IMG/VR virus record: IMGVR_UViG_2681813320_000022 | DNA: 4,346 nucleotides | Strand: one strand, 5' to 3' | DNA from: a virus | Lineage: Duplodnaviria; Heunggongvirae; Uroviricota; Caudoviricetes | In this document: positions 1-4,346 of the stretch, one piece after another | Position numbering within the stretch: position 1 is the stretch's first letter | How the letters are laid out: every line of letters starts with the position of its first letter | The notes under the pieces: model-generated | Seen by the model: the letters and a program-made list of their open reading frames with translations, nothing else | The model's database searches: none | What the model was told of the DNA's origin: nothing | Position numbers and translations under genes: made by a program

Positions 1-103
1 GAGTTGATGGCTCATGATGTCCCTCTGGGATGCGCTCCGGATGAATATGATGATCTCATATCAGGAACTTGTTCGCACCTTCCTTAGTTAGTGTGGCTTT
101 TAG

Positions 104-355
104 TCAAGTAAGATGACGTCTTGGTCTCGCTGATGCCTGGCGCTCAATCCAGCGATCAATTTCTTCCAGGTTGTAAAAGCATGGACTGTTATCCCATGGC
201 ATACCGTCATGAGCGACATGCTTATATTCCCTTCCTTCCATAAACGATTTTTCCCGGGCCTTTTTTAACGTACCTTTTTTTATTCCTTTCAGCGCAATTA
301 ACTGCTCTTCGGATACCCATTTGCCGGGAGAGACAATCATGATTACTTCGCTCAT
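104..355 (-). CDS. xis: Excisionase-like small DNA-binding protein (Xis / recombination directionality factor family)
   Basis: 83-codon ORF ending in TGA. From the sixth residue (MIVSPGKWVSEEQL...) the protein aligns by eye with lambda Xis: Trp at position 8, basic helix region, and a GREY motif (MEGREYKHVA versus lambda KDGREYLFHE). It lies directly downstream of the exonuclease gene on the same strand and upstream of a probable int start, the canonical exo-xis-int order. The true start may be the internal ATG at 340..338; both candidate starts have weak purine-rich SD. Confidence 0.6.
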   Translation of the reverse strand: MSEVIMIVSPGKWVSEEQLIALKGIKKGTLKKAREKSFMEGREYKHVAHDGMPWDNSPCFYNLEEIDRWIERQASARPRRHLT

Positions 356-384
356 CGATTTCTTTATCTCTTACATCAGACGAG

Positions 385-416
385 CGCCGGTTGCAGAATA
401 CCAGTCACAACCGGCG
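385..416 (-). repeat. GC-rich inverted repeat (9-bp arms CGCCGGTTG / CAACCGGCG, 14-nt spacer) in the exo-xis intergenic region
   Basis: Arms at 385..393 and 408..416 are exact reverse complements. It sits 12 nt downstream of the exo stop and about 30 nt upstream of the xis start. No U-tract follows on the minus-strand transcript, so it is not a canonical intrinsic terminator. Confidence 0.45.
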
Positions 417-427
417 ACAGTTGAACA

Positions 428-2461
428 TTAAGAATCAGCCTGACTCGGGATCAGTTTTTGCCAGATAACTGAAACGTATTTTGCCTGGTAACGGGCGTCA
501 TCAAGTGCATTATGGCGCTCACCTTCGAATGGAATAGCCGTTCTGGCATCGAAGTCTATGGCTTTCCCCAGCTCAACGATTGTGCGTACATCGCGATCGT
601 TGTAGTAACGCCACGGGCAGGGGATCCCCTGCCGTTCGTATGAACGGCGCAAAATCGTGTTGTCGAAGTTGGCTCCATTTCCCCAAACCTGAACAAAAAA
701 TTCACCGGAGTTTTCGTCGATAAATTCTCGCAATTGTAACAGTGCATCATCTAACGGGATTTCATCGGTCATAATGGCAGATTGCGCTTCGCGTGATTGC
801 TTAAGCCACCATTTAATGGTGTCCCGATCAATGACTCCGCCAGCAGTTTCCAGATCGATAGTCTTACTAAATTCCGGTCCCATATCTCCGGTTTGCGGAT
901 CGAAAAATATTGCACCTATTGAGATGATCGGGGCATCAGGATTTTTTCCCATGGTTTCAAGGTCGATCATTAGATGGTCACACGTCCTGCTGGTGGATGT
1001 GATTTCGTGATGACTGTTCACCTTAATTGGGTGATCTGCCGTCTCGCCAGTTTCATTATCGCTATTGTGATGCTGATTGCCGCCAGTGTTCTCCTTGTGT
1101 GGATGTTCAGCGCCTTCCATTTCCTCCGGATCATCTTCCTGAACTTCAACCTGATACTCTTCATCGAATGTTTCTTGGTATGTTGCGTCGCCCATCACCG
1201 CGCCACAATCAGGGCAGTTGCCGCCGCCGGTCTGACCGCAGGCGGTGCAGACTTTTTCCACTTCCTGTTGCGCTACTGGTTCAGGCTGTTTCGTTTCTGG
1301 CTCGTTTTGTAACGCATTTGGACTGTTTTGTTCCGCTTTTTGGTAGTTCCGTTCCGATTCATGCTGGTTCTGGTTCACAGAATCGCGGGTCTGGAGCCCC
1401 TTAACCCATTTCGGATCATTCGGGTCACTAATCCCTTCAACAAATTCACCACGTGATGCAGCAAGCAACTTATCGGCGTCAGGCTGGCTGATATTGGCTG
1501 CCTGCATAATTTTGTTTACTTCGTCAGCGGTAACTTTTATCGGCTCTGGTTGTTCTGAATCTTCAGCGGTATCTACATTTTGCGGTAAGCCCGTGTATGT
1601 GCCATTTTTTCGGGCAAAATATTCTTCTTTTGTGATTTCAGTGGCGCCAGCAGCCAGTGCCTTATCCAGACCAGAGAGTTTGTTTGCGCGACCGTATTTT
1701 TCTCCGTCCTTATCTGCGAAGAGGAAATAGAACGGCCCCTCACGCTCTACAGATGGTTCAGCTTCCGGCGCGGTTTCATTTTTTGGGATATCAGATACCT
1801 CAGTTTCCACTGCATCAGTTTGTGTTTCTGATGACTGGAGAACATCAACAGTGCCCAGGTCTGTTTCTTCATTCTCAAACACGCCCTTTGTCGTCAGGTA
1901 TTCGCAGATATATTTGTTCAGTGCTACGGGATCTTTGTGAATGTCGATCGGACGCTCACGGACAAGGCCAAAAATAGTTTGGCGGTCGTAGCGAAGGGCA
2001 TCAGGCTGTTTGCGCATTGATGCCGAGATACGCTTCCAGTCTTCGCGGTCGTTGTCGATAACTTCTTTTTTTGCCCAGCGATGGATGCTGCCGTCAATGT
2101 TTCCGGCATCCACATCACTAGGCCAGAGAGCGTAGGCCAGTTCGTCATCCAGTGTTTTCCATGTCTGCTTGTATTCGCGATGAATGGCAGCAATGACCGG
2201 GCTGATTTTTCCTGTTGAATTTTCAGTGTACTGTTGATTGGCTCTGGCGCGGGCGAGATCAACAACAGACGTGTATTTTCCGGTTTCCTTGCGTTCACCT
2301 TCGCGACGTTTTTTCCAGATGCGCATCTCTGCCTGAATTTCGGGCCATTTAGCACCAGGAATACATTTATGCTTAACCCACCCAATGGCGTGCAACTTAA
2401 GCTCCGGATACGGGTTATTCCCCTCTGAACAGGCGCGTAAGGACTGGCAAAACGCCCGCAA
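428..2461 (-). CDS. Prophage exonuclease: C-terminal DnaQ-like DEDDh 3'-5' exonuclease domain, central CxxC-x7-CxxC zinc ribbon, acidic/His-rich linker, N-terminal domain of unknown function
   Basis: Uninterrupted 677-codon frame ending in TAA at 430..428. All DEDDh motifs are present in order: Exo I MIDLET (D500/E502, nt 956..964), Exo II VWGNGANFD (D600, nt 662..664), Exo III HNALDD (H650 nt 512..514, D655 nt 497..499). Zinc ribbon CTACGQTGGGNCPDCG at nt 1205..1249. The annotated start at 2461 is TTG; the real start may be internal (TTG at 2395 with GGAG SD, or ATG at 2326), so the 5' end is uncertain. Confidence 0.8.
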   Translation of the reverse strand: MRAFCQSLRACSEGNNPYPELKLHAIGWVKHKCIPGAKWPEIQAEMRIWKKRREGERKETGKYTSVVDLARARANQQYTENSTGKISPVIAAIHREYKQTWKTLDDELAYALWPSDVDAGNIDGSIHRWAKKEVIDNDREDWKRISASMRKQPDALRYDRQTIFGLVRERPIDIHKDPVALNKYICEYLTTKGVFENEETDLGTVDVLQSSETQTDAVETEVSDIPKNETAPEAEPSVEREGPFYFLFADKDGEKYGRANKLSGLDKALAAGATEITKEEYFARKNGTYTGLPQNVDTAEDSEQPEPIKVTADEVNKIMQAANISQPDADKLLAASRGEFVEGISDPNDPKWVKGLQTRDSVNQNQHESERNYQKAEQNSPNALQNEPETKQPEPVAQQEVEKVCTACGQTGGGNCPDCGAVMGDATYQETFDEEYQVEVQEDDPEEMEGAEHPHKENTGGNQHHNSDNETGETADHPIKVNSHHEITSTSRTCDHLMIDLETMGKNPDAPIISIGAIFFDPQTGDMGPEFSKTIDLETAGGVIDRDTIKWWLKQSREAQSAIMTDEIPLDDALLQLREFIDENSGEFFVQVWGNGANFDNTILRRSYERQGIPCPWRYYNDRDVRTIVELGKAIDFDARTAIPFEGERHNALDDARYQAKYVSVIWQKLIPSQADS

Positions 2462-2480
2462 AAAACTCTCGAGGGCAAAG

Positions 2481-2651
2481 GTGAAGAAACCTGCTGTGGT
2501 TGATCCGGACCTTATCTGGTCATCACCTGACGGAGAAATACGTCGCTACGACAGTCGCCTAAACATAATCTGTCGCGAGTGCCGGAAGAGCGAAGTTATG
2601 CAGCGCATACTGGCTTTCTATCAGGGTAATTTTCAGGACGTGGCGCAGTGA
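2481..2651 (+). CDS. Small hypothetical protein (57 aa from GTG; frame is open back to ATG 2385, which would give 88 aa)
   Basis: GTG at 2481 is preceded by GAGGG (2471..2475) with a 5-nt spacer. The TGA stop (2649..2651) overlaps the GTG start of the next ORF (GTGA at 2648..2651), a translational-coupling arrangement. The ATG at 2385 lacks an SD and would overlap the 5' end of the exo frame on the opposite strand. Confidence 0.4.
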   Translation: MKKPAVVDPDLIWSSPDGEIRRYDSRLNIICRECRKSEVMQRILAFYQGNFQDVAQ

Positions 2652-3004
2652 GTGCACCGGCAACCATTCTTGATATGTGCTGTGGCAGCCGCATGTTCTG
2701 GTTCGATAAGTCTGACGAACGGGCGATATTCAGCGATATCAGAAAAGAAGGATACACATTACGCAATGGGAGACGCTTGATTATCAGCCCTGACATTATC
2801 GCAGATTTTCGTGCATTATCATTTGCAGACGCATCTTTTTCGATGGTTGTATTAGACCCTCCGCATCTTGAGAGTGTTGGTGATAACGCCTGGATGGGAA
2901 AGAAATATGGACGGCTGAATAAAGATGCCTGGCGTGATGATTCGCGACAGAGATTTAAAGAAGCCTTTCGGGTGTTGAGGCCGCACGGCGTTCTGATTTT
3001 TTAA
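2648..3004 (+). CDS. SAM-dependent DNA methyltransferase-like protein (motif I then motif IV, gamma-like order), short and probably truncated or interrupted
   Basis: 118-codon ORF with motif I-like ILDMCCGS (nt about 2669..2692), catalytic motif IV DPPH (nt 2855..2866) about 60 aa later, and a RVLRPHGVLIF strand typical of the Rossmann methyltransferase fold. It stops at TAA 3002..3004, after which the same frame is open for 29 more codons to TAA 3092..3094. No C-terminal target-recognition region is present. Confidence 0.55.
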   Translation: MSAPATILDMCCGSRMFWFDKSDERAIFSDIRKEGYTLRNGRRLIISPDIIADFRALSFADASFSMVVLDPPHLESVGDNAWMGKKYGRLNKDAWRDDSRQRFKEAFRVLRPHGVLIF

Positions 3005-3237
3005 TGGAATGAAACGCAAATACCGGTAAGCCAGATTCTGGCACTGACAGACAGAAAACCTGTTATCTGTCAACGAACAGGGAAAAAACGATAAAACCCA
3101 CTGGATTATTTTTATGAAAGAGGCATCCAGTGAGTAGATTCGTAAGGCTACAGATACGTATATCTGAATAATTAAATTCAGTTCTGTAAATAAAATTTAA
3201 TCCTTAACCGGATGGATTTCTGCACCCTCAGAACATC

Positions 3238-3266
3238 AGGAGGCCGCCCGAAAGGGCGGTAGTGAA
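3238..3266 (+). promoter_or_regulatory. Structured ribosome-binding site: AGGAGG, then a 6-bp GC stem with GAAA tetraloop, then 7 nt to the ATG
   Basis: AGGAGG at 3238..3243; stem CCGCCC (3244..3249) / GGGCGG (3254..3259) with GAAA loop (3250..3253); ATG at 3267. Linear SD-to-ATG spacing is 23 nt; with the hairpin folded it is about 7 nt. Confidence 0.45.
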
Positions 3267-3377
3267 ATGCGAAAGTTCAAAATTATTATTGAAACGGGAA
3301 TAGCTGGTGGAGATTTTGAGGATGTATTCGAAGTGGACGATGACGCAACACCTGAGGAAATTCATGACGGAGCATAA
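3267..3377 (+). CDS. Small acidic protein, 36 aa (MRKFKIIIETGIAGGDFEDVFEVDDDATPEEIHDGA)
   Basis: ATG start served by the structured RBS above; TAA at 3375..3377. Eleven of 36 residues are Asp/Glu. The frame stays open for 23 further codons after the TAA, up to TGA 3447..3449. Confidence 0.4.
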   Translation: MRKFKIIIETGIAGGDFEDVFEVDDDATPEEIHDGA

Positions 3378-3441
3378 GAAATTTTCTTTAACTACTGCAA
3401 TTACTCATACCACGAAATAAAAGACGATGAGGAAGAACAAA

Positions 3442-3618
3442 GTGGCTGATTTTTGTTCAGCTAAATATAACATCAGTTTTGAAGAGCGGGATGAACTATT
3501 AATGGACTATGGTGAGTTACGCGGTGGAAGTGCTGCTGATGTCGAATCCTAGCGTGATGACTATGAAGCGGGAAAAACTCCGGTCGAAGCATATTGTGAT
3601 GAGTGGGGCGATGAATGA
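3442..3618 (+). pseudogene. Small acidic ORF with an in-frame TAG at 3550..3552: 36 codons from GTG 3442 (41 from ATG 3427), then 22 open codons to a TGA that overlaps the next start
   Basis: GTG 3442 is preceded by GAGGAAG with a 6-nt spacer. After the TAG the frame has no stop and no internal start for 22 codons and ends in an ATGA overlap with the ATG at 3615. This is either a nonsense-interrupted gene or a 36-41 aa gene followed by a chance open frame. Confidence 0.3.
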
Positions 3619-3902
3619 GCGAGATTAATTATCAGGAAGGGCATGAAACGGCGGGGCAAGCAAAACCAGTGGCATGGCGATATCGCTACGTGAAAAAAGG
3701 CGTTACGGACTTTCAGGGGAAGTAGTGGTCTGGTGACTGGAAATATGTACCGAAAAAAGAGGATTGTAACGACAGGCCGAACTATCAAATTCAGGCCTTA
3801 TTCACTGCCTCACCAGTCCCAGTTACATCAGAAGAACTGGTTAAAGCTGTGCACTTTTATGAACAACTAAAACGCGAAAATCCACCAACATCCGGCAACT
3901 AG
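3615..3902 (+). pseudogene. Hypothetical protein gene with an in-frame amber at 3723..3725 (36 codons, TAG, then 58 open codons to TAG 3900..3902)
   Basis: ATG 3615 overlaps the upstream TGA (ATGA). The 58 codons after the TAG have no in-frame ATG, GTG or TTG. They read as ordinary mixed protein (WSGDWKYVPKKEDCNDRPNYQIQALF...), whereas the alternative frame ORF at 3745..3870 is Lys/Arg-rich as expected for an out-of-frame read. Confidence 0.4.
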
Positions 3903-4145
3903 ATTAATGGATTAACTATGTCGGTTAAACGACCAGCCAACTGAAAAAGCGGAAACCTGATTACAGGTTGCCAGATAAGGCAATGAGCTACCTGGCGCGG
4001 AACGGACTGATAAGTATGGGGAATGTTTTACGATGAACCTTTAGACTAAAGAGTTTGTAACGCTATGTAAGTGATTTTTTCTGGTTTAGATATTTATATG
4101 TCCGGCCAAATTGAGGTGTGTTTAAATGTAATTGCACATTGATTG

Positions 4146-4152
4146 TAGGAGG
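4146..4152 (+). promoter_or_regulatory. Strong Shine-Dalgarno (TAGGAGG) for the ORF starting at 4157
   Basis: TAGGAGG at 4146..4152, 4-nt spacer, ATG at 4157..4159. Confidence 0.5.
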
Positions 4153-4156
4153 AATA

Positions 4157-4252
4157 ATGAAAAACGCATTGCAGTTTTTGTTTGTTGCGTTCTGGTTGTT
4201 CGCATCATGTATGCCCATCATCTTCACAGCGGTAATGACTCCAACTTATTGA
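4157..4252 (+). pseudogene. 5' fragment of a gene encoding a protein with a hydrophobic N-terminus (MKNALQFLFVAFWLFASCMPIIFTA), disrupted by IS1 insertion
   Basis: Strong SD plus ATG. The first 24-25 codons (4157..4230) are host or prophage sequence; from 4231 the frame continues into the IS1 terminal inverted repeat and stops at TGA 4250..4252 inside IS1, so the native 3' portion is displaced. Confidence 0.45.
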
Positions 4253-4346
4253 TAGTGTTTTATGTTCAGATAATGCCCGATGACTTTGTCATGCAGCTCC
4301 ACCGATTTTGAGAACGACAGCGACTTCCGTCCCAGCCGTGCCAGGT
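4231..4346 (-). mobile_element. IS1 insertion sequence, right-end inverted repeat plus 3' part of insB (partial; continues beyond the window)
   Basis: 4231..4253 GGTAATGACTCCAACTTATTGAT is the IS1 terminal inverted repeat. The following 93 nt match, from memory of the well-known IS1 sequence, the reverse complement of the IS1 right end (...CTGCATGACAAAGTCATCGGGCATTATCTGAACATAAAACACTATCAATAAGTTGGAGTCATTACC). Confidence 0.9.
4246..4346 (-). CDS. insB: IS1 transposase InsB, C-terminal end (partial; 5' part lies outside the window)
   Basis: The minus-strand reading ends ...[29 protein letters not shown] with its TAA stop at 4248..4246 inside the terminal inverted repeat, as in canonical IS1. Confidence 0.8.

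Follow-up and report, generated by a model that had tools for sequence, protein, structure and literature searches.

A small phage methyltransferase gene interrupted by a nonsense mutation and a frameshift in a degraded Qin-type prophage of Escherichia coli

The open reading frame (ORF) at positions 2648 to 3004 of the window, the whole 4,346-nucleotide stretch of DNA that was analyzed, is very probably the 5' two-thirds of a phage methyltransferase pseudogene that was inactivated by a nonsense mutation and a frameshift and now lies in a decaying prophage remnant. The ancestor would have been a class I SAM-dependent methyltransferase of ~160 aa with a DPPH catalytic motif, encoded by a gene that lambdoid and many other phages have in their early or replication module and that here stands directly after DUF977/LygF, translationally coupled to it. 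Inactivation came about through two independent lesions, a change of codon 119 from AAA to TAA and a +1 G that displaces the conserved C-terminal strand from the frame. A deletion took the immunity and replication region and presumably, with these, the normal early promoter upstream of the methyltransferase gene; an IS1 insertion, as well as stops and frameshifts in the genes that follow, are further signs of decay in the same prophage. The fragment that remains is probably non-functional. A decayed orphan phage methyltransferase had been one of the readings offered in the first-pass annotation, and it is the one borne out here, in that the homologues are 156 to 175 aa long and the window carries a nonsense mutation and a frameshift relative to them.

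The open reading frame and its protein family

The ORF listing of the window gives a GTG start and a product of 118 aa. The TGA of an upstream ORF (2385 to 2651) at positions 2649 to 2651 overlaps the methyltransferase GTG at 2648 to 2650, forming GTGA, and a plausible Shine-Dalgarno sequence (AGGA, 2634 to 2637) lies ahead of the coupled start. A motif I-like sequence, ILDMCCGS, occupies residues 7 to 14, DPPH occupies residues 70 to 73, and Asp30 is also present; when the ORF was checked for the class I fold, both the glycine-rich SAM-binding loop after strand 1 and the acidic residue ending strand 2 were found. Every statement of the earlier sequence description (the coordinates, the GTGA overlap, motif I, DPPH, the TAA at 3002 to 3004, and the 29 codons that follow it) proved accurate.

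Profile searches assigned the ORF to PHROG 954 ("DNA methyltransferase") with E = 6.7e-58 over profile positions 52 to 165 of 229, while an intact relative spans positions 47 to 206. Pfam returned weak Methyltransf_11/25 matches to the ORF, and its product is identical to WP_001310834.1, annotated as "class I SAM-dependent methyltransferase" in NZ_CP144928. When relatives were searched for with the repaired window sequence, 6,691 database proteins matched at E <= 1e-10. Because of this number and the strength of the PHROG 954 match, the homology is not due to chance. Judged from its sequence, the window ORF is a member of PHROG 954 by descent and not an intact member, and the length comparison that had been proposed alongside the profile search agrees, intact homologues being 156 to 175 aa long rather than 118 aa.

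Intact proteins among the matches are typically 156 to 170 aa long, or about 248 aa where an extra C-terminal part is present, and E. coli proteins of 161 to 162 aa are 83 to 88% identical. When the read-through sequence was compared with phage genomes by tblastn, one match covered at least 80% of the query in 244 of the 254 matching records, and the rows listed typically run from residue 7 to residue 146, well past the stop. WP_001275735.1 (157 aa), WP_001275732.1 (164 aa), and the 175-aa ORF of Stx2c phage EH0430 (...LIFKWNETQ...GKGDKTHWIIFMKEAASEQD, a stretch also given as ...GVLIFKWNETQIPVRQILALTDRKPVIGQRTGKGDKTHWIIFMKEAASEQD) belong to the same PHROG 954 family as the window ORF. Syntenic alleles of 157 and 164 aa in E. 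coli prophages are 85 to 90% identical to the window at the DNA level and have the same GTGA, a 4-nt overlap with a full-length DUF977 gene. Like the window, the intact alleles of Rac/Qin-type prophages lie directly after DUF977 and have motif I, Asp30, and DPPH. Unlike them, the window has TAA in place of the Lys119 codon, an additional G, translation of 118 of about 160 codons, and extra substitutions at conserved positions.

Conservation was assessed in an alignment of 60 diverse full-length relatives, in which D30, R32, P48, D70-P71-P72-H73, E105, R108, W120, and P138 are invariant and conservation reaches at least 90% at K119, T150, F155, and K157. The intact relative P0001 of E. coli, 88% identical to the repaired window sequence, was modeled with AF2 at a mean pLDDT of 95.2 and a pTM of 0.89. 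The model places strand 5 at residues 110 to 121, a short helix at 127 to 131, strand 6 at 138 to 144, and strand 7 at 150 to 156. On this model the window product, which ends at residue 118, would be without the end of strand 5 and without strands 6 and 7, and its seven-stranded sheet would be incomplete. The 118-aa product, if made at all, would keep the SAM-binding half, yet it is most likely unfolded and inactive because these parts of the sheet are missing.

The family has thousands of members, found in phages of Proteobacteria, Firmicutes, Actinobacteria, and Bacteroidetes and even in one haloarchaeal virus. Its core of ~153 aa ends at the C-terminus and has no recognition domain; many members have an N-terminal extension of ~60 aa, in some cases Cys-rich and zinc-finger-like, and some enterobacterial members have a C-terminal extension of ~90 aa. 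Small size alone is no proof of decay, because the intact relatives are also small. Similarly, the first-pass annotation was correct that the ORF has no target-recognition region of the kind found at the C-terminus of M.TaqI-type enzymes, but this is not a sign of decay, since the intact relatives with the ~153-aa core likewise have none. Some related phages lack the methyltransferase gene, and in these DUF977 is followed directly by the downstream genes; the gene therefore behaves as an optional cassette.

The description of the motifs as being in gamma-class order held only in part. Motif I does precede motif IV, but the fold search brought the family no nearer to gamma-class enzymes than to RNA, protein, or small-molecule methyltransferases (in Foldseek, M.TaqI had rank 35 and TM 0.50). 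M.TaqI (a gamma-class DNA N6-adenine methyltransferase), the tRNA/rRNA m2G enzymes Trm11, TrmN, and RsmC, and N6AMT1/KMT9 share with the window family the class I Rossmann-like fold and the order of motif I before motif IV, and these N-methyltransferases, with (D/N)PP(Y/F/W/H) and among the fold-search matches, also share DPP-x after strand 4. Motif IV of the gamma class (M.TaqI type) is (N/D)PP(Y/F/W), whereas the window family has DPPH, with an invariant His instead of the aromatic residue. DPPH after strand 4 resembles the (D/N)PP(Y/F) of enzymes that methylate exocyclic or amide nitrogens. The intact ancestor may have methylated nucleic acid; the label "DNA methyltransferase" in phage records is an annotation only, and candidate targets of the family may include RNA, a modified base, protein, or, if a partner assists, DNA.

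Neither the ORF nor an intact relative, when scanned, matched a dedicated Pfam or NCBIfam family (NCBIfam matches were below threshold, and Pfam matches were weak and generic); among the 60 aligned members, Methyltransf_11 matched weakly in 49 and N6_N4_Mtase in 9. Searches of the PDB by sequence, with the repaired protein and with the 60-member profile, returned nothing close, the best match, over the SAM-binding half, being PH0226 (E = 2.8e-5). Searches of the literature for orphan prophage methyltransferases, LygF, Qin pseudogenes, and EHEC methylomes yielded nothing on the family, and the phrase "DPPH motif," the sole literature query aimed at the family itself, gave 0 matches. PamA of an S. 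aureus phage was considered as a precedent for the family and rejected as an unrelated, Dam-type NPPY enzyme acting on GATC.

Two lesions and their distribution among alleles

Alignment of the DNA with intact alleles revealed an A-to-T change at position 3002, at which the window reads CTG ATT TTT TAA TGG and the intact sequence CTG ATT TTT AAA TGG, converting Lys119 to a stop. The same-frame translation of the 29 codons after this TAA (3005 to 3091) is WNETQIPVSQILALTDRKPVICQRTGKKR, and the frame stays open there because the stretch continues the same ancestral gene. The second lesion, a +1 G located 78 nt beyond the first, is seen where the window has ACAGGGAAAAAACGAT and the intact allele L008 has ACAGGAAAAAACGAT; because of this insertion, the original frame closes at 3092. 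Deletion of one G yields a frame of 162 codons in which the TAA at codon 119 is the sole interruption and which ends, as restored, in ...QRTGKNDKTHWIIFMKEASSE followed by a stop. From the restored tail and the ancestral TAG, the gene remnant therefore extends from 2648 to 3137. The conserved residues K119, W120, P138, T150, F155, and K157 do not share one open frame in the window, K119 having become the stop and T150 to K157 lying in another frame.

Both lesions are also present in PhiR42_1 (a phage record, from ECOR13), which is 99.8% identical, and in C6W75_RS11095 of NZ_CP027462, which is 98.8% identical and resembles the window in its locus and its decayed downstream genes as well. Unlike the window, the NZ_CP027462 allele has two fewer amino acid changes, with R76 and L99 retained, and its prophage keeps the immunity/replication region (cI/Cro-like genes and a replication gene) and a full-length DUF977 gene. 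Because a prophage carrying both lesions keeps this region, the inactivation of the methyltransferase gene is older than the large deletion in the window. PGAP describes the 98.8% allele as [quoted passage not shown] and treats the window allele as an ordinary CDS (WP_001310834.1). Pseudogene status is in this sense already known, having been flagged by the annotation pipeline in the sister allele.

Among 5,426 complete E. coli genomes, the segment from 2648 to 3140 was matched in 382 records at >=99% identity and in 98 at 95 to 99% (480 at >=95%), with 422 further records at 80 to 95%. Direct inspection covered one or a few alleles per identity band, and the three inspected in the lowest band (L008, L009, and L010) are intact.

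The codon changes of the window lineage were also examined, these being defined as codons at which it differs from each of the four intact alleles of E. coli or Stx phages. There are 15 nonsynonymous and 12 synonymous changes, compared with 11 and 27 summed over the four intact lineages (Fisher p = 0.04, or 0.07 once the stop codon is left out). The window has F69L and G102R at family-conserved positions and, further, P58S, R76S, and L99S, both R76S and L99S being later than the divergence from the 98.8% allele. Between the window and intact alleles, pairwise dN/dS is still low (0.13 to 0.19) because most of the divergence predates inactivation. Taken as a sign of relaxed constraint, these codon changes would be supportive but weak.

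The prophage remnant around the gene

The window is 99.9 to 100% identical to many E. coli chromosomes. In NZ_CP144928 it adjoins ynfC-speG-ynfB-ynfA-rspA-rspB, with ydfW, flxA, ydfV, relBE, hokD, and rem on the other side, a neighborhood that we take to be the site of the Qin prophage on the K-12 map. Adjacent to rspB, just outside the window, is an integrase gene. The methyltransferase gene sits beside rspB in a degraded lambdoid prophage of the Qin type, and Table 1 collects the features of this prophage within the window.

TABLE 1 Features of the prophage remnant and of the interrupted methyltransferase gene in the window
Feature	Coordinates	Strand	Basis or remark
Prophage excisionase (DUF1233)	104..355	-	PF06806, E = 1.6e-31
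3'-5' exonuclease (Rv2179c-like domain), N-terminus truncated by deletion	428..2419	-	PF16473, E = 1.9e-67; PGAP "missing N-terminus"
C-terminal DUF977 (LygF / "Ren-like") remnant	2400..2651	+	Pfam DUF977, E = 6.1e-15, positions 62-134/134; PGAP "missing N-terminus"
Deletion junction, microhomology CTCCGG(A/C)TAC	2402..2411	.	Three-way alignment
5' fragment of small phage class I SAM-dependent methyltransferase gene	2648..3004	+	118 codons + TAA
Lesion 1, nonsense AAA -> TAA, codon 119	3002..3004	+	AAA/AAG in intact E. coli and Stx-phage alleles
Ancestral coding sequence in original frame, 29 codons then TAA at 3092-3094	3005..3094	+	Aligns to residues 120-146 of intact homologues
Lesion 2, +1 frameshift, GG -> GGG	3080..3082	+	Gap in DNA alignment
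Ancestral C-terminus GKNDKTHWIIFMKEASSE, then TAG at 3135-3137	3081..3137	+	Now readable only in the +1 frame
DUF7167 pseudogene, AAA -> TAA at 3375-3377	3267..3449	+	PGAP "internal stop"; intact in phage vB_EcoS-640R1
Unannotated gene, TGG -> TAG at 3550-3552	3427-3617		Alignment to L012
Hypothetical-protein pseudogene, frameshifted, internal stop	3615..4036	+	PGAP notes; alignment to L012
IS1 end, inserted in prophage remnant	4231..4346	.	IS1A transposase annotated there in NZ_CP144928

At the deletion junction, the 5' portion of the exonuclease gene (- strand) is fused to the middle of DUF977 (+ strand). In the three-way alignment, the window tracks the exonuclease gene of phage Evi to ...GCTCCGGATAC and, from CTCCGGCTACGGGTTATT... 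on, the DUF977/LygF gene of PhiR42_1. The "upstream small ORF" of the first-pass annotation (2385 to 2651, 88 codons) is a chimera and not a small gene, because the junction lies within it; it takes its ATG and first few codons from the antisense strand of the exonuclease gene, and the remainder encodes the last 80-odd residues of DUF977. PhiR42_1 and other alleles have a full DUF977 gene of 140 aa with the same 4-nt overlap with the methyltransferase gene. Compared with the complete order in PhiR42_1 and L007, the window is missing the early-left genes along with the immunity region and the replication genes. Gene order in these two suggests that the deletion also took the immunity region that presumably drives the rightward operon.

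A consensus scan of the + strand from 1800 to 2648, in itself a weak test, found no promoter-like site ahead of the ORF, and a promoter/terminator scan of the window gave nothing beyond chance. A terminator-like hairpin at 2970 to 2993 has a T-run that overlaps the TAA-bearing T-run; it lies inside the ancestral coding sequence, and the count is within the shuffled expectation. An Rfam scan of the window found no RNA element. Genomes without the IS1 insertion match the window up to position 4230 only.

Alternative readings and meaning

Observations that count against a pseudogene include the CDS call of PGAP, the 118-codon frame that is open in very many E. coli genomes, and the still low pairwise dN/dS. 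At least 1,000 contigs carry the exact 118-aa sequence (UniRef A0A024L1U3), whose 90%-identity cluster has 385 members, most of those listed being 118 aa long. The open frame could mean that the protein is retained, for example as a SAM-binding or regulatory fragment, or to pair with, or act as a dominant-negative subunit of, a related methyltransferase from another prophage; common ancestry could account for it just as well, a young lesion being passed on in a vertically inherited remnant. Retention would fit with the Shine-Dalgarno sequence and coupled GTG start and with the intact motif I, Asp30, and DPPH; moreover, some E. coli genomes have up to five matching places, and the fragment and an intact paralogue may therefore co-occur. 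However, the invariant W120 and P138 are missing along with the end of strand 5 and strands 6 and 7, residues conserved in the family have changed since divergence (F69L, G102R, P58S, R76S, and L99S), and a second lesion has built up downstream, as expected once function is lost. In addition, the upstream early region is deleted, the consensus scan between 1800 and 2648 (+) gave no promoter-like site, and the adjacent genes are decaying too. We consider retention very improbable. The SAM-binding regulator envisaged in the first-pass annotation is structurally unlikely because the fragment is without part of strand 5 and without strands 6 and 7, and what speaks for it comes down to its commonness and its CDS annotation. 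Similarly improbable is the joint proposition that the 118-aa fragment is kept as a SAM-binding or regulatory polypeptide and that the intact family is a minimal amino-methyltransferase acting on something other than a specific DNA sequence.

Recoding, in which the TAA at 3002 to 3004 would be read through to produce a longer, active enzyme, had likewise been raised as a minimal methyltransferase completed by readthrough. The 29 family-homologous sense codons that follow the stop in frame would be compatible with it, but the stop is conserved in no homologue inspected, the intact alleles having a Lys codon (AAA or AAG) at a position that is at least 90% conserved, and the +1 G spoils the frame downstream. 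Readthrough alone would give 147 aa that end in an incorrect ...GKKR tail and lack the conserved KTHWxxFxK strand. It cannot rebuild the protein because the conserved C-terminus survives only in the +1 frame, and a second event, a frameshift at the GGG of 3080 to 3082, would be needed; nor does Rfam find an element in the window. TAA followed by T (UAA then U) is a strong stop in E. coli, the context in which termination is most efficient. Readthrough is accordingly a reading to which we give almost no credence. It is also extremely unlikely that the stop and the frameshift are sequencing or assembly errors in an intact gene. Two metagenome-derived proteins in ENA (P0006 and P0284) do read GAA or other local sequence at codon 119, but they come from very short contigs (876 and 1,490 bp) and keep the frameshifted GKKR tail, P0006 being 99% identical to the query, and they were rejected as intact alleles on account of that frameshift. 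Identical lesions recur in hundreds of complete genomes, each sequenced independently, and two alleles 1.2% apart share them.

We conclude that the window ORF is neither a new kind of enzyme nor a readthrough gene but an ordinary pseudogene. The anti-restriction role suggested earlier for orphan methyltransferases of prophage early regions does not apply to a dead copy. The biological weight of the finding is small, in that it adds one more inactivated gene of a cryptic prophage. For annotation, WP_001310834.1 / A0A024L1U3 is distributed as though the enzyme were complete; of two near-identical alleles, one is called a CDS and the other a pseudogene; and in E. coli, methylome or orphan-methyltransferase surveys would arrive at too high a number if they included the protein. 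The parent family is widespread in phages and very small, and an intact member could merit study.

Deletion junction upstream of the methyltransferase and gene decay downstream of it

A large prophage-internal deletion has removed the early-left, immunity and replication regions in their entirety. At its junction, which is marked by a short microhomology, the 5' part of the exonuclease gene, which runs leftward, is fused to the middle of the DUF977 gene, which runs rightward. In 148 complete E. coli genomes, matches extend over 80% or more of the window, a count based on coverage alone.

On the other side of the methyltransferase pseudogene, dead genes fill the entire 1.4-kb region. When phage vB_EcoS-640R1 was used as the reference, nonsense mutations were found in both small genes that follow the methyltransferase. 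The A-to-T change in the DUF7167 gene is identical in kind to the methyltransferase's own AAA-to-TAA change.

Coordinates of features flanking the methyltransferase pseudogene (window positions unless stated; L012 is the comparison locus in phage vB_EcoS-640R1)
Feature	Position	Detail	Reference
Deletion junction	2402-2411	microhomology of ~10 bp, CTCCGG(A/C)TAC	
Stable GC hairpin	3238-3269	GCCGCCC-GAAA-GGGCGGU	
DUF7167 gene, nonsense mutation	3375-3377	AAA to TAA	vs vB_EcoS-640R1
Unannotated gene after DUF7167, nonsense mutation	3550-3552	TGG to TAG	vs vB_EcoS-640R1
Gene	3615-4036	annotated as frameshifted, internal stop	
Small hydrophobic ORF	4157-4230	start MKNALQFLFVAFWLFASCMPIIFTA; IS1 at 4231 cuts after codon 25	
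Intact version of small hydrophobic ORF	L012 2137-2316	59 aa	vB_EcoS-640R1

A hairpin and a truncated ORF

The GC hairpin is part of a fold with an energy of -17.4 kcal/mol (z = -2.4). On one side of it is an AGGAGG that resembles a Shine-Dalgarno sequence, and on the other is the DUF7167 pseudogene's ATG at 3267. The hairpin may either draw these two close to each other or have a terminator-like role. Nearer the IS1 insertion, the small hydrophobic ORF has AGGAGG, a strong Shine-Dalgarno sequence, ahead of it at 4147-4152, and its intact version looks like a two-helix membrane peptide. The vB_EcoS-640R1 record leaves this peptide unannotated on its own strand and has a minus-strand "hornerin" ORF at that place instead.

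Annotation of the methyltransferase alleles and an N-terminal extension in intact relatives

The alleles in NZ_CP144928 (locus L001, 8568-8924) and NZ_CP027462 (locus L007, 3046-3490) carry the identical stop and the identical frameshift. PGAP treats them inconsistently: the former is called a normal CDS (WP_001310834.1), and the latter a pseudogene, "frameshifted; internal stop."

Many intact members of the methyltransferase family, including P0125 and P0128, have an N-terminal extension of ~60 aa, which is absent from enterobacterial members. In P0128 the extension contains CPMC...CPRKH, a zinc-finger-like sequence that may be the missing substrate-binding part.

Follow-up and report, generated by a model that had tools for sequence, protein, structure and literature searches.

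The DNA analyzed here, referred to as the window, is a stretch of 4,346 nucleotides from a virus record assigned to Caudoviricetes. It represents the left end of a lambdoid cryptic prophage at the Qin site of E. coli, with IS ends at both sides, and it contains the following features:

1 to 83, strand not given: end of an IS5-like element (ISKpn26 type), then TTAG; the terminal inverted repeat GGAAGGTGCGAACAAGTTCC lies in reverse complement at 64 to 83
104 to 355, minus strand: intact excisionase gene (DUF1233; Pfam PF06806, E=1.6e-31; RefSeq "excisionase family protein")
428 to 2419, minus strand: exonuclease gene with an Rv2179c-like 3'-5' exonuclease domain at the C-terminus (Pfam PF16473, E=1.9e-67)
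2402 to 2411, strand not given: deletion junction with a 10-bp microhomology, CTCCGG(A/C)TAC; about 4.62 kb was lost between the exonuclease and DUF977 genes
2409 to 2651, plus strand: C-terminal fragment of a DUF977 ("LygF") gene (Pfam PF06163, E=9.9e-15, profile positions 62 to 134 of 134; PHROG 142, E=1.7e-19)
2648 to 3137, plus strand: pseudogene of a small phage DNA methyltransferase (PHROG 954, E=5.8e-72; stop at codon 119, +1 frameshift)
3164 to 3266, plus strand: conserved leader of about 100 nt that accompanies the small-gene trio, with a GNRA-loop hairpin at 3243 to 3259 between AGGAGG and ATG
3267 to 3449, plus strand: DUF7167 (phrog_1997) pseudogene for a 60-aa acidic protein (Pfam PF23768, E=3.1e-13; PHROG 1997, E=2.4e-28)
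3442 to 3618, plus strand: pseudogene with a GTG start for a 58-aa acidic protein that matches the C-terminal part of phrog_519 (PHROG 519, E=6.1e-11)
3615 to 3902, plus strand: phrog_660 pseudogene, not acidic (PHROG 660, E=8.8e-29), with TAG at codon 37 (3723 to 3725) and a divergent, truncated 3' end
4118 to 4230, plus strand: 5' part of an ORF for a 72-aa hydrophobic protein, cut by an IS1 insertion (full ORF in 640R1 at 6553 to 6771; the alignment breaks at window position 4230)
4231 to 4346, minus strand: end of an IS1 element, with the IS1 terminal repeat GGTAATGACTCCAACTTATTGATAGTG from 4231 (RefSeq "IS1-like element IS1A family transposase")

E. coli chromosomes match the window at 99.95% identity, and their annotation shows the region as a series of pseudogenes next to rspB-int-xis. 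Positions 1 to 80 match only genomes where the match falls inside an "IS5-like element ISKpn26 family transposase." The Qin and Rac cryptic prophages share with this region the same chromosomal site, with int beside rspB, and the same downstream genes (ydfW, flxA, relBE, hokD, rem, ydfU, and a Q-type antiterminator). Moreover, in 640R1, PhiR42_1, and Rac-442/2, the replication genes are followed by DUF977/LygF and then by cargo, an order like that of the window. What sets the window allele apart from other Qin/Rac prophages is a 4.6-kb deletion of its own, the two insertions (IS5-like and IS1), and its specific combination of nonsense and frameshift mutations. Positions 2481 to 3902, the subject of this analysis, very probably hold dead accessory genes from a lambdoid prophage of the Qin/Rac type, integrated in E. 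coli beside rspB, and these stem from the stretch that separates the replication genes from the Q antiterminator, the equivalent of the lambda nin region.

The deletion is evidenced by alignment with PhiR42_1, in which window positions 81 to 2411 correspond to 2357 to 4687 and window positions 2402 to 4230 correspond to 9298 to 11126, both at 99.9% identity. As read from PhiR42_1, the lost segment comprises ydfD-like genes, cI, cro, cII, and the O replication gene, and the junction is found in 90 of 5,426 complete E. coli genomes. The exonuclease gene lacks about 160 N-terminal codons (RefSeq label "incomplete; missing N-terminus"); its full-length counterpart lies at 2704 to 5175 in PhiR42_1, and identity to that gene ends at window position 2411. 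Along with the immunity region and the replication gene, the deletion took away the early-left genes and the 5' half of the DUF977 gene, and the rightward genes that survived came to abut the truncated exonuclease gene and xis. A sequence-only reading of the window had regarded a place beside an integration/recombination module as typical of anti-defense cargo. Because the deletion fused the truncated exonuclease gene to the middle of the DUF977 gene, this adjacency is secondary. PhiR42_1 was deposited as a complete phage genome and carries the same lesions as the window genes, which indicates that the lesions predate the deletion and that the genes are dispensable to PhiR42_1. The sharing of lesions with PhiR42_1 is no proof that the window fragments are inert.

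The region of interest begins, at 2481 to 2651, with the tail of the 5'-truncated DUF977 gene, of which 640R1 and PhiR42_1 carry intact 140-aa copies. Lambda ren sits directly after the replication genes, and intact DUF977 relatives occupy a similar place; also, the fragment matches PHROG 142, which is named "Ren-like exclusion protein." Unlike lambda Ren, the window gene keeps the C-terminal 80 residues alone, and the putative Ren likeness in the PHROG name is an annotation. A literature search for "LygF" turned up only lysozyme papers and Salmonella genome notes.

The next gene was correctly recognized from sequence as methyltransferase-like, as evidenced by the match of the ORF at 2648 to 3004 (118 aa) to PHROG 954, "DNA methyltransferase." The same ORF matches the PADLOC profiles MTase_II (E=5.3e-58) and orphan MTase (E=2.5e-41), and its scores with the Pfam methyltransferase models fall below their cutoffs. 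Motif I (LDMCCGS) occupies residues 8 to 14, and motif IV (DPPH) occupies residues 69 to 72. Two lesions disrupt the gene: a TAA at 3002 to 3004, which is codon 119 and encodes lysine in relatives, and a +1 frameshift caused by an extra A within the run at 3083 to 3088. When repaired, the product is 162 aa long and collinear with intact relatives of 157 to 167 aa. Because relatives from other phyla align over at least about 93% of the repaired reading, the lost C-terminal part is a conserved part of this compact family, which keeps 43 to 59% identity across bacterial phyla. RefSeq marks the gene "frameshifted; internal stop" in another strain and elsewhere keeps the 118-aa stub as an intact CDS (WP_001310834.1). 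On sequence alone, the stub could retain some SAM binding.

A PDB sequence search with an intact methyltransferase found no relative at E<=1, and no characterized member of the PHROG 954 family was found. Judging from the DPPH motif, the intact enzyme would most likely place its methyl group on an exocyclic amino group of phage (and host) DNA, and such methylation would protect against restriction. A comparison is offered by PamA, an orphan methyltransferase of the Staphylococcus aureus prophage mPhi11, which renders DNA sensitive to DpnI, read by its authors as GATC (Dam-type) methylation (PMC12435837). PamA and the PHROG 954 family are both very small (about 140 to 165 aa) class I SAM methyltransferases in which motif I precedes a (D/N)PP(Y/H) motif, with no separate target-recognition domain, and both are prophage cargo without a restriction partner. 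The two are likened by features and not by sequence; PamA has NPPY (PMC12435837) and the PHROG 954 family DPPH, and unlike PamA, the window copy is truncated.

The acidic genes that follow do not always come with the methyltransferase. An unrelated zinc-ribbon-like gene occupies its slot in 640R1 and ArgO145, another gene is present in pPE4, and the slot is empty in Rac-442/2. This variation supports the view, already taken from the sequence, that the genes are accessory cargo, here the mosaic cargo of a temperate phage.

The tiny proteins first read downstream of the methyltransferase are the first 36 codons of genes for 60-aa, 58-aa, and at least 119-aa proteins. In the DUF7167 gene, codon 37 has changed from AAA, lysine in relatives, to TAA (3375 to 3377; RefSeq "internal stop"), and the read-through translation scores 50.0 bits versus a Pfam cutoff of 24.4; 640R1 and ArgO145 carry the gene intact. 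Codon 37 of the 58-aa gene is TAG (3550 to 3552), where relatives have Trp or Gln and a near-identical allele (P0295) has Gln; intact copies occur in 640R1 and at three other loci (L006, L007, and L008). The phrog_660 gene is intact in pPE4 (119 aa), and RefSeq marks 3615 to 4036 as "frameshifted; internal stop." Its A-run differs between the window (A6) and 640R1 (A8), which looks like ordinary slippage damage; programmed frameshifting was rejected, as the run is out of frame for a slippery heptamer. Sequencing errors were likewise rejected as the origin of the shared stops, given the same "internal stop" annotations in three independent records and about 500 assemblies at >=99% identity. None of the five ORFs matched NCBIfam.

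Of 5,426 complete E. coli genomes, about 1,529 contain the trio. A match at >=99% identity is seen in about 500 E. coli records, which most likely carry the broken allele; this count derives from the identity match rather than from a genome-by-genome check of the stops.

A scan of positions 2300 to 4240 for promoters and terminators returned 4 promoter-like sites versus 3.4 expected and no convincing promoter, and the pR/replication region that would drive the rightward genes is deleted. Because the five ORFs are all disrupted, this region is gone, and no convincing promoter is left, the block cannot act as a working islet. Judged by their sequences, all rightward ORFs in the window are pseudogenes of a common E. 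coli prophage remnant, and the block would be without function in this genome and drifting. A deletion, IS insertions, and nonsense and frameshift mutations make this a routine case of prophage decay, and RefSeq annotation already treats it as one. From the proposal of an anti-defense islet built of a methyltransferase and tiny acidic ORFs, what survives is a methyltransferase homolog and two acidic conserved proteins; however, none of them is intact, and the third small ORF lacks this acidity, with a pI of 9.2 for the fragment and 5.2 for an intact relative. No known anti-defense gene was found within the window.

The acidity of the first two small ORFs is as originally described. Asp and Glu make up 11 of 36 residues at 3267 to 3377, and in the second ORF, they make up 9 of 41 residues as first read and 17 of 58 when repaired. 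The intact forms carry net charges of -13 to -15 in 60 aa and -12 in 58 aa, with a pI of about 4.05. Because both belong to conserved families and show dN/dS of 0.1 to 0.25 versus intact alleles, they are genuine genes whose acidity is no artifact of the reading frame, and they appear to have been recently lost. DUF7167 and the phrog_519 C-terminal domain, therefore, stand out as two very small, very acidic, well-conserved families. Members at 35 to 60% identity occur in unrelated phages. The families extend from the lambdoid and Stx phages of E. coli to Ackermannviridae, Guernseyvirinae, and Enterococcus Herelleviridae. Among complete E. coli genomes, between about a quarter and a half carry these families, as do several virulent phage groups.

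AF2 models of the two proteins (pLDDT 87.5 and 77.3) predict a beta-hairpin plus helix and a three-helix bundle, respectively. In the predicted DUF7167 fold (strands at 2 to 9 and 16 to 23, helix at 29 to 43), the stop at codon 37 would cut the helix. Foldseek searches with both models found no match in the PDB at E<=0.001, solved DNA mimics included, and a BFVD structure search returned only uncharacterized phage proteins. No anti-restriction or anti-defense family match was obtained in Pfam, PHROGs, NCBIfam, or PADLOC, the models of the last being of defense and not of anti-defense systems. Literature searches on DUF7167 or PhiR42_1 found nothing, and those on anti-defense, lambdoid, small acidic, and DNA mimic found nothing specific.

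T7 Ocr, T7 gp5.9, and ArdA are small, strongly acidic, early-region phage proteins that act as DNA-mimic anti-restriction proteins or nuclease inhibitors, and DNA mimics come in many different folds. The intact acidic proteins resemble these three in size, charge, and early-region origin. Unlike them, the two families have no sequence-family match and predicted folds that match no solved structure, and the window copies are cut at codon 37. The suggestion that such acidic proteins are DNA mimics or defense inhibitors is upheld in respect of charge but finds no support in the family searches. No homology to an unrelated well-characterized family was found either, and the anti-defense idea stays only for the intact homologs.

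We infer that in intact phages, the two acidic proteins are early-expressed accessory proteins serving the lytic cycle. Whether they do so as inhibitors of host nucleases or immune systems, perhaps in a DNA-mimic-like manner comparable to that of Ocr and gp5.9, is doubtful. Such a role for the intact proteins, the window copies being dead, is favored by a net charge of -12 to -15 in 58 to 60 residues and by retention across unrelated virulent and temperate phages. Also, the genes decay in cryptic prophages (the window, PhiR42_1, and Rac-442/2), which fits a role in the lytic cycle over a benefit to the host. A survey of neighbors at about a dozen DUF7167 loci placed relatives next to early-region genes (exonuclease, RecT, Gam, Ral, and Lar), for instance among Ral, Lar-like, cIII, and Kil genes of the pL early operon and also beside GamL and RecT; this company is no more than suggestive of anti-defense, with Ral or Lar-like neighbors at two of these loci and a Gam-like neighbor at one. 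Moreover, phrog_519 members in Kuttervirus have been predicted to be anti-CRISPRs by a machine-learning tool (PMC9409062). Nevertheless, the empty family searches in Pfam, PHROGs, and PADLOC, the lack of a solved structural match, and the uncharacterized BFVD matches all weigh against this role, and acidity and an early-region place are common to small phage proteins with other roles. It is unlikely that intact DUF7167 and/or 58-aa phrog_519-type proteins constitute new families of small acidic inhibitors, for example of RecBCD or restriction enzymes, of which the window copies would be fossils. Should either of these families, or the methyltransferase family, prove to act in counter-defense, it would bear on the host range of phages and on phage therapy.

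The same survey gives a small chance that intact DUF7167 is instead an accessory to the recombination or replication of phage DNA, for example as a partner or regulator of a phage exonuclease. In Klebsiella Guernseyvirinae, the gene overlaps the start of a 454-aa exonuclease gene, after which come genes for a gp2.5-like SSB and a DNA polymerase, and in Enterococcus Kochikohdavirus, it overlaps the end of an exonuclease gene. Elsewhere, its neighbors include RecT, Sipho_Gp157, and an SMC-like ATPase, and in a 166-kb contig, topoisomerase IV and DNA ligase genes are found close by. However, this support comes from about a dozen loci, early regions are rich in such genes anyway, and E. coli lambdoid phages place the gene among unrelated cargo without an adjoining nuclease.

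Within the window itself, the reading of dead accessory genes would be challenged if the shortened products, such as the 118-aa methyltransferase core or the 36-aa acidic peptides, kept activity, which is very improbable. The stub retains motifs I and IV and stands as an intact CDS in RefSeq, and what is most likely the same broken allele is widespread among the closely matching E. coli records. Vertical inheritance of one prophage remnant explains that spread, however, and the methyltransferase has lost about 45 C-terminal residues that are kept from enterobacterial to streptococcal and haloarchaeal virus homologs, while in the DUF7167 stub, half of the single helix is gone, together with a conserved aromatic C-terminal segment. 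Least probable of all is a functional anti-restriction or anti-defense islet beside an integration module: despite the methyltransferase homology, the high acidity of two ORFs, and the occurrence of the same trio a few kilobases from int in the Stx phage ArgO145, every ORF is disrupted, the xis/exonuclease adjacency is an artifact of the deletion, the driving early promoter region is deleted with no promoter signal above background left, and the methyltransferase and acidic genes are independent cassettes.

Finally, the leader preceding the trio is conserved in its own right. It is 90 to 100% identical in five loci (L001, 640R1 [L002], PhiR42_1 [L003], L006, and L007) despite differing upstream genes. 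An Rfam scan of the whole window returned no match at E<=1. The hairpin is present in the centroid fold (-15.5 kcal/mol), and in O157/O111 genomes, the leader occurs alone.

Region 2481-3902 of the window is, with high confidence, decaying prophage cargo without function. In nucleotide comparison, E. coli chromosomes are 99.9-100% identical to window 81-4346. In strain SCPM-O-B-12142, rspA-rspB and then genes for a site-specific integrase and an excisionase directly adjoin the region on its left, while IS1, ydfW, flxA, relBE, hokD, rem, ydfU, and an antiterminator gene lie to its right. The region is the Qin-type lambdoid cryptic prophage site of E. coli. RefSeq labels the equivalent of window 428-4036 in this strain as pseudogenes throughout, with one exception.

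Annotated features of the site (RefSeq labels from SCPM-O-B-12142)
1-83, end of an IS5-like (ISKpn26-type) element
Within 428-4036, 3'-5' exonuclease gene, "missing N-terminus"
Within 428-4036, DUF977 gene, "missing N-terminus"
Within 428-4036, 118-aa "class I SAM-dependent methyltransferase," intact CDS
Within 428-4036, DUF7167 gene, "internal stop"
Within 428-4036, hypothetical gene, "frameshifted; internal stop"
4231-4346, end of IS1

Immediately after the IS5-like end, TTAGTTAG at window 84-91 fits YTAR, the target preference of IS5. The integrase gene, found left of the excisionase gene xis in other strains, is parted from xis, or interrupted, by this element in the window's source genome. 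IS1, in turn, cuts a 72-aa hydrophobic ORF (window 4118-4230) at 4231; the ORF is whole in phage vB_EcoS-640R1 (640R1), where the opposite strand carries the label "hornerin," by appearance a mis-annotation.

All ORFs within 2481-3902 are broken.

Lesions of the rightward ORFs
2409-2651 (covering 2481), DUF977 fragment, last 80 codons of a 140-aa protein (Pfam E=9.9e-15, profile 62-134 of 134; PHROG 142)
3002-3004, methyltransferase, TAA (Lys in relatives)
3083-3088, methyltransferase, one surplus A in the run
3375-3377, DUF7167 gene, codon 37, AAA to TAA
3550-3552, 58-aa gene (GTG start), codon 37, TAG (Trp or Gln in relatives)
3723-3725, phrog_660 gene, codon 37, TAG (Pro in the pPE4 locus)

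When both methyltransferase lesions are repaired, a protein of 162 aa results that is collinear with intact homologues of 157-167 aa. The phrog_660 gene is also divergent and truncated at its 3' end relative to the intact 119-aa copy in pPE4. The sequence-only reading had described several tiny, strongly acidic proteins here. As complete genes they do not hold up, each being cut by a stop at codon 37; the high acidity is borne out for two of them (11 of 36 residues in the first fragment are Asp or Glu), and by computed composition the third, phrog_660, is not acidic.

The shared position of these premature stops, 108 nt past the start codons at 3267, 3442, and 3615, arises from mutations unlike one another (AAA to TAA; TGG or CAG to TAG; CCG to TAG). 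A post hoc estimate from the 24, 23, and 47 codons per gene that are one step from a stop puts its chance at about 1 in 1000, and we treat it as a coincidence. The phrog_660 gene is broken in 640R1 too, with a TAG identical to that of the window; an 85-aa basic "hypothetical protein" annotated there (6105-6362) is an out-of-frame reading of this gene; its frame is shifted by a run of A8, against A6 in the window and in pPE4.

The anti-defense proposal had also drawn on the position of these ORFs next to an integration/recombination module, a context that proves to be the product of a deletion. The two halves of the window align collinearly with phage PhiR42_1 (PV340562.1, from E. coli ECOR13), window 81-2411 with its positions 2357-4687 and window 2402-4230 with 9298-11126, at 3 mismatches in total. 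Relative to PhiR42_1, about 4.62 kb is absent between the halves, with microhomology, CTCCGG(A/C)TAC, at a junction found in 90 of 5,426 complete E. coli genomes. The missing interval holds the exonuclease 5' end, ydfD/ydfC-like genes, cI, cro, cII, an O-type replication gene, and the DUF977/LygF 5' half. This content and the collinearity indicate that the rightward ORFs originate in the counterpart of the lambda nin region, the stretch of cargo that separates the replication genes from Q and that houses the same ORFs in 640R1 and the Rac-442/2 locus. Their closeness to the integration module is secondary, and their early promoter region is gone with the deletion; a consensus scan found promoter-like sites no commoner than background, and an Rfam search gave no match. 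On one point in favor of the sequence-only reading, the same three small genes lie in the early-left region of the Stx phage ArgO145, a few kilobases from its integrase end. Because PhiR42_1 shares the window's lesions, these are older than the deletion.

The PhiR42_1 record was submitted as the complete genome of a phage; at 9544-10806 it has the window's nonsense and frameshift lesions, with 1 mismatch in about 1,820 nt, and an IS insertion follows farther right. Either that phage can do without the broken genes, or the record describes no viable phage but a predicted prophage. At the junction itself, a mechanical 677-aa ORF (428-2461, minus strand) begins at a TTG past the deletion; its first ~14 codons (2420-2461, minus strand) are antisense to the DUF977 fragment and lie outside the exonuclease.

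The methyltransferase assignment was correct, as evidenced by matches to PHROG 954 "DNA methyltransferase" (E=5.8e-72) and to PADLOC Type II (E=5.3e-58) and orphan (E=2.5e-41) models, together with motif I (LDMCCGS) and motif IV (DPPH). The family has 6,694 homologues in the protein collection and occurs in 254 phage records. It is unusually conserved for a phage protein, with 43-59% identity among phages of Enterobacteria, Streptococcus, Listeria, Gordonia, Porphyromonas, Vibrio, and Acinetobacter and 32-35% in haloarchaeal viruses. Its members are only about 160 aa long, with no obvious target-recognition domain; no characterized member was found, and a sequence search gave no solved structure. 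Orphan methyltransferases of phages as a rule serve to reduce restriction of phage DNA, and by best inference from this knowledge the ancestral enzyme would have methylated an exocyclic amino group of the phage DNA, lessening its restriction. The methyltransferase is no fixed partner of the acidic genes: its slot holds an unrelated Cys-rich gene (117-137 aa) in 640R1 and ArgO145 and an Ead/Ea22-like gene in pPE4, and it is empty in Rac-442/2.

Both acidic ORFs are real genes. For the window copies against intact alleles, dN/dS is 0.09-0.14 (DUF7167) and 0.18-0.34 (58-aa gene); both were thus under purifying selection until recently. Intact, the proteins contain 30-33% and 28-29% Asp plus Glu, with net charges of -13 to -15 and -12, respectively. 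DUF7167 scores above the Pfam gathering score, and an exhaustive search gave 103 cluster representatives, mostly of 50-60 aa at 35-50% identity. Its AlphaFold2 model (mean pLDDT 87.5) sets a beta-hairpin (residues 2-9 and 16-23) against a single helix (29-43) and has an acidic tail, and the stop at codon 37 would sever the predicted helix. Foldseek matched this model to no solved structure at E≤0.001, and in BFVD it matched only uncharacterized phage proteins (phAPEC8, Lactococcus phage 949). Tandem DUF7167 units also occur in long proteins, with 8 matched stretches in one of 368 aa (P0198) and 5 in one of 628 aa (P0226). The match of the 58-aa protein to phrog_519 covers the C-terminal part of that family. 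Ackermannviridae that infect Salmonella, Klebsiella, and E. coli encode homologues of the protein at 55-60% identity, and its model is a three-helix bundle (pLDDT 77) with no PDB match by Foldseek.

Since active phages such as ArgO145 retain both acidic proteins, these would have acted in the lytic cycle. Cryptic prophages have lost the genes, as seen in the window, in PhiR42_1, and in Rac-442/2, whose DUF7167 gene has a mutated start codon and a mutated Cys codon. That the intact proteins inhibit host defenses is rather unlikely. Machine learning (PaCRISPR) has predicted phrog_519 proteins of Kuttervirus phages as possible anti-CRISPRs, a prediction only (PMC9409062); a literature search found no other published anti-defense link, and neither protein matched an anti-restriction or defense-related model in Pfam, PHROGs, NCBIfam, or PADLOC. 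That they aid phage recombination or replication is about as unlikely. Gene context, from about a dozen loci in early regions that are rich in such functions anyway, places DUF7167 among early DNA-transaction and host-takeover genes. These loci hold more distant DUF7167 genes. In Klebsiella Guernseyvirinae, the gene overlaps a 454-aa exonuclease gene upstream of genes for a gp2.5-like SSB and DNA polymerase; in Enterococcus Kochikohdavirus, it overlaps the end of an exonuclease gene; and in pL-type early operons, it is flanked by an N, Ral, or P22-type gene on one side and cIII-Kil-RecT on the other, and a Lar-like gene is close by. Other relatives lie near GamL-RecT-Sipho_Gp157, near RecT and an SMC-like ATPase, and next to topoisomerase IV and DNA ligase genes. 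This setting is equally compatible with nuclease inhibition and with an accessory role in recombination.

The three small genes are present at 80% coverage or more in 1,529 of 5,426 complete E. coli genomes. Some 500 records reach 99% identity or more and most likely carry the broken allele; about 1,500 match at 90-95%, and among the matches listed these are intact per RefSeq. The decaying locus itself holds nothing new, its families being already named and its pseudogenes already annotated, and the functional interest of DUF7167, phrog_519, and the PHROG 954 methyltransferases belongs to their intact homologues.

The three genes are accompanied by their own conserved leader of about 100 nt (window 3164-3269), which precedes DUF7167 in five of five related loci despite differing upstream genes. 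It contains, in order, AGGAGG, a GC-rich stem of 7 bp closed by a GAAA loop (hairpin 3243-3259), 7 nt, and ATG. The hairpin may bring a distant Shine-Dalgarno sequence near the start codon, forming a "split" ribosome-binding site; alternatively, it may mark the edge of a mosaic module. The fold z-score of the whole segment is only -1.97. In O157:H7 and O111 genomes, the leader stands without the three genes, upstream of others.

What the first reader, a model, noticed from the sequence alone, without database searches (positions are those of the whole stretch)
3238..3269. Consensus Shine-Dalgarno separated from its start codon by a GNRA-tetraloop hairpin
AGGAGG (3238..3243) lies 23 nt from ATG 3267, too far for efficient initiation on linear mRNA. 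The intervening 16 nt form a perfect 6-bp GC stem with a GAAA loop, so folding places the SD about 7 nt from the AUG. Hairpin-juxtaposed split ribosome-binding sites are known for a few phage genes (for example in T4). Here it would make translation of the acidic-ORF cluster depend on RNA folding, or offer a protein or RNase III target.
Basis: partly seen in the sequence, partly recalled or inferred. Interest (0 to 1): 0.5.

Follow-up and report, generated by a model that had tools for sequence, protein, structure and literature searches.

The report
Hairpin-bridged ribosome-binding site in prophage
A strong ribosome-binding sequence sits 23 bases from its start codon, a very stable RNA hairpin very probably folds that gap down to about 7 bases, and the same arrangement heads several different genes in E. 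coli prophages, although the copy in this window now sits in front of a dead gene.

Summary
AGGAGG (3238-3243) directly abuts a perfect 6-bp G-C stem with a GAAA loop (3244-3259). Seven bases later comes ATG 3267, the start of a DUF7167 gene. One of 2000 dinucleotide shuffles of the window gave the full arrangement.

The window is a decayed lambdoid (Qin/Rac-like) E. coli prophage between IS ends. The DUF7167 gene here has an internal stop, so this copy is a relic.

Related phages carry the same unit of about 70 nt, made of a leader, the SD and the hairpin. It precedes at least five unrelated genes:
- DUF7167, DUF4014, an Ea22-like gene and an unknown 196-aa gene, whose ATG lies 6-9 nt after the hairpin with no other SD.
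- A Q antiterminator, which lies 11 nt away and has its own GGAG.

A Klebsiella DUF7167 homologue has GGAGG-7 nt-ATG and no hairpin. T4 gene 38, read directly here, has the same anatomy.

Best reading: a T4-type split ribosome-binding site, a new member of a known kind. The weak points are:
- Covariation is not significant.
- The loop is not always GNRA.
- A few variants have weak stems.
- Nothing has been tested experimentally.

RNase III, terminator and boxB readings fail their defining features.

The parts
3164..3198 (+). A/T-rich start of the shared intergenic leader, with a weak A/T inverted repeat (TTAAATT...AATTTAA). Homology with distant relatives begins here, at the stop codon of whatever gene lies upstream.
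   Evidence: Matches to about 92%-identical relatives start at query base 115, which is window 3164. The sequence is variable but always A/T-rich in relatives. No consistent sigma-70 promoter or terminator was found.
3199..3209 (+). Invariant block AATCCTTAACC. Together with the following GGAGG it serves elsewhere as the plain ribosome-binding site of a 70-aa gene.
   Evidence: The block is invariant apart from two rarely varying columns (3206 and 3209) in 51 unique leaders. AATCCTTAAC(T/C)GGAGG-TATATCT-ATG heads the gene MSNTQK... in L067 at 167-193.
3211..3229 (+). Upstream hairpin 1, consensus GAGGG-AUUUCUGCA-CCCUC. The window has GATGG, which is a U.C mismatch. The 5' arm is an SD-like GGAGGG.
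   Evidence: It folds at -5.8 kcal/mol in the consensus and -2.1 in the window. 96.9% of cells are paired. L034 carries GAGUG/CACUC, a register-shifted perfect stem. A competing hairpin AAUCCUU/AGGGAUU is also predicted.
3230..3237 (+). Single-stranded linker AGAACATC between hairpin 1 and the SD.
   Evidence: Alignment and fold.
3238..3243 (+). Shine-Dalgarno sequence AGGAGG.
   Evidence: Its duplex with the 16S 3' end is -10.3 kcal/mol. It reads AGGAGG in 77 of 102 unique contexts; the others are AGGAGA, GGGAGG and CGGAGG, plus four single-copy forms (AGGGGG, GGGATG, AGGAAG, AGGAGT).
3244..3249 (+). Hairpin 2, 5' arm CCGCCC.
   Evidence: This arm is the more variable one (diversity 0.159), mostly through C-to-U changes that keep a G.U pair.
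3250..3253 (+). Hairpin 2, tetraloop GAAA.
   Evidence: The loop varies among relatives: GAAA 90, GGCA 9, GUCA 2, UAAA 1.
3254..3259 (+). Hairpin 2, 3' arm GGGCGG.
   Evidence: Diversity is 0.066.
3260..3266 (+). 7-nt spacer TAGTGAA with no SD-like motif. U3260 can pair with G3243 as a seventh pair.
   Evidence: The spacer is 7 nt in 25 of 26 unique DUF7167 cassettes.
3267..3449 (+). DUF7167 gene, a pseudogene here with an in-frame TAA at 3375-3377. ATG 3267 is the start served by the cassette.
   Evidence: Pfam PF23768 scores E = 2.8e-14 on the intact homologue. RefSeq annotates 'DUF7167 family protein, internal stop' in a 100%-identical genome.
3442..3618 (+). Second acidic small ORF (58 aa when intact). 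Its start overlaps the end of DUF7167. Here it has a GTG start and an in-frame TAG at 3550-3552.
   Evidence: intact form at L067 1676-1852.
3615..3944 (+). Third ORF of the cluster, whose start overlaps the previous stop (ATGA). It corresponds to the C-terminal part of the Ea22-like proteins and is broken by TAG at 3723 and 3900.
   Evidence: compare with the L224 protein. RefSeq: 'frameshifted; internal stop'.

Best explanation
This is a split (hairpin-bridged) translation initiation region of the phage T4 gene 38/25 type. It sits in the early-right (nin-like) region of Qin/Rac-like lambdoid prophages of E. coli. On the mRNA, the 16 nt between AGGAGG and the spacer fold into a very stable, tetraloop-capped G-C hairpin. 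That hairpin is looped out, so the SD/anti-SD helix comes to lie about 6-7 nt (plus the width of one base pair) from the AUG, inside the optimal window. The 30S subunit binds the exposed SD and accommodates the closed hairpin on its platform. Initiation at ATG 3267 then feeds the overlapping, probably translationally coupled, small acidic ORFs downstream. Because the hairpin is about -12 to -14 kcal/mol, it should be folded essentially always. It is a fixed architectural part of the ribosome-binding site, not a switch. The SD-hairpin unit, usually with a conserved 45-nt leader in front, is portable: it sits at a mosaic junction and serves whichever gene recombination places behind it. Shown here: the sequence anatomy, the predicted folding, its conservation and its reuse. 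Inferred: that the hairpin is accommodated by the ribosome and is needed for efficient initiation. In this particular window the unit is a fossil, because the gene behind it is inactivated.
For: (1) Anatomy and stability. The SD abuts the stem, followed by a 7-nt spacer and the ATG. The hairpin folds at -12.4/-14.4 kcal/mol, with stem pair probability of at least 0.95 in seven contexts. The arrangement appeared in 1 of 2000 shuffles. (2) Reuse. The same SD-hairpin precedes DUF7167 (spacer 6-7 nt), DUF4014 (6 nt), Ea22-like MTELTK/MAELTK genes (8-9 nt) and the MQDIKE gene (9 nt). The spacer has no SD-like motif in 47 of those 48 unique cassettes. The only family with a longer spacer (11 nt) is a Q antiterminator, PF06530, and it carries its own proximal GGAG. 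(3) Removing the 16-nt hairpin from the E. coli sequence leaves AGGAGG-TAGTGAA-ATG. The Klebsiella phage homologue has exactly that layout, GGAGG-CTGAGTG-ATG, with no hairpin. (4) The minimal unit (SD, hairpin, spacer) also occurs without the long leader, directly after the stop of a 70-aa gene (L067 407-435). (5) 84 of 102 unique contexts keep all six pairs as Watson-Crick or G.U. The commonest changes are C-to-U in the C-rich arm, which keeps a G.U pair. The G-rich arm, where G-to-A would break pairs, is 2.4-fold less diverse (0.066 against 0.159). That asymmetry fits a structure in the plus-strand RNA. One pair shows G-C, A-U and G.U forms. (6) T4 gene 38, read here, is UAAGGAG-AGGGGC UUCG GCCCUU-CUAAAU-AUG. 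Its 41-nt fold is -16.7 kcal/mol (z -3.65) against -16.9 (z -3.27) for the window. The T4 mechanism is documented in PMC3014915. (7) The alternative cryptic SD in the loop and 3' arm binds the anti-SD more weakly (-8.3 against -10.3 kcal/mol) and is locked inside the hairpin.
Against: Covariation is not statistically supported. 95.3% of cells are paired against 95.2% in column shuffles, and only one pair has two-sided changes. The sequences are too similar to each other (mean column identity 92%). The 5' arm is as diverse as third codon positions (0.159 against 0.153). Fourteen of 102 contexts have one mismatch and four have two, with hairpins as weak as -2.6 to -4.4 kcal/mol in front of intact DUF7167 genes. 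Conservation of the unit could be driven by recombination at a mosaic junction rather than by selection on translation. Predicted SD accessibility is only moderate (0.27-0.83). There are no expression, transcript-end or ribosome data. The copy in the window precedes a pseudogene.
Confidence: 0.6

Rival explanations
1. The hairpin is a junction or linker element. It is kept because it lies at a mosaic boundary where homologous recombination swaps gene cassettes. It may also act as an mRNA stabiliser or insulator between cistrons. It contributes nothing positive to initiation, and may simply be tolerated or even dampen translation of accessory genes.
For: Sequence similarity between cassettes with different genes ends 2-4 nt after the hairpin. 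Two direct copies lie 1066 bp apart in L067. L082 and L054 look like deletions between such copies. The 5' arm evolves at about the synonymous rate and several intact genes have weak stems. Covariation is absent.
Against: This does not explain why the hairpin always sits exactly between the SD and a 6-9 nt spacer. It does not explain why four gene families have no other SD, or why the family at 11 nt has acquired one. A stabiliser or insulator would work anywhere in the intergenic region. The T4 precedent shows that this geometry is functional. The two explanations are not mutually exclusive.
Confidence: 0.2
2. The ribosome ignores the distal AGGAGG. The hairpin melts and initiation uses the cryptic SD-like AAGGGCGGU in the loop and 3' arm (6 nt from the AUG) or S1-dependent binding to the A/U-rich start of the gene. 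The hairpin then acts as a repressor of translation.
For: AAGGGCGGU pairs with the 16S 3' end at -8.3 kcal/mol in isolation. Variants that have lost the SD and the 5' arm (L038, L068) still carry an intact 60-codon ORF.
Against: Opening the hairpin costs about 12.4 kcal/mol, so the net energy is unfavourable. In L038 the ORF is fused in frame to an upstream ORF (protein P0005), so it does not need its own SD. The AGGAGG is nearly invariant (diversity 0.041).
Confidence: 0.08
3. The hairpin, or the whole two-hairpin leader, is a protein-binding RNA operator or a nut/boxB-like antitermination signal. It would control entry of ribosomes or RNA polymerase into the nin-like accessory region.
For: The 45-nt leader in front of the SD is as conserved as first and second codon positions (0.043 against 0.037-0.042) and is not coding (frames analysed). 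AAUCCUUAAC loosely resembles boxA, and a GNRA-capped G-C hairpin resembles boxB (both recalled from memory).
Against: The loop sequence varies (GAAA, GGCA, GUCA, UAAA), which a loop-reading protein such as N would not tolerate. The element lies after the replication genes, not after the early promoters. Rfam gives nothing (best hit 16.6 bits against a threshold of 60). The minimal SD-hairpin also occurs without the leader.
Confidence: 0.07
4. It is an intrinsic terminator, an RNase III processing site, or a DNA-level palindrome such as a protein-binding site.
For: It is a G-C-rich perfect inverted repeat.
Against: No T-run follows on either strand and the terminator scan does not call it. The stem is 6-7 bp, whereas RNase III needs roughly two helical turns (established knowledge). 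The asymmetric substitution pattern of the two arms points to an RNA structure on the plus strand, not a DNA site.
Confidence: 0.03

Closest known systems
Phage T4 gene 38 translation initiation region (split SD-AUG bridged by a hairpin)
   Same: A consensus-like SD directly abuts a G-C stem capped by an extra-stable tetraloop. A short A/U-rich spacer and the AUG follow. The linear spacing is 22 nt in T4 and 23 nt here. The effective spacing is 5 nt in T4 and 7 nt here. The 41-nt fold energies and z-scores are nearly equal (-16.7 and -3.65 against -16.9 and -3.27).
   Different: The T4 loop is UUCG and the loop here is GAAA (variable in relatives). T4 is a virulent phage and its element serves one late gene. 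Here a temperate lambdoid prophage reuses the unit in front of at least five unrelated early-region genes. The T4 case is proven by mutagenesis; this one is not tested.
Phage T4 gene 25 (26-25 junction) 'accommodated' ribosome-binding site
   Same: A hairpin between SD and AUG reduces the spacing (27 to 11 nt). It is conserved only within a close group of phages and absent in more distant relatives (PMC3014915). That parallels the hairpin-less Klebsiella homologue here.
   Different: I did not read the gene 25 sequence here. Its effective spacing is longer and it sits at one fixed gene junction.
E. coli thrS 'split ribosome-binding site'
   Same: The ribosome accommodates a folded hairpin within its binding site without unfolding it (PMC3936740).
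   Different: In thrS the hairpin lies upstream of the SD and separates two single-stranded ribosome contact regions, and it doubles as an operator for ThrRS. Here the hairpin lies between the SD and the AUG.
Lambda boxB / nut hairpins
   Same: A short G-C stem with a GNRA-type loop in a lambdoid early transcript.
   Different: boxB has a conserved pentaloop read by N, a boxA partner, and lies just after pL/pR. Here the loop varies, the position is after the replication genes, and the hairpin lies inside a ribosome-binding site.

Membership tests
T4-type split (hairpin-bridged) translation initiation region | A strong SD complementary to the 16S 3' end | tested here: met
   AGGAGG forms a duplex of -10.3 kcal/mol, against -9.3 for the T4 gene 38 SD.
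T4-type split (hairpin-bridged) translation initiation region | Linear SD-AUG spacing well beyond the functional range (more than about 13-15 nt) | tested here: met
   23 nt (3244-3266); T4 gene 38 has 22 nt.
T4-type split (hairpin-bridged) translation initiation region | The intervening sequence forms a stable hairpin that leaves 5-11 nt of effective spacing | tested here: met
   -12.4/-14.4 kcal/mol; pair probability of at least 0.95; 7 nt left (6-9 nt in the other gene contexts). This is a prediction only, with no probing data.
T4-type split (hairpin-bridged) translation initiation region | No alternative SD at normal distance from the AUG | tested here: met
   The spacer TAGTGAA has no SD-like motif, and the same holds for 47 of 48 unique cassettes in the four families with 6-9 nt spacers. 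The 11-nt family has its own GGAG. A cryptic AAGGGCGGU is locked inside the stem.
T4-type split (hairpin-bridged) translation initiation region | The structure is conserved among relatives, ideally with compensatory changes | tested here: inconclusive
   94.1% of hairpin cells are paired and 84 of 102 contexts are fully paired. Only one pair has two-sided changes, and the scores equal those of the shuffles.
T4-type split (hairpin-bridged) translation initiation region | Stem-disrupting mutations lower translation and compensatory mutations restore it | not testable with these tools
   Needs reporter fusions, toeprinting or structure probing.
Intrinsic (Rho-independent) terminator | A G-C hairpin followed by a run of U | tested here: not met
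   The hairpin is followed by UAGUGAAAUG, and by CCUCCUGAUG on the minus strand. The scan does not call it.
RNase III processing site | About 20 bp or more of double-stranded RNA | tested here: not met
   The stem is 6-7 bp. The length requirement comes from established knowledge.
Lambda-type nut site (boxA + boxB) | A conserved GNRA-like boxB loop, a boxA consensus upstream, and a location just downstream of pL/pR | tested here: not met
   The loop varies: GAAA, GGCA, GUCA, UAAA. The site lies after the O/LygF/methyltransferase genes. AAUCCUUAAC is only boxA-like (from memory).
Any Rfam 15 family | A score at or above the family's gathering threshold | tested here: not met
   The best hit is SscA at 16.6 bits against a threshold of 60, E = 4.2.

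The most novel reading that the evidence does not exclude
The whole conserved unit of about 95 nt would be a previously undescribed portable cis-regulatory RNA of E. coli lambdoid prophages. Its parts are an A/T-rich repeat, the invariant AAUCCUUAACC, an SD-mimic hairpin (GGAGGG...CCCUC) that can switch with a competing AAUCCUU/AGGGAUU hairpin, the true SD, and the bridging hairpin. On this reading it gates translation of whatever accessory gene is recombined behind it. It also serves as the homology patch that lets gene cassettes be swapped, deleted or duplicated in the nin-like region.
Probability: 0.15. Interest if true: 0.65.

Novelty: new member of a known kind. Interest (0 to 1): 0.45.

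Why it matters
Hairpin-bridged ribosome-binding sites are textbook curiosities known from two genes of the virulent phage T4. If reporter assays confirm this one, it would be an example in temperate lambdoid prophages. It would also be a widespread one: about half of complete E. coli genomes match this 701-nt region, and about a quarter carry most of it. The element would act as a reusable module in front of unrelated genes.

This has practical consequences. Gene callers and RBS models that demand an SD within about 15 nt will misjudge these starts. Several database entries already extend the ORF upstream through the hairpin. The cassette is also a natural, compact design for a structured RBS of fixed geometry. 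For this particular window the element is a relic in a decaying prophage, so it has no present physiological role there.

Tried and rejected
- Rfam scan of 3000-3450 at E up to 10 gave only noise.
- The promoter and terminator scan called nothing at the hairpin. The one promoter-like hit (3262-3289) is within chance expectation.
- Formal covariation (count of structure pairs and RNAalifold on 51 unique leaders) was no better than the shuffles.
- A kissing interaction between the hairpin 1 loop (UUUC) and the GAAA loop was rejected. The loop variants GGCA and GUCA have no matching change in the other loop (by eye).
- Coding potential of the leader was rejected. The frame in phase with ATG 3267 is open for 22 codons but has no start codon, and variation shows no three-base periodicity. 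The other two frames have no start or are closed. The upstream-extended database proteins (P0001, P0004, P0007) are gene-caller artefacts of indels or a lost ATG.
- A long-range pairing of the leader with the DUF7167 coding region was rejected as a general feature, because the leader also precedes other genes.
- A link to the EHEC prophage anti-sRNAs (AgvB/AsxR) was rejected. Those lie downstream of pR' (PMC4104026).
- A full-text search for the exact hairpin and leader sequences found no papers.
- The genome-contig scan found only two loci, so the family is essentially confined to Escherichia and Shigella.
- The many nonsense codons in the window were checked for excess. About 5 among roughly 136 differences from the nearest intact relatives is close to what neutral decay would give.

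Full report
**What is in the window.**
- AGGAGG lies at 3238-3243.
- CCGCCC-GAAA-GGGCGG lies at 3244-3259.
- The spacer TAGTGAA lies at 3260-3266.
- The ATG lies at 3267.

The linear SD-to-AUG gap is 23 nt, and 7 nt remain when the 16-nt hairpin is closed. The hairpin alone folds at -12.4 kcal/mol, or -14.4 if G3243 pairs with U3260 as a seventh pair. Its pairs have a predicted probability of at least 0.95 in every sequence context I tried.

The 41-nt stretch around it is much more stable than shuffles (-16.9 kcal/mol, z = -3.27, 0 of 200 shuffles as stable). The wider 101 nt is not unusual (z = -1.38). It is the only all-G-C six-pair hairpin in the window. The full arrangement, with the SD abutting a hairpin and an ATG 4-10 nt later, appeared in 1 of 2000 dinucleotide shuffles.

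**Where the window comes from.** It is a decayed lambdoid prophage of the Qin/Rac type.
- It is 100% identical to E. coli chromosomes and 99.9% identical to prophage PhiR42_1 of ECOR13.
- It is bounded by an IS5-like end (1-80) and an IS1 end (4231-4346).
- On the minus strand lie an excisionase and a 677-codon ORF with an Rv2179c-like 3'-5' exoribonuclease domain.
- On the plus strand lie a DUF977 fragment, a truncated SAM methyltransferase, a 262-nt intergenic region that holds the finding, and then three small overlapping acidic ORFs.

ATG 3267 starts a DUF7167 (PF23768) gene. In the window, and in the whole clade at 99% identity or more, that gene and both ORFs behind it carry in-frame stops at 3375, 3550, 3723 and 3900. 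Intact 60-aa versions are about 90% identical. The copy in the window is therefore a fossil, and the element has to be judged on its relatives.

**The hairpin in relatives.** I collected 286 loci from IMG/VR, GenBank phages, E. coli genomes and assemblies. Counts from the 102 unique 100-nt contexts of the SD-hairpin:

| Feature | Count |
|---|---|
| All six pairs kept as Watson-Crick or G.U | 84 |
| One mismatch | 14 |
| Two mismatches | 4 |
| Loop GAAA / GGCA / GUCA / UAAA | 90 / 9 / 2 / 1 |
| SD reads AGGAGG | 77 |

- The GNRA identity of the loop is therefore not required.
- The remaining SD forms are AGGAGA, GGGAGG and CGGAGG, plus four single-copy forms.
- One pair occurs as G-C, A-U, G.U and A.C.
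- The C-rich 5' arm varies as much as third codon positions (0.159 against 0.153), mostly by C-to-U, which keeps a G.U pair.
- The G-rich 3' arm, where G-to-A would break a pair, varies 2.4-fold less (0.066). That asymmetry is what selection on a plus-strand RNA stem would produce.
- The formal test, however, is negative. 95.3% of cells are paired against 95.2% in column shuffles, with one pair showing two-sided changes, and RNAalifold finds no covariation term. The sequences are simply too alike (92% mean column identity).
- A few intact genes sit behind weak stems of -2.6 to -4.4 kcal/mol.

**The most informative result: the unit is portable.** The same leader, SD and hairpin precede at least five unrelated genes.

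| Gene behind the cassette | Unique cassettes | Spacer (nt) | SD-like motif in spacer |
|---|---|---|---|
| DUF7167 | 26 | 7 (25), 6 (1) | 1 of 26 |
| Ea22-like MTELTK/MAELTK, 135-187 aa | 11 | 8-9 | none |
| DUF4014 membrane protein, 72 aa | 9 | 6 | none |
| Unknown MQDIKE protein, 158-196 aa | 2 | 9 | none |
| Q antiterminator (PF06530) | 3 | 11 | GGAG in all three |

- In the first four families, 47 of 48 unique cassettes have no SD-like motif in the spacer.
- The Q gene is the one family whose ATG lies further out, and its spacer TGGAGATAATA contains its own GGAG, 6 nt from the ATG.
- The minimal unit (SD, hairpin, 6-nt spacer) also occurs without the long leader, 5 nt after the stop of a 70-aa gene (L067 407-435).
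- The Klebsiella phage ST512-KPC3phi13.3 homologue of DUF7167 has no hairpin at all. It reads GGAGG-CTGAGTG-ATG and overlaps the upstream stop.
- Deleting the 16-nt hairpin from the E. coli sequence gives that same layout, AGGAGG-TAGTGAA-ATG.

So the hairpin behaves like an insertion into a canonical ribosome-binding site. That insertion is tolerated, and kept, only at a geometry that restores canonical spacing when it is folded.

**Comparison with the known case.** The review PMC3014915 records that T4 genes 38 and 25 have SD-AUG gaps of 22 and 27 nt. Hairpins reduce these to 5 and 11 nt, destabilising mutations lower initiation, and the arrangement is confined to close relatives.

I read T4 gene 38 directly: UAAGGAG-AGGGGC UUCG GCCCUU-CUAAAU-AUG. 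Its 41-nt fold is -16.7 kcal/mol, z = -3.65. The window element has the same anatomy. The SD abuts a G-C stem with an extra-stable tetraloop, a short A/U-rich spacer follows, and the stability is almost identical.

On the defining features of that class:
- Met here: a strong SD, an over-long linear gap, a stable bridging hairpin, and no proximal SD.
- Inconclusive: conserved structure with compensation.
- Cannot be tested with these tools: the mutational proof.

**How it most likely works (confidence about 0.6).** The hairpin is constitutively folded on the early-right transcript. The 30S subunit binds the exposed AGGAGG, and the closed hairpin is accommodated on the platform. The AUG, 6-7 nt beyond the base of the stem, is placed in the P site. 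Downstream ORFs overlap (ATGGCTGA and ATGA junctions) and are probably coupled to this entry point.

Because of its stability, the hairpin is an architectural element rather than a sensor. Shown here: anatomy, predicted folding, conservation of geometry, and reuse. Inferred: accommodation by the ribosome and dependence of expression on the stem.

**Rival explanations.**
- **Recombination linker, insulator or damper (about 0.2).** Similarity between cassettes ends 2-4 nt after the stem. Two direct copies lie 1066 bp apart in L067, and L082 and L054 look like deletions between copies. This explains the conservation but not the exact geometry, and it can coexist with the main explanation.
- **Initiation from the cryptic AAGGGCGGU after melting (about 0.08).** This is energetically unfavourable: -8.3 kcal/mol gained against 12.4 needed to open the stem.
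- **Protein operator or nut-like signal (about 0.07).** The loop varies, the position is wrong, and the minimal unit lacks the leader.
- **Terminator, RNase III site or DNA palindrome (about 0.03).** There is no U-run, the stem is too short, and the substitution pattern is strand-asymmetric.

**The leader.** The 45 nt in front of the SD (3199-3237) are as conserved as first and second codon positions (0.043), yet they are not coding.
- Their first 16 nt, AATCCTTAAC(C/T)GGAGG, are elsewhere the ordinary ribosome-binding site of a 70-aa gene.
- In the full leader that SD-like GGAGGG is the 5' arm of a second hairpin, GAGGG-9 nt-CCCUC, at -5.8 kcal/mol. It is broken by a G-to-T change in the window.
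- L034 has a register-shifted perfect version.
- A competing hairpin, AAUCCUU/AGGGAUU, is also possible.

I could not decide whether this is a regulatory device or a scar of cassette exchange. It is the basis of the more novel reading, to which I give a probability of about 0.15.

**Verdict.** This is a probable T4-type split ribosome-binding site, new for temperate lambdoid prophages and notable for its reuse in front of several genes. It is not experimentally tested, it lacks significant covariation, and it is vestigial in this window. Novelty: a new member of a known kind. Interest: 0.45.

Noticed in passing
window 1-80 and 4231-4346: The window is bounded by insertion-sequence ends: an IS5-like (ISKpn26 family) end on the left and an IS1 end on the right. 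No complete E. coli genome in the collection has both at these positions.
   Followed up: partly
window 3002, 3375, 3550, 3723, 3900: Every plus-strand gene after the DUF977 fragment carries in-frame nonsense codons: the methyltransferase, DUF7167, the 58-aa ORF and the Ea22-like ORF. All are shared by the clade at 99% identity or more. The number is about what neutral decay predicts given roughly 10% divergence from intact relatives.
   Followed up: yes
window 3199-3237 (leader) and L067 167-193: A non-coding 45-nt leader is as conserved as first and second codon positions. Its first 16 nt are elsewhere the plain ribosome-binding site of a 70-aa gene. It contains an SD-mimic hairpin (GAGGG/CCCUC, mutated to GATGG in the window) and a competing hairpin AAUCCUU/AGGGAUU.
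   Followed up: partly
L067 407-435 and 1472-1500; L082; L054: Two direct copies of the SD-hairpin cassette lie 1066 bp apart and flank four small genes. Other phages look like the product of a deletion between the copies, which suggests that the cassette mediates gene-cassette gain and loss.
   Followed up: partly
L236, L247, L255, L281: In some phages the cassette is followed directly by a Q antiterminator gene (PF06530), so the whole variable nin-like region is missing. That gene has its own GGAG 6 nt from the ATG.
   Followed up: partly
window 616-633: An 18-nt perfect palindrome, GGCAGGGGATCCCCTGCC, lies inside the minus-strand exoribonuclease ORF.
   Followed up: no
window 428-2461 (minus strand): A 677-codon ORF has a C-terminal Rv2179c-like 3'-5' exoribonuclease domain (E = 1.9e-67) and a long unassigned N-terminal part that includes a Cys-rich stretch. 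RefSeq marks it as partial.
   Followed up: no
window 3442-3449 and 3615-3618: The three small acidic ORFs overlap start-to-stop (ATGGCTGA in intact relatives, GTGGCTGA in the window, and ATGA). This suggests translational coupling to the cassette-driven first gene.
   Followed up: partly
proteins P0001, P0004, P0005, P0007, P0011: Database proteins of 84-109 aa extend DUF7167 upstream through the hairpin (…QEAARKGGSE-MRKFK…). Indels or a lost ATG made gene callers pick an upstream start, so these are annotation artefacts caused by the unusual RBS.
   Followed up: partly
PP818812.1 and JAIHTM010000290.1 = L084: An 'Actinobacillus phage' record and a 'Collinsella sp.' MAG contig carry this E. 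coli prophage segment at 92-94% identity. The host assignment is probably wrong, or the records are contaminated.
   Followed up: no

Follow-up and report, generated by a model that had tools for sequence, protein, structure and literature searches.

A DUF7167-family gene with one internal stop, probably a nonsense pseudogene, in a defective lambdoid prophage adjoining rspB of Escherichia coli

The DUF7167 family and the interrupted copy

The closest described relatives of the gene considered here are the intact DUF7167 genes of E. coli prophages (WP_001224672.1, WP_001224945.1 and WP_001224662.1), and we found no paper in the literature that mentions this family. Two RefSeq/PGAP pseudogenes, CXV43_RS25985 (NZ_CP025903) and V5099_RS10695 (NZ_CP144928), are identical in sequence and coordinates to our gene and, showing no difference from it, are the same object. 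The pseudogene status is thus already known, as it is flagged in RefSeq. The cryptic prophages at the Qin and Rac sites of E. coli, which decay by point mutation, deletion and IS insertion, provide the nearest model for the surrounding element. A fuller form of this particular Qin-site variant is phage PhiR42_1 of ECOR13, whose deposited record already has the same stops. A different view of interrupted genes comes from Belinky et al. 2021 (PMC7918605), who argued that in-frame stops are common across bacteria, are enriched in genes of mobile elements and in many cases do not make a pseudogene, and who based the case for readthrough on dN/dS ratios staying below 1. Finally, translation-initiation regions of the T4 gene 38/25 type are split, a distant Shine-Dalgarno sequence being brought to 5-11 nt from the start codon by a hairpin (PMC3014915).

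How does the present locus compare with these systems? The window that we analysed is a stretch of 4,346 nt of viral DNA (IMG/VR record IMGVR_UViG_2681813320_000022), whose positions 2380-4060 are 100% identical to many E. coli chromosomes; there, the locus is a remnant prophage adjoining rspB, the Qin site. On the + strand an ATG at 3267 opens a 36-aa acidic ORF, MRKFKIIIETGIAGGDFEDVFEVDDDATPEEIHDGA, whose 36 codons are closed by a TAA at 3375-3377. Past this stop the reading frame stays open through another 23 codons, EIFFNYCNYSYHEIKDDEEEQSG, up to a TGA at 3447-3449 that overlaps the GTG at 3442 (bases 3442-3449, GTGGCTGA). The original prediction had described the start, the stop, the 23 open codons and the overlap at these positions, and all of them were confirmed in the sequence. 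Given the local base composition, 23 stop-free codons have a probability of ~0.21, and stop-to-stop intervals of at least 23 codons make up 31% of all such intervals in the six frames of the window. By itself the open stretch is within chance; the non-randomness comes from homology, as the read-through product matches the whole family.

With the stop rendered as X, the 60-aa read-through translation matches the Pfam profile of DUF7167 (PF23768) over positions 1-60 of 60 with 50 bits (cutoff 24.4, E = 3e-13) and phrog_1997 over positions 1-57 of 57 (E = 2.4e-28); the 36-aa fragment alone reaches 29.9 bits against the same Pfam cutoff. PGAP places a feature at exactly 3267..3449, a 'DUF7167 family protein' marked as a pseudogene with an internal stop, in every RefSeq copy with an intact stretch that we opened (NZ_CP025903, NZ_CP144928, NZ_CP010178, NZ_CP122676 and NZ_CM169999). 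Based on these matches and on the annotation, we read 3267..3449 on the + strand as one DUF7167-family gene of 60 codons, a predicted pseudogene by virtue of one internal stop. Judged by its sequence, the window copy is a member of the family by descent, but the uninterrupted ORF of ~55-60 codons that characterizes the family is broken by the TAA at codon 37. Like the intact genes, to which it has 88-93% nucleotide identity, it measures 183 nt, sits after replication/LygF (and methyltransferase) genes, carries the same Shine-Dalgarno-hairpin cassette upstream and forms an overlapping junction with the next gene; unlike them, it has TAA for AAA at codon 37. Gene callers predict the 36-aa ORF as a protein (XSB42582.1 and clusters P0056 and P0064). 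Our reading argues against listing this ORF among small proteins, as these entries do.

What would remain of the protein? Given a 57-sequence alignment, AlphaFold modelled an intact homologue with a mean pLDDT of 87; the model has two strands (residues 2-8 and 17-23), one helix (29-43) and a segment at the C-terminus. A Foldseek search of the PDB with this model returned nothing with E below 0.5. The stop at position 37 falls within the only helix of the model, and the conserved F-N...[WY]-[SG]-[WYF] segment is lost. The residual 36-aa ORF (3267..3377, + strand) would accordingly hold the N-terminal strands beta1 and beta2 and half of the helix, and the post-stop remnant (3378..3449, + strand), made up of the former codons 38-60 and the original TGA, aligns to the conserved C-terminal part of the family. 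The model suggests that the fragment is unlikely to fold like its parent and that the product of the broken gene is most likely non-functional.

Ancestral codon, stop lineage and relaxed constraint

Homologues were drawn from E. coli prophages, from induced phages (vB_EcoS-689R5 and vB_EcoS-640R1) and from the best 80 of 340 IMG/VR stretches. The ungapped alignment covers 83 loci, which reduce to 52 distinct sequences of the DUF7167 gene (hereafter gene 1) and the next gene (gene 2) combined. Gene 1 lacks an internal stop in 47 of the 52, where it is 183 nt long with AAA (Lys37) and with gene order and overlaps unchanged. Across the 52 distinct sequences the 183-nt frame ends in ATGGCTGA, the start of the next gene, the TGA being lost in one copy. 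Codon 37 reads AAA (Lys) in all examined copies that lack this stop, against TAA in the lineage of the window; the lesion is therefore an A-to-T transversion at 3375, which turned the Lys37 codon into a nonsense codon at 3375..3377 (+ strand). HMMER returned 103 more distant relatives with 35-55% identity, which are ~55-60 aa long and align from end to end; after position 37 they have in common a conserved A-[KR]-[DE]-x-x-F-N...[WY]-[SG]-[WYF] segment. An in-frame stop at codon 37 is absent from 56 distant relatives and from all examined gene-1 sequences outside the lineage of at least 99% identity to which the window belongs.

Purifying selection acts on both sides of the stop position in the unbroken copies, whose pN/pS, averaged over pairs, is 0.06 in codons 1-36 and 0.18 in codons 38-58. 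The original prediction suggested that the frame after the stop is real coding sequence and named its lack of conservation across genomes as the result that would speak against it. The alignment revealed the opposite, the frame being conserved as ordinary coding sequence. What is conserved, however, is the final 23 residues of a 60-aa gene that runs without interruption, and the stop itself is not conserved. Gene 1 has also been lost independently elsewhere: in the Rac prophage of strain 442/2 through an ATG-to-ATA change and a stop at Cys44, and in the frameshifted forms P0052, P0063 and P0072. In another genome it is interrupted by ISCro1. In many phages that are active or were induced, genes 1 and 2 are free of internal stops.

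How widely is the stop distributed? A copy of at least 99% identity is present in 483 records from the 5,426 complete E. coli genomes (~9%), and the full-length matches in this set leave a gap between ~99% and 92.8% identity. In IMG/VR, the TAA occurs together with a derived Gly35 in 44 contigs; no contig has a sense codon on the Gly35 background or the TAA on the ancestral Glu35 background. The TAA at 3375 is kept in 51 of 51 aligned lineage copies. From this linkage, the stop arose once, and its occurrence is limited to a single lineage (at least 99% identity). On the branch to this lineage, gene 1 acquired E35G, E54D and N59S, the last together with the ATG-to-GTG change of gene 2, plus D30E in the sub-lineage of the window; at these sites the base of the window is found in no unbroken copy, and these are the changes that set the lineage apart from the intact genes. 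About half of the lineage copies retain the ancestral Asp30 (GAT), whereas the window has Glu30 (GAG). Since some copies with the TAA still carry Asp30, D30E is later than the stop.

The substitutions on this branch and within the lineage carry little sign of constraint. By a strict count over codons 1-58, the derived changes of gene 1 are three non-synonymous and no synonymous ones, to which N59S in the overlap with gene 2 and the nonsense change are added; after the stop there are two non-synonymous and no uniquely derived synonymous changes. Within the lineage (51 copies), gene 1 has four non-synonymous polymorphisms (K3M, G11E, D26N and E30D) and no synonymous one, all of them inside the 36 codons, and G11E hits the conserved ETG motif. 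Codons 38-60 show no substitution of either kind in the 51 copies, where events are few overall and weak constraint is possible. We also tallied the whole block of four broken genes in the 51 copies, with three loci with breakpoints masked and the variants at 3699-3700 excluded as 1-nt indel artefacts. This tally gave 18 non-synonymous to 8 synonymous changes (omega ~0.63), a value compatible with neutrality (P = 0.91) and distinct from the omega of 0.07-0.18 of the unbroken copies (P = 8e-8 to 2e-3). A McDonald-Kreitman-style contrast between the window branch (11 N : 4 S) and the polymorphism of unbroken copies (40 N : 48 S) was marginal (P = 0.055). Constraint is relaxed in the stop lineage, on evidence that comes mainly from the four-gene block and from the pre-stop part of gene 1, the numbers for gene 1 being small.

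Based on these observations, we propose with a probability of roughly 0.93 that 3267..3449 is one 60-codon DUF7167 accessory gene of a lambdoid phage, now a nonsense pseudogene in a defective prophage by rspB. The comparisons above demonstrate the homology, the ancestral codon, the confinement of the stop to a single lineage and a relaxation of constraint. A single A-to-T transversion at 3375 converted Lys37 from AAA to TAA, so that translation would end after 36 residues, mid-way in the only predicted helix. Under this model no full-length protein would be made and the fragment would be inert. The 23 post-stop codons would owe their open frame solely to the recent date of the lesion and the shortness of the stretch; they end at the gene's original TGA, which overlaps the start of the next gene in what was originally ATGGCTGA, a typical coupled junction of phage genes.

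Neighbouring genes and the readings of the TAA allele

The original prediction saw the same pattern, one in-frame stop followed by an open frame to the next gene boundary, in three neighbouring genes. For gene 2 (3442..3618, + strand) this holds. Alignment with homologues identifies it as a 58-codon phrog_519 gene and putative pseudogene in which the start has changed from ATG to GTG and Trp37 from TGG to TAG at 3550-3552; copies without the TAG are 177 nt long with an ATG start inside ATGGCTGA, and after the TAG the frame is open to the true end at TGA 3616-3618. The other two genes do not conform. Upstream, a SAM-dependent DNA methyltransferase gene (2648..3130, + strand; phrog_954, E = 6e-72), when aligned with intact 156-aa homologues, shows Lys119 changed from AAA to TAA at 3002-3004 and a 1-nt insertion of G in 3080-3082. 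After the TAA its frame is open only to a TAA at 3092-3094, short of the true end, and it misses the gene boundary because the extra G shifts the frame off the true C-terminus; PGAP annotates either a 118-aa protein or a 'frameshifted; internal stop' feature. Downstream, gene 3 (3615..4036, + strand; phrog_660), a pseudogene by comparison with intact 171-aa homologues and by the PGAP label 'frameshifted; internal stop', has a TAG at 3723-3725, a 90-nt deletion near 3887, frameshifts and further stops. Its frame is open after the TAG to another TAG at 3900-3902, which lies within the damaged region and marks no gene boundary.

Do the four stops share a device? The prediction implied as much, and this part of it is not supported: the lesions differ in type and age, two of the genes also have indels, and the substitutions look neutral. 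The TAG of gene 3 sits at a variable codon, which is Met, Leu or Pro in intact copies, and it is also found in phages whose genes 1 and 2 have no internal stop, which indicates an older lesion spread by mosaic recombination. The four stops represent independent events that differ in kind and age. The succession of a stop and an open frame over four neighbouring genes should consequently not be read as recoding. The change of Trp37 to TAG in gene 2 arose at least three times on different sequence backgrounds.

The initiation region (3238..3259, + strand) has a Shine-Dalgarno AGGAGG at 3238-3243 and, directly after it at 3244-3259, a predicted hairpin CCGCCC-GAAA-GGGCGG with a folding energy of some -15 to -17 kcal/mol. 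The AGGAGG ends 23 nt before the ATG at 3267, and the 16-nt hairpin leaves 7 nt. This arrangement fits the spacing of the split region of the T4 gene 38/25 type and is a possible, candidate split ribosome-binding site. In the alignment, 91.6% of cells preserve the pairing; a G-C pair is replaced by A-U through one double change, and the loop changes from GAAA to GGCA (GNRA). Nevertheless, covariation of the hairpin was not significant, as 53-96 of 500 shuffles reached the observed values. Shine-Dalgarno sequence, hairpin and ATG are intact in the window, and the 36-aa peptide could be made if the region were transcribed.

What, then, might the TAA allele do other than silence the gene? A leaky or programmed stop, tolerated or serving as a throttle, would still allow some full-length DUF7167 protein to be made. 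The post-stop frame is indeed open and unchanged in all 51 copies, the allele is frequent (~480 of 5,426 complete genomes), and the locus resembles the cases of Belinky et al. 2021 (PMC7918605) in that one in-frame stop interrupts a gene of a mobile element, recurs in closely related genomes and leaves the downstream frame open. It departs from those cases in an omega that is near 1 and not clearly below it, in a UAA as the stop and in neighbours with indels. Moreover, the stop is absent from every diverged homologue, the substitutions appear neutral, with 4 N : 0 S for gene 1 and an overall omega of ~0.63, and two neighbour genes need frameshift correction, which is beyond what readthrough supplies. 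The context of the stop is UAA followed by G; both release factors recognize UAA, which of the three stops is the one least prone to leak in E. coli. In the window, a tRNA scan found no tRNA gene and hence no suppressor tRNA, Rfam gave no match on either strand at E up to 1, and the 79 nt from the stop onward fold no better than shuffles (z = -0.06), so that readthrough would have neither a suppressor tRNA nor a known RNA element nor a downstream structure here to draw on. We consider readthrough very improbable. If it did occur, peptides or footprints from EIFFNYCNYSYHEIK would be expected, and the locus would be one more case for the debated claim on read-through stops in bacterial mobile-element genes. 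Recoding to selenocysteine or pyrrolysine was rejected, as it needs UGA or UAG, respectively, and the codon here is TAA. Even less probable, in our judgement, is a new function of the truncated product, in which the 36-aa acidic N-terminal fragment would serve the lineage. The start codon and ribosome-binding region are intact, the fragment exceeds the Pfam cutoff on its own (29.9 vs 24.4 bits) and gene callers predict it as a protein (P0056, P0064 and XSB42582.1). The cut, however, splits the one helix that is predicted and takes away the conserved F-N...[WY]-[SG]-[WYF] segment, all four polymorphisms in the 36 codons are non-synonymous, including the change of Gly11 to Glu in the ETG motif, ISCro1 has destroyed the ORF in one genome, and the upstream immunity and replication region has been deleted together with its promoters in the window copy.

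A variant of the pseudogene reading holds that the nonsense alleles of the methyltransferase gene, gene 1 and gene 2 were favoured, their products being costly or toxic to the lysogen, which would amount to domestication and not to neutral decay. Four adjacent genes are broken, the TAG at Trp37 of gene 2 recurs on at least three backgrounds, and gene 1 has been inactivated independently in other prophages. Against selection, nonsense changes in genes 1 and 2 number 2 among 17 derived substitutions, which matches chance (random expectation 1.0; P(2 or more) = 0.26), and an excess of them as a sign of selection was rejected on this count. Additionally, Trp codons are one step from a stop; the gene 2 TAG of the window sits in a former CCTGG (Dcm) context, and a Dcm site is a known hotspot of C-to-T change. 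That many active or induced phages keep genes 1 and 2 without an internal stop also speaks against it, and we hold selected inactivation to be unlikely, although less so than the two preceding alternatives. A sequencing or assembly error can be dismissed, since hundreds of complete genomes obtained independently, as well as 44 IMG/VR contigs, contain the identical sequence. More broadly, the allele might not be inert, whether through a trickle of readthrough, a role of the 36-aa fragment or a selected silencing of the four-gene block during domestication. This idea leans on the TAA being present in every sampled copy, on its occurrence in ~9% of complete E. coli genomes and on the unchanged post-stop codons, and we give it only a slim chance.

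The surrounding prophage remnant

A nonsense pseudogene is in keeping with the state of the element as a whole, which is alike in all principles to the cryptic prophages at the Qin and Rac sites and has in common with them an integrase and an excisionase by rspB, an internal deletion, insertions of IS1, IS150 and ISCro1, and adjacent nonsense and frameshift lesions. The remnant reads, in order, integrase, excisionase, a 5'-truncated 3'-5' exonuclease gene, a 5'-truncated DUF977/LygF gene, the methyltransferase gene, the DUF7167 pseudogene, a further pseudogene and IS elements. The accessory gene block is decaying as a whole through independent lesions of different ages. As such it offers a tidy case study of how a defective lambdoid prophage decays in stages, with the ancestral codon identified, a stop that is older than later damage and a measurable loss of constraint; beyond correct annotation, its importance is small.

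The 3'-5' exonuclease-domain gene (428..2419, - strand) is a predicted 5'-truncated pseudogene by the ORF list and by the PGAP label 'incomplete; missing N-terminus'. The 3' part of the DUF977/LygF gene (2400..2651, + strand) carries the same label, and an internal deletion of the prophage brings it up against the truncated exonuclease gene at ~2401. When compared with PhiR42_1, whose LygF is complete, the window matches from position 2402 on. Between 2400 and 4230, promoter-like sites occurred only at the level expected from shuffles, and a terminator scan revealed no site of evident relevance. Similarity to all related loci ends at 4230, and 4231..4346 is the end of an IS1 copy inserted downstream, where an IS1A transposase is annotated in NZ_CP144928. 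A small hydrophobic ORF is cut by this IS1 at 4231.

Origins of the stop codons

Both TAA stops originate from an A-to-T transversion that turned a lysine codon AAA into TAA, at Lys119 of the methyltransferase gene (2648..3130, stop at 3002-3004) and at Lys37 of the DUF7167 gene (3267..3449, stop at 3375-3377). The methyltransferase transversion lies at the border between a T-run and an A-run, where TTTTTAAATGG became TTTTTTAATGG, and this gene also has one additional G in the run at 3080-3082.

In gene 2 (3442..3618), codon 37 (3550-3552) changed from the tryptophan codon TGG to TAG at least three times, in differing sequence backgrounds: the stop is found in the window lineage, that is, the copies at least 99% identical to the window, in the induced phage vB_EcoM-606R7 and in one IMG/VR contig that is a single base away from a TGG copy. 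In the window lineage the stop is preceded by CC (TCC-TAG). Judging from this context, a TGG at the site would complete CCTGG, a Dcm site, as in the copies that read GCC-TGG. Dcm sites are hotspots of 5-methylcytosine deamination. The other two TAG cases lie in a GCATGG context and are not Dcm sites.

Relative ages of the lesions

How old are these stops? An internal prophage deletion at about 2400-2420 of the window fuses a 5'-truncated 3'-5' exonuclease gene (428..2419, minus strand) to a 5'-truncated DUF977/LygF gene (2400..2651), the two genes forming the two sides of the junction. The entire immunity and replication region has been lost by this deletion and is present in a fuller version deposited as phage PhiR42_1. 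Because PhiR42_1 and other copies with a complete LygF gene already have the stops, the stops must have arisen before the internal deletion.

The TAG of gene 3 (3615..4036) at 3723-3725, together with length changes in the A-run just 5' of it, also occurs in phages and prophages (L011, L074, L083 and L090) that have no internal stop in genes 1 and 2, among them the induced phage vB_EcoS-640R1. The gene 3 TAG is thus an older lesion, one that spreads through mosaic recombination.

The DUF7167 gene and its putative split ribosome-binding site

DUF7167 family members are acidic proteins of about 55-60 aa (alignment A1). The predicted fold has two strands and a single helix, followed by a C-terminal segment, and the model is confident (pLDDT 87; model m49a480a1a642); its comparison with the PDB returned nothing significant (best E = 0.56), and a literature search found no paper on the family. 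The gene has been independently inactivated in L096 (NZ_CP145657), by insertion of ISCro1 at about window position 3312, and in L009 (Rac, strain 442/2), by ATG to ATA plus Cys44 TGC to TGA. Frameshifted forms are stored as database 'proteins' (clusters P0052, P0063 and P0072).

A Shine-Dalgarno sequence, AGGAGG (3238-3243), lies 23 nt upstream of ATG 3267, and between them stands a GC hairpin of 6-7 bp with a GNRA loop (CCGCCC-GAAA-GGGCGG, 3244-3259). Formation of this predicted hairpin would reduce the Shine-Dalgarno-to-ATG spacing to 7 nt, and the arrangement at 3238-3269 is similar to the initiation regions described as 'split' in T4 genes 38 and 25 (PMC3014915). In a set of 22 distinct upstream sequences, 91.6% of cells keep the pairing, and the variants include a single double change (G-C to A-U) and a loop swap from GAAA to GGCA; covariation in this set did not reach significance. 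This 40-nt Shine-Dalgarno/hairpin cassette is also present, with 95-97% identity, in O157:H7 prophages, under or beside annotated DUF4014 genes, and in locus L006 the cassette (2037-2105) is immediately 5' of the DUF4014 start.

Window ends and an ORF cut by IS1

The last part of the window (4231-4346, GGTAATGACTCCAACTTATTGATAG...) is the terminus of an IS1 copy. Similarity to related loci breaks off at 4230, and in NZ_CP144928 IS1A is annotated at the position matching window 4231 onward. At the other end, bases 1-80 find no match in most otherwise identical genomes. With its length of 4.3 kb and a repeated element at its end, the window has the look of a contig from a short-read assembly.

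A very hydrophobic small ORF (4157-4230; MKNALQFLFVAFWLFASCMPIIFTA...) opens at ATG 4157, preceded by GGAGG, and is interrupted by the insertion of IS1 at 4231. It is not annotated in the records examined; its nucleotide identity across related loci is 96-99%, and its product could be a small membrane peptide.

Follow-up and report, generated by a model that had tools for sequence, protein, structure and literature searches.

The described systems closest to the locus reported here are the decay of cryptic lambdoid prophages such as Qin, the lambdoid region of the nin/ea type, trpL-type leader peptides and attenuators, and bacterial genes that carry in-frame stop codons. In the nin/ea-type region, compact accessory genes overlap one another in the interval from the replication genes to Q, and we take the position of our gene cassette to resemble it. 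For bacterial in-frame stops, it was proposed that they are tolerated and act as dampers of expression (Belinky et al. 2021, PMC7918605).

The window, i.e., the whole stretch of 4,346 nt that was analysed, carries three short frames in a row. They had been pointed out in a reading of the sequence alone, and both the sequence and the list of its open reading frames (ORFs) bear them out:

3267-3377, + strand: ORF 1, from ATG 3267 to TAA 3375-3377, 36 sense codons
3442-3552, + strand: ORF 2, from GTG 3442 to TAG 3550-3552, 36 sense codons (41 if counted from ATG 3427)
3615-3725, + strand: ORF 3, from ATG 3615 to TAG 3723-3725, 36 sense codons

Starts as well as stops of the three ORFs are spaced 175 and 173 nt apart. 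We consider it highly probable that these frames are the stumps of three unrelated phage genes, each with a nonsense mutation of its own, in a decaying prophage of the Qin type, and that the shared index of their stops is coincidental. Genes 1 and 3 are already marked as pseudogenes by RefSeq and PGAP.

Prophage setting and upstream elements

Positions 81-4346 of the window are 100% identical to an E. coli chromosome (megablast against complete E. coli genomes). In chromosomes of the window type, ynfA, rspA and rspB adjoin, followed by integrase and excisionase genes, and ISNCY, ydfW and flxA lie on the far side. A less deleted copy (L001) carries dicB, dicA and dicC upstream as well as relBE, hokD, rem, ydfU and an antiterminator gene downstream. 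We identify the window as the remnant of a cryptic lambdoid prophage of the Qin type, heavily degraded and located beside rspB in E. coli. The following features lie around the three frames:

2400-2419, no strand: deletion joint, at which a 5'-truncated exonuclease gene (- strand) is fused head-to-head to a C-terminal DUF977 fragment (+ strand)
2648-3004, + strand: truncated class I SAM-dependent methyltransferase gene, with TAA 3002-3004 as codon 119 (K119*)
3164-3266, + strand: conserved leader of the cassette
4230-4346, no strand: end of an IS1 inserted 3' of the cassette; an IS1A transposase is annotated just beyond it in a 100%-identical genome

At the deletion joint, PGAP labels both the exonuclease and the DUF977 gene as "incomplete; missing N-terminus", and the phage matches switch at 2403-2411. 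Compared with L001, the whole dicB-dicA-dicC-ydaT-replication segment is gone from the window. At the other end, genomes without the IS1 match to position 4230 only, and the alignment with phage vB_EcoS-640R1 (640R1) also breaks there. A small hydrophobic ORF with a good Shine-Dalgarno (SD) sequence (4157-4252, MKNALQFLFVAFWLFASCMPIIFTA...) is cut by the IS1 at 4230 and continues in 640R1.

Homology to the methyltransferase runs on past the TAA to about 3120, with a frameshift near 3085. The metagenome locus L193 reads AAA at 3002 and has an uninterrupted methyltransferase ORF of approximately 157 aa to its first stop. PGAP annotates the gene as "frameshifted; internal stop" in strain CFSAN064036, while many RefSeq records give the 118-aa product as intact (WP_001310834.1). 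The region 2648-3120 is a pseudogene. Of practical relevance for these records is that the supposedly intact 118-aa protein is a truncated fragment. In a consensus scan, the TAA at 3002 was found to sit within a terminator-like hairpin with a T-run (2970-3003).

The leader is nearly identical across loci with differing upstream genes. It carries an inverted repeat, CTGAAT-N6-ATTCAG (3164-3181), the motif GGAGGG at 3210-3215, which reads GGATGG in the window, the motif CCCTC at 3225-3229, and a strong SD, AGGAGG (3238-3243), 23 nt from ATG 3267. A hairpin with a GAAA loop (3244-3259) lies between the SD and the ATG; it is present in the minimum-energy fold and in the consensus fold, which is weak evidence. 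The consensus fold contains one compensatory pair, and compensatory variants occur as single ones only, GCCACCC..GGGTGG in three loci and GAGTG..CACTC in one locus. Two pairing partners are conceivable for the CCCTC motif, the SD and the GGAGGG that precedes it, and the predicted pairing suggests a possible translational control. An Rfam search gave no match, and a scan for terminator-like sites on the + strand between the three units found none; known RNA elements, attenuators and terminators between the units were rejected on these grounds.

Three overlapping genes and their codon 37

In their intact state, the three frames belong to longer, overlapping genes:

3267-3449, + strand: gene 1, a DUF7167 / phrog_1997 pseudogene; 60 codons when intact, TAA 3375-3377 is codon 37
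3442-3618, + strand: gene 2, a pseudogene of phrog_519, a family without known function; 58 codons when intact, TAG 3550-3552 is codon 37
3615-4036, + strand: gene 3, a multiply damaged pseudogene of phrog_660; codon 37 is TAG 3723-3725
3693-3698, + strand: A6 run in gene 3; the commonest related allele has A8, a +2 frameshift

Intact copies of the cassette are found in the phages 640R1, vB_Apl-pPE4 and ArgO145 (L002, L003 and L004). In all three copies inspected, the annotated genes overlap and their starts are spaced at 175 and 173 nt. According to these records, gene 1 encodes 57-60 aa, gene 2 encodes 58 aa, and gene 3 encodes 119 aa or more; in ArgO145, the third position is taken by a different gene of 211 aa. 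Genes 1 and 2 overlap by 8 nt and genes 2 and 3 by 4 nt (ATGA), an arrangement that would allow translational coupling. The start spacing is fixed at 175 and 173 nt because two small genes of nearly equal size are packed with overlaps, and the equal spacing of the starts is thus a conserved property of the cassette and not a matter of chance. The sequence-only reading had proposed a comparison of spacing and stops in homologous loci. Of the two, the start spacing is kept, but the stops after 36 codons are absent and sense codons are found instead, an outcome which that reading had itself named as a refutation. As had also been stated before, the three units are not similar to one another: blastp yields a best E of 0.13, blastn finds words of 7-8 nt only, none of this is significant, and a tandem duplication is ruled out.

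The record of vB_Apl-pPE4 (PP818812.1, L003), an Actinobacillus phage, holds an E. coli lambdoid cassette at approximately 90% nucleotide identity, together with Ead/Ea22-like and Hok genes. Its attribution to the host Actinobacillus pleuropneumoniae looks odd.

With codon 37 repaired to Lys, gene 1 scores 51.6 bits against Pfam DUF7167 (gathering cut-off 24.4) and covers profile positions 1-60 of 60; it matches phrog_1997 with E = 1.6e-29. The lesion is a change of AAA to TAA (Lys37*), and RefSeq/PGAP annotates the interval as "DUF7167 family protein, internal stop". A literature search for DUF7167 found no papers.

Gene 2 matches phrog_519 with E = 1.6e-13, and its lesion is a change of TGG to TAG (Trp37*). 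All intact homologs read ATG at 3442, where the window has GTG. This is in good agreement with the earlier preference for GTG 3442 over ATG 3427, and the one homolog that was aligned base by base reads GAAGAGG at the latter site. Position 3442 is accordingly the ancestral start of gene 2, and the change from ATG to GTG is a further lesion of the window lineage. Phage records annotate the intact gene as a 58-aa protein (RefSeq WP_000753058.1), while window-type RefSeq genomes carry no annotation of it at all, which means in practical terms that a pseudogene at 3442-3618 has been overlooked in these genomes.

Gene 3 matches phrog_660 with E = 3e-66, and its intact homologs have 119 or 171 aa. 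Compared with these forms, the gene in the window lacks approximately 30 codons 3' of ...RENPP. It furthermore carries a second in-frame TAG at 3900-3902, where homologs read CAG, and a frameshift near 3935, and the ancestral frame closes at TGA 4034-4036. PGAP labels the interval "hypothetical protein; frameshifted; internal stop". At codon 37, a sense codon, probably TGG, was changed to TAG. The mutations behind the three stops are of differing types: A to T in gene 1, G to A in gene 2, and probably G to A in gene 3. As to the function of the three proteins, our searches led no further than DUF7167 and PHROG families to which no function is assigned; NCBIfam holds no family for them, and PDB gives only weak matches to designed proteins.

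In place of the A6 run of the window, L002, L011 and about 30 other loci have A8, which forms an in-frame heptamer, A_AAA_AAG. A -1 slip at this heptamer would bring back the conserved downstream frame of gene 3. Codon 37 of the A8 alleles is mostly TAG, and TGG in three of them (L009, L023 and L034). In PGAP annotation the A8 allele is a pseudogene with a frameshift, and phage records show it as an out-of-frame ORF of 85 aa.

The survey of codon 37 took in 85 loci, of which 80 are contigs from IMG/VR and the others are records of phages and of E. coli. Wherever a locus not of the window type extends across the codon, it reads AAA in gene 1 and TGG in gene 2. In gene 3, TAG occurs in 32 loci (two window-type loci excluded), CCG in 15, ATG in 12, CAG in six, TGG and TCG in three each, and CTG in two; in the remaining ten, this position is missing or another gene takes its place. 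Each of the three stops of the window is thus matched by a sense codon in intact homologs. The seven codons observed in gene 3 are all of the form NNG, which makes this position unusually polymorphic; it falls within a variable segment (residues 29-40), and three of the sense codons are one step away from TAG.

The stops do not travel together. In the common 640R1-type haplotype, gene 3 carries both TAG 3723 and TAG 3900, with A8 instead of A6, and genes 1 and 2 are intact. The window is 97-98% identical to this haplotype in gene 3, compared with 88-91% in genes 1 and 2. Because the 640R1-type shares the gene 3 stops while its genes 1 and 2 are intact, the stop of gene 3 has a history different from that of the other two. 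Conversely, the metagenome contigs L186 and L193 combine window-type genes 1 and 2, including both stops, with a gene 3 whose codon 37 is TCG or ATG. In L193, gene 3 is an intact ORF of 171 aa; in L186, another in-frame stop follows further downstream.

Window-type alleles with sense codons were searched for with IUPAC patterns in IMG/VR, metagenome contigs and GTDB genomes. IMG/VR yielded no such allele of gene 1 or 2, the scan of metagenome contigs returned recombinants only (L186, L193, L196 and L198), and the genome scan returned a single window-type locus, from Shigella flexneri. All 47 window-type loci from IMG/VR have stops at every site covered, as do most of the 27 window-type loci from metagenomes and genomes; in two window-type loci, one per collection, the TAG of gene 2 has changed to TAA, i.e., from stop to stop. 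No allele was found in these collections that confidently parts the stop of gene 1 from that of gene 2, the sole candidate being L198, which is perhaps chimeric.

Two of the recombinants show a finer mosaic. L196 is of the window type with a patch of roughly 30 nt that restores CCG at codon 37 of gene 3. L198 combines a 640R1-type 5' part of gene 2 with a window-type 3' part, has TAA at codon 37, and differs in its gene 1. The two metagenome contigs are short (L198 has 1.2 kb) and could reflect gene conversion or chimeric assembly.

Among the E. coli records that match 3267-3902, 505 do so at >=99% identity, 13 at 95-99%, and the remainder at approximately 93% or below. By these values, the stop-bearing haplotype is one tight clade, set apart by a gap in identity. 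Its occurrence at >=99% identity in about 500 records shows persistence, not function.

Origin of the three stops

In the reading that we hold to be highly probable, the locus is a cassette of three unrelated small accessory genes, which in intact phages have 60, 58 and 119-171 codons and overlap one another. In the window haplotype, a separate point mutation at codon 37 would have silenced each of them, and the 36-codon frames would be the N-terminal stumps of the resulting pseudogenes. The identical index of the stops would then be a coincidence laid over the real and conserved spacing of the starts. The surroundings are degraded as well: further lesions are the GTG start of gene 2, the additional damage to gene 3, K119* in the methyltransferase gene, the deletion joint and the IS1. 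We infer that neutral drift or selection for silencing fixed the stops, and that the locus makes no biologically important product.

How much chance does this reading demand? A single substitution can turn 24 of the 60 codons of gene 1 into a stop, as well as 23 of the 58 codons of gene 2 and approximately 40% of those of gene 3; among random substitutions, about 4-6% have this effect. Compared with the consensus of intact alleles, gene 1 of the window differs at 17 positions and gene 2 at 20. At a rate of 4-6%, it is not surprising that genes no longer under constraint have acquired one stop each. The shared index is a different matter. Under a model of one independent nonsense hit per gene, the probability of the same codon index in all three genes is approximately 1-4e-4, and that of three stops within 2 codons approximately 2-4e-3. 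For the identical index, coincidence is the best explanation; it is real, but it was noticed post hoc, in a scan for any regularity. A common cause is disfavoured because the stops have separate histories, and no mutational or structural cause for a periodicity of roughly 174 nt was found. The sequence-only reading had held that equivalent stop positions in successive genes are not to be expected from random nonsense decay. This argument is not supported, given that homologs have sense codons at position 37 and that the stops occur in differing combinations among haplotypes; coincidence, which it had listed among its explanations, is the best reading of the shared index.

Polymorphism within the stop-bearing clade amounts to 12 nonsynonymous and 7 synonymous changes, plus one change from stop to stop, compared with 26 nonsynonymous and 38 synonymous changes among intact alleles of genes 1 and 2. 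With few sites and little power, the ratio of 12:7 is compatible with neutrality (P = 0.12 against an expectation of 77%) and agrees poorly with the intact ratio (P = 0.04), but the two ratios do not differ significantly when compared directly (Fisher's test, P = 0.12). Downstream of the stops there are three nonsynonymous and three synonymous polymorphisms, all in gene 3, which are too few to be judged. Taken together, the ratios lean to relaxed constraint and are not decisive.

Neutral fixation is not the only route to such a haplotype. If the genes were costly or toxic in a grounded prophage, nonsense alleles may have been selected; the shared index would still be a coincidence. It speaks for such adaptive silencing that none of the genes from the methyltransferase through gene 3 is free of a disabling lesion, that the haplotype is as widespread as the 505 records indicate, and that the most common related haplotype, phage records among it, has a defective gene 3 too. 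We nevertheless regard it as rather unlikely: nothing observed here indicates toxicity, and the number of stops per gene, as calculated above, is near the neutral expectation.

Much less probable in our view is that the stops are tolerated or regulatory, with the genes expressed at a low level by readthrough and the stops acting as dampers in the sense of Belinky et al. (2021, PMC7918605). According to that article, dN/dS stays below 1 for many of the in-frame stops that are conserved. Genes 1 and 2 would fit in so far as each has a single stop and is otherwise open to its normal end, and the alleles at codon 37 of gene 3 include TAG along with its one-step neighbours CAG, TGG and TCG. Against this, the stops differ in kind (TAA, TAG and TAG) and in their flanking codons (GCA TAA GAA, TCC TAG CGT and AAG TAG TGG), and the full set is confined to one clade of >=99% identity, other lineages having sense codons. 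Readthrough could not rescue gene 3, which has also suffered a deletion, a second TAG and a frameshift, and gene 2 has lost its ATG. On the window branch, the protein of gene 2 has accumulated 10 amino-acid changes in 58 residues, while it is almost invariant among the other homologs, and the ratio of nonsynonymous to synonymous changes within the clade fits neutrality. A related and even more doubtful idea is that the cassette is kept at a very low, readthrough-dependent expression, or is toggled off and on by changes between stop and sense codons, with codon 37 as a position where a stop is tolerated.

Fixed-length leader or regulatory peptides of 36 aa, or a programmed termination that regulates downstream genes, both put forward in more general form in the sequence-only reading (the latter together with readthrough), can practically be dismissed: equal length and spacing coincide in this one haplotype only, the homologous frames have 58-171 codons in all other lineages, the stops are absent from homologous loci and are followed by no terminator or antiterminator on the + strand and no Rfam family, and the peptides are the N-terminal parts of DUF7167, phrog_519 and phrog_660 proteins.

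Comparison with known systems

By our preferred reading of three separately inactivated genes, the biological weight of the locus is small. It provides a clean example of how a fixed gene packing and independent nonsense mutations can imitate a designed periodicity.

With programmed readthrough and the bacterial in-frame stops treated in PMC7918605, the window shares a recognisable coding sequence around the stops, which in the case of genes 1 and 2 stays open beyond them. It differs from them in that its stops belong to one clade and have no common context, additional lesions are present, and no purifying selection is detectable in the few polymorphisms. The likeness to trpL-type leader peptides and attenuators is limited to short ORFs that precede other genes, whereas their length is not conserved, no attenuator structure is found, and the ORFs are truncated from longer proteins.

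A further system for comparison is the lambdoid region of the nin/ea type. Like that region, the cassette is a run of short genes, three in number, which overlap by 8 nt and by ATGA, with a strong SD and a conserved leader ahead of the first of them, and it lies between replication, DUF977 and methyltransferase genes on one side and hokD, rem, ydfU and the antiterminator gene on the other. It differs in that its genes belong to uncharacterised families (DUF7167, phrog_519 and phrog_660) and are inactivated in the window.

The decay of cryptic lambdoid prophages, with Qin as the example, matches in location and in the neighbours rspB, integrase/excisionase, DUF977, ydfW, flxA, relBE and hokD. 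The manner of decay is the same as well, with deletions, IS insertions, and nonsense and frameshift lesions in accessory genes. Within this picture, the window is odd in one respect only: all three adjacent genes have their first stop at codon 37.

Follow-up and report, generated by a model that had tools for sequence, protein, structure and literature searches.

An in-frame amber codon in a decayed phrog_660 gene of a defective Escherichia coli prophage

Prophage setting and neighbouring genes

The window comprised the whole 4,346-nucleotide stretch of one Caudoviricetes record (IMG/VR IMGVR_UViG_2681813320_000022) and was numbered from its first letter, 5' to 3'. Positions 81-4230 were 100% identical to many E. 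coli chromosomes, in which this sequence forms a defective prophage adjoining rspB. The gene order of the prophage was integrase, excisionase, 3'-5' exonuclease, DUF977, methyltransferase, DUF7167 (annotated 'internal stop') and the pseudogene at 3615-4036 that is the subject of this report. Coordinates of the individual features are given in Table 1. The left end of the window (1-87) was 100% identical to the end of the IS5-like element ISKpn26, and the right end, from 4231 (4231-4346), was the end of IS1A. Both insertions together were found in none of the best 25 complete E. coli genome matches. The IS1 insertion cuts a small hydrophobic ORF starting at 4159; in locus L002 this ORF is 72 aa long (ORF list), or approximately 59 aa when counted from the ATG equivalent to 4159.

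At 2385-2461 the exonuclease and DUF977 genes, both truncated, meet head to head. The junction is a deletion scar: what once lay there, namely the immunity, promoter and replication region of the prophage, is gone. The region is probably poorly transcribed, because the same deletion will have removed the native rightward promoter along with the immunity and replication functions. A promoter scan of positions 2300-4346 returned 4 candidates against 3.7 expected, which is the chance level, and a terminator scan of the same positions gave none that was convincing near the gene. A G+C-rich hairpin (GCCGCCC-GAAA-GGGCGG) is present at 3244-3261, in the gap after the methyltransferase gene and directly 5' of the DUF7167 start at 3267. 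It has no T-run and was not reported by the terminator scan. The window was also searched against Rfam, and no family was found.

Stop codons were present in the neighbouring genes as well (Table 1). The first of the two methyltransferase stops, at 3002, is AAA in 9 homologs, and the 3' part of this gene is annotated 'frameshifted; internal stop' in locus L216. In some genomes PGAP gives the first 118 methyltransferase codons as an intact protein (WP_001310834.1). The DUF7167 and phrog_519 genes are intact in the approximately 93%-identical lambdoid prophages L002 and L003, and the phrog_660 gene of these two prophages, homologous to 3615-4036, already carries the TAG together with an A8 run. 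The phrog_660 gene had therefore died before the prophage in the window became defective.

Decay was simulated in a simple way for DUF7167, phrog_519 and the gene under study up to position 3884, by putting as many substitutions as had been observed onto the nearest intact sequences. Three stops were observed in the three small genes, against 1.1-2.1 expected (P=0.09-0.35), so that their density is that which neutral decay gives.

Table 1. Features of the window and of the interrupted gene
Feature	Position	Strand	Basis or remark
3'-5' exonuclease gene, N-terminally truncated	428-2419	minus
DUF977 gene, N-terminally truncated	2400-2651	plus
SAM-dependent methyltransferase gene	2648..3133	+	in-frame TAA at 3002-3004 and 3092-3094
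DUF7167 gene	3267..3449	+	in-frame TAA at 3375-3377, AAA in 160 homologs; PGAP 'internal stop'
phrog_519 gene, start GTG 3442	3442..3618	+	in-frame TAG at 3550-3552, TGG in 161 homologs
Whole pseudogene, decayed phrog_660 gene (intact form 171 codons)	3615..4036	+	PGAP span and DNA alignment to L104, L067, L135 and L116
First 36 codons, in frame with the canonical ATG	3615..3722	+	MSEINYQEGHETAGQAKPVAWRYRYVKKGVTDFQGK matches N-termini of intact homologs
A6 run (Lys-Lys), ancestral length	3693..3698	+	indel hot spot in TAG-carrying relatives
Nonsense codon 1 (amber), context TAG-T	3723..3725	+	sense codon in relatives
58 former coding codons, still open	3726..3899	+	conserved core WxGDWKYVPxKEDCNDRPxYEIQALF...
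Junction of 90-bp (30-codon) in-frame deletion between AATCCRCCAG direct repeats, removing VETGAWKDAVDWVLKEACCAAILGKADNPP	3879..3888	+	alignment to intact genes
Nonsense codon 2 (TAG)	3900..3902	+	68 homologs have CAG, among them the L092 type, which is otherwise nearly identical
4-bp deletion (TGGT in intact genes), frameshifting	3933..3934	+	alignment to intact genes

The interrupted frame and its intact relatives

The ATG at 3615 overlaps the preceding TGA as ATGA. The frame that it opens is interrupted after 36 codons by the TAG at 3723-3725 and then remains open for a further 58 codons, up to the TAG at 3900-3902. All of these features had been described in a sequence-only reading of the window and were present as described. 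That reading also held that the downstream part contains no internal start, which was nearly right: the sole in-frame start-like codon 3' of the amber is the GTG at 3849, 17 codons short of the end. The probability of 58 open codons, previously put at about 0.06, was recomputed with the real base composition or with shuffles and came out slightly lower, at 0.03-0.045. The bare pattern, defined as at least 30 open codons, one stop and at least 55 open codons, was met 11 times across the window's six frames, so the open-frame statistic is by itself no evidence.

The through-frame was considered real because of its homology, namely a contiguous match to the phrog_660 profile (aa 2-93 against profile positions 34-118 of 193, E=2.3e-28) and an alignment to intact phage proteins. 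Intact relatives are single uninterrupted proteins of 119-171 aa, which align end to end with the through-frame. They include URC08893.1 of phage vB_EcoS-689R5 (119 aa), XBA92513.1 (gp20 of vB_Apl-pPE4), VUD37832.1 of mEp460_4F5 (155 aa) and AII27664.1 of Av-05 (128 aa); the 171-aa form was found in IMG/VR contigs such as L104 and L067. Residues at the amber site in these homologs are Q, P, L or M, and the Trp codon (TGG) that follows the site is invariant in those aligned. Searches of Pfam, NCBIfam and PDB sequences with the intact 171-aa protein gave no meaningful relative, the best PDB matches being designed proteins aligned over a low-complexity stretch. The gene in the window is a member of an uncharacterised accessory family of lambdoid phages.

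The record named 'Actinobacillus phage vB_Apl-pPE4' carries an E. coli lambdoid gene module, and its protein is 89% identical to that of 689R5 and about 80-83% identical to the window through-frame. Short contigs in Segatella copri and Collinsella sp. MAGs encode a protein 100% identical to the 689R5 homolog and are probably misbinned. These records are L090, L091 (both genome_contigs) and L006.

The two open stretches could also be read as two independent small genes, one of 36 codons and another that restarts past the TAG. Nothing beyond the stretches themselves speaks for this arrangement. It is refuted by the homolog alignment, in which the relatives form one continuous protein across the site, and the only start-like in-frame codon past the TAG is the GTG mentioned above; we consider it vanishingly improbable. 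Homologous loci encode one protein and not two, and the frame downstream of the TAG is conserved at the protein level. Both results fit the pseudogene reading.

The frame had also been said to look otherwise intact, and this claim failed. Relatives carry CAG at 3900, so that the presumed natural stop of the frame is a second nonsense codon, and this codon is flanked by the 90-bp and 4-bp deletions. Past the 4-bp deletion the ancestral C-terminus, TSQLKKRKPDYRLPDKAMSYLARNGLISMGNVLR, lies in the +2 frame (3932-4033) and runs to the ancestral stop, TGA at 4034-4036. Counting the amber, the window copy has at least four disabling lesions. PGAP already gives the gene an identical extent: it annotates a pseudogene labelled 'hypothetical protein; frameshifted; internal stop' in three genomes (L001, 4416-4837; L215, 5035-5456; L216, 6235-6656), and all three spans correspond exactly to window 3615-4036. 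Both the span and the label are reproduced by the +2-frame C-terminus ending at the TGA.

Alleles at the amber site

An earlier scan of the viral collection with the intact protein had returned intact-type genes only, owing to match ranking. It was replaced by a scan with a DNA pattern in which the codon at the site was unspecified, to guard against ranking bias, and this gave 120 phage contigs. A protein-alignment scan of genome contigs returned only 5 loci, two of them probably misbinned MAG contigs, and was of little use for allele counts. Codons at the amber site in the 120 contigs were CCG (42), TAG (37), CAG (18), TTG (11), ATG (8), TGG (2) and CTG (2). The sequence-only reading had asked whether relatives carry CAG, TGG or TAG at this site; all three were found, together with CCG, TTG, ATG and CTG. 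A sense codon, for Q, P, L, M or W, was present in 83 of the 120 contigs, and TAG in 31%. Since the sense codon stands within homologs that are single proteins, the TAG at 3723 is a nonsense mutation in one gene.

A single origin of the TAG alleles is indicated by the sequence signature common to them all, WSGDW...PKKEDC...TSEELVKAVHFYEQLKRENPP. TAG is one transition away from CAG and one from TGG. CAG is carried by phage 689R5, the most similar intact homolog at the protein level, and by L171, the closest at the DNA level; the TGG carriers L116 and L149 share the flanking substitutions of the TAG clade. As far as these sequences go, either CAG or TGG may have been the ancestral codon.

The two TGG carriers (IMG/VR 2872180393_000005 and 2896595138_000001) have neither the 90-bp nor the 4-bp deletion. 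Their sole lesion is an A8 run in the region homologous to window 3615-3760, and the site reads GTGAAAAAAAAGG. With this run the slippery heptamer A_AAA_AAG comes to lie in phase with the canonical ATG, and slippage by -1 there would yield an uninterrupted protein of 172 aa. An ORF of 152 aa also starts from an internal ATG. The gene in these two contigs could be expressed by programmed frameshifting or transcriptional slippage, or it could be a plain frameshift pseudogene.

Every TAG allele sampled (37, among the 120 contigs) carries the 90-bp deletion. In 21 of these alleles the second TAG and the 4-bp deletion are also present; in 15 others this segment is missing through a 57-bp deletion. 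ATG-to-TAG spacing in the TAG alleles was 107, 108, 109 or 110 nt. The 71 scorable intact-type alleles with the canonical MSEIN start all have 108 nt between the ATG and the site, like the window. On the TAG background the A-run may be lengthened to A7 or A8 or have a 1-nt deletion next to it, in some cases on a recombinant haplotype, and as a result just 13 of the 37 TAG alleles retain the ATG in frame with the TAG, this frame being lost in the other 24. The frame downstream of the stop is lost in all TAG carriers. Indel variants at positions homologous to 3693-3698 were seen in L002, L003, L009, L093 and L105. In phage record ON470612 the frameshifted 85-aa ORF is given as a CDS (L009, 1501-1758), which is an annotation artefact.

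Polymorphism downstream of the stop was counted in the TAG clade and gave a pN/pS of 0.37 (5 synonymous and 7 nonsynonymous changes), compared with 0.31 for intact alleles. Many of these variants occur in the intact alleles too, probably through recombination. The overall ratio does not discriminate on 12 changes, and the count was therefore restricted to variants private to the clade. These comprised 1 synonymous and 6 nonsynonymous changes after the stop (4 nonsynonymous when the insertion junction is left out), against a neutral site ratio of 3.8:1, counts too small for significance. Private variants fall on R54, P55 and E58, which are invariant in the intact family; the window copy itself carries E58Q. 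The private changes are about at the neutral ratio and would be compatible with relaxed constraint, in numbers too small for proof.

Readthrough, persistence and decay

The sequence-only reading offered, as its alternative, a full product made only with amber suppression or readthrough. Readthrough at TAG 3723 might be programmed or leaky, leaving the gene functional at a reduced level. This alternative would account for 58 codons that stay open past the stop and encode the conserved core of the family, and for a crude downstream pN/pS below 1 (0.37). The product of such readthrough would, however, reach the second TAG at 3900 and then the frameshift, and it would be without the 30 conserved residues removed by the 90-bp deletion. 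The frame from ATG to TAG is gone in 24 of 37 carriers, and the stop is limited to one clade, with a sense codon elsewhere. No tRNA was found in the window, and no tRNA with a CTA anticodon was found in the 43 TAG-carrying loci (392 kb in total), whose tRNAs are of the Met/Ile-type CAT, Arg, Lys, Thr, Gly and Ser types only. The stop is followed by T, and U after a stop reportedly makes a strong termination context in E. coli (Poole et al. 1995); TAG-T would accordingly be expected to terminate efficiently. Belinky et al. (PMC7918605) hold that many bacterial in-frame stops are read through, but their own criterion leaves out genes with frameshifts or long deletions. Taken with these points, the readthrough alternative was judged very improbable.

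Two further readings were rejected. In-frame stops of the region are mixed, with TAA standing for Lys (twice), TAG for Trp and TAG for Gln or Trp; a mixture of TAA and TAG that replaces Lys, Trp and Gln is no consistent reassignment of a stop codon. Sequencing error was rejected on account of the identical allele in 925 genomes.

The exact 54-mer around the TAG was present in 925 of 5426 complete E. coli genomes (approximately 17%), and the exact TGG version of this 54-mer had no copy in them. E. coli ATCC 8739 is an implied carrier, from a single-mismatch match to the TGG version. At such a frequency the mutation is neither recent nor specific to one strain. The allele persists because the gene is dispensable, through vertical inheritance with the defective prophage and exchange among lambdoid phages.

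A frequency of this order could point to tolerance of the broken state, or even to selection for it, if the intact protein harms the lysogen so that the null spreads, or if the 36-residue N-terminal peptide has gained a function. The allele is common, both in the complete genomes and in the phage contigs (37 of 120); it occurs also in complete-looking prophages with intact neighbouring genes, and no exact copy of the clade's TGG form was found in the complete E. coli genomes. Intact alleles are nonetheless commoner overall (83 of 120), and two things inflate the frequency: a single defective prophage is inherited vertically, and the allele hitch-hikes in a mosaic region that is dispensable. 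A functional peptide is further opposed by destruction of the 36-codon frame itself in 24 of 37 carriers. Selection of the broken state was considered highly unlikely. There is a similarly slight chance that a null phrog_660 allele is favoured in lysogens (e.g. if the intact protein burdens the host), or that some activity survives in the 36-residue fragment or through trace readthrough. An advantage of the null, if true, would explain why about 17% of complete E. coli genomes carry a multiply broken copy, and why prophages with intact neighbouring genes carry one too.

We conclude that 3615-4036 is almost certainly an ordinary multi-lesion pseudogene of a phage accessory gene in a decayed E. 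coli prophage. The amber at 3723 is a simple nonsense mutation, of the kind that a single transition in CAG or TGG produces. Translation, if there is any, would end there and leave a 36-residue fragment of no expected function, and the 58 open codons past it are leftover coding sequence that has yet to gain another stop. We infer that no functional product is made from 3615-4036. A nonsense pseudogene in a decaying prophage had been the other proposal of the sequence-only reading, and this part of it stands, given the sense codons in 83 of 120 relatives, the three further lesions, the stops in neighbouring genes and the PGAP label; its description of the mutation as recent does not, given the 925 of 5426 genomes.

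The locus is already annotated as a pseudogene in RefSeq, and what is added here is the identity of the individual lesions and their distribution among relatives. The biological weight of the result is small, the decay being routine and the accessory gene in this defective prophage dispensable. For method, a long open stretch past an in-frame stop is the look of a fairly young pseudogene, and what looks like the natural end of the frame may turn out to be a nonsense codon as well. Intact homologs should therefore be compared over the full ancestral length before readthrough is invoked.

Comparison with known systems

In stop-codon-recoded phages TAG is read as an amino acid via a phage-encoded suppressor tRNA, and classical amber suppression uses supE-type tRNAs. 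The window has only one point in common with these systems, a TAG inside a phage reading frame. It differs from recoded phages in that neither the window nor the TAG-carrying loci have a suppressor tRNA or a consistent reassignment.

In-frame stops were held by Belinky et al. 2021 (PMC7918605) to be poor markers of pseudogenes only where there is no other degradation, such as frameshifts or long deletions, and mobilome genes, in which such stops are commonest, were held often to be true pseudogenes. The gene in the window resembles their cases in its orthologous TAG/CAG polymorphism across many genomes and in its mobilome category. Their proposal supposes purifying selection and no other degradation, whereas the window gene has lost 30 codons to a deletion and carries a further stop and a frameshift, and most carriers have lost the frame.

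Intact phrog_660 proteins are 68-81% identical in amino-acid sequence to the window copy across the shared region, with the core AWRYRYV...WxGDWKYVPxKEDCNDRPxYEIQALF in common. They are uninterrupted and keep the C-terminal part, whereas in the window copy this part is lost or shifted. The setting, with IS insertions, truncated genes and pseudogene neighbours, is typical of prophage decay, which is described in Bobay, Touchon & Rocha 2014, as cited in PMC7918605. The closest counterparts are the nonsense and frameshift pseudogenes of defective E. coli lambdoid prophages annotated by PGAP (for example CXV43_RS25330, V5099_RS10700 and AC6I0E_RS00295), which have the same locus, the same span and the same diagnosis, and from which the window copy differs in nothing material.

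Follow-up and report, generated by a model that had tools for sequence, protein, structure and literature searches.

A probable Trp-to-amber pseudogene of a 58-codon lambdoid early-region gene in a Qin-type cryptic prophage of Escherichia coli

The stretch of DNA analysed here, 4,346 nucleotides of IMG/VR virus record IMGVR_UViG_2681813320_000022 (hereafter the window), carries at 3442..3618 a reading frame that is interrupted by an in-frame TAG and whose final TGA overlaps the start codon of the next open reading frame (ORF). Our reading, to which we assign a probability of roughly 0.93, is that this is a pseudogene in which a tryptophan codon of a 58-codon early-region gene of lambdoid (Qin/Rac/Stx-type) phages has become an amber codon within the Qin cryptic prophage, with the ATGA overlap at its end persisting as a vestige. 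This reading rests on homology to an intact gene family, a sense codon at the corresponding position in relatives, the fixation of the stop and the decayed state of the genes on either side.

Translated from the in-frame ATG at 3427, the frame (3427..3618) reads MRKNKVADFCSAKYNISFEERDELLMDYGELRGGSAADVES*RDDYEAGKTPVEAYCDEWGDE* (asterisks, stop codons), the residues just before the TAG being ...GGSAADVES whether the start is placed at this ATG or at GTG 3442. Translation bears out the description given in an earlier sequence-only reading of this DNA, namely that the frame from GTG 3442 is broken by TAG at 3550..3552 and terminates in a TGA overlapping the ATG at 3615, and also its statement that no start codon follows the TAG: ATG, GTG and TTG are all absent from the 21 codons that come after it. 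The 22 further codons that it counted are found if the TGA (3616..3618) is included, the sense codons (3553..3615) numbering 21. An open stretch of this length is not beyond chance, the probability of 21 stop-free codons being ~ (61/64)^21 = 0.37, and the reality of the feature therefore rests on homology. Coordinates are collected in Table 1.

Table 1 Coordinates of the interrupted 58-codon frame, its neighbours and associated signals in the window
Feature	Position	Strand	Remarks
5' part of the probable pseudogene	3442..3549	+	GTG start and 35 more sense codons; sole part still translatable; phrog_519 match
Nonsense codon TAG, where the 58-aa protein has Trp37 (TGG)	3550..3552	+	TGG/W37 in intact homologues
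Stranded 3' part of the probable pseudogene, 21 codons (RDDYEAGKTPVEAYCDEWGDE) and TGA	3553..3618	+	Most conserved part of the family; no in-frame start
ATGA stop/start overlap with the next gene, from the intact operon	3615..3618	+	Junction identical in relatives
Upstream neighbour, DUF7167 pseudogene, TAA at 3375..3377	3267..3449	+	PGAP "internal stop"; Pfam PF23768; 8-nt overlap of its end with the 58-codon gene
Downstream neighbour, phrog_660 / ead-region pseudogene, TAG at 3723..3725, broken 3' end	3615..4036	+	PGAP "frameshifted; internal stop"
Shine-Dalgarno-like GAGGAAG, 6 nt 5' of GTG 3442	3429..3435	+	Anti-SD duplex predicted at -6.3 kcal/mol, among the best ~8% of positions in the window
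Shine-Dalgarno-like GAGTGGGG, 6 nt 5' of ATG 3615, within the 3' end of the upstream frame	3601..3608	+	Anti-SD duplex predicted at -7.6 kcal/mol, among the best ~3% of positions in the window
Patch in which 7 of 11 differences from L004, the closest intact allele, fall (TGG -> TAG among them)	3542..3570	+	Alignment of 1,062 nt

When the stop is replaced by W, the window frame matches the PHROG family phrog_519, of unknown function, over residues 2-58 (E=3e-13; an intact homologue gives 4.5e-23); no Pfam model matches the 58-aa protein. The homology to the intact protein (RefSeq WP_000753060.1; YP_009907879.1, gp14 of phage ArgO145) is collinear and full length, with identities of 83-95% to the closest relatives (P0001, at 95%, and P0005) and as low as 59% across the aligned set. 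By tblastn the family reaches 198 phage records, Stx2a phages and ArgO145 among them; the records come from Escherichia, Salmonella, Klebsiella and others. The intact gene, in phages that retain it, lies between a DUF7167 gene and an ead-region gene, and the window copy occupies the same place with the same 8-nt and 4-nt (ATGA) overlaps. These overlaps are common to strain CRE1493, the Stx phage ArgO145 and phage vB_EcoS-689R5; ArgO145, a functional phage, has the arrangement as gp15, gp14 and gp13, and a metagenome contig (L005) shows the same gene order and overlaps. The CRE1493 counterpart (~92% DNA identity) comprises a DUF7167 protein of 60 aa, the 58-aa WP_000753060.1 and a third gene annotated "frameshifted; internal stop". 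At the ATGA junction itself, the sequence GATGAATGAGCGAG is identical in L002, in ArgO145 gp14/gp13 and in vB_EcoS-689R5.

Tryptophan stands at the position of the TAG in 12 of 12 aligned intact homologues, and the codon is TGG in each of the five read as DNA (L002, L004, L005, L006 and ArgO145, L059). The TAG thus arose by a G-to-A nonsense change in the codon for Trp37 and, because relatives have TGG, is not a conserved recoding site. The proposal that the frame had once extended through the TAG finds full support, the intact homologues having both the Trp codon and the same ATGA junction. The alignment of 12 homologues also defines a conserved core, the invariant segments D40-P47 and A50-G56, which lies wholly 3' of the TAG. 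Interrupted at codon 37, the window copy is without an uninterrupted C-terminal core (W37, D40-P47, A50-G56) and, unlike the intact 58-aa protein, cannot make it; it is therefore a pseudogene derived from the phrog_519 family and not a functional member. We propose that in one Qin lineage Trp37 changed from TGG to TAG within a cluster of seven substitutions in 29 nt. Ribosomes starting at GTG 3442 would then end at the TAG via RF1 after 36 residues, yielding a peptide that would lack the conserved core DYEAGKTPVEAYCDEWG, and the 21 downstream codons would be translated at no more than background read-through. With ribosomes stopping 62 nt upstream and the downstream gene dead, the ATGA would no longer couple anything.

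Natural length variants occur within the family. Among natural variants of the 58-aa protein, P0003 and P0037 show a duplication, with DDYEAGKTPVEAYC present twice, and a deletion that lies between FEAW and AEAW. Such changes point to slippage or to recombination involving the gene's short internal repeats (3541-3560 and 3583-3602 of the window).

The Shine-Dalgarno motif and the alignment with homologue starts identify GTG 3442 as the true start. The GAGGAAG motif also lies 5' of the start codon in intact homologues, and GTG 3442 aligns with homologue starts that are ATG in most cases; L004, L005 and L006, the intact alleles closest to the window, themselves begin with GTG. The ATG at 3427 was rejected as a start, having no Shine-Dalgarno (-0.9 kcal/mol) and no counterpart in homologues. 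A simple scan of the + strand found no promoter-like or terminator-like site from 3442 to 3615, so that the genes look like parts of a single transcription unit. Besides the overlap, the start at 3615 would have some initiation potential of its own, conferred by GAGTGGGG; on account of this motif, a strict need for coupling is not demonstrated even in the intact form. Two overlapping ORFs, one on the + strand (3509..3628), which is equally open in the intact L004, and one on the - strand (3473..3592), have no supporting homologue and were treated as chance.

Both genes flanking the 58-codon frame are broken as well. At the stop in the DUF7167 gene, L002, L005 and ArgO145 have AAA, changed to TAA in the window, and at 3723 the CAG of an intact 119-aa homologue in phage vB_EcoS-689R5 has become TAG; the 3' end of this downstream ORF is divergent and broken. 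Two relatives, L004 and L006, carry both neighbour stops yet keep TGG in the 58-codon gene, from which it follows that this gene was hit after both of its neighbours. The downstream flank of L004 is that of the window (ISNCY-type transposase, flxA). Later lesions have accumulated within the TAG lineage itself: in L019 the TAG has become TAA, in P0028 one nucleotide is deleted at the TAG, the downstream gene has acquired indels, and P0032 and P0039 are further frameshift and fusion variants. The pattern of lesions is one of stepwise neutral decay.

Upstream of this cluster, an AGGAGG Shine-Dalgarno sequence (3237-3242) lies 24 nt before the ATG of the DUF7167 gene at 3267, and between the two is a stable hairpin, GCCGCCC-GAAA-GGGCGGU (3243-3260); the segment 3228-3275, which includes it, folds at -16.9 kcal/mol (z=-3.5). 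The sequence of the hairpin region (3237-3269) is conserved in the aligned intact homologues. On this folding prediction, the hairpin could bring the AGGAGG near the DUF7167 start.

The genomic setting is that of a cryptic prophage. Positions 81..4346 of the window are 100% identical to E. coli chromosomes. In one of these, NZ_CP144928, the gene order begins with rspA, rspB, integrase and excisionase and continues with a 3'-5' exonuclease gene and a DUF977 fragment, each without its N-terminus, a 118-aa methyltransferase, the DUF7167 gene ("internal stop"), an unannotated gap and a hypothetical gene ("frameshifted; internal stop"), ending with IS1, an ISNCY transposase remnant, ydfW, flxA and ydfV. 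In strain B-1109 the same segment lies within a fuller element that also has ydfD, dicB, ydfC, ydfB, ydfA, dicA, dicC, a ydaT-like gene, relBE and hokD. The window is, on this comparison of gene content, evidently a remnant of the Qin-type cryptic lambdoid prophage that adjoins rspB in E. coli. Qin has been described as differing greatly between strains and as prone to mutation (PMC6379469; see also PMC3105296). Around the 58-codon gene, independent lesions comprise the truncated exonuclease and DUF977 genes, the TAA in the DUF7167 gene, the TAG and frameshift in the downstream gene, IS1 and the ISNCY remnant.

Several details of this remnant can be placed on the window. At 2402-2411, where flanking homology segments overlap by 10 nt, lies a deletion joint: a minus-strand 3'-5' exonuclease gene (Rv2179c-like domain, N-terminus missing) here abuts the C-terminal DUF977 fragment, and ~4.6 kb of the B-1109 element (ydfD, dicB, ydfC, ydfB, ydfA, dicA, dicC and the ydaT-like gene) is missing. 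The 118-aa ORF annotated as a "class I SAM-dependent methyltransferase" (2648-3004) stops at TAA 3002-3004, and the frame onward reads WNETQIPVSQILALTD...; followed to ~3095, it is suggestive of a further premature stop and, beyond that, of a frameshift in a poly-A run. RefSeq annotates the 118-aa protein as intact (WP_001310834.1), and its match to Pfam Methyltransf_11 is sub-threshold only. At the other end of the window, homology to the IS-free relatives L001 and L004 ends at 4230 and an IS1 end starts at 4231 (4231-4346), annotated in L003 as IS1A; a small ORF (4158-4252) extends into the IS1. The same TAG pseudogene allele is carried by PV340562.1 (L120), deposited as "Escherichia phage PhiR42_1, complete genome" and derived from ECOR13. 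With its truncated DUF7167 call and adjacent mobile-element and transposase genes, this deposited genome looks like a cryptic-prophage relic of the present kind rather than a viable phage.

The distribution of the TAG allele was followed with a 55-nt probe centred on the A of the TAG, which seeds only on sequences having that A. The allele is present in 506 of 5,426 complete E. coli genomes, always as a single chromosomal copy, and nothing is annotated beneath the match in any of the 506; the same probe with G in place of A had no match in the 5,426 genomes. A search with the whole ORF returned 1,871 genomes, ~500 at >=95% identity (the TAG lineage) and ~1,370 at 80-95%; among the matches listed, the latter alleles all have a "hypothetical protein" CDS annotated over the stretch. 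The TAG allele also occurs in 42 IMG/VR contigs and in one Shigella flexneri genome. With an identical allele in all of these sources, the TAG is not a sequencing error. The IMG/VR copies fall into several flanking sub-haplotypes, with only one synonymous polymorphism (3516 G/A) and one TAA copy within the ORF; as several sub-haplotypes share the TAG, it is older than their diversification. The TAA copy, in L019 (IMG/VR 2558860472_000008), has its change at the equivalent of window position 3552, consistent with there being no selection for an amber-specific stop. PGAP leaves the ORF without annotation in TAG-bearing genomes, and the pseudogene call therefore rests on the present comparison.

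One observation, taken alone, speaks against a pseudogene. The 21 codons after the TAG differ from intact alleles by two synonymous changes only, which could hint at continuing constraint. Two synonymous differences are, however, to be expected after a recent nonsense mutation, so that they are no sign of ongoing translation, and because there is almost no polymorphism anywhere in the ORF, variation in the TAG lineage is too low for a dN/dS comparison to reveal constraint.

The persistence of the allele raises another explanation, that the truncated 36-residue peptide, VADFCSAKYNISFEERDELLMDYGELRGGSAADVES, is itself functional, the stop having been selected either as a neofunctionalising truncation or for the loss of a full-length protein that harmed the host. 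The allele does persist in 9% of complete E. coli genomes and in several sub-haplotypes, its start codon and Shine-Dalgarno are intact, and three adjacent genes each have a point nonsense mutation and have not been deleted. Such persistence is nevertheless what would be expected of a neutral relic that is passed on vertically and stays at one place in the chromosome. The one block that the family strongly conserves is lost with the truncation, and the derivatives P0039 and P0032 are disrupted further, 5' of the TAG. We regard a functional truncation as very improbable.

The stop itself did not arise as an isolated change. Seven substitutions fall within 29 nt, a clustering with P ~1e-6 under simulated random placement: where L004 reads GCT GAA GCA TGG CGT GAT GAT TAT GAA GCA, the window reads GTC GAA TCC TAG CGT GAT GAC TAT GAA GCG. 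The closest intact alleles, L004, L005 and L006, differ from the window over the whole of the patch. The window haplotype with a sense codon at 3550 was found nowhere in 5,426 complete E. coli genomes, IMG/VR, GTDB species representatives or JGI metagenomes, all non-TAG matches in these collections being unrelated chance matches in GC-rich genomes. Conversion by the gene's own internal repeat (3583-3602) was considered and rejected, since three of the seven changes are toward the repeat against ~2.3 expected (counted by hand). The patch would be a short stretch imported from a divergent allele that has not been sampled, or else the product of one complex mutation, and either origin leaves the pseudogene verdict unchanged.

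The sequence-only reading had also raised the possibility that the frame still extends through the TAG by suppression. In its full form this holds that the TAG is decoded, through programmed or leaky read-through or an amber suppressor, so that full-length protein is made and ribosomes reach the ATGA to be coupled to the 3615 ORF. The post-TAG frame is indeed open, with synonymous differences only; two in-frame stops in the gene cluster are TAG; and automated callers have placed Gln at these TAGs on short public contigs (P0002 and P0004). The Gln, however, comes from the genetic code used by the gene caller. P0002 and P0004, which have Q at the stop, were considered as TAG-to-CAG revertants and rejected: the contig DNA reads TAG, so that the Q derives from the caller's choice of code, and neither translates to the query under table 11. 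The caller picked a TAG-reassigned code on short contigs that carry several in-frame TAGs.

The contigs concerned are public Logan and ENA sequences on which in-frame TAGs are called as Gln: L007 (calls at 205-399 and 396-725), which corresponds to window 3220-4230 save for 2 substitutions, and L008 (289-519), which corresponds to 3076-3656 save for 1 substitution and a 24-nt deletion. The read-through calls on them are P0002, P0004 and one 109-aa call spanning two TAGs.

In E. coli, termination at UAG proceeds through RF1; amber suppressors are normally absent from wild strains, and spontaneous read-through amounts to roughly 10^-4 to 10^-3. The locus offers nothing to set against this: ARAGORN found no tRNA gene in the window, L001 or L003, and no Rfam family was found at the gathering threshold. 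Also against suppression are the restriction of the TAG to one lineage, the Trp in 12 of 12 aligned intact homologues, the TAA (and not TAG) that stops the neighbouring DUF7167 gene, and the one copy in which TAG has changed to TAA; against coupling is the state of the downstream ORF, itself a truncated and frameshifted pseudogene (CAG to TAG at 3723, broken 3' end). The sequence-only reading had named a separate promoter and ribosome-binding site for the 3615 ORF, together with non-conservation of 3553..3614, as evidence against its view; these gave a divided answer, with no promoter between 3442 and 3615, the Shine-Dalgarno-like GAGTGGGG in place and two synonymous differences over 3553..3614. 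Decoding of the TAG is, on balance, very improbable, slightly more so than a functional truncation. Equally hard to credit is a combined proposal in which low-level yet biologically meaningful read-through takes place at both TAGs, 3550 and 3723 (for example by near-cognate tRNAs or in suppressor strains), the module being conditionally expressed, and in which, separately, the patch is a templated multi-nucleotide mutation or a micro-conversion from an unsampled donor.

The frame resembles cases of phage TAG reassignment (genetic code 15) or amber suppression in having in-frame TAGs followed by an open, homologous frame and in attracting Gln calls from pipelines. It differs from them in that the host, E. 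coli or Shigella, uses the standard code, relatives have TGG and CAG at the stops, the adjacent gene is stopped by TAA and there is no suppressor tRNA at the locus. The ATGA is likewise similar to those of translationally coupled phage and bacterial operons, the 4-nt overlap being conserved in functional phages with this module; in contrast to working coupling, the ribosome in the window would stop 62 nt short of the junction and the gene beyond it is a pseudogene, which leaves the overlap vestigial. The closest likeness is to the nonsense pseudogenes of the cryptic ("grounded") lambdoid prophages Qin, Rac and DLP12, which decay, as here, by point nonsense mutations, frameshifts, deletions and IS insertions. 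The window shares the Qin locus and neighbourhood (rspB, integrase, excisionase and exonuclease, then ydfW, flxA, ydfV and relBE), and both genes flanking the 58-codon frame are labelled "internal stop" by PGAP. Unlike the usual pseudogenes of cryptic prophages, the 58-codon ORF is wholly unannotated in TAG-bearing RefSeq genomes, and its stop arose within a tight cluster of seven substitutions and not as an isolated point change.

The feature is thus an ordinary pseudogene of a kind already known, and its biological weight is small: it is one more decayed gene in a cryptic prophage known as a pseudogene mosaic. In TAG-bearing RefSeq genomes the ORF lends itself to annotation as a WP_000753060.1-family pseudogene, and the spurious "recoded" P0002 and P0004 in public protein collections are a caution for screens for stop-codon reassignment.

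What the first reader, a model, noticed from the sequence alone, without database searches (positions are those of the whole stretch)
4157..4346. IS1 insertion truncates a well-expressed gene after 24 codons of a hydrophobic N-terminus
TAGGAGG plus ATG 4157 is one of the strongest RBSs in the window. The encoded N-terminus (MKNALQFLFVAFWLFASCMPIIFTA) is a transmembrane or signal-like segment. The IS1 right inverted repeat starts at 4231, so the ORF reads into IS1 and stops there. The displaced gene could have been a membrane protein (superinfection-exclusion, lysis or toxin type), and the 9 bp at 4222..4230 is the expected target-site duplication position.
Basis: partly seen in the sequence, partly recalled or inferred. 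Interest (0 to 1): 0.4.

Follow-up and report, generated by a model that had tools for sequence, protein, structure and literature searches.

The report
IS1 splits a small prophage membrane-protein gene
An IS1 jumping gene has landed inside a tiny, unannotated 59-codon membrane-protein gene of a decaying Qin-type prophage of E. coli, cutting it in half; the insertion is ordinary, and the only mild interest is that the little gene looks real, is conserved and has no known function.

Summary
AGGAGG (4147-4152) precedes ATG 4157. The frame runs 24 codons plus 2 nt, enters the IS1 right end at 4231 and stops at 4250-4252, giving a 31-aa product. A near-identical genome has the full 768-bp IS1 flanked by the 9-bp duplication CTTCACAGC (window 4222-4230). 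Removing IS1 plus one repeat restores a 59-codon ORF, MKNALQFLFVAFWLFASCMPIIFTARYMEKVDVLILIFGYINALFLGVFMAVMCIEYWR.

That ORF is contiguous in 1555 of the 1567 complete E. coli genomes that carry it. RefSeq never annotates it. It lies just upstream of a hok/sok locus in Qin-type lambdoid prophages.

A 41%-identical paralogue of exactly the same length exists in another prophage relic, also next to a hok remnant. Comparing the two favours the plus frame as coding: no indels, highest amino-acid identity of the six frames, pN 0.34 against pS 0.72. The antisense ORF carries stop polymorphisms. Against this, all 9 polymorphisms within the clade are nonsynonymous.

The protein is predicted as a two-helix membrane hairpin with no match to any family. 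"Well-expressed" is unsupported: this strain has lost the early promoter region and the two upstream genes are pseudogenes.

Verdict: a routine, probably neutral IS1 knockout of an uncharacterised small membrane protein.

The parts
4147..4152 (+). Shine-Dalgarno motif AGGAGG, 4 nt upstream of ATG 4157
   Evidence: Sequence reading. It is one of only two AGGAGG copies in the window, and the other (3238) is 23 nt from its ATG.
4157..4230 (+). Native 5' part of the 59-codon small ORF. It covers 24 codons plus 2 nt and encodes the first hydrophobic helix, or a possible lipoprotein signal with the invariant S17-C18.
   Evidence: 100% identical to the start of the intact ORF in L002 6958-7031. Alignment A1 gives the invariant residues.
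4157..4252 (+). Truncated fusion ORF actually present in the window. It is 31 aa, MKNALQFLFVAFWLFASCMPIIFTA + VMTPTY read from IS1, with stop TGA at 4250-4252.
   Evidence: Translation. The same 31-aa product is encoded in L001 and L020.
4222..4230 (.). Left copy of the 9-bp IS1 target-site duplication CTTCACAGC. The right copy lies beyond the window end.
   Evidence: Direct repeat D1 in L001 at 7023-7031 and 7800-7808, spacing 777. Removing IS1 plus 9 bp restores the 59-codon frame, whereas removing 8 or 10 bp does not.
4231..4346 (-). First 116 bp of IS1, entered from its right end (inverted repeat 4231-4253). The transposase genes are on the minus strand and the element runs off the window.
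   Evidence: The full 768-bp element is at L001 7032-7799, annotated as an IS1A-family transposase with programmed frameshift at L001 7047-7744 on the minus strand.
4063..4227 (-). Antisense shadow ORF (54 aa here, 85 aa in uninterrupted alleles, annotated 'hornerin' or hypothetical in some phage records). Judged not to be a gene.
   Evidence: Stop-codon polymorphisms occur in 44 of 109 and 6 of 109 loci. The frame also contains stops in the paralogue.
3615..4036 (+). Upstream neighbour, a pseudogene of a 171-aa hypothetical protein (frameshift and internal stop). It ends 120 nt before the small ORF.
   Evidence: RefSeq annotation of L001 and L002. It is intact in E. coli 55989 and broken in 91 of 115 sampled loci.

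Best explanation
Context. The window is part of a decayed Qin-type (dicB / relBE / hokD) lambdoid prophage of E. coli.

Ancestral state. A 59-codon gene sat about 120 nt downstream of the nin-like early genes and about 90 nt upstream of the hok/sok locus, on the same strand as the rightward early operon. Its product is most likely a small inner-membrane helical hairpin:
- helix 1 spans roughly residues 5-25;
- a short polar loop follows at 26-32;
- helix 2 spans roughly residues 33-55;
- both ends probably face the cytoplasm.
The motifs conserved between clades are W13, S17-C18-x-P20-I-I-x-T24, F38-G39-x-x-N42-A-L and E56-x-W58-R59.

The event. IS1 transposed into codon 25, between helix 1 and the loop, and duplicated CTTCACAGC. 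The frame now runs six codons into the IS1 right end and stops. The allele therefore encodes only a 31-aa helix-1 peptide and lacks helix 2 and all C-terminal conserved residues, which makes it a null allele.

Consequence. In this strain the early promoter region is deleted and the two upstream genes are already pseudogenes, so the insertion is most likely a neutral step in prophage decay.

Shown: the IS1 element, the duplication, the restored frame, the distribution of intact alleles, the paralogue, and the coding-type divergence between the two clades.
Inferred: membrane topology, transcription from the early operon, the null phenotype, and neutrality.

Function is not known. My best guess, at about 30%, is an accessory envelope-acting protein of the kind prophages carry next to membrane toxins such as Hok.
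For: IS1 insertion:
- The element is 768 bp, has the IS1 inverted repeats and an annotated insAB' transposase, and is flanked by a 9-bp duplication.
- The uninterrupted allele reads as 59 codons.
- Removing IS1 plus 9 bp restores the frame.

Frequency:
- The exact junction is found in only 3 complete genomes plus one IMG/VR contig.
- 1555 of 1567 genomes carrying the ORF hold it contiguous, at 98.3% nucleotide identity or more in every row of a 60-record spread.

Evidence that the ORF is a gene:
- An exhaustive HMMER search found a 59-aa paralogue at 41% identity. It is present in 1045 genomes.
- The two ORFs align end to end without gaps, while their flanks need many indels.
- Differences by codon position are 25 / 17 / 31, with pN 0.34 and pS 0.72.
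- The plus frame has 25 of 60 identical codons against 14-18 in the other five frames. P = 0.003 for that identity together with an open frame, under random placement of the 73 differences.
- Polymorphism density is 5.8% in the ORF against 13% upstream and 10% downstream.
- The ORF is intact in 109 of 115 sampled loci. The equally short upstream genes are intact in only 60-63, and the 171-aa gene in 23.

Protein and context:
- AlphaFold2 gives two helices, 2-26 and 28-58, at mean pLDDT 74. The hydropathy profile has two maxima.
- A hok leader (Rfam RF01794, 104 bits) follows the ORF.
- A hok coding relic follows the paralogue.
- The 4.6-kb deletion of the early region is shown.
Against: - Within the Qin clade all 9 variable sites in the ORF are nonsynonymous and none is synonymous. 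The probability is about 0.07-0.12 under neutrality, and this is the opposite of purifying selection.
- The codon-position bias between clades is modest: 25 / 17 / 31 is not significant on its own.
- The family is confined to E. coli and Shigella, with only two clades.
- There is no Pfam, PHROG, NCBIfam, PADLOC or PDB match.
- The BFVD fold search gave nothing better than E = 1.
- RefSeq never annotates it.
- No promoter-like site lies upstream.
- No expression data were found, and the peptide appears in no searchable paper.
- Counts of intact versus broken neighbours are not phylogenetically independent.
Confidence: 0.7

Rival explanations
1. The 59-codon frame is not a gene. IS1 simply landed in an AT-rich spacer between decaying early genes and the hok/sok locus, and the open frame, Shine-Dalgarno motif and hydrophobicity are by-products of T-rich sequence.
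For: - 0 of 9 within-clade polymorphisms are synonymous.
- RefSeq never calls it.
- It matches no family and has no homologue outside E. coli and Shigella.
- AGGAGG frequency in the window is no more than chance.
- The flanks of the two clades are also partly alignable, so the similarity could be plain DNA homology.
Against: - Two copies about 40% diverged at the DNA level keep the same start, the same stop and an indel-free 60-codon frame, while their flanks are full of indels.
- The plus frame has the highest amino-acid identity of the six frames, with joint P = 0.003.
- Polymorphism density is lower than in the flanks.
- The frame is open in about 99% of 1567 and of 1045 genomes, although neighbouring genes of equal length are often broken.
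Confidence: 0.2
2. The product is a small lipoprotein rather than a plain two-helix hairpin. Residues 1-17 would be a signal peptidase II signal, with lipobox L-F-A-S|C18 (I-V-I-S|C18 in the paralogue). The mature 42-aa lipopeptide would be held in the inner membrane by the C-terminal helix. The IS1 allele would then yield only a 14-residue lipopeptide.
For: - Read from alignment A1, both clades have K or R in the first three residues.
- Both have an uncharged hydrophobic run of 12-13 residues.
- Both have an invariant S17-C18 that fits the PROSITE PS51257-type lipobox pattern (pattern recalled from general knowledge).
- C18 is the only cysteine conserved between the two clades.
Against: - Residues after C18 (MPIIFTA or VPIILTS) are hydrophobic, unlike typical mature lipoprotein N-termini.
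- Residues 5-25 form a canonical 21-residue hydrophobic span.
- AlphaFold2 models 2-26 as one continuous helix.
- No lipoprotein-prediction tool was available, so this rests on pattern reading only.
Confidence: 0.2
3. The ORF encodes a toxic membrane protein and the IS1 insertion was selected because it inactivates it. This would parallel the IS inactivation of chromosomal hok loci in K-12.
For: - At least three independent IS1 insertions lie within 28 bp of the ORF, at offsets 74, 96 and 102, all in the same orientation and each with a 9-bp duplication.
- Further truncated fusion products exist in public data: P0026, P0030, P0032, P0033, P0035 and P0038.
- The gene neighbours the membrane toxin Hok.
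Against: - Only about 12 of 1567 genomes have a broken copy and 2 of 1045 for the paralogue, so there is no widespread pressure to inactivate it.
- Clustering of insertions fits the known IS1 preference for AT-rich targets (general knowledge).
- In this strain the region was already promoter-less.
Confidence: 0.07
4. The real gene is the antisense 85-aa ORF (annotated 'hornerin' or hypothetical protein in phage records PV340562 and ON470612), and IS1 disrupts that one.
For: Phage genome annotators called it. It is open across the whole region in the reference allele.
Against: - A stop polymorphism is present in 44 of 109 loci and another in 6 of 109.
- The frame has two stops in the paralogue.
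- Its asparagine- and lysine-rich composition is what the reverse complement of hydrophobic codons produces.
Confidence: 0.03

Closest known systems
IS1 (IS1A-type) insertional gene inactivation in E. coli and Shigella
   Same: A 768-bp element with about 23-bp imperfect terminal repeats, an insA-insB' frameshift transposase, a 9-bp target duplication and an AT-rich target. It causes simple truncation of the target frame.
   Different: Nothing unusual. The only particular point is that the target is an unannotated 59-codon ORF that has been hit independently at least three times within 28 bp.
Hok/Gef type I toxins (the adjacent locus)
   Same: Small hydrophobic prophage-encoded membrane peptides. 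The small ORF is physically linked to a hok locus in both of its clades.
   Different: There is no sequence match to the Hok_Gef family. This protein has two hydrophobic segments rather than one. No antisense RNA or fold-back leader was identified for it. It lies outside the hok mRNA, upstream of that mRNA's 5' end.
GhoT/OrtT-type two-helix membrane toxins and class II holins or pinholins (e.g. S21)
   Same: Size of 57-70 aa and a two-transmembrane-helix hairpin architecture.
   Different: No HMM match. It is not located in the lysis cassette, which in related phages has its own holin S, endolysin and Rz about 5.5 kb downstream. It lacks a charged C-terminal tail. No partner antitoxin gene is evident.
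Unannotated small membrane proteins of E. coli found by ribosome profiling or epitope tagging (general knowledge of that literature)
   Same: Fewer than 60 aa, hydrophobic, preceded by a Shine-Dalgarno motif, missed by annotation pipelines, and often prophage-borne.
   Different: K-12 MG1655 lacks this ORF because the region between ydfX and ydfW is deleted. The K-12 surveys therefore could not have seen it, and no experimental evidence was found.

Membership tests
IS1 family insertion sequence | Element length of about 768 bp | tested here: met
   L001 7032-7799 is 768 bp. Only the first 116 bp (4231-4346) lie inside the window.
IS1 family insertion sequence | Imperfect terminal inverted repeats of about 23 bp (GGTRATGMYKCCAACTTAYTGAT) | tested here: met
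   The right repeat GGTAATGACTCCAACTTATTGAT is at window 4231-4253. The left repeat, as the reverse complement ATCAGTAAGTTGGCAGCATCACC, ends at L001 7799.
IS1 family insertion sequence | Target-site duplication of 9 bp (8-11 bp) | tested here: met
   CTTCACAGC lies on both sides, 777 nt apart. Only a 9-bp removal restores the frame.
IS1 family insertion sequence | insA-insB' transposase made by programmed frameshift | tested here: met
   RefSeq annotates an IS1A-family transposase with programmed frameshift at L001 7047-7744 on the minus strand. This rests on annotation and was not re-derived.
Bona fide protein-coding gene (the 59-codon ORF) | Reading frame, start and stop conserved in divergent homologues, with protein-level constraint | tested here: met
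   The paralogue is 41% identical, has the same length and aligns without indels. pN is 0.34 against pS 0.72. The plus frame is the best of six, with P = 0.003.
Bona fide protein-coding gene (the 59-codon ORF) | Excess of synonymous over nonsynonymous polymorphism among close alleles | tested here: not met
   9 nonsynonymous and 0 synonymous variable sites in 109 loci.
Bona fide protein-coding gene (the 59-codon ORF) | Evidence of translation | not testable with these tools
   The peptide appears in no paper of the searchable library. K-12 lacks the ORF.
Hok/Gef toxin family (PF01848) | Match to the family HMM or the conserved Hok motif | tested here: not met
   No Pfam or NCBIfam hit at E up to 10.
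Phage holins (class II / pinholin) | Two transmembrane helices in a protein of about 60-70 aa | tested here: met
   AlphaFold2 helices at 2-26 and 28-58. Two hydropathy maxima.
Phage holins (class II / pinholin) | Position in the lysis cassette next to the endolysin, and a match to a holin family model | tested here: not met
   In phage vB_EcoS-640R1 the holin S, lysozyme R and Rz genes lie at L004 12645-14177, while the ORF is at 7001-7180. No Pfam or PHROG hit.
GhoT/OrtT membrane toxins | Match to the family HMM | tested here: not met
   No Pfam hit at E up to 10. That Pfam holds a GhoT/OrtT model is my recollection and was not checked.
Bacterial lipoproteins | Lipobox [LVI..][ASTVI][GAS]C at the end of a signal peptide that begins with K or R | tested here: inconclusive
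   LFAS-C18 and IVIS-C18 fit the pattern, and S17-C18 are invariant. The hydrophobic stretch continues past the cysteine. No dedicated predictor was available.
Known anti-phage defence proteins | Match to a PADLOC model | tested here: not met
   No hit for either clade.

The most novel reading that the evidence does not exclude
The 59-aa ORF and its paralogue form an unrecognised small membrane-protein family. One or other clade matched in 1567 and 1045 of 5426 complete E. coli genomes (the overlap between the two sets was not counted). The family would be functionally coupled to hok/sok loci, for example as a second membrane-active effector or as a modulator of Hok. Its retention in prophage relics long after hok and the neighbouring genes have decayed would then reflect a benefit to the host.
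Probability: 0.12. Interest if true: 0.5.

Novelty: new member of a known kind. Interest (0 to 1): 0.25.

Why it matters
The IS1 event itself matters little. It is one more neutral-looking hit in a decaying prophage and is found in only a handful of genomes.

The modest value lies in the target. A conserved, RefSeq-unannotated 59-codon membrane-protein gene sits next to hok/sok in Qin-type prophages, and a second copy sits in another relic. If it is real, it adds to the catalogue of overlooked small membrane proteins. It also supplies natural null alleles, from three independent IS1 insertions, for testing what it does.

Tried and rejected
- Family searches of the 59-aa protein gave nothing: Pfam, PHROGs, NCBIfam and PADLOC and PDB sequences.
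- The fold search against BFVD returned only generic helical hairpins, all with E above 1. The afdb50 library was unavailable.
- A profile search with both clades found no third clade.
- A search of the literature for the peptide string returned zero papers. The recent Hok survey preprint says nothing about an upstream ORF.
- Rfam found nothing inside the window.
- Promoter scans found no sigma-70-like site upstream of the ORF. The scan also missed the hok promoter, so it is strict.
- The antisense 85-aa ORF was considered and rejected.
- I first took the downstream flank of the paralogue for a degenerate hok leader, from a gapped alignment. BLAST showed the significant match is instead to the 3' half of the hok coding sequence.
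It was rerun with alignment A2.
- I looked for the source genome. No complete E. coli genome in the collection carries both the IS1 junction and the IS5 junction at the window start.

Full report
**Observation**

The window reads TAGGAGGAATA-ATG, with AGGAGG at 4147-4152 and ATG at 4157. The frame gives MKNALQFLFVAFWLFASCMPIIFTA and then VMTPTY-stop, ending at 4250-4252. From 4231 the sequence is the right end of IS1, beginning GGTAATGACTCCAACTTATTGAT. The native part (4157-4230) is 74 nt, i.e. 24 codons plus 2 nt. Codon 25 remains Ala, so 25 native residues are kept and six are read from IS1. AGGAGG occurs twice in the window against 1.3 expected by chance. The motif alone is therefore not remarkable, although this is the only copy properly spaced from an ATG.

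**Where the window comes from**

Positions 81-4346 are 99.93% identical to E. coli SCPM-O-B-9504 (NZ_CP144930, locus L001). They are 99.98% identical to an IMG/VR contig, L020. The region is a Qin-type cryptic lambdoid prophage. In order it holds:
- an excisionase;
- a truncated exonuclease fused to a partial DUF977 gene;
- a methyltransferase;
- a DUF7167 pseudogene;
- a second pseudogene;
- IS1.

Against a fuller copy of the prophage (L002, NZ_CP026085), window 2402-2411 is the junction of a 4.6-kb deletion. That deletion removed ydfD, dicB, ydfC/B/A, dicA, dicC, the ydaT-like gene and the replication gene, and with them the early promoter region.

In L001 the IS1 is complete, at 768 bp (7032-7799). 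It is flanked by CTTCACAGC at 7023-7031 (window 4222-4230) and at 7800-7808. Removing IS1 plus exactly 9 bp restores a 59-codon frame; removing 8 or 10 bp does not.

The uninterrupted allele at L002 6958-7137 encodes MKNALQFLFVAFWLFASCMPIIFTARYMEKVDVLILIFGYINALFLGVFMAVMCIEYWR. The structural interpretation is therefore correct.

**How common is each allele**

- The 180-nt ORF is found in 1567 of 5426 complete E. coli genomes. It is contiguous in 1555 of them, at 98.3% identity or more in all 60 records listed across the ranking, and it is never annotated by RefSeq.
- The exact IS1 junction of the window occurs in only three complete genomes, all SCPM strains, plus L020.
- E. coli 55989 and MB57 carry independent IS1 insertions 22 and 28 bp further into the ORF. 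Both are in the same orientation and each has its own 9-bp duplication.
- Other truncated fusion peptides in public protein sets point to further independent disruptions. One of them (P0038) is consistent with an IS1 in the opposite orientation.
- K-12 MG1655 lacks the ORF altogether, because the segment between ydfX and ydfW is deleted.

**Is the ORF a gene?**

For:
- An exhaustive HMMER scan of 1.84 billion representatives found, besides near-identical copies, one divergent 59-aa relative at 41% identity over the full length. Its common form is P0042, MRKILMYLCISIWIVISCVPIILTSEYLTEASIMALMFGHANALCIGVFISIIYIECWR.
- That relative lies in a different prophage relic, between ttcA plus an integrase fragment and sit remnants plus uspF. 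It is present in 1045 complete genomes, again unannotated.
- The two ORFs align end to end with no gap and with coincident start and stop codons. Their flanks need many indels to align.
- Nucleotide differences fall 25 / 17 / 31 on codon positions 1 / 2 / 3. pN is 0.34 and pS is 0.72.
- The plus frame keeps 25 of 60 codons identical, against 14-18 for the other five frames. Only 0.3% of simulations that scatter the same 73 differences at random reach that identity with an open frame.
- Within the Qin clade the ORF is less polymorphic (5.8% of sites) than the 150 nt upstream (13%) or the 127 nt downstream (10%).
- In 115 sampled loci the ORF is intact in 109. The equally short upstream genes are intact in 60-63 and the 171-aa gene in 23. 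This comparison is not phylogenetically independent.

Against:
- All nine variable sites inside the ORF are nonsynonymous and none is synonymous.
- No relative exists outside E. coli and Shigella.
- No family model matches.
- No expression evidence was found.

The antisense 85-aa ORF that some phage records annotate ("hornerin") has stop polymorphisms in 44 and in 6 of 109 loci, and it has stops in the paralogue. It is a shadow frame, not a gene. I put the probability that the plus-strand ORF is a real gene at about 0.75.

**What the protein looks like**

AlphaFold2, run with the shallow alignment, gives two helices at 2-26 and 28-58, with mean pLDDT 74. Hydropathy shows two maxima separated by the polar stretch RYMEKVD, or EYLTEAS in the paralogue.

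Residues invariant between the clades are M1, L5, L8, W13, S17, C18, P20, I21, I22, T24, L36, F38, G39, N42, A43, L44, E56, W58 and R59. The basic N-terminus, the acidic loop of the paralogue and the C-terminal arginine suggest that both ends face the cytoplasm. This is an inference from the positive-inside rule.

An alternative reading is a lipoprotein signal. LFAS-C18 and IVIS-C18 fit a lipobox, and S17-C18 are invariant. However, the hydrophobic run continues past the cysteine, so I rate this at about 0.2.

Fold search against viral models returned only generic hairpins with E above 1.

IS1 cuts between helix 1 and the loop. Helix 2 and every conserved C-terminal residue are lost, which makes a null allele by inference.

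**Genomic context and expression**

- The ORF is co-oriented with the rightward early operon and starts 120 nt after the preceding gene.
- No sigma-70-like promoter was found upstream.
- The window strain has lost the dicA/dicC region.
- The two preceding genes are pseudogenes.

"Well-expressed" is therefore unsupported, and the insertion is probably selectively neutral here.

About 90 nt downstream of the ORF stop lies a full-length match to Rfam RF01794 (104 bits, L002 7227-7398), which models the 5' leader of hok mRNA. In phage vB_EcoS-640R1 this leader runs straight into mok/hok. The paralogue is followed 55 nt later by a relic of the 3' half of the hok coding sequence: 81% identity over 62 nt, with an internal stop. 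The small ORF and hok are thus old neighbours. Whether they are functionally linked is unknown.

**Comparison with known systems**

The insertion meets every IS1 criterion tested: length, inverted repeats, 9-bp duplication and annotated frameshift transposase.

The target ORF resembles small two-helix membrane proteins such as GhoT/OrtT or class II holins in size and architecture only.
- It fails their family models.
- It is not in the lysis cassette, which has its own holin about 5.5 kb downstream.
- It is not a Hok family member.

It is best filed as an uncharacterised, pipeline-missed small membrane protein of prophage origin.

**Verdict**

The event is an ordinary IS1 knockout in a decaying prophage, so overall interest is low. 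The modest novelty lies in the conserved, unannotated 59-codon gene and its natural null alleles.

Noticed in passing
L002 7227-10840 (downstream of the window; same prophage): The hok-type leader (Rfam RF01794, L002 7227-7398) is separated from the hokD coding sequence (10685-10840) by a 3,274-bp insert at 7398-10671. The insert holds an ISEsa1/IS1202-family transposase pseudogene, ydfW, flxA, ydfV, relB and relE.

The insert is flanked by a perfect 15-nt direct repeat GGAGAAGCAGGCTAT (family D6). Its ends are TGT...ACA with 19 of 26 matching inverted repeats, as described for the IS1202 family (PMC10132070).

Phage vB_EcoS-640R1 has the leader and hok contiguous. The K-12-type relB-relE-hokD arrangement therefore looks like a transposon-like insertion just before the hok start codon. 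I did not find this stated in the papers searched.
   Followed up: partly
window 1-84: The first 84 bases are the terminal part of an IS5-type element; in reverse complement they read GGAAGGTGCGAACAAGTTCCTGATATGAG.... The element is inserted between the excisionase and integrase genes. It is absent from the otherwise near-identical L001 and L020. No complete E. coli genome in the collection has this junction. The IS5 identity rests on my recollection of its inverted repeat.
   Followed up: partly
window 2402-2411: This is the junction of a 4.6-kb deletion relative to L002 593-5202, with a 10-nt overlap of the two alignments. It fuses a truncated exonuclease gene to a partial DUF977 gene and removes ydfD, dicB, ydfC/B/A, dicA, dicC, the ydaT-like gene and the replication gene.
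   Followed up: yes
L136 1472-2344 (E. coli 55989) and L137 1472-2350 (MB57); compare window 4231: Three independent IS1 insertions lie within 28 bp of the same 180-nt ORF, at offsets 74, 96 and 102 from the ATG. All are in the same orientation and each has its own 9-bp duplication: CTTCACAGC, AAAATTGAT and GATGTTTTG. Protein P0038 suggests a fourth, after codon 22, in the opposite orientation. This is a local IS1 hot spot.
   Followed up: partly
L131 8001-8180 and 8235-8296 (also L130, L132-L135): A 59-aa paralogue (41% identity) sits in a prophage relic between ttcA plus an integrase fragment and sit-operon remnants plus uspF. It is present in 1045 of 5426 complete genomes at 99% identity or more and is unannotated by RefSeq. 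It is followed by a dead hok fragment translating to VTKKDLHQVRI*GGQMEVDIY.
   Followed up: partly
window 4157-4230 and L002 6958-7137: All nine polymorphic sites of the ORF among 109 loci change the amino acid: A16V, M28I, V31I, I37M, Y40H, A43V, L44I, V48G and M53T. None is synonymous, although the ORF is less polymorphic than its flanks. This is unexplained. It could reflect relaxed constraint, diversifying selection or small numbers.
   Followed up: partly
window 3267-3449 and 3615-4036: The two genes upstream of the small ORF are pseudogenes here and in many Qin copies (DUF7167 with an internal stop; a 171-aa hypothetical with a frameshift and a stop). Both are intact in E. coli 55989.
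   Followed up: partly
L003 6907-7158 and L004 6907-7158 (minus strand; window 4063-4227): Phage records PV340562 and ON470612 annotate the antisense shadow ORF ('hypothetical protein', 'hornerin') instead of the plus-strand 59-codon ORF. This is probably a mis-annotation.
   Followed up: yes
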